Origin: an uncultured Eubacteriales bacterium
GTDB lineage: Bacteria > Bacillota_I > Bacilli_A > RFN20 > UBA1709
Assembly (NCBI GenBank): GCA_964408135.1
Contig: CAYOYG010000001.1
Span: forward strand, 1 to 24,092
DNA: 24,092 bases
Direction of reading: 5' to 3'
Shown: positions 1 through 24,092 of the stretch, in pieces
How positions within the stretch are numbered: the first letter of the stretch is position 1
Layout of the letters: every line of letters starts with the position of its first letter
Position numbers and translations under genes: made by a program
The notes under the pieces: generated by a model
Databases searched by the model: none
What the model was told of the DNA's origin: nothing
Seen by the model: only the letters and a program-made list of their open reading frames with translations

Positions 1-2
1 AA

Positions 3-1001
3 TTTCGCATTCAAGAAAGTCTTTATTATATTGAAAAAGGCGCTTGCATGATCAACATTACTTCGAGTGATCCAGATGCTTTAAAAGGTATCGATCCGCT
101 GAAAATTAAAACCGCGAATAAAGCCGCTCAATCGCATCCAAAAGCGGTGGAAATTATGACTTATACAATGGCCAACCATGGTCAATGGTTAGTTTGTGCA
201 TTCCCAAGTCTTGCTTGGGCTAAGAAAGTCTTTCCTAATGATGCCGATGAAGTAGCTTTAAATAAATTACTGGCCGCTATTTTAAAAGCATCCCGCGTTA
301 GTGAAGATAGTGATCCAATTGAAAACTGGAATCTCCATAACAAAACCGTAAAAGCCAATACCGATAAGATGAATGCTTTCAACTTTAAATCCTTGCATTT
401 TAAAAATAAACTTGGCAGTGATTTTGAAGTGGGATTAGTCCAAAATCATATTTGGGGTGGTGGTTATGACTTTACCGATAAAGGGGTAAAGTTTAATCCA
501 AATATCCCTTCGGAAGAAGTCTTCACGATGCCACACAAATACCAAGTCAATGGTAAAGTAGTCGCCACACTTCCATTAAATTACAATGGCAACTTAATTG
601 AAGATTTCTACTTTGTCTTCAAAGATGGTAAAGTGGTTGAATACGATGCGAAAAAAGGCAAAGACATCTTAAAAGTTCTTGTTGAAAATGATGAAGGCAG
701 TTGCCGTCTTGGTGAAGTAGCCCTTGTGCCTTATGATTCACCAATCTCCAATAGCAAGATTCTATTCTACAACACTTTATTTGATGAAAATGCTTCTTGC
801 CACTTAGCGTTAGGCCGTTCTTATCCTTCCAATATCAAGGATGGCGATAAACTAGACAAAGAAGCCATGGATAAAGTAGGATCCAACTTCTCCATGACCC
901 ACGTTGACTTCATGGTCGGTAGTAAAGACTTAGAAGTCATCGGTACGACACAAGACGGTAAAAAAGTTCACGTCTTCAAAAACGGGAACTGGGCAATCTA
1001 G
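3..1001 (+). CDS. Aminopeptidase, M29 family (AmpS/PepS/aminopeptidase T-like), 5'-truncated by the window edge
   Basis: The frame is open from position 3 (FRIQESLYYIEKGACM...), so the ORF-track Met at 48 is internal. M29 motifs: NIPSEEVFTMP, LGEVALV, YNTLFDENASCHLALG, THVDFM. TAG stop at 999-1001. Confidence 0.92.
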   Translation, partial: FRIQESLYYIEKGACMINITSSDPDALKGIDPLKIKTANKAAQSHPKAVEIMTYTMANHGQWLVCAFPSLAWAKKVFPNDADEVALNKLLAAILKASRVSEDSDPIENWNLHNKTVKANTDKMNAFNFKSLHFKNKLGSDFEVGLVQNHIWGGGYDFTDKGVKFNPNIPSEEVFTMPHKYQVNGKVVATLPLNYNGNLIEDFYFVFKDGKVVEYDAKKGKDILKVLVENDEGSCRLGEVALVPYDSPISNSKILFYNTLFDENASCHLALGRSYPSNIKDGDKLDKEAMDKVGSNFSMTHVDFMVGSKDLEVIGTTQDGKKVHVFKNGNWAI

Positions 1002-1008
1002 TCAAGAC

Positions 1009-1037
1009 AAAAGCAGTGATAATTATCGCTGCTTTTT
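1009..1037 (+). terminator. Rho-independent terminator after the aminopeptidase gene
   Basis: AAAAGCAGTGAT-aatt-ATCGCTGCTTTT stem (one G-U pair) ending in a T run, 8 nt after the stop. Confidence 0.85.
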
Positions 1038-1083
1038 ACTAACTAGTTGTTCAAAAATATCACCCAAGAAGGAGTATACGTGT

Positions 1084-2820
1084 ATGCCCAAAAATAAAGG
1101 GGTTTTACGTTTGTTTACGAGTTATTATAAACCCCATCGTAAACTATTAATTCTCGACTTAATGGCGGCGGCTTTGGTCGCGGTCATTGACTTACTATTT
1201 CCAACCTTTACGCGCCAAGTCTTAAATGTCTACATACCGAATCAAGACTTTCGTTCGGTGGTATATGCCTGTCTTTTATTATTATTCTTTTTTCTTTGTC
1301 GCATCGGCTTAAACTTTATCGTCAGTTATTGGGGCCATGTGATGGGAACAAGAATGGAACGCGATATGCGGAAAGACTTGTTTGAAAAACTAGAAACCTG
1401 TGATTATCAATTTTTTGATGAATACAAAACCGGGGTCTTGATGTCGTATTTAACCAATCACTTACGCGACTTAGCGGAAATGTCACATCATGCGCCTGAA
1501 GATATTTTTATCTCCGGATTGATGTTACTAGGTAGTTTTGCCATTCTATTGTCGATTAATGTTGAGTTGACCTTGATTGTCTTTGCTATCATTGTTCTCT
1601 TGCTTGTTTTCTCCATCTCACGGCGAAGAAAACTCTTAAAAAGTTTCCGTACTACCCGAGCGTATCATGGTGAATTAAACTCACAGATTGAAAGCTCCAT
1701 CAGCGGGATTCGGCTTACGAAAGCTTATAACAATGAAGACTATGAAGTAGAAAAGTTTACCAATGTGAATAACGATTATGAACGTTCCTGGAAATCGGCG
1801 TATCTTCAAATGGGGATCTTTAGTTCGGGGAACCGCTTCTTAATTGAATTGAATAACTTAGCACTTTTATTGGTTGGTGGTTATTTCACCTTAAAAGGCA
1901 TTATTAATTATGCCGACTTATTAACCTATTTCCTTTATATTAACTTTTTAACTCGCCCGATTGACCGTATTCTGAATATGATGGAAACCTTCCAACAAGG
2001 AATCTCGGGATTTGAAAAGTTTCATTCGATTATGAGCATTCAACCTTCGATTACTTCGCCAAGCAATGCTCGTATCTTGGAGCAACCAGAAGGGGAAATT
2101 GAATTTCAAAATGTCACCTTCCAATATGAAAGCGAAACGAAACAAGTCTTAAATCATTTTAATTTAAAAATCAAAAAAGGGACAACAGTTGCCTTAATTG
2201 GGGAAACTGGGGTTGGTAAAACCACAATATCGAAACTGATTCCGCGTTTCTATGATGTCCAAGAAGGTGCTGTTTTGGTGGATGGACACAATGTCAAAGA
2301 ATACGACTTATATTCTTTACGTAAAGCCATCGGCCATGTTCAACAAGATGTTTTCATCTTCTTTGGTACGATTAAAGAAAACATACTCTATGGTCGTCCC
2401 GACGCTAGTGATGAAGATGTTATGTTAGCCGCGAAAAGAGCCAACATTCATGACTTTATCATGAGTTTACCGAATCGCTACGATTCCTTGGTCGGGGAAA
2501 AAGGGATTAAACTCAGTGGGGGACAAAAACAACGGGTGAGTATTGCTCGTCTCTTTTTAAAAAATCCGGCCATCTTAATTTTGGATGAAGCAACTTCCTC
2601 ACTGGATAATATTACCGAAAAGTTAATTCAAGATGCTCTGCAAGAATTAGCCAAAGATAAAACAACGATTGTAATCGCCCACCGCTTATCGACAATTCAA
2701 GACGCTGATGAGATTGTTGTCTTAGGAAATGATGGGGTTCTTGAACGCGGAAAACATCGTGATTTGTTAAAAAGCAATGGTTATTATTCGCGATTATATA
2801 AGGCTCAAGATGTGTTATAA
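1084..2820 (+). CDS. ABC exporter, fused permease + ATPase half-transporter (MsbA/Sav1866-like); substrate unknown
   Basis: N-terminal multi-TM domain; Walker A GETGVGKT, Q-loop VQQD, signature LSGGQ, Walker B ILILDEA, H-loop AHRL; RBS AAGGAG 9 nt before ATG. Confidence 0.93.
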   Translation: MPKNKGVLRLFTSYYKPHRKLLILDLMAAALVAVIDLLFPTFTRQVLNVYIPNQDFRSVVYACLLLLFFFLCRIGLNFIVSYWGHVMGTRMERDMRKDLFEKLETCDYQFFDEYKTGVLMSYLTNHLRDLAEMSHHAPEDIFISGLMLLGSFAILLSINVELTLIVFAIIVLLLVFSISRRRKLLKSFRTTRAYHGELNSQIESSISGIRLTKAYNNEDYEVEKFTNVNNDYERSWKSAYLQMGIFSSGNRFLIELNNLALLLVGGYFTLKGIINYADLLTYFLYINFLTRPIDRILNMMETFQQGISGFEKFHSIMSIQPSITSPSNARILEQPEGEIEFQNVTFQYESETKQVLNHFNLKIKKGTTVALIGETGVGKTTISKLIPRFYDVQEGAVLVDGHNVKEYDLYSLRKAIGHVQQDVFIFFGTIKENILYGRPDASDEDVMLAAKRANIHDFIMSLPNRYDSLVGEKGIKLSGGQKQRVSIARLFLKNPAILILDEATSSLDNITEKLIQDALQELAKDKTTIVIAHRLSTIQDADEIVVLGNDGVLERGKHRDLLKSNGYYSRLYKAQDVL

Positions 2821-2848
2821 GTCGCTACATTTGTAGCGACTTTTTTTT
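2819..2848 (+). terminator. Rho-independent terminator after the ABC transporter
   Basis: GTCGCTAC-attt-GTAGCGAC perfect stem followed by T8. Confidence 0.92.
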
Positions 2849-2855
2849 ATTTCTT

Positions 2856-2864
2856 TGCTATGAT
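2856..2864 (+). promoter_or_regulatory. Putative extended -10 promoter (TG-c-TATGAT) for the acyltransferase gene
   Basis: TGnTATGAT 18 nt upstream of ATG 2883, upstream of RBS GAGGTG; no good -35 hexamer. Confidence 0.45.
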
Positions 2865-2882
2865 GTTGATAGAGGTGATGAT

Positions 2883-4157
2883 ATGGCTAAATTAGACAAC
2901 AACCGGCCAGATACTTGGGCAAAACAGCTCACTATAAAATACGATATGAATCGATTACCCCAAAAGCAATGGCAAGTACTACGTCCCTTGACTTGGCTTT
3001 TAAGTAGTTTTGATTTTTTTAAACGCAAATTATCGATTGAAAGGATTAATCTAGAAAGTCTAAAGCAGCCATACTTAATCTTATCCAACCATATGGCTTT
3101 TTTAGATTTTAAAGTATTAACTAAAGCGATATTTCCTAAAAGGACGAATTATATTATTGCGATTGATGGTTTTATTAAACGGGAATGGTTATTAAGAGCC
3201 GTCGGTGGTATTTGTAAGCGGAAGTTTACCAACGATATTGTGTTAGTACGACAAATGCTTTATACGTTGCATACTTTAAAACAAAATGTTGCTCTGTATC
3301 CAGAGGCCCGCTATTCCTTATGTGGGACAACCAGTGTTTTACCCAATAGTTTAGCCAAAATGTGTCGTTTAGCGAAAGTACCAGTCGTAACTTTTATTAT
3401 GCATGGTAACTATCTAGATCAACCAGTCTGGGGTGTTGATCATCGTCGCGGTAACAATGTCGCCGTCACTATGAAACAAATCCTCACCAAAGAAGAAGTG
3501 ACGACTTTACCATTAGAAGAAATTGAAGCCCGCATTCAAGCGGCGTTTGTCTATGATGAATATACATGGCAAAAAGAAAACAATGTTTTAATTCATGATC
3601 CTAAAAATGCGGAAGGACTTCATCGAATTTTATACAAATGCCCGCATTGCTTACAAGAAGGAAAGATGAATTCAAAAGGGGTTGAACTCTTCTGTGAAGA
3701 ATGTGGTCAGCGCTATACACTAAAACTAAATGGCGAATTAGAAGCGAATACTGGCTCTACCAAATTCAGCCACATTCCGACCTGGTTTGAGTGGCAACGC
3801 GCCTGTGTTCGTCAAGAAATTATCGCTGGCACCTACCACATTGAAGATGAGGTCAATATCTTTTCACTTCCCAATACCAAAGGTTTTATCCCACTTGGCG
3901 TTGGAAAACTGGTTCACAACCAAAATGGATTTATGATTACCTGGGAAGAAAACGGTGTTAAGAAACAACAACACAATCCGGTATCGGCGATGTATAGTGT
4001 TCACATTGAATACAATTATAATGGGCAAGGTGATGGTGTAGATATTACAACCCTAACCGACAATTATTATTGTTATCCACTTCATTTAAAAAATATAGTG
4101 ACAAAGATTCACTTTGCAACCGAAGAGATGTTTAAATTAGGTGGCTACAAGTCGTAA
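2883..4157 (+). CDS. Lysophospholipid/glycerolipid acyltransferase (PlsC-like) with a C-terminal Cys4 zinc-ribbon-like extension
   Basis: Catalytic NHxxxxD motif (SNHMAFLD) and block III-like YPEARYS; CPHC-x14-CEEC in the C-terminal half; RBS GAGGTG. Confidence 0.8.
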   Translation: MAKLDNNRPDTWAKQLTIKYDMNRLPQKQWQVLRPLTWLLSSFDFFKRKLSIERINLESLKQPYLILSNHMAFLDFKVLTKAIFPKRTNYIIAIDGFIKREWLLRAVGGICKRKFTNDIVLVRQMLYTLHTLKQNVALYPEARYSLCGTTSVLPNSLAKMCRLAKVPVVTFIMHGNYLDQPVWGVDHRRGNNVAVTMKQILTKEEVTTLPLEEIEARIQAAFVYDEYTWQKENNVLIHDPKNAEGLHRILYKCPHCLQEGKMNSKGVELFCEECGQRYTLKLNGELEANTGSTKFSHIPTWFEWQRACVRQEIIAGTYHIEDEVNIFSLPNTKGFIPLGVGKLVHNQNGFMITWEENGVKKQQHNPVSAMYSVHIEYNYNGQGDGVDITTLTDNYYCYPLHLKNIVTKIHFATEEMFKLGGYKS

Positions 4158-4198
4158 GGTATATATTTTTCAATAAAATCTACTATAGAATGCGTTAT

Positions 4199-4228
4199 AA
4201 ATGCACACAAATCGGTGCATTTTTCTTG
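4199..4228 (+). terminator. Probable intrinsic terminator after the acyltransferase gene
   Basis: AAATGCAC-acaaatcg-GTGCATTT stem followed by a T-rich tail. Confidence 0.6.
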
Positions 4229-4233
4229 GTTTA

Positions 4234-4242
4234 TGTTACAAT
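4234..4242 (+). promoter_or_regulatory. Putative extended -10 promoter (TG-t-TACAAT) for the metG operon
   Basis: TGnTACAAT 24 nt upstream of ATG 4267, upstream of RBS AAGGAG. Confidence 0.5.
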
Positions 4243-4266
4243 ATTATATTGCAAGGAGATGTTATT

Positions 4267-5859
4267 ATGAGTAAGAAAACATTTTATATTACGACCCCGA
4301 TTTATTATACATCGGGTAACCTCCACATTGGACACGCTTATACCACCGTCATTTGCGATGCGATCGCACGCTATAAAAAGATGAAGGGGTATGATGTATA
4401 TTACTTAACTGGAACCGATGAACACGGTGAAAAAGTACAAAAGAAGGCGCAAGAAGCCAATAAAACACCACAACAATATGTGGATGATTTAGTTGTCGGA
4501 ATTAACGACTTATGGAAGATTTTAAAAATCGATTATAATCAATTTATTCGGACAACCAATGGATTTCATAAAGAAAATGTCCAAAAAATCTTTACTCAAC
4601 TCTTACAACAAGGGGATATCTATCTTGGCGAATACGAAGGCTGGTATTGCACACCATGTGAAGCCTTCTGGACCGAAAGCCAATTGACACCAGAACACAA
4701 TTGTCCGGATTGTGGACGTCCGGTCAAGATCGCCAAAGAAGAAGCATACTTCTTTAGAATGTCAAAGTATGCCGATCGTCTAGTTCAATATTATAACGAT
4801 CATCCTGATTTTATTGAACCAGAATCGCGCAAAAATGAAATGTTAAATAACTTTATTAAACCAGGACTTGAAGATCTATGTGTCTCACGGACTTCTTTTG
4901 ACTGGGGGATTCCGGTTGTTGAAAATAATAAACATGTAGTCTATGTTTGGATCGATGCTTTATCCAACTACATCTCTGCTCTAGGTTATAATCAAAAAGA
5001 TCATACTTTATTTGATCGCTACTGGCATAACGATGCAGACCATACGATTTTGCATGTCGTTGGTAAAGAAATTGTTCGCTTCCATGTTATCTATTGGCCA
5101 ATTATGCTTTTAGCTTTAAATCTACCTTTACCAAGCAAAGTCTTTGCTCATGGGTGGATTATCATGAAGAGCGGTAAGATGTCCAAGTCGGTTGGTAATG
5201 TGGTGTATCCAAGTATGATTATTGATCGCTACGGATTGGATGCGTTACGTTATTTTGTTACTACTTGCATTCCATTTGGACAAGATGGTGTCTTTACACC
5301 AGAATTGTTTATTGATAATTTCAATAATGATTTAGTAAATAACTATGGTAACTTAGCCAATCGAACCTTGACGATGATTGAAAAATACTTCCAAGGAGTA
5401 ATTCCGGATTATCATGGTCCTGTCGGGGCCTTTGATGAAAAGTTATACCAAGAAATTCAAAACACTGTTAGTGAATATGAAAAACAATTGGATCAATACT
5501 ATGTTCACGCCGCCAATAAAGCCATCTTTGATTTACTCTCCAAAGGGAATAAGTATATTGAAGATACAAAACCGTGGGAAATTGCCAAAGATCCAACCCG
5601 GAAAGCTGAATTAGAATCCGTCATGGTTCATCTGGCTTTATTAATTAAAGTCGCTACGATCTTATTACAACCAACCTTAGTAGAAACACCAGTCAAGATT
5701 CTACAACAACTAGGGGTTGTTGATACAAGCTATGACCATCTATGTGATTTTAAATCGGTTGTAGGATGCAAAGTCAATAAGGGAGCTGTTTTGTTCCCAA
5801 GATTGGATGCCAAAATTGAAACGCTCTATATGAATGAATATATGATAAGAGGGAAATAA
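4267..5859 (+). CDS. metG: Methionine--tRNA ligase, short form without the C-terminal tRNA-binding (Trbp111-like) domain
   Basis: FYITTPIYY start, HIGH (LHIGH) and KMSKS motifs, zinc knuckle CxxC...CxxC. Start moved from 4201 to 4267 because RBS AAGGAG precedes it and the sequence matches the usual MetRS N-terminus. Confidence 0.96.
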   Translation: MSKKTFYITTPIYYTSGNLHIGHAYTTVICDAIARYKKMKGYDVYYLTGTDEHGEKVQKKAQEANKTPQQYVDDLVVGINDLWKILKIDYNQFIRTTNGFHKENVQKIFTQLLQQGDIYLGEYEGWYCTPCEAFWTESQLTPEHNCPDCGRPVKIAKEEAYFFRMSKYADRLVQYYNDHPDFIEPESRKNEMLNNFIKPGLEDLCVSRTSFDWGIPVVENNKHVVYVWIDALSNYISALGYNQKDHTLFDRYWHNDADHTILHVVGKEIVRFHVIYWPIMLLALNLPLPSKVFAHGWIIMKSGKMSKSVGNVVYPSMIIDRYGLDALRYFVTTCIPFGQDGVFTPELFIDNFNNDLVNNYGNLANRTLTMIEKYFQGVIPDYHGPVGAFDEKLYQEIQNTVSEYEKQLDQYYVHAANKAIFDLLSKGNKYIEDTKPWEIAKDPTRKAELESVMVHLALLIKVATILLQPTLVETPVKILQQLGVVDTSYDHLCDFKSVVGCKVNKGAVLFPRLDAKIETLYMNEYMIRGK

Positions 5860-7727
5860 TGAAAGATATTATAGTTGTCGGAGGAGGTCATGCTGGCGTT
5901 GAAGCCGTTTTAGCGGGAGCTAGAAAAGGTCTAAACGTTGTTTTAGTGACGCTCAATTTTAAAAGTGTCGCGATGATGCCTTGCAATCCATCCATTGGTG
6001 GACCCGCTAAAGGCGTCGTCACCCGAGAAATTGATGTATTAGGCGGCGAAATGGCCAAAGCGGCCGATGCCACCTATTTACAAATGAAAATGTTAAATAC
6101 CGCCAAAGGACCAGGGGTTCAATGCTTGCGGGCTCAATCGGATAAAATCGAATATAAACAATACATGCAAGATAAAATTCAAAGTTTTCCCAATATTGAA
6201 GTCGTTGAAGAAATGGCGACGAAACTCATCGTGGAAAACAAAGAATGTCTTGGCGTGGTTTTAAGTGATGGACGTAAAATTTATGCTCGTAAAACCATAT
6301 TAACCACCGGGACCTATCTTGAAGCTAAGATTCTAGTTGGTCATACCAGTAAAATTGCCGGACCAGATGGCGAAAAATCCGCACATGGACTATCGCAATC
6401 GCTCAAAGAAAATGGAATTCCAATTCTTCGACTAAAAACCGGAACTCCAGCTCGAATTGAACGCACTAGTGTTGATTTTTCCAAAATGGAACCACAACCA
6501 GGAACGGCAGGAGAACTTAGTTTTTCCTATGAAACAAAACAATTTATTCCCCTGGAACAACAACATCTTTGCTACTTAATCCATACTCAACCAACCACTC
6601 ATAAAATAATTTTGGAAAATCTTAAAAAATCCGCGATGTATGGTGGGATGGTTGAAGGAATTGGTCCACGTTATTGTCCTTCCATTGAAGATAAATTGGT
6701 TCGCTTTGCTGATAAAGAAGCGCACCAATTATTTGTTGAACCGGAATCGGTCCATTTAAATACCGTCTATTTACAAGGTTTTTCAACGTCTATGCCAATA
6801 GAAATACAAGAATTGATGATTCATTCCTTACCGGGATTTGAAAACTGCAAGGTTTTGAAATACGCGTATGCGATTGAATACGATGCGATTGATCCAACCT
6901 ATTTAAAACAATCACTCGAATTAAAAGCCATTGCAAACTTATATTGTGCTGGTCAAATTAATGGGACTTCCGGCTATGAAGAAGCCGCTGGTCAAGGGTT
7001 AATCGCAGGAATCAATGCTTCTTTAGCCATTGAAAATAAGGCACCCCTTATTTTAAAACGTAGTGAAGCTTATCTTGGGGTTATGATTGATGATTTAACC
7101 ACCAAAGGAACTAAAGAACCTTATCGTCTATTAACTTCCCGGGCGGAATTTCGTTTATTACTGCGCCATGATAATGCCGATATTCGTTTATTACCCTACG
7201 GGTACCAAGTTGGTTTAATCTCGCAAGAACGCTATGATCGCTTCCAACAAAAATTGGAGGATATTCAACATCTACATACTTTGCTTGATTCCATTACTTT
7301 TTCGAATAAACATCCCCTTAATGAGTATCTAGAAACCAATGGATACGCTCGGATTCATAGTAGCAGTAGTGCAAGTAGTTTATTAAAACGGCCTGAAATC
7401 GATGTTGCCTTTTTAAAGCCATTTTTAAATCTAAATAAAAACTATGATCCATCCACGATTGAACAAGTGGAAATCAATATAAAATACGAAGGTTATATTA
7501 AAAAGCAATTAGAACAAGTGGCTTTAATGATTGAACTTGAAAGCATTGCCTTACCATTTGATATCGATTATACGAAAGTGCCAAATTTAGCAATCGAAGC
7601 TCGGCAAAAATTAAATAAGATTAAACCAACGAATATTGGACAAGCCTCCCGTATCTCGGGAGTTAATCCAAGTGATATTAGTATTTTAATTATGTATTTT
7701 AAATTAACAAAGGAGAATAAAGCATGA
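5859..7727 (+). CDS. mnmG: tRNA uridine 5-carboxymethylaminomethyl modification enzyme MnmG (GidA)
   Basis: GGGHAG FAD motif, CNPSIGG, RLKTGTP, GPRYCPSIEDK, GQINGTSGYEEAAGQG; TAATG overlap with the metG stop. Confidence 0.97.
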   Translation: MKDIIVVGGGHAGVEAVLAGARKGLNVVLVTLNFKSVAMMPCNPSIGGPAKGVVTREIDVLGGEMAKAADATYLQMKMLNTAKGPGVQCLRAQSDKIEYKQYMQDKIQSFPNIEVVEEMATKLIVENKECLGVVLSDGRKIYARKTILTTGTYLEAKILVGHTSKIAGPDGEKSAHGLSQSLKENGIPILRLKTGTPARIERTSVDFSKMEPQPGTAGELSFSYETKQFIPLEQQHLCYLIHTQPTTHKIILENLKKSAMYGGMVEGIGPRYCPSIEDKLVRFADKEAHQLFVEPESVHLNTVYLQGFSTSMPIEIQELMIHSLPGFENCKVLKYAYAIEYDAIDPTYLKQSLELKAIANLYCAGQINGTSGYEEAAGQGLIAGINASLAIENKAPLILKRSEAYLGVMIDDLTTKGTKEPYRLLTSRAEFRLLLRHDNADIRLLPYGYQVGLISQERYDRFQQKLEDIQHLHTLLDSITFSNKHPLNEYLETNGYARIHSSSSASSLLKRPEIDVAFLKPFLNLNKNYDPSTIEQVEINIKYEGYIKKQLEQVALMIELESIALPFDIDYTKVPNLAIEARQKLNKIKPTNIGQASRISGVNPSDISILIMYFKLTKENKA

Positions 7728-8419
7728 ACCAAACCGCATTTATTTCTTTGCTAAAAACGCATAATATTGATTTAAGTTCGCAACAAGTAGAACAATTTAA
7801 ACTCTATTTTGATTTATTGGTCCACGAAAATAATTTGTATAACCTAACCGCGATTACAAGTGAGGAGGGAGTCTATGAAAAGCATTTCTATGACTCAATT
7901 TCCCCACTTTTCCATATCTCTTTAACGGGAAAAAAAGTACTCGATGTAGGGGCAGGAGCTGGGTTTCCATCACTACCTTTAAAGATTGTAGAACCTTCTT
8001 TACACATAAGTGTTTTAGATGCCACCGCGAAGAAGATGCATTTTATTGAAAAATTGCGGAATATTTTAAAGCTTAATAATGTAAACACCATCATAGCCCG
8101 GGCGGAAGAATATAACCAACAACAATTTGATGTCGTTGTCGCCCGGAGTGTCGCTGCTTTAAATATCCTGCTTGAACTAGTCTCAAATCTCGTCAAAGTA
8201 GGGGGTATTTTTATTGCCTACAAAGGTTCCCACTATCAAGAAGAATTAGAGGCAAGCAAACAAGCCATCGCCACATTAGGGTTTGAATTAATCGATCAAC
8301 AACGCTACACCCTACCAAGCGATCAATCGACCCGCTGCAATCTCTACTTTAAAAAAATTCGACCAAATGATAAGATATACCCAAGAAGCTATAGCAAAAT
8401 TAAAAGTAAACCATTATAA
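7724..8419 (+). CDS. rsmG: 16S rRNA m7G527 methyltransferase RsmG (GidB)
   Basis: NLTAI, KHFYDS, SAM motif LDVGAGAGFP, RAEE, ARSVA; ATGA overlap with mnmG; usual gidA-gidB order. Confidence 0.95.
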   Translation: MNQTAFISLLKTHNIDLSSQQVEQFKLYFDLLVHENNLYNLTAITSEEGVYEKHFYDSISPLFHISLTGKKVLDVGAGAGFPSLPLKIVEPSLHISVLDATAKKMHFIEKLRNILKLNNVNTIIARAEEYNQQQFDVVVARSVAALNILLELVSNLVKVGGIFIAYKGSHYQEELEASKQAIATLGFELIDQQRYTLPSDQSTRCNLYFKKIRPNDKIYPRSYSKIKSKPL

Positions 8420-8431
8420 GGATGTGACGAT

Positions 8432-9202
8432 ATGGGCAAGATTATTGCAATCGCGAACCAAAAAGGCGGCGTCGGAAAGACAACCACGGCCATAAATTTA
8501 TCGGCTTGTTTGGCCTACCTTGGTAAGAAAGTATTACTCGTCGATATTGATCCACAAAGCAATACGACGCGTGGTTTAGGCTTTGATGCTTCCACCATCG
8601 ATATTAGTATTTATGATGTTATGAGTAAAAATATCGACATCAAAACGATTATTCGGAAAACCGCTTTACCTAAAATGTTTTTAGTTCCTGGCTCGATTGA
8701 TTTAGCGGGAGTGGATATTGAATTATTGAGTGTTCCGCAAAGAATGCGTATTTTAAAAAACCATCTTGAATCCATTAAAGATCATTACAATTATATAATC
8801 ATCGATTGTCCACCATCTCTAGGCCTATTAAGCTTGAGCGCCTTAATTGCGGCCGATAGTGTTTTAGTCCCAATGCAATGTGAATATTATTCGATGGAAG
8901 GGATTGTTATGTTGCTCAACACGATACGTAAGATTCAAAAAGAAGAAAATCCCAATGTTCAAATCGAAGGTATATTATTAACGATGTGTGATTTCCGCAC
9001 AAAATTTACTTTTGAAGTGCAGCAAGATGTGCGCCAAACCTTTAAAGACAAAGTCTATAAAGTAGGCATTCCGCGCAATATACGTCTCGCTGAAGCGGCA
9101 TCACGCGGCAAGTCTATCATTGAATATAATATCAACTCTTCAGGAGCCAAAGCATATCTTGATGTCGCCAAAGAGGTGATTAAGTATGACAAAGCAAACT
9201 AA
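8432..9202 (+). CDS. parA: Chromosome partitioning ATPase ParA/Soj
   Basis: MGKIIAIANQKGGVGKTT deviant Walker A, DIDPQSN, IIIDCPPSLG, IPRNIRLAEA. Confidence 0.95.
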   Translation: MGKIIAIANQKGGVGKTTTAINLSACLAYLGKKVLLVDIDPQSNTTRGLGFDASTIDISIYDVMSKNIDIKTIIRKTALPKMFLVPGSIDLAGVDIELLSVPQRMRILKNHLESIKDHYNYIIIDCPPSLGLLSLSALIAADSVLVPMQCEYYSMEGIVMLLNTIRKIQKEENPNVQIEGILLTMCDFRTKFTFEVQQDVRQTFKDKVYKVGIPRNIRLAEAASRGKSIIEYNINSSGAKAYLDVAKEVIKYDKAN

Positions 9203-10010
9203 AGATGAAAAGAAGATAATGGGGAAGGGTTTGCAAGACATCTTAAAACAAGAAGGTACCTTGCAACAACAACTCGAATTTATTCAAAAAGATGCGAAAC
9301 GGAATAAGATCTACGTCCCCATTCATCAACTGGTTACCAATCCTTTTCAAACACCGAAAATATACAACGCGAAGCAAATTAGCGAACTCGCTTTATCTAT
9401 CGTCGACCACGGGATACTTCTCCCCATTTTAGTGCGTCAAAATCAAGGTCGCTATGAGATAATCTCGGGGGAAAAACGTTGGCGTGCTGCCATAGAAGCA
9501 AAACTCACCGAAGTACCTGTGATCATTGAAAACATCGATGATCACGTCATGAAAGAAATCTCATTAATTGAACAATTACAAAGCGATGATATTACGCCAC
9601 TTGAAGAAGCAAAATCCTATCAAAATTTAATTGAGCAATATGGCTATAGTCATCAAAGCATCGCGAAACAAATCGGTAAATCAAGAACCTATGTGACCAA
9701 TCTTCTACGTATTACCCGTCTACCAGAAGATGTGCTAGATTATGTCAATCATGGAAAAATATCCATTTCTCATGTCCGACCACTCGTTGGGAAAGATCCA
9801 CAAGTCATTCGCGAATGTGTCCAAAAGATTGTGGACGAACATTTGAGTGTCCGAGCCTGCGAAAATTTATTAAAAATGAAAAAAAGCAATATCAATATAC
9901 AAGTGACATCAAAACAAGTCATTATTGATTATCATAGCGAAGAAGAGTTAGCACGCATCTTACGCCAATTGCAAGTAGGAAAACAATATGGGAAAAAACA
10001 TCGTTCCTAA
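9186..10010 (+). CDS. parB: ParB/Spo0J family partitioning protein with divergent CTP-binding motifs
   Basis: N-terminal MGKGL peptide (LGRGL-like), ParB N domain with SGEKRWRAA, HTH SHQSIAKQIGKSRTYVTNLLR, C-terminal VIIDYHSEEELARIL; overlaps parA by 17 nt; RBS GAGGTG. Confidence 0.9.
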   Translation: MTKQTKDEKKIMGKGLQDILKQEGTLQQQLEFIQKDAKRNKIYVPIHQLVTNPFQTPKIYNAKQISELALSIVDHGILLPILVRQNQGRYEIISGEKRWRAAIEAKLTEVPVIIENIDDHVMKEISLIEQLQSDDITPLEEAKSYQNLIEQYGYSHQSIAKQIGKSRTYVTNLLRITRLPEDVLDYVNHGKISISHVRPLVGKDPQVIRECVQKIVDEHLSVRACENLLKMKKSNINIQVTSKQVIIDYHSEEELARILRQLQVGKQYGKKHRS

Positions 10011-10710
10011 TTTGGTGTATCCTCTTAAAGATGAAGGATTGCAAAAAGGTTTACAAGTAGTCTCTTCACTATTGGAAGATATCTTTCAAGATTCAACCAT
10101 CTTAAAGGGACCAATGTGTGTCGTTTTTAATGATCCTAGTTTTGGATTCCCGATGTTTGCGAGTGGTTATCCACTAGGTATTCGAACCAGTCTACATGAT
10201 CCAAATAATGTTTGTTTACTTATCAGTCAATTAACTCATGAATTGGTACACTATATATTTTATAAGTGCAAGATAGACACCACCCAAACGGCGTATCGCT
10301 ATGAAGAAATTATTGCCGAAGCGATCGCCCTGTATGCTTTAAAACAAGCACCCATGTATTGGACAACCGAGGATTTTTCACTTGATTCAAGTGAGAAGGA
10401 AATGTTTGAAGTTTGTCATCAACAAAGTGTGCATAATTACACGAAACAACAAATGCCAATAAAACCCCAAGTTTCAAAAGCTCGTTGGCGTTTACTAGAA
10501 AAGAATTATGCCACTATTCGGGAACGACATTATCAAGAAGTCTTGTATGTCTATGATCAACTCGATAAAAAAACAATTGATCCAAAACTTATTCTTAACT
10601 ATACACCTTATTTATTAAAAAATGGCAGTATCGATTTCGAAAAATGGAGTCAAGAACAACCAAGTGATACATTAACAATCATTCGTAAAGTTCAACCAAT
10701 TATAATCTAA
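9988..10710 (+). CDS. Hypothetical protein with a zinc metallopeptidase signature (HExxH plus downstream Glu; IrrE/ImmA- or gluzincin-like)
   Basis: QLTHELVHY (H84-H88) and YEEIIAE (E106/E107); AGGA 7 nt before ATG; overlaps parB by 23 nt; no signal peptide evident. Confidence 0.65.
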   Translation: MGKNIVPNLVYPLKDEGLQKGLQVVSSLLEDIFQDSTILKGPMCVVFNDPSFGFPMFASGYPLGIRTSLHDPNNVCLLISQLTHELVHYIFYKCKIDTTQTAYRYEEIIAEAIALYALKQAPMYWTTEDFSLDSSEKEMFEVCHQQSVHNYTKQQMPIKPQVSKARWRLLEKNYATIRERHYQEVLYVYDQLDKKTIDPKLILNYTPYLLKNGSIDFEKWSQEQPSDTLTIIRKVQPIII

Positions 10711-10739
10711 AAAAGAAGCGTTTATATCGCTTCTTTTTT
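10709..10739. terminator. Bidirectional intrinsic terminator between the convergent HExxH gene and lpdA
   Basis: AAAAAAGAAGCG-tttatat-CGCTTCTTTTTT with A and T tracts on both sides. Confidence 0.9.
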
Positions 10740-10741
10740 GG

Positions 10742-12073
10742 CTATTCTTTCACATCTTGAAGGATTTCATTGAGTGTCGGATGAGCATGTATAACGGCTT
10801 TAAATTGTGCTAAGGTCATTGTGTTATTCATCGCAACTACCATCTCACCAATTAATAAGGAAGCATCATGTCCGATGATATGAGCGCCTTTAATAACATC
10901 ATTTATATCGGTGATGATCTTCACAAATCCATAGGTTTCATCATAAATATTTGCCATACAGTTGGCCGTATATAATGATTTATACACTTTATATTCACCA
11001 GGAAGAAACTCATTTTCTTTTTTTCCAACATAGGCAATTTCAGGAAGGGTAAAGATAACACTTGGGGTTAAATCTAAACGAATAATATTTTTACTTTGAT
11101 TTAAATGATGGAGTAATACTTTGCCTTGAAAGACAGCACTATGTGCCAGGAGAGATTGACCATTGATATCACCAATAGCATATATGGAAGGAATTGATGT
11201 TTGATAATGTTCATCCACGATAATTCCACGAGTAGTATAAGCAATACCAAGCCGATCAAGTTCGCATTTATCGAGATTTGGTTCCCGACCAATCGCAACA
11301 AGTAGATAATCTGCTTGCAAAGATTGTTCCTTATTTTTTTCACAGAAGTACACCTTTATTGACTCATCACTGGCTTCCACTTTGCGAATCGTGACACCGG
11401 TTTTAACATTGATTCCTTTGCGTTTGAAAGCGACCGATAAACGCTTAGCTACTTCGCTATCAACAATCGGAAGGATGGAATCTTGCATTTCAAGCATGGT
11501 GACACTTACCCCTAATTCAGCATACAAAGAGGCAAATTCACTGCCGATAACACCACTACCAACAATCAACATACTTTTTGGTAATGCAGTTAAATTTAGG
11601 GCGTCTTTTGCGTGTAAAATGCGTGGATGAAATAGGGATATGTTTGGTAGGGAGCGACAATGTGAGCCTGTCGCTAAAATAATAATGTCACATTCAATGA
11701 TTTCATCATTCACAAAAACGCGATGAGGAGCAACGATATGGGCTTCGCCTTTTATGACGCGAATATTGGCTTGATCCATCCGATATTTAATTCCTTCATG
11801 TAAACGGAAAATCACACCACTTTTTCGTAACAAAACCGCTTGATAGTCCAGGGTTGGTTCATTATGAATAACCCCAAATTTGCCAGCTTCTAAACTCGCT
11901 TTATATTGCTTCGCACTTTGCAGTAATGTTTTAGTAGGGATGCATCCTTCCCACAAGCAAACGCCGCCTAATTCATTTTTTTCAATGACGACGACGTCAA
12001 AACCAGCTTCTTTTGCTTGAAGAGCTGTTTCATAACCAGAGGGACCACCGCCAATGATGACAAGTTTATTCAT
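10742..12073 (-). CDS. lpdA: Dihydrolipoamide dehydrogenase (glycine cleavage L protein)
   Basis: GGGPSG FAD motif, redox disulfide GGVCLWEGCIPTK, NAD motif GSGVIG, C-terminal HAHPTLNE; last gene of the gcv cluster, overlapping the gcvPB stop. Confidence 0.93.
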   Translation of the reverse strand: MNKLVIIGGGPSGYETALQAKEAGFDVVVIEKNELGGVCLWEGCIPTKTLLQSAKQYKASLEAGKFGVIHNEPTLDYQAVLLRKSGVIFRLHEGIKYRMDQANIRVIKGEAHIVAPHRVFVNDEIIECDIIILATGSHCRSLPNISLFHPRILHAKDALNLTALPKSMLIVGSGVIGSEFASLYAELGVSVTMLEMQDSILPIVDSEVAKRLSVAFKRKGINVKTGVTIRKVEASDESIKVYFCEKNKEQSLQADYLLVAIGREPNLDKCELDRLGIAYTTRGIIVDEHYQTSIPSIYAIGDINGQSLLAHSAVFQGKVLLHHLNQSKNIIRLDLTPSVIFTLPEIAYVGKKENEFLPGEYKVYKSLYTANCMANIYDETYGFVKIITDINDVIKGAHIIGHDASLLIGEMVVAMNNTMTLAQFKAVIHAHPTLNEILQDVKE

Positions 12074-13520
12074 AGCGATGCATGTCCTGGAATTTAATAA
12101 TCGGTTTACGAGCGGCTAGCGCTTCATCGAGACGACGAACTGGTGTATTATATGGCGCATGATGAAGTAGATCTGGATTTTCTTTGGCTTCTTGGGCAAT
12201 CTTTTTCATAACCGCGATAAATTCATCGAGTGTTTGTAATGATTCATTTTCGGTTGGTTCCACCATCAAGGCTTGGGTAATCAATAAAGGGAAATAAATC
12301 GTTGGGGCATGATAGCCTAAATCGAGTAGACGTTTAGCAACATCCAGTGTTGCTATGCCACTACTTTTATCTTTTAAACCATTGAAGACTACTTCGTGTT
12401 TGCAATGATTTGCGATCGGTAATTCATAGTCATTTTTTAACATCTCTTTAATATAATTCGCATTTAAAACGGCTAAGCGAGCGACGTTTTTAACGTTTTC
12501 TTTGCCGAGTGTTTTTAAATAAACAAAGGCTTTAATGACAACCGCCATATTACCATAGAAACTACTGATCTGAATGTTGTCTTTGTTGAAGGTAATATCA
12601 TAACCATTTTTAGCTTTGATTATTCGTGGATTAGGTAAGAATGGTTGGAGTTTTTTATTAACACCGACCGGACCACTACCCGGACCACCGCCGCCATGTG
12701 AGGTTGAAAATGTCTTATGGAGATTGAGATGGACAACATCAAATCCCATGTCACCTGGACGAGCATAACCAAGTAGAGCATTTAAATTGGCACCATCATA
12801 GTAGAGTAAACCACCACAGTCATGGACCAACGTGGCAATGCTTAAGATATCTTTTTCGTAAATTCCTAATGTATTTGGATTCGTTAACATAATCCCTGCG
12901 ACTTCATCACTTAAATTGGCTTTTAAAGAATCTAGGTTCACAGTACCATCAGGATTTGAATCTATTTCGATGACATCAAATCCACAAACAGCAGCGGAGG
13001 CTGGATTCGTACCATGGGCACTATTAGGAACCAATATTTTGGTTCTTTTTGTATCATGATGATGTTTATGATATTCACGAATAATCATGAGTCCAGTTAA
13101 TTCACCATGGGCACCAGCGAACGGATTTAGGGAGAATTCTTCTAGTCCACACACTTCACTTAACATTTGCGCTGTTTCATAATAGATGGCCAATGTTCCT
13201 TGAGCAGAACTAGCATCACTTAATGGATGTAGAGTAGTAAATTCAGAAAGGTTTGCTAATTCTTCATTAATTTTTGGATTGTATTTCATCGTACACGAAC
13301 CAAGAGGGTAAAATCCACTTTCAACCCCGAAGTTTAATTGGGATAAGTTGGTGTAGTGACGAACACAATCAAGCTCACTGACTTTTGGTAAAATTGTCGC
13401 ATTACCGCGCAATAAAGATGAATCTAAATCCAGGGAAATCGGTAGAGTATTTTTTGGTAAACTATACCCTTTTCTACCTTCGATACTTAATTCAAAGATT
13501 AATTTATCATAAAATTTCAT
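12066..13520 (-). CDS. gcvPB: Glycine dehydrogenase (decarboxylating), P protein subunit 2
   Basis: YPLGSCTMKYNPK, SAHGTNPASA, LLYYDGANLNA, PLP-lysine motif HLNLHKTF, EPTENES; RBS AGGAGG. Confidence 0.96.
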   Translation of the reverse strand: MKFYDKLIFELSIEGRKGYSLPKNTLPISLDLDSSLLRGNATILPKVSELDCVRHYTNLSQLNFGVESGFYPLGSCTMKYNPKINEELANLSEFTTLHPLSDASSAQGTLAIYYETAQMLSEVCGLEEFSLNPFAGAHGELTGLMIIREYHKHHHDTKRTKILVPNSAHGTNPASAAVCGFDVIEIDSNPDGTVNLDSLKANLSDEVAGIMLTNPNTLGIYEKDILSIATLVHDCGGLLYYDGANLNALLGYARPGDMGFDVVHLNLHKTFSTSHGGGGPGSGPVGVNKKLQPFLPNPRIIKAKNGYDITFNKDNIQISSFYGNMAVVIKAFVYLKTLGKENVKNVARLAVLNANYIKEMLKNDYELPIANHCKHEVVFNGLKDKSSGIATLDVAKRLLDLGYHAPTIYFPLLITQALMVEPTENESLQTLDEFIAVMKKIAQEAKENPDLLHHAPYNTPVRRLDEALAARKPIIKFQDMHRYE

Positions 13521-13521
13521 A

Positions 13522-14838
13522 TTACTTAGCCTCCTTTACGCAAGAAAGCAGTTGATTCATTTCTGCCAATGTTCGCTTTTCGGTAACCGCAAACATCGCA
13601 TGACCATTATCTAAAATCAGTGGTCCTTCAATGCCGTGTTTCTTTAGTTTTTGATTTAATGTTTTCAAATTGCAGTTGGCTTTTAAAACAAATTCTTTGA
13701 AAAATGGTCCGGAATATACTTTTTCAAATTGATTCGTTTTAATCAATTCTTCGTATAAGTAATGGGCATTCTTATAGGAGTTTAATTGAACTTCTTTGAT
13801 ACCTTCTTCACCCATCAAAGCCATATAGATGGTAGCAAACAAGGACATCAAGGATTGGTTTGAACAGATATTGGAATTGGCTTTTTCCCGACGAATATGT
13901 TGTTCACGAGCTTGTAAGGTTAAGACAAATCCACGTTTACCATCCACATCCACGGTCTTCCCAACAATACGACCTGGTAATTTGCGCAGTAAATTTTCTT
14001 TACAAGCTAAAAAGCCAAGATAAGGACCACCAAAATTTAATGGTAAGCCTAGACTTTGACATTCACCACAAGCAATATCGGCCCCATATTCTTGTGGGGT
14101 TTTTAAAACCGTTAATGTCGAAGGATCGACATTCATAATCAATAAACCTTTTCGTTGATGAACTAGATTACTAACCCCCACTAAAGGTTCAATATTTCCG
14201 TAGTAGTTGGGATTTTGAACGACGAAGGCACTAAATGGTTGTTCCGTCTTCTTTTGAAGATCTTCGAGAGAGACAACACCATCGTTTAAATCAACTATCT
14301 CAACAACGACATCCTTACATTGAGCATACGTTTTGATGACGTGGATGGTATTTGGATTTACGCCCGCACTTACTAATACCCGTTTGACTTTTTTATCCGC
14401 TACAGCCATCGCGATAGCTTCGGCGGTGGCGGTCGCCCCATCGTACATATTCGCATTAGCGCAATCAAGATTGGTTAATGATGTAATCATCGATTGGAAT
14501 TCAAAAATATAACGCAATGTTCCTTGAGCAATTTCTGGTTGATAAGGGGTATAGGTCGTTAAGAATTCTTGCCGAGAGATTAAAGGGAAGATGATGCTTG
14601 GCGTATAATGATCATAGGCACCTGCGCCACGGAAGGTGGCGAGTGATTGATTTTGTTTGGCTATTTTTTGTAAAAGGGCACGAACTTCTATTTCACTTTT
14701 AGCACTTTCTAGATTTAAATCGCGGTTTAAAACTAACTTAGGATCAACATCCGCGAATAAATCATCAATCTTGGATACATGGATTTTGTCCAACATTTGT
14801 TTGATTTCATTCTCGGTATGAGGGAAATATTTAAACAT
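13522..14838 (-). CDS. gcvPA: Glycine dehydrogenase (decarboxylating), P protein subunit 1
   Basis: FRGAGAYDH, FLTTYTPYQPEIAQG, MYDGATA, FGGPYLG, LQAREQHIRREKANSNICSNQ. Confidence 0.96.
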   Translation of the reverse strand: MFKYFPHTENEIKQMLDKIHVSKIDDLFADVDPKLVLNRDLNLESAKSEIEVRALLQKIAKQNQSLATFRGAGAYDHYTPSIIFPLISRQEFLTTYTPYQPEIAQGTLRYIFEFQSMITSLTNLDCANANMYDGATATAEAIAMAVADKKVKRVLVSAGVNPNTIHVIKTYAQCKDVVVEIVDLNDGVVSLEDLQKKTEQPFSAFVVQNPNYYGNIEPLVGVSNLVHQRKGLLIMNVDPSTLTVLKTPQEYGADIACGECQSLGLPLNFGGPYLGFLACKENLLRKLPGRIVGKTVDVDGKRGFVLTLQAREQHIRREKANSNICSNQSLMSLFATIYMALMGEEGIKEVQLNSYKNAHYLYEELIKTNQFEKVYSGPFFKEFVLKANCNLKTLNQKLKKHGIEGPLILDNGHAMFAVTEKRTLAEMNQLLSCVKEAK

Positions 14839-14846
14839 ACTCTCAC

Positions 14847-15215
14847 CTACTTACAATGTTTGACGTATTCACTATAATCTAGTAATTTTTGAACTTCTTT
14901 CGGATTGCTCATTTGGACTTTAACAATCCAAGCTTCCGCGGCATTTTGATTTATTTTTTCAGGTTGATCGTTTAATTCTTCATTCACGGCAACGATAGTT
15001 CCTGATACCGGTAGAAATAGTTCACTCGCCGCTTTTACGCTTTCGATGGCACCGAATTCTTCAAATTGTTTAAAGCTACTATCGACTTCTGGTAAATCAA
15101 CAAAGACAATTTCACCTAATTTTTTGGCAGCATAGGTTGAGATACCAACCCAAGCAAAGTTACCTTCGACTTTGACCCATTCATGCGATTCACTAAATTT
15201 GTAATTTTGTTCCAT
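14847..15215 (-). CDS. gcvH: Glycine cleavage system H protein (lipoyl carrier)
   Basis: SHEWV, VGISTYAAKKLGEIVFVDLP, lipoyl-Lys motif IESVKAASE. Start moved from 15311 to 15215 (MEQNYKF) because RBS GGAGG precedes it; the longer frame overlaps gcvT. Confidence 0.95.
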   Translation of the reverse strand: MEQNYKFSESHEWVKVEGNFAWVGISTYAAKKLGEIVFVDLPEVDSSFKQFEEFGAIESVKAASELFLPVSGTIVAVNEELNDQPEKINQNAAEAWIVKVQMSNPKEVQKLLDYSEYVKHCK

Positions 15216-15231
15216 AGTTATGTTCCTCCGT

Positions 15232-16314
15232 TTATTTATTTTTCTTTTGATAGAATTTTTTGTTACGAACAATCGCCTGTAAGCGTTTGTTGCGCACTTC
15301 GACTTCAACAAGGGTTCCTATTTTACTAGCTTCGCTTTGAATCAAGGCTAGGCCTAAAGGTTTATTTAAAGAAGGTGATAGATAGCCGGTAGTAATATAA
15401 CCCACTTCTTTACCTTGATAAAAGACCTTGTAAGGGTTTCGAATAATACCTTTATCGAGTAATTCAAGTCCGACCACTTTACGGGGTAAACCTTTTTGTT
15501 GTTGTTCAACAAGAGCATCACGACCAATAAATGGTTTATCGAGTTTCACAGCAAAGCTAAGACCCGCTTCTAATGGAGTGATGGTCGAATCAATTTCATG
15601 ACCATAAAGTGGCATATTCGATTCGAATCGCAGGGTATCGCGACAACCTAGACCACATAAGGTTACATGATATTCATCGCGCAGTAGTTGCCATAAGCGT
15701 AGAATAACCGCATGACTGCCATAAATTTCAACACCATCTTCTCCTGTATATCCTGTCGCCGAGACAATAATGGTTTCATCCCACAGTGTTTCTTCGCTAA
15801 AGGTATAGAAGGATAAGGTGATTGGATGATTGATTATCTTGGCAAATACAGTCCGTGCGTTTGGTCCTTGCAAGGCAATTTGCGAATAAGAACCAGACAC
15901 ATTTTCAATCACGACATCATAGACGCCTTGATTGGCTTTTAGCCAAGCATAATCCTTGTCGGTATTGGAAGCATTGACCACCAATAAATATTTAAATGGA
16001 CTATACTTATAAACGATTAAATCATCGACGACACCGCCAGTAGGATAGCAAAGTAATCCATAGGTACAACTTCCTTCACTAGCGTTAATAATGGTATTGG
16101 TAAAAATCGACTCTATGAACGCAGTTGCTTCCTTACCAATAACAACGATTTCTCCCATATGAGAAACATCAAACATACCCACATCATTGCGAACCGCATG
16201 GTGTTCTGCACTGATGCTTGTATATTGAATCGGCATTAAAAAAGAAGCGAAATCGACCATGGTCGCTCCACTTCGTATATGTTCTTCATATAAACTAGTT
16301 TTTTTAATTTCCAT
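15232..16314 (-). CDS. gcvT: Glycine cleavage system T protein (aminomethyltransferase)
   Basis: EHHAVRNDVGMFDVSHMGE, DDLIVY, VNASN, TGYTGEDGVE, GLGCRDTLRFE, YGHEI. Start at 16314 preferred over 16326 because GAGGGG lies 6 nt upstream. Confidence 0.96.
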   Translation of the reverse strand: MEIKKTSLYEEHIRSGATMVDFASFLMPIQYTSISAEHHAVRNDVGMFDVSHMGEIVVIGKEATAFIESIFTNTIINASEGSCTYGLLCYPTGGVVDDLIVYKYSPFKYLLVVNASNTDKDYAWLKANQGVYDVVIENVSGSYSQIALQGPNARTVFAKIINHPITLSFYTFSEETLWDETIIVSATGYTGEDGVEIYGSHAVILRLWQLLRDEYHVTLCGLGCRDTLRFESNMPLYGHEIDSTITPLEAGLSFAVKLDKPFIGRDALVEQQQKGLPRKVVGLELLDKGIIRNPYKVFYQGKEVGYITTGYLSPSLNKPLGLALIQSEASKIGTLVEVEVRNKRLQAIVRNKKFYQKKNK

Positions 16315-16338
16315 ATTACCCCTCATTTACGTATTCAT

Positions 16339-16367
16339 ATTATACAATGGTTAATTGTTTAAAACAA
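16339..16367 (-). promoter_or_regulatory. Sigma70/SigA-type promoter of the gcv operon (TTGTTT-17-TATAAT)
   Basis: Perfect TATAAT at 16344-16339 and TTGTTT at 16367-16362 with a 17-nt spacer, about 25 nt upstream of the gcvT start. Confidence 0.7.
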
Positions 16368-16370
16368 TTA
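16352..16370. promoter_or_regulatory. Perfect 9-1-9 palindrome TAATTGTTT-N-AAACAATTA overlapping the gcvT -35 box; candidate operator
   Basis: Exact inverted repeat read directly from the sequence; all A/T except one G-C pair per arm and no U tract on the sense strand, so a poor terminator. Confidence 0.55.
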
Positions 16371-16388
16371 TGAAGCGGTAAAGGAAGC

Positions 16389-17363
16389 TCATCCTTCAAA
16401 GTAATTCTTTAATGCTTGAAGAATACTTGATAAATCAAAATCATAGATATAATTTTCTAGTTTCACTTTTAAAAGAGTTTCTTGAATGGATGTAAAAGTA
16501 TAGGGCTGATTTACAAAGAAGGTTTCCGCCTCTTTCAGCGCCTGTTTTTCAAAGAAGTCGCCACTAATTTTACACGACTGAATCTGGTGATTGACCAAAG
16601 TAAAATTAAAATCAATGACCCCCGCTTTACTATAAGTAGCTAACTTCTTGCTATACGAAGTTTTGCGAAAGATATATGAATCTTCTTCGTATTTTTTTTG
16701 TCCTTCGCGGACAAGTGAATCCATCAAAGGTGTTAAAACCATTCGTTGTAAGGATAAATGTAAAATCAGTTCCTTGATAAATTCATCTTTTGTTTTGTGG
16801 TAAAAAGGGCGAATATTTACCACACGTGATTGAACGCTGCTGATTCCTTTACTCCCCAACTTTAAAACATTCGGAGTTAAATATTTACCCATCCTAGATA
16901 AATCGGTATCAAACAATAATGTCCCGTGTAAACAGGCACAATTGTGTAAACGATAAAAAGCATTTCCTGAAAATTTCTTGCCATCGATGAGTAAATCGTT
17001 GCGACCGGAAAATGTTGCTTTAATTCCCATTTTAGCAAAGGCTGTAATCATTTTGTCTAGATAGGTTTTAAAGACCATTTCTTTATCAAAGTTGGGAGTG
17101 ATGAACGAAAACATTAAACAATTTTCATCGGCATAGACAGCACCGCCTCCAGAAGGGCGACGGTAAATGTTGACTTGATCGCTTTGAGCTTGGGCAATAT
17201 TGAGTTCATCATAAATCAATTGATGACGGCCAACCACTAAAGATTTTTCAATATTCCACAAGAAAAAATATTCTTCATTTTGATTATTTTTTAATAAATA
17301 TTCTTCGAGGGCAAAATAATACGAACAACGATTGATTTTTTGGGGTGTATCGACATAAAACAT
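16389..17363 (-). CDS. lplA: Lipoate--protein ligase (LplA family)
   Basis: YYFALEEYL, LVVGRHQ, RRPSGGGAVYAD, GRNDLLIDGKKFSGNA, HGTLLFD; RBS AAGGAG; immediately upstream of gcvT. Confidence 0.93.
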   Translation of the reverse strand: MFYVDTPQKINRCSYYFALEEYLLKNNQNEEYFFLWNIEKSLVVGRHQLIYDELNIAQAQSDQVNIYRRPSGGGAVYADENCLMFSFITPNFDKEMVFKTYLDKMITAFAKMGIKATFSGRNDLLIDGKKFSGNAFYRLHNCACLHGTLLFDTDLSRMGKYLTPNVLKLGSKGISSVQSRVVNIRPFYHKTKDEFIKELILHLSLQRMVLTPLMDSLVREGQKKYEEDSYIFRKTSYSKKLATYSKAGVIDFNFTLVNHQIQSCKISGDFFEKQALKEAETFFVNQPYTFTSIQETLLKVKLENYIYDFDLSSILQALKNYFEG

Positions 17364-17388
17364 TGTGATGTCACTCCTTCTCTAGGAT

Positions 17389-17415
17389 TTAAAAATAGCG
17401 CACAAAGCGCTATTT
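17389..17415 (-). terminator. Intrinsic terminator after the PH-domain gene
   Basis: Minus strand AAATAGCGC-tttgt-GCGCTATTT followed by further T residues, 5 nt after the stop at 17421. Confidence 0.75.
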
Positions 17416-17420
17416 ATCAT

Positions 17421-17873
17421 TTATTTTTTAATCCACTTTGCTTTGGGGGCGTTTTTAGTTAATATCTTAATGAACTCTTCTTGTTTTATAGGAGACACAT
17501 AGACGATGTGAGGACGTCCATTAGCCCTTTGCCCACAATATAATTTGATACGATTACGGGAGAGGGCAGCACCAAAGGCCAAACTATTTACAATTTCAAT
17601 GTGTTCAATTTTGTTGTAGCGAATTTCATCTTTAAATGGTCCGGAACGAACGACCATAAATTTGTTTTGTAGTTCATAATGTGTATTAAGATAAATTAAA
17701 ATAATGAAGACTGCGGCGGCAAGACCAATAAGCCCATTAAAAGCACCAAGGAGAATATCCACTTCGCCTTGGACAATTGAAATAGTGGCATAGATAACTA
17801 AAAAGAAAGCTAAGAGAATAATCGCCAGATAAATAATCGAAATAATTTTGTCGCGTCTAACCTTGAAAACCAT
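17421..17873 (-). CDS. Membrane protein, 2 TM plus a bacterial PH-like domain (bPH_4-like)
   Basis: Two hydrophobic helices, then THYEL...VVRSGPFKDEIRYNKIEHIE...ALSRNRIKL...VSPIKQEEF, matching the pattern I recall for bacterial PH-domain membrane proteins; RBS AGGAG. Confidence 0.7.
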   Translation of the reverse strand: MVFKVRRDKIISIIYLAIILLAFFLVIYATISIVQGEVDILLGAFNGLIGLAAAVFIILIYLNTHYELQNKFMVVRSGPFKDEIRYNKIEHIEIVNSLAFGAALSRNRIKLYCGQRANGRPHIVYVSPIKQEEFIKILTKNAPKAKWIKK

Positions 17874-17884
17874 GTTGTTTCTCC

Positions 17885-19834
17885 TTATAAATCATTGAGG
17901 ATTTTTTCGCCTTTTTCTGTAATCTTTAATGTCCTTTTTAAGATACCGCATTGTGCAATATAACCGGCTTGTAGAAGCTTCGCCACTATTCTTGAAATTT
18001 GGAAGGAAGTGAAGGTGAAGCGTTCAGCGATATTATAATGATACCCGTTTTCATTTTTAATTGCACTCAATAGTTTCACTTCTTCGAGCGAAATATTCTT
18101 TTCGATAATTGAGATTTCACTGACATCGATTGGGCTGAGATATATATGGGCACTTTTGGTCAATTCAAAGCGATAGTAATTTGCGCCCCATCGACCTAAT
18201 CTTTTAATAAGATGTTTCCTCTCCAAGGATTCAACCAAATGATGGGCCATAGAGGCTTCCATTTCAAAACAATCACTGAAATCGCTGAGGTTTTGAAATC
18301 CTTTGCGAATTAGATCAAGGATTTTAATTTCATCTTCATTTGGTGGGGTTTTGTCTTCCAGAGCAGTCGGCGATGGTTTCTTACCGACTACCGCTAAAAG
18401 GATATACAATAGTGCAGAAGCGATGGCACCAATTAGGGGTGGATATAACTTGTAGTCACCATTGAATGAAAAACCAAGGAATGGGAAATAATCATTCAGA
18501 ATCACAACAAAGGTAATGATTAACGATAATGGTAAACCGATGGTGGCAACGGCCTTATTAGAAGAATTAGTGAATAATCCAATGAAGAGTAGGACTCCTA
18601 ATGGCACAAAGAAGGCTAGGGAAAGTTCAATCAAGTAGGTTGTAATTGGAAACAAGGATAAAACAAAGGTACCAAGGGCTAACACGATAAAGGTAAGTTG
18701 AGAAGATAACATCATCCGTTTATCGCTGTTTTTATGGGGGGTAAATTGATTATATATATCGCGAGTAATCATCGTATTCGCGGCGTGTTTGGCGTGGGCA
18801 TATGTTGTAAAAGCGGCACAGACAATCACTAAAAGTGAGATGCCGATTAAGACGTTTGGTAAAGTAGCGATGATTTGACTTAGTCCATTGCGGGCGGTGG
18901 ACAAGGAAGCAAACAATTGTGGATTTAAATGCCGTCCAGCGTAAAGCGAAAGCAGGATAATCATTCCATTGGTGATGACAAATAAAACAATTCCGGCGTA
19001 AATAAAAGACTTACGTGCAAAATGCTCATCCCGTGAAGAAGCGGCATGGGTCCAATAAGCCCCATTCCCCCAAGTGGATAAAGCGCCAAGAATGATAAAG
19101 GTGGTAATCACACCTGGATTGCCTAAGTTACTGGCCAGTGGTTGGGTCGTGTTGACAACCCCGTGAATAAAGAAATCTTGCCAGCCATAGACGCCACTAT
19201 AAGTTGCACCAACCGCAATCACAATGACGGGCAGGATAACAAAGATAAAACTCATTTGAATAAAGGTGCTGAGCGATAAAGCCCAAAATCCACCAAGGTA
19301 ACTGACGACTAAAGCACCAAAGATAATCAAACTGATAAGAATCGTTCTTGGCCATCCAATGGCTAAGGTAATTTGGGTGGCCATAATGGAGATATTGGCT
19401 CCCATGAGACATAACAAACCAAGAATGGAGGCAATGGCACTGATTACACGGGCGGCTTTTCCAAAGCGGATTTCAATCCATTCGGGTAGAGTTTGTGCCC
19501 CATTACGTTGAATAAATCGAGCAAATAGAACTCCATATAATAAGACACCGACCAGGGAATAGGCACTATTTAATAACAAAGCTGACCCTAAACCATACCA
19601 AGTGGTCCACCCGCTGATCATGACAATACTGATGACTGAGAAACTTAAGGCACTGATACCAAAAACACTGGCCGGTAAACTCGATTCCTTGCCACAAAGC
19701 AAATACTCATTGACATCCTTTGACCATCGTCTTGTGATGTAACCACACAAGACCATGATGGCAATGAATATCCCAAGTAATATACCGAATGTTAGACTAA
19801 TTCGTGAAAAACCATACGCCATTTGTGTCATCAT
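17885..19834 (-). CDS. Sodium:solute symporter (SSS/SLC5) family protein fused to two C-terminal winged helix-turn-helix domains
   Basis: SSS hallmarks in residues 1-~484: EYLLCGKES, RNGAQTLPEWIEIRFG, MITRDIY, about 13 hydrophobic segments. After a Pro-rich linker come two internally similar MarR-like wHTH repeats (~500-565 and ~580-649) ending ELTKSA and KITEKG. RBS AAAGGAG. Confidence 0.85.
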   Translation of the reverse strand: MMTQMAYGFSRISLTFGILLGIFIAIMVLCGYITRRWSKDVNEYLLCGKESSLPASVFGISALSFSVISIVMISGWTTWYGLGSALLLNSAYSLVGVLLYGVLFARFIQRNGAQTLPEWIEIRFGKAARVISAIASILGLLCLMGANISIMATQITLAIGWPRTILISLIIFGALVVSYLGGFWALSLSTFIQMSFIFVILPVIVIAVGATYSGVYGWQDFFIHGVVNTTQPLASNLGNPGVITTFIILGALSTWGNGAYWTHAASSRDEHFARKSFIYAGIVLFVITNGMIILLSLYAGRHLNPQLFASLSTARNGLSQIIATLPNVLIGISLLVIVCAAFTTYAHAKHAANTMITRDIYNQFTPHKNSDKRMMLSSQLTFIVLALGTFVLSLFPITTYLIELSLAFFVPLGVLLFIGLFTNSSNKAVATIGLPLSLIITFVVILNDYFPFLGFSFNGDYKLYPPLIGAIASALLYILLAVVGKKPSPTALEDKTPPNEDEIKILDLIRKGFQNLSDFSDCFEMEASMAHHLVESLERKHLIKRLGRWGANYYRFELTKSAHIYLSPIDVSEISIIEKNISLEEVKLLSAIKNENGYHYNIAERFTFTSFQISRIVAKLLQAGYIAQCGILKRTLKITEKGEKILNDL

Positions 19835-19855
19835 ATTATTTCTCCTTTTGTTGCT

Positions 19856-20377
19856 CTATATCGTTTCGGGAGTCTCTTTCTTTTTCTTATAATAATACAT
19901 TTGATTCATGCGATGAATCAAAGCCATTTCTTCTTGACTTAATCCTTTTTTGGCGACCGCGAGGGCTTTACCGCGACGGTAGAAGTAATAATACGCCAAA
20001 TCACTTTCGACACATTCTTTTATTTGTTCCCAAGTGAAGAAGAAACTGTTTTTATTTAGTCCTTGAGTAACCCCTTTTTCATTGATGGTGTATAAGAACT
20101 CATAATCACCGATTTTTTGGGTTAAATAGGCCGCTTTTGCCCCTTTAATCACATTGATTCTTGTTAAATAGTAAATAAACACCATACATAACAACCCCGT
20201 GCCAATCCCGACGGAGATACCAACAAGTAGACTCGAAGAGCCCCCAAGAAAGATGTAGGTTAAAGCGACGGCTAGAGAAATCACAATCCACATAATTAGA
20301 TTTCTTTTGCGATAAACAAGGATATTATATTCGATAAATGTTTCTTCATCGACTCTTGTTTTTTTAATTAGTTGCAT
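19856..20377 (-). CDS. YcxB-like membrane protein (2 TM plus C-terminal YcxB domain)
   Basis: Two TM helices, then YTINEKGV...FTWEQIKECVESDLAYYYF...ALAVAKKGL typical of YcxB-like domains. Start moved from 20392 to 20377 because GGAGG lies 9 nt upstream of that ATG. Confidence 0.7.
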   Translation of the reverse strand: MQLIKKTRVDEETFIEYNILVYRKRNLIMWIVISLAVALTYIFLGGSSSLLVGISVGIGTGLLCMVFIYYLTRINVIKGAKAAYLTQKIGDYEFLYTINEKGVTQGLNKNSFFFTWEQIKECVESDLAYYYFYRRGKALAVAKKGLSQEEMALIHRMNQMYYYKKKKETPETI

Positions 20378-20447
20378 GATATTCTCCTCCATCGAACAGG
20401 AATAAATCCCAAGATAATGGGATAGGTCCTTATCACTAACGTAGAAA

Positions 20448-20456
20448 ATTATAGCA
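20448..20456 (-). promoter_or_regulatory. Extended -10 promoter (TG-c-TATAAT) of the ycxB-like/SSS-wHTH/PH operon
   Basis: Perfect TGnTATAAT on the minus strand about 70 nt upstream of ATG 20377. Confidence 0.65.
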
Positions 20457-20566
20457 TGAATAATAGCCTTAAACTAGATAGAAATATGATTTTTAAAGGT
20501 GATTCTATGGGTCAGAATCTGTCATTGATAATATTATAAGGAATTGTGGCATACAAAAGCAAATAA

Positions 20567-20575
20567 TGATAAGAT
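20567..20575 (+). promoter_or_regulatory. Possible extended -10 promoter (TG-a-TAAGAT) for the rightward operon
   Basis: TGnTAAGAT about 30 nt upstream of ATG 20605, upstream of RBS GAGGTG; weak -35. Confidence 0.35.
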
Positions 20576-20604
20576 TAAGATGGTAAAAATGAGGTGATAC
20601 GCCT

Positions 20605-21048
20605 ATGTATCGTGAAGAGGACTTTAATTTAGATGAACAAGAAGCAACCATATTTAAAGAAAACTATCAACGTCAAGCTAAAATGGCCAAGAAGATATTC
20701 TTGTTTGTTTTTACGATATTCGGTCTTATTTTTTTAACAATTGGTCTTGTCCTTTTATGGATAAAAGTCCAAGAAGGAGATTTTCTTGTTGGTATACCAT
20801 TCACCATTATCGGTGGTGTCTTTACCGTCTTGGGTTTAGTCCTTGGACTTGCTCTACCTAGTGGTGAGAACTTCGACTATGCGAAGTTTAAAGCAAAGAT
20901 GAATCGGCATGGTGGTTTCTATATAGCAGGAAATACCACATATCTTAGTACGATTGTCATGGTTCAAAAAGAACAAATTAAAAACCTAACCCAACGAGTT
21001 AAGTATCTAGAAGAAGATGTTCGTCGTTTAAAATATGAAAGAAAATAG
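20605..21048 (+). CDS. Hypothetical membrane protein (2 TM, C-terminal coiled-coil-like tail)
   Basis: RBS GAGGTG; two hydrophobic helices; tail QKEQIKNLTQRVKYLEEDVRRLK has heptad character. Confidence 0.75.
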   Translation: MYREEDFNLDEQEATIFKENYQRQAKMAKKIFLFVFTIFGLIFLTIGLVLLWIKVQEGDFLVGIPFTIIGGVFTVLGLVLGLALPSGENFDYAKFKAKMNRHGGFYIAGNTTYLSTIVMVQKEQIKNLTQRVKYLEEDVRRLKYERK

Positions 21049-21059
21049 GAGGCATATAT

Positions 21060-21815
21060 ATGGTTCATCATAATAAAAAGAGAAATGGGATTATTCTAAC
21101 ACTGACACTTATCGCTTCACTAGCAAGTTGTGGGAAAGCCGATCCAGACAATTTCGAATACGGGATTATCCTCCCAAATAACTTCCAAGTGGAATATACC
21201 TACCATAATGGCTATATTGACACAGGGAAATATATTCGGGTTGGGAATGCAGCTTATGTGAAACATCAAAGAGACACCGGAGGTAGTGCCGAGTTTTATG
21301 TGATTGAACAAACCGATGTTGGTTATAATGATGGGCAAAACAATATCCAAGATTATATCACCTTCCGTTTGATTGGCACCCAATGGGTTCGTGCCAGCAA
21401 TTGGAGTGATAACCTTAATTATTTCACTATGTTAGGTAGTAGTTCTTGGTCCCCTTATCAAAGCGGAACCGTCTATGGACCATTCCACTATTTAACCGAA
21501 GGGGTAGCGATGCTAAATAACAAAGCCGTCACCTATACAAAACAAAATGATGAAACCCTTTCGATTGATGGAGGATTATTTTCTTGTTTAGTTTATACAT
21601 TAACTGAAAATTACACTTATCAAAATCAACCAAAGGTGGCGACCACCAAACTATGGATTGATAAAGAAACTTTTATGCTCTTTAAAAAATCGTATACTAC
21701 CGATGCTCAAGAGGATATCAATGGAGCATCTGCTGTTGAATTTGAAATGACAAAATATGCGTATGGTTCTGCCATTAGTTTTCCAAATGGTGTTCCACAA
21801 AGCACCAATGGTTAG
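21060..21815 (+). CDS. Putative lipoprotein of unknown function (possible LolA-like beta-sheet fold)
   Basis: Basic N-terminus, hydrophobic stretch and lipobox LAS-C24; beta-rich mature part with TKLWIDKETFML; RBS AGGAGG. Confidence 0.75.
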   Translation: MVHHNKKRNGIILTLTLIASLASCGKADPDNFEYGIILPNNFQVEYTYHNGYIDTGKYIRVGNAAYVKHQRDTGGSAEFYVIEQTDVGYNDGQNNIQDYITFRLIGTQWVRASNWSDNLNYFTMLGSSSWSPYQSGTVYGPFHYLTEGVAMLNNKAVTYTKQNDETLSIDGGLFSCLVYTLTENYTYQNQPKVATTKLWIDKETFMLFKKSYTTDAQEDINGASAVEFEMTKYAYGSAISFPNGVPQSTNG

Positions 21816-21827
21816 GAGATATTGATT

Positions 21828-23774
21828 ATGTATCAGCATTTATTTACTCCCGGGAAAATCGGGAACATGTCTTTAAAAAATCGTTCAATTATGACCGCTG
21901 CAGGATTAGAGATGAACGGTTTACAGGGAGAAACGACACCCCAACTGCTTGCTTTTTATGAAGCAAGAGCAAAAGGGGGAGTCGCGGCGATTATTAGTGG
22001 TGTCTGTCGTGTCAGTAAAGATGAAACGGGAGCCTCCGCCGGCCAACGACAAATGCGCATGGATAGCGATGATCAAATCCAACAACATAAACAAGTCGCT
22101 GATTTATTGCACTCTTATAATTGCAAATATATTGTCCAATTACAACATCCAGGCAATGCCACCAATCCACGATCCACCAACGGGAAAACACCCGTTTCCT
22201 CGAGTACAACACCTTCTTTAATCTATCCTCAGCCAATTCGGGCATTAACTATTGATGAAATTAAAACCATTGTTGGAGAATTTGGTGATGCTGCTCTTCG
22301 TTGTAAAAAAGCAGGAGTCGATGGGGTAGAACTCCATGCGGCTCACTATTATTTATTCCATCAATTCTTATCCCCGACCTTTAATAAACGCACCGATGAA
22401 TATGGTGGCTCGTTAGAAAATAGAATACGTTTCTTACTTGAAACCATTCAAGATGTTCGCCAAAAATGTGGAAAAGATTATCCACTTTTAGTGCGGGTAT
22501 CCGTCGAAGAATATCTAGGGAGTGAAGGCCTTCAATTGCTTGAAGGCTATAAGATATGTCAAATCCTCGATCAAACCTCGATTGATGCACTTGATATTTC
22601 CGTGAGTGGTAGTGCAAGTCCTCTTTCCCACAGTATTGAACCAATCTCCTATCCACAAGGGTGGAGAAAGTATATTTTCTCGGCGGTTAAATCTTTAGTT
22701 AAAAAACCAATTATTGGAACATCTGTCTTGCGCGATCCTGCTTATTGTGAACAAATGCTAAGTCAAAATAGACTCGATTTTATTGGTTCATTTCGCAATC
22801 ATCTTGCCGATCCACAATGGACAAATAAAGCCCAAAACAACCAAGATAAAACGATCAATCGTTGTATCTCGTGTGTGCGATGTATTGAAGATTTGCGCTA
22901 CGGTAAATACGTCAGTTGTTCCATCAATGCCGAAGCAGGAAACGAACCTAAAAGCCCACTTCCACACGATGGGAATCAACGTAAAGTCGTAGTGGTTGGC
23001 GGTGGAGTTGCCGGCATGGAAGCAGCCATTGTCCTTGCTCAACGCGACTTCAAAGTAGTCTTATTTGAAAAAGAAGCGAACCTAGGGGGCCAAGTATTCT
23101 TGTCGACCAGTATTCCGCATAAAGACAAGATGAATTGGTATCTGGATTATCAAAAACAACGTCTAGAAGAAGCCAAGGTTGTCGTTCATTTAAATACCGA
23201 AGCAACCCTGGATTTAATTTATAAAGAAAAGCCATATGCGGTGATTGATGCCACAGGAGCAACTCCTTTTATCCCATCCATCTTTAAAAAAGAAGGGTTT
23301 GTCAGTGATCCAGCGGCCATCTTATCGCATAAGGTTGTTTTACAAGATAAAAACATTGTCATTGTTGGGTCAGGATTAACGGGACTTGAAACCGCCTTGA
23401 TGTTACTCCAAAATAACAATCGCATCACCTTTGTTGAAATGGAAGATAAGATTGCTAAGTCTGCGTACTGGGTTACCGTCAATGATGTTAAAAAATATCT
23501 CGACACCTTTGATGTCGTCTATCTTACCAATACCAAATTAAACACCATTGAAGATGGCTATGTCACGCTAAAAGATGTTCGACATCAAGATCAAGTGTTT
23601 ACCCTTCCTGCTGATCACGTCATTTTATCGCTCGGCTTTAAAGCACAAAGTCCACTCAAACCAGAACTAAAAAATCATTTTGAACGAGTTTATGTGATTG
23701 GCGATAGTGAAAAATCAGGGCGGATTAAAGAAGCGGTCCATGCTGGTTATCAATTAGGGGCAACCCTTCAATAA
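21828..23774 (+). CDS. NADH:flavin oxidoreductase, Old Yellow Enzyme family with Fe-S cluster and FAD/NAD domain (FadH/BaiCD/enoate reductase-like)
   Basis: LFTPGKIGNMSLKNR, GVDGVELHAAH, NKRTDEYGGSLENR, Cys cluster CISCVRC-x11-C, VVGGGVAGMEAA, second Rossmann VGSGLTG, IGDS. Start ATG 21828 preferred over TTG 21822 by RBS AGGAG spacing. Confidence 0.92.
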   Translation: MYQHLFTPGKIGNMSLKNRSIMTAAGLEMNGLQGETTPQLLAFYEARAKGGVAAIISGVCRVSKDETGASAGQRQMRMDSDDQIQQHKQVADLLHSYNCKYIVQLQHPGNATNPRSTNGKTPVSSSTTPSLIYPQPIRALTIDEIKTIVGEFGDAALRCKKAGVDGVELHAAHYYLFHQFLSPTFNKRTDEYGGSLENRIRFLLETIQDVRQKCGKDYPLLVRVSVEEYLGSEGLQLLEGYKICQILDQTSIDALDISVSGSASPLSHSIEPISYPQGWRKYIFSAVKSLVKKPIIGTSVLRDPAYCEQMLSQNRLDFIGSFRNHLADPQWTNKAQNNQDKTINRCISCVRCIEDLRYGKYVSCSINAEAGNEPKSPLPHDGNQRKVVVVGGGVAGMEAAIVLAQRDFKVVLFEKEANLGGQVFLSTSIPHKDKMNWYLDYQKQRLEEAKVVVHLNTEATLDLIYKEKPYAVIDATGATPFIPSIFKKEGFVSDPAAILSHKVVLQDKNIVIVGSGLTGLETALMLLQNNNRITFVEMEDKIAKSAYWVTVNDVKKYLDTFDVVYLTNTKLNTIEDGYVTLKDVRHQDQVFTLPADHVILSLGFKAQSPLKPELKNHFERVYVIGDSEKSGRIKEAVHAGYQLGATLQ

Positions 23775-23779
23775 AAGAC

Positions 23780-23808
23780 AAAAGCGAAGAGAAATCTTCG
23801 CTTTTTTT
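23780..23808. terminator. Bidirectional intrinsic terminator between the oxidoreductase and the HAD gene
   Basis: AAAAGCGAAGA-gaaa-TCTTCGCTTTT perfect stem, GAAA tetraloop, T tract. Confidence 0.9.
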
Positions 23809-24091
23809 ATTCTGGATTATTGGAATGATTATTGCCTTCATCGAGATTCGCTAAGTGTTTGCGCACTAAGACTTCATCGGTGGCGGCTTTATCGATAATC
23901 GATTTTATTAAGATATCTAATTCGGAATTTTCTTCATAGTTTGCTTCGGCAAAGTATTCAATTCGATCTTCTTTAATCAGTTGATATACTTTATCTTTTT
24001 CTTGATTGTCTGGATCAAAGACGGCAATGGAATAACCACCATTGGCTTTGACTAGACGCATACATGGTATATCGGTAATGCTATCACCGAT
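23807..24091 (-). CDS. C-terminal part of a HAD-superfamily hydrolase (5' end outside the window)
   Basis: The frame is open beyond the ORF-track Met and reads IGDSITDIPCMRLVKANGGYSIAV, i.e. HAD motif IV (GDxxxD). Confidence 0.8.
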   Translation of the reverse strand: MGDSITDIPCMRLVKANGGYSIAVFDPDNQEKDKVYQLIKEDRIEYFAEANYEENSELDILIKSIIDKAATDEVLVRKHLANLDEGNNHSNNPE

Positions 24092-24092
24092 A

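Follow-up and report, generated by a model that had tools for sequence, protein, structure and literature searches.

The ParB protein encoded in the window, the 24,092-nucleotide stretch of DNA analysed here, appears to be a genuine, selected chromosomal partition protein in which two parts of the clamp have been remodelled, the nucleotide pocket and the tether joining the DNA-binding domain (DBD) to the C-terminal domain (CTD). We give about an even chance to the reading that its CTP-gated sliding cycle has been weakened or lost while selection on the protein continued. Since 2019 chromosomal ParBs have been understood to work around a CTP switch; the known exceptions are plasmid proteins, which either use CTP in a variant pocket or have no CTPase domain. 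The window ParB may show how a chromosome is segregated without the usual CTP-driven sliding clamp.

The parB locus and the reliability of its sequence

The host is an uncultured member of the Bacilli from wastewater with a genome of ~1 Mb (an assembly of 215 contigs, 84% complete); its placement in the Bacilli follows from a class-B RNase P and from the names carried by MnmG relatives. The window contains the following genes at the partition locus:

5859..7727, + strand: mnmG (gidA), an open reading frame with relatives annotated as MnmG of 'Bacilli bacterium'; context gene
7724..8419, + strand: rsmG (gidB), an open reading frame; most relatives' loci have a homologue 5′ of parA
8432..9202, + strand: parA (soj), encoding an apparently intact ParA ATPase (AAA_31, 231.9 bits)
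9186..10010, + strand: parB, encoding 274 residues and overlapping the end of parA by 17 nt
9988..10710, + strand: an open reading frame of 240 residues with an HExxH motif, overlapping parB by 23 nt

The mnmG-rsmG-parA-parB string is common to the window and its relatives, and all 46 parB loci of the order have a ParA gene directly 5′ of parB. The HExxH-containing reading frame has no match in Pfam or NCBIfam and is found beside parB in none of 45 relatives' loci; it probably lies outside the partition system. A protein atlas gives it a lead to metallopeptidase-like clusters.

The parB product matches ParB_N with 90.5 bits (cut-off 26.3), HTH_ParB with 102.4 bits (cut-off 22.6) and TIGR00180 with 160 bits (cut-off 58.45), which identifies it as a chromosomal partition protein. 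It was aligned residue by residue with HMMER to B. subtilis Spo0J (6sdk_A; E 6e-41) and to Noc (7nfu_A). A second, canonical parB was sought, as the original prediction had advised; the 84%-complete genome yielded a single ParB_N gene. That prediction had also held the neighbouring ParA to be intact, in agreement with its 242-bit match to ParA 8ray_B, in which NQKGGVGKTTT (the deviant Walker A motif), DIDPQ, IIIDCPPSLG and PRNIRLAEA are all aligned.

Contigs from the runs of three other studies were compared with the window. Contigs of X2 (8708-9800) and X6 (9146-9557) have 0 differing letters, a further X6 contig (9675-9985) is identical and covers the DBD-CTD junction, and X8 contigs (9251-9401 and 9448-9716) carry one change, which is synonymous. 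Because contigs of other studies agree over the motif region, the motif changes are not sequencing errors. The X8 contigs come from an RNA library; we rejected them as proof of parB transcription, as such libraries can contain DNA.

The nucleotide pocket and the interdomain tether

The features of ParB discussed below, where the clade means the window ParB and its closest relatives, are:

9186..9245, + strand: ParA-activating N-terminal peptide, residues 1-20, KKIMGKGLQDIL, aligned to relatives' LG(R/K)GL
9258..9287, + strand: TLQQQLEFIQ, residues 25-34, invariant in five clade proteins, with a predicted helix at 26-35
9348..9359, + strand: P-motif 1, Q55-T56-P57-K58, replacing Q-P-R-x; the arginine is lost and K58 is invariant in the clade
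9411..9425, + strand: C-motif loop, G76-I-L-L79-P80, aligned under GxLQP (G-I-L-Q-P)
9468..9479, + strand: Box II, G95-E96-K97-R98, that is GERR with the first R changed to K, fixed in the clade
9570..9584, + strand: Box III, E129-Q130-L-Q132-S133, aligned to ENxQR; E and Q are kept, N and R replaced
9675..9710, + strand: HTH recognition segment, G164-K-S-R167...N172..R175, GKSRTYVTNLLR, aligned to Spo0J GKSRPHIANHLR
9882..9893, + strand: residual DBD-CTD junction, residues 233-236, without the usual lysine-rich linker or CTD helix alpha1
9894..10007, + strand: predicted cut-down CTD (strand-strand-helix, residues 237-272) and tail, from the AF2 model and alignment to relatives' CTD

The HMMER alignment and codon arithmetic from 9186 place QTP, GILLP, GEKR and EQLQS exactly where the original prediction had read them. 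Its residues were correct; recent papers name one motif differently, with QPR as 'P-motif 1' and 'Box I' as the C-motif around GxLQP (excerpts of PMC13245405 and PMC12704722). Measured against a canonical clamp, the window ParB has neither the QPR arginine nor intact GERR and ENxQR motifs, and retains the minimal GxxR core. Judged by alignment, four putative phosphate-contacting positions are replaced, matching Caulobacter R60, R103, N136 and R139, and three of them vary within the clade. Caulobacter ParB variants R60A, R103A, R104A, R139A, N136A, G79S and S74A show no or little CTP binding (PMC8367383, in excerpt). The B. subtilis R79A, R80A and N112S mutants, which the original prediction had cited as failing to spread, indeed form no foci (PMC5499601); B. 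subtilis E78 and E111 are required specifically for CTP hydrolysis (PMC8494293).

The pocket substitutions are rare among ParBs. Box II reads GERR in 211 of the 218 collected ParBs, GEKR in six and GETR in one, and all three motifs are canonical in 200. The original prediction had named, as an objection to itself, that such substitutions might be common in functional ParBs. It had given too much weight to L79: canonical ParBs of the window's family read GxxTP, GILLP and GVLLP are also seen in ParBs that are canonical elsewhere, and foci of B. subtilis Q61A resemble those of the wild type (PMC5499601). L79 is therefore weak evidence, and we rejected it as a diagnostic residue. The C-motif loops of the clade are all hydrophobic (GILLP, GFVMP, GFVLP, GFLMP, GFILP).

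The second change, specific to the clade, is that ~18 residues have been lost from the region joining the DBD to the CTD. The span from R223 to L255 measures 31-33 residues in the clade versus 48-52 in the canonical ParBs of the family; the DBD-to-CTD span is 48-60 in 23 canonical full-length ParBs of the order and has a median of 63 (5th percentile 52) in 192 GERR ParBs. In the AF2 model of the window ParB (mean pLDDT 87.8; >90 over residues 41-230) a helix at 222-232 is followed by a strand at 237-240, leaving ~4 linker residues; the canonical protein P0070 has helices at 218-235 and 237-247 and a strand at 251-253. The linker that builds the DNA-entrapping compartment of a canonical clamp is described as 'invariably ~20 amino acid' long (PMC8367383, in excerpt), and the window ParB falls short of it by both the AF2 model and the span. 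A co-model of two copies of residues 41-232, built on a 42-row alignment and without controls to look for an N-engaged dimer, scored 0.00 and carries no weight in either direction.

The original prediction had the ParA-activating peptide, the HTH and the CTD preserved. This stands for the first two, while the CTD appears to be kept only in cut-down form: Pfam ParB_C finds no match, and AF2 gives a strand-strand-helix unit (residues 237-272) without helix alpha1. The ParA-activating motif reads MGKGL in the window ParB and LGRGL in the four other clade proteins, with K14 and G13/G15 kept, and the HTH recognition segment is invariant across the clade but for a fixed A171T. The basic tail GKQYGKKHRS occurs in the window ParB only.

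A strict coupling of short span to pocket erosion was considered and rejected in its strong form on account of P0113, a ParB with canonical motifs whose span is 39 and whose CTD, too, is without helix alpha1. Some of the shortening is therefore unrelated to pocket erosion. Three other apparently short spans among GERR ParBs proved to be misalignments.

Conservation in the clade and erosion across the order

Four metagenome proteins (49-59% identical) and the locus L055 share the window's changes. A search for related loci returned four in genome contigs, none of them in the clade, and 10 in metagenome contigs, with L055 (1,307 bases) as the sole clade member. The clade is monophyletic in a quick IQ-TREE tree (five proteins; SH-aLRT 100, stem 0.85), and the independence of erosion events is gauged by the SH-aLRT supports of that tree only. 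GEKR and E[Q/S]xQ are found in every member including L055, the QPR arginine in none, and canonical motifs are kept in 11 of 11 other genomes of the window's family. Because clade members share the changes, their sequences argue that the pocket changes are not private decay; the original prediction had listed private, unconserved changes as a possible objection, which the sharing by five proteins and L055 answers.

Six clade sequences, with mutual identities of 49-59%, all have an intact reading frame. GEKR, E96, E129, Q132, S71, G76, the HTH and LG(K/R)GL are invariant, and Q55 is kept in four of the five clade proteins. Other pocket positions vary: the QPR arginine is replaced by T/P/P/P/E, the asparagine of ENxQR by Q or S and its arginine by S/K/R/R/Q. 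Of 56 positions invariant in nine canonical ParBs of the family, 31 are kept in the clade, four carry a fixed change (R97K is one) and 21 vary; the variable set contains the QPR tripeptide, N130 and R133.

The acceleration is specific to ParB, as ParA and RsmG diverge at the normal rate of the family. Identity between the window and nine family genomes is 67.3% for ParA, 50.0% for RsmG and 36.9% for ParB; the corresponding values for the 36 other family pairs are 68.7%, 49.7% and 49.3%. Within the clade ParB identity is 56% overall (56.6% in the N-domain), compared with 49% among the canonical ParBs of the family. Synonymous sites are saturated at 49-59% protein identity, and selection was gauged by domain-wise conservation and population SNPs: polymorphisms in parA and parB across four runs are synonymous in five of five cases, with only five SNPs in both genes. 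The view that the gene is not in general decay, put forward in the original prediction, finds agreement in the intact frames of six diverged sequences, the invariant core, these synonymous SNPs and the retention of parS.

The parS sites of the window's genome are two exact matches to TGTTNCACGTGAAACA, which we take to be the canonical 16-bp parS consensus pattern, on contig C15 in the order recF-gyrB-gyrA-[parS]-serS-MFS[parS]. A reversed-parS-pattern control had no match in this genome with up to one mismatch allowed. For the clade, ParA and parS are established in the window's genome only. Smc-ScpAB was found in none of 61 genomes sampled from the order, the window's genome included.

Besides the window's own protein, 20 of the 46 ParBs found in the order lack all three motifs. 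All 20 still adjoin ParA, and eight of these 20 genomes carry parS with at most one mismatch. A search at E<=1e-10 gave no ParB match in 15 of 61 sampled genomes of the order. The CTP switch appears dispensable in this order because its complete erosion occurs beside a conserved ParA. The tether loss, the ParB-specific acceleration, the negative Smc-ScpAB search and these 20 further eroded ParBs were absent from the original prediction.

Possible modes of action and relation to known systems

We hypothesize that the window encodes a chromosomal ParB under purifying selection, with an intact ParA partner and canonical origin-proximal parS, which would still bind parS through its HTH, dimerise through the short CTD and offer ParA its pair of N-terminal LG(K)GL peptides. 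With the pocket altered and the tether reduced from ~20 to ~4 residues, CTP-gated closure, DNA entrapment and long-range sliding would be weakened or lost, and ParB would act as a largely stationary centromere adaptor. Loss of the switch might be tolerable because no Smc-ScpAB was found, the genome is small, there are one or two parS sites and the pockets of sister lineages are fully eroded. Clamp closure strengthens ParA stimulation and is not absolutely required for it, according to excerpts of PMC12462528. The kept GxxR core, catalytic glutamates and N-domain point to a surviving step, either nucleotide-dependent or one of self-association. Several points speak against the stationary adaptor: in B. 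subtilis without Smc, CTP hydrolysis matters more (PMC8494293), so a lineage devoid of Smc might keep its switch, and since both hydrolysis glutamates (E96 and E129) are retained, nucleotide may still be bound and hydrolysed. The R-to-K and N-to-Q replacements are conservative changes, which also counts against it, as do the shortened CTD of the otherwise canonical P0113, the 56.6% N-domain identity within the clade and the CTPase activity of SCP1 ParB1 and ParB2.

The protein could instead still be a CTP-dependent sliding clamp, possibly with altered kinetics, in which K58 and K97 contact the phosphates, Q130 stands in for the asparagine and the short tether accommodates DNA; we regard this as possible but doubtful. 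K58 could compensate for the lost arginine because it is adjacent to it, invariant in the clade and variable in the family. A working clamp would also fit the clade-wide conservation of the GxxR core, both catalytic glutamates and Q132, the near-constant Q55, the purely synonymous SNPs, and the plasmid proteins SCP1 ParB1 and ParB2, whose pockets look worse and which are bona fide CTPases (excerpts of PMC13245405). However, the three class-I positions are not merely replaced but vary within the clade, only ~4 residues remain of the ~20 that form the DNA compartment (PMC8367383, in excerpt), and the order offers full erosion beside a conserved ParA. A pocket taking ATP, GTP or UTP in place of CTP is improbable in our judgement. 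According to excerpts of PMC12704722, some proteins of the ParB-CTPase fold bind ATP or GTP, and ATP binders generally have a more hydrophobic loop (e.g., GFFKP) than CTP binders do; the C-motif loop of the clade is all hydrophobic. The same source states, however, that neither sequence nor AlphaFold3 predicts nucleotide specificity. Moreover, GILLP and GVLLP are shared with otherwise canonical ParBs, and most changes fall in phosphate motifs rather than in base contacts.

Relaxed selection, with parB on its way to being lost, as in those genomes of the order that gave no ParB match (15 of 61 at E<=1e-10), would account for the faster evolution of ParB than of ParA and RsmG in an order where Smc-ScpAB was not found. 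We consider it very unlikely given six intact frames at 49-59% identity, higher identity within the clade than among canonical family ParBs, invariant HTH, ParA-activating motif and GEKR, retained parS, SNPs that are all synonymous and a protein sequence that is the same across four studies. It is hardly credible that a fault of assembly or binning is involved, or that a paralogue from a plasmid or of the Noc type has been taken for a chromosomal ParB: the assembly is fragmented (215 contigs) and incomplete, and a Noc model gives the top NCBIfam score, but the gene sits in its relatives' mnmG-rsmG-parA-parB string, encodes a ParA-activating motif, reaches 179.4 bits against the 315-bit Noc cut-off and has the same sequence in independent runs. 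Sequence cannot choose among lost or re-tuned CTPase activity, another nucleotide and CTP-independence, the outcomes that the original prediction had offered.

If the CTP dependence of the window ParB is weak or absent, it provides a system for ParA-driven segregation without spreading clamps, and tests whether the absence of Smc-ScpAB relaxes the need for a clamp and which pocket residues are indispensable; a normal CTPase would add to the range of sequences known to support CTP binding in a chromosomal ParB. More tentatively, we speculate that this order, in which no Smc-ScpAB was found, has repeatedly turned chromosomal ParB into a nucleotide-independent centromere adaptor working with ParA and partly with canonical parS. 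The clade would then be an intermediate, with phosphate arginines and tether gone and catalytic glutamates not yet lost, and the order would offer a set of natural deletions with which to ask what ParABS needs of the CTP cycle. For chromosomal ParBs with a naturally eroded pocket, the literature gave plasmid cases only, and the supplements of PMC12704722 and PMC12260392 may list some.

Chromosomal clamps, namely Spo0J (6SDK), C. crescentus ParB (6T1F/7BM8) and those of T. thermophilus and H. pylori, have the same ParB_N and HTH_ParB domains (E ~1e-36 to 1e-41) and share the parA-parB operon, LG(K/R)GL, a 16-bp parS near the origin, GxxR and the catalytic glutamates. Unlike them, the window ParB has no QPR arginine, no first GERR arginine and neither the asparagine nor the arginine of ENxQR; its tether has ~4 rather than ~20 residues, helix alpha1 is missing and no Smc-ScpAB was found.

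A Noc protein would lack the ParA-activating motif and have a gene of its own upstream of soj. Among NCBIfam models, Noc (TIGR04285) scores highest on the window ParB in raw bits (179), and the Noc structure 7nfu has a similar PDB E-value; however, the cut-off is 315 bits, parB comes after parA, its product carries the ParA-activating motif and the genome has parS, which separates the window protein from Noc.

SCP1 ParB1 and ParB2 of Streptomyces coelicolor are likewise operon-encoded HTH-ParBs with non-consensus pockets (G-S-S-R and G-H-R-R, respectively), yet CTP is still bound and hydrolysed and sliding need not be lost; unlike the window ParB, they are plasmid-borne and actinobacterial, have their own parS, and keep and need the P-motif 1 arginine, with no mention of a lost tether (excerpts of PMC13245405). 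ParT of plasmid SCP2 resembles the window ParB in having a ParA partner, loading at parS and an N-terminal ParA-activating peptide, and needs no CTP, which makes it a precedent for the proposed mechanism (excerpts of PMC12260392). According to the same excerpts, ParT differs in being plasmid-borne, from Actinomycetota, and in having a short helical N-domain instead of the ParB/Srx CTPase domain. The window ParB has a ParB_N domain (90.5 bits) and its gene is the chromosomal orthologue, which sets it apart from the ParT type. If the order-wide proposal is true, the plasmid ParT system would gain its first chromosomal counterpart with a ParB/Srx domain.

The partition operon and its ParB

The window's parB belongs to a run of forward-strand genes:

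5859–7727, +, mnmG (ORF)
7724–8419, +, rsmG (ORF)
8432–9202, +, parA, Soj-type ATPase
9186–10010, +, parB, 274 aa
9988–10710, +, unannotated 240-aa ORF directly after parB

In a profile search the parB product hits Pfam ParB_N at 90.5 bits and HTH_ParB at 102.4 bits, and it scores 160 bits against NCBIfam TIGR00180 (cut-off 58.45). A Noc identity was rejected, the Noc model giving 179 bits, far under its 315-bit cut-off. The ParA is a normal Soj-type protein (242 bits to ParA 8ray_B) and is intact, as originally predicted: its deviant Walker A (NQKGGVGKTTT) and other motifs align to 8ray_B. The host genome (1.07 Mb, 215 contigs, 84% complete, the window being contig C1) contains a class-B RNase P RNA (278 bits), and relatives of the window MnmG carry the name "Bacilli bacterium".

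The 240-aa ORF shares its first 23 nt with the end of parB; its product carries an HELVH (HExxH) motif and matches nothing in Pfam or NCBIfam. None of the 45 relatives' loci has it beside parB, and its 12 synonymous and 4 non-synonymous SNPs make it more variable than parAB; a protein-atlas lead points to clusters that are unnamed or metallopeptidase-like. At 12066–16326 and 16389–17363 (both −), a complete glycine-cleavage set (gcvT, gcvH, gcvPA, gcvPB) adjoins the partition operon in this genome of about 1 Mb, together with a dihydrolipoyl-dehydrogenase-like gene (10742–12073) and a lipoate-protein ligase.

HMMER alignment to B. subtilis Spo0J (6sdk_A) and Noc (7nfu_A) bears out the predicted departures from the CTP-pocket motifs: QTP for QPR (residues 55–57; 9348–9356), GILLP for GILQP (L79), GEKR for GERR (95–98; 9468–9479) and EQLQS for ENLQR (129–133; 9570–9584). 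The QPR triplet, originally called Box I, is P-motif 1 in current papers, where Box I denotes the C-motif. L79 deserves less weight than it was given, because the family's canonical ParBs read GxxTP, some ParBs with canonical motifs elsewhere read GILLP or GVLLP, and the foci formed by Spo0J Q61A resemble those of the wild type (PMC5499601). Assembly error is ruled out as the source by matching contigs of independent studies: the motif region is unchanged in X2 (8708–9800) and X6 (9146–9557), and an RNA-library run differs by one synonymous change.

The prediction cited the Spo0J mutants correctly: G77S, R79A, R80A and N112S are reported to form no foci (PMC5499601). In Caulobacter ParB, R60A, R103A, R104A, R139A, N136A, G79S and S74A (class I) bind little or no CTP, and Q58A, E135A and E102A bind it without hydrolysis (PMC8367383). 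Mapped by motif rather than from a printed alignment to the Caulobacter chain, 4/7 class-I positions are replaced in the window ParB (R60, R103, N136, R139); R104, G79, S74 and all three hydrolysis residues are kept.

A clade with an altered pocket and a short tether

Box II reads GERR in 211 of 218 ParBs from two protein searches, GEKR in six and GETR in one; 200 of the 218 are canonical throughout the three motifs. QPR, GERR and ENxQR are present without exception in the family's other genomes (11/11). The substitutions are not private, a possibility the prediction had allowed for, being common to four metagenome proteins (P0002–P0005; 59, 56, 52 and 49% identical) and locus L055. All of these read GEKR, lack the QPR arginine (QPT, QLP, QPP, FKE, QTP) and have E-Q/S-x-Q at the ENxQR site, the last residue being S, K, R, R and Q. 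In a quick IQ-TREE tree the clade is monophyletic (SH-aLRT 100) with a long stem of 0.85; it is separate from the deeply eroded groups, and its position among the order's canonical ParBs is unresolved. Two further partly eroded metagenome ParBs, P0075 (QTEK/GEKR/ENSQK) and P0087 (NPEK/GETR/DKLQR), form a pair of their own whose span between DNA-binding domain (DBD) and C-terminal domain (CTD) is shortened to 38; in the quick tree they join family-like canonical ParBs (SH-aLRT 99), away from the window clade.

Compared with nine full-length family members, the window's ParA (67.3% identity; 68.7% among those members) and RsmG (50.0%; 49.7%) show the family's usual divergence, and ParB is lower (36.9%; 49.3%, and 47.7% for 21 pairs with matched ParA identity). 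To judge from these identities, the rate acceleration in the window lineage is therefore specific to ParB. Within the clade, ParB identity is 56% overall, 67% in the N-peptide region, 57% in both N-domain and HTH, and 38% in the C-terminal part; in canonical family ParBs the N-domain is best conserved (61% vs 50% for HTH). The stretch from the ParA-activating peptide to the N-domain is 67% identical in the clade vs 41% in the family's canonical ParBs, and the five clade ParBs all have an unchanged TLQQQLEFIQ (residues 25–34; 9258–9287), over a predicted helix at 26–35.

Nine canonical family ParBs share 56 invariant positions. Of these, the clade keeps 31 (among them S71, G76, G95, E96, R98, E129, Q132 and the recognition segment GKSR...N..R), has fixed changes at four (F60Y, R97K, T155S, A171T) and varies at 21, including Q55/P56/R57, N130 and R133. 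Position 58, beside the lost arginine, is always K in the clade and K/Q/L/V/I/T in the family. Four runs yielded five SNPs in parA and parB, every one synonymous. Retained invariant sites, within-clade conservation and synonymous SNPs uphold the earlier view that this is not general decay; by its sequence, the window ParB is under selection and its pocket is remodelled.

A second change, which the prediction did not mention, shows in the alignment: between the last DBD helix and the CTD the clade is about 17–21 residues shorter than the family's canonical ParBs.

Span from R223 to L255 (residues), by group
Window clade: 31–33
Family, canonical: 48–52
Two other canonical families: 55–60
Two eroded families: 45–46
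Third eroded family: 34–41

The spans of 192 GERR ParBs with valid anchors have a median of 63 (5th percentile 52). Four fall below 40: three are misalignments, and the fourth belongs to P0113 (span 39), a genuine ParB with canonical motifs that lacks CTD helix alpha1. An AF2 model of the window ParB (mean pLDDT 87.8) has a helix at 222–232 and a strand at 237–240, leaving about four linker residues and no alpha1; that of canonical family member P0070 has helices at 218–235 and 237–247, then strands at 251 and 258. Contig X6 (9675–9985) confirms the stretch around the junction. Jalal et al. show that this linker builds the compartment in which DNA is held by closed ParB clamps (PMC8367383); four residues would presumably be unable to form one. 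The window ParB ends in a basic tail, GKQYGKKHRS (residues 264–274; 9975–10007), that none of the other four clade proteins has and that might provide non-specific DNA contacts missing from the reduced CTD.

Partition machinery across the order

The proposed search for a second, canonical parB found only one ParB_N gene in the 84%-complete genome. Contig C15 carries two exact parS sites 2.8 kb apart in the origin region (recF-gyrB-gyrA-[parS]-serS-MFS[parS]; coordinates below are those of locus L065). The intergenic one, the perfect palindrome TGTTTCACGTGAAACA (2938–2953), lies inside a T-box leader (2896–3100, −; Rfam RF00230, 110 bits) upstream of serS and just downstream of gyrA; the other (154–169) is within the MFS transporter gene. 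Family relatives mostly have one perfect parS.

Profiles for TIGR02168, the SMC hinge and ScpB found no Smc-ScpAB in the genome, and it was found in 0/61 genomes of the order sample. A closed relative (L068, G002:C1:213500–219500) has an operon of JetA (191 bits), DUF4194/JetB and a JetC-like protein (SbcC_Walker_B, AAA_29; 1,135 aa), with no JetD-like gene directly downstream on the same strand. An MksBEF-type condensin thus seems to have taken the place of Smc; the window genome has a JetC-like fragment (L069, C125).

ParA lies directly upstream of ParB in 46/46 sampled genomes with a ParB match. Of these ParBs, 24 are canonical at all three motifs, one is partial and 21, the window's included, have none; parS with at most one mismatch occurs in 22/24 canonical and 9/21 no-motif genomes. 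The 20 other no-motif ParBs (L030, L032–L050), chromosomal orthologues from other families of the order, read for example GYKR, GVKR or GRKR, with Box I and III unrecognisable; each is directly downstream of a well-conserved ParA (212–320 bits), and parS with no more than one mismatch occurs in eight of these genomes, being exact in six. These eroded forms keep G-x-K/R-R and have lost both glutamates, and LGxGL is absent in those inspected. Set against them, the window's clade is the mildest case of erosion.

Readings of the remodelled pocket

We hypothesize that the CTP-gated sliding cycle has been weakened or lost in a protein that is still a functional ParA partner, a reading to which we give an even chance. 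A variant but working CTPase clamp is possible, if doubtful. It would fit the retained GxxR core, both catalytic glutamates and Q55, residues with a specific role in hydrolysis in B. subtilis (PMC8494293), the conservative R-to-K and N-to-Q changes, the invariant K58, and the SCP1 plasmid ParBs with G-S-S-R and G-H-R-R, which are bona fide CTPases (PMC13245405). However, three class-I positions are free to vary in the clade, the tether is lost, and the rate burst is specific to ParB. Complete erosion has also been repeated in the same order, and the switch would therefore be dispensable in these cells; moreover, an open ParB still stimulates ParA moderately (PMC12462528).

Binding of another nucleotide is improbable. 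The clade's C-motif loop has become all-hydrophobic, a weak trend of ATP binders, but neither sequence nor AlphaFold3 predicts specificity (PMC12704722). A decaying gene is more improbable still given the conservation described, and an artefact, with the independent contigs in agreement, is scarcely credible.

Of most interest here are the joint occurrence of an eroded pocket and a lost tether, and the graded series across an order in which no Smc-ScpAB was found. In the portions of the literature covered, including a 2025 survey of the ParB-CTPase fold whose supplementary datasets may list chromosomal examples, variant pockets are described only for plasmid or orphan ParBs, and CTP-independence only for plasmid ParT. 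This ParB-like protein loads at parS and activates ParA without CTP (PMC12260392), which also favours the reading of a weakened or lost sliding cycle; unlike ParT, the window ParB is chromosomal and keeps the ParB/Srx CTPase domain.
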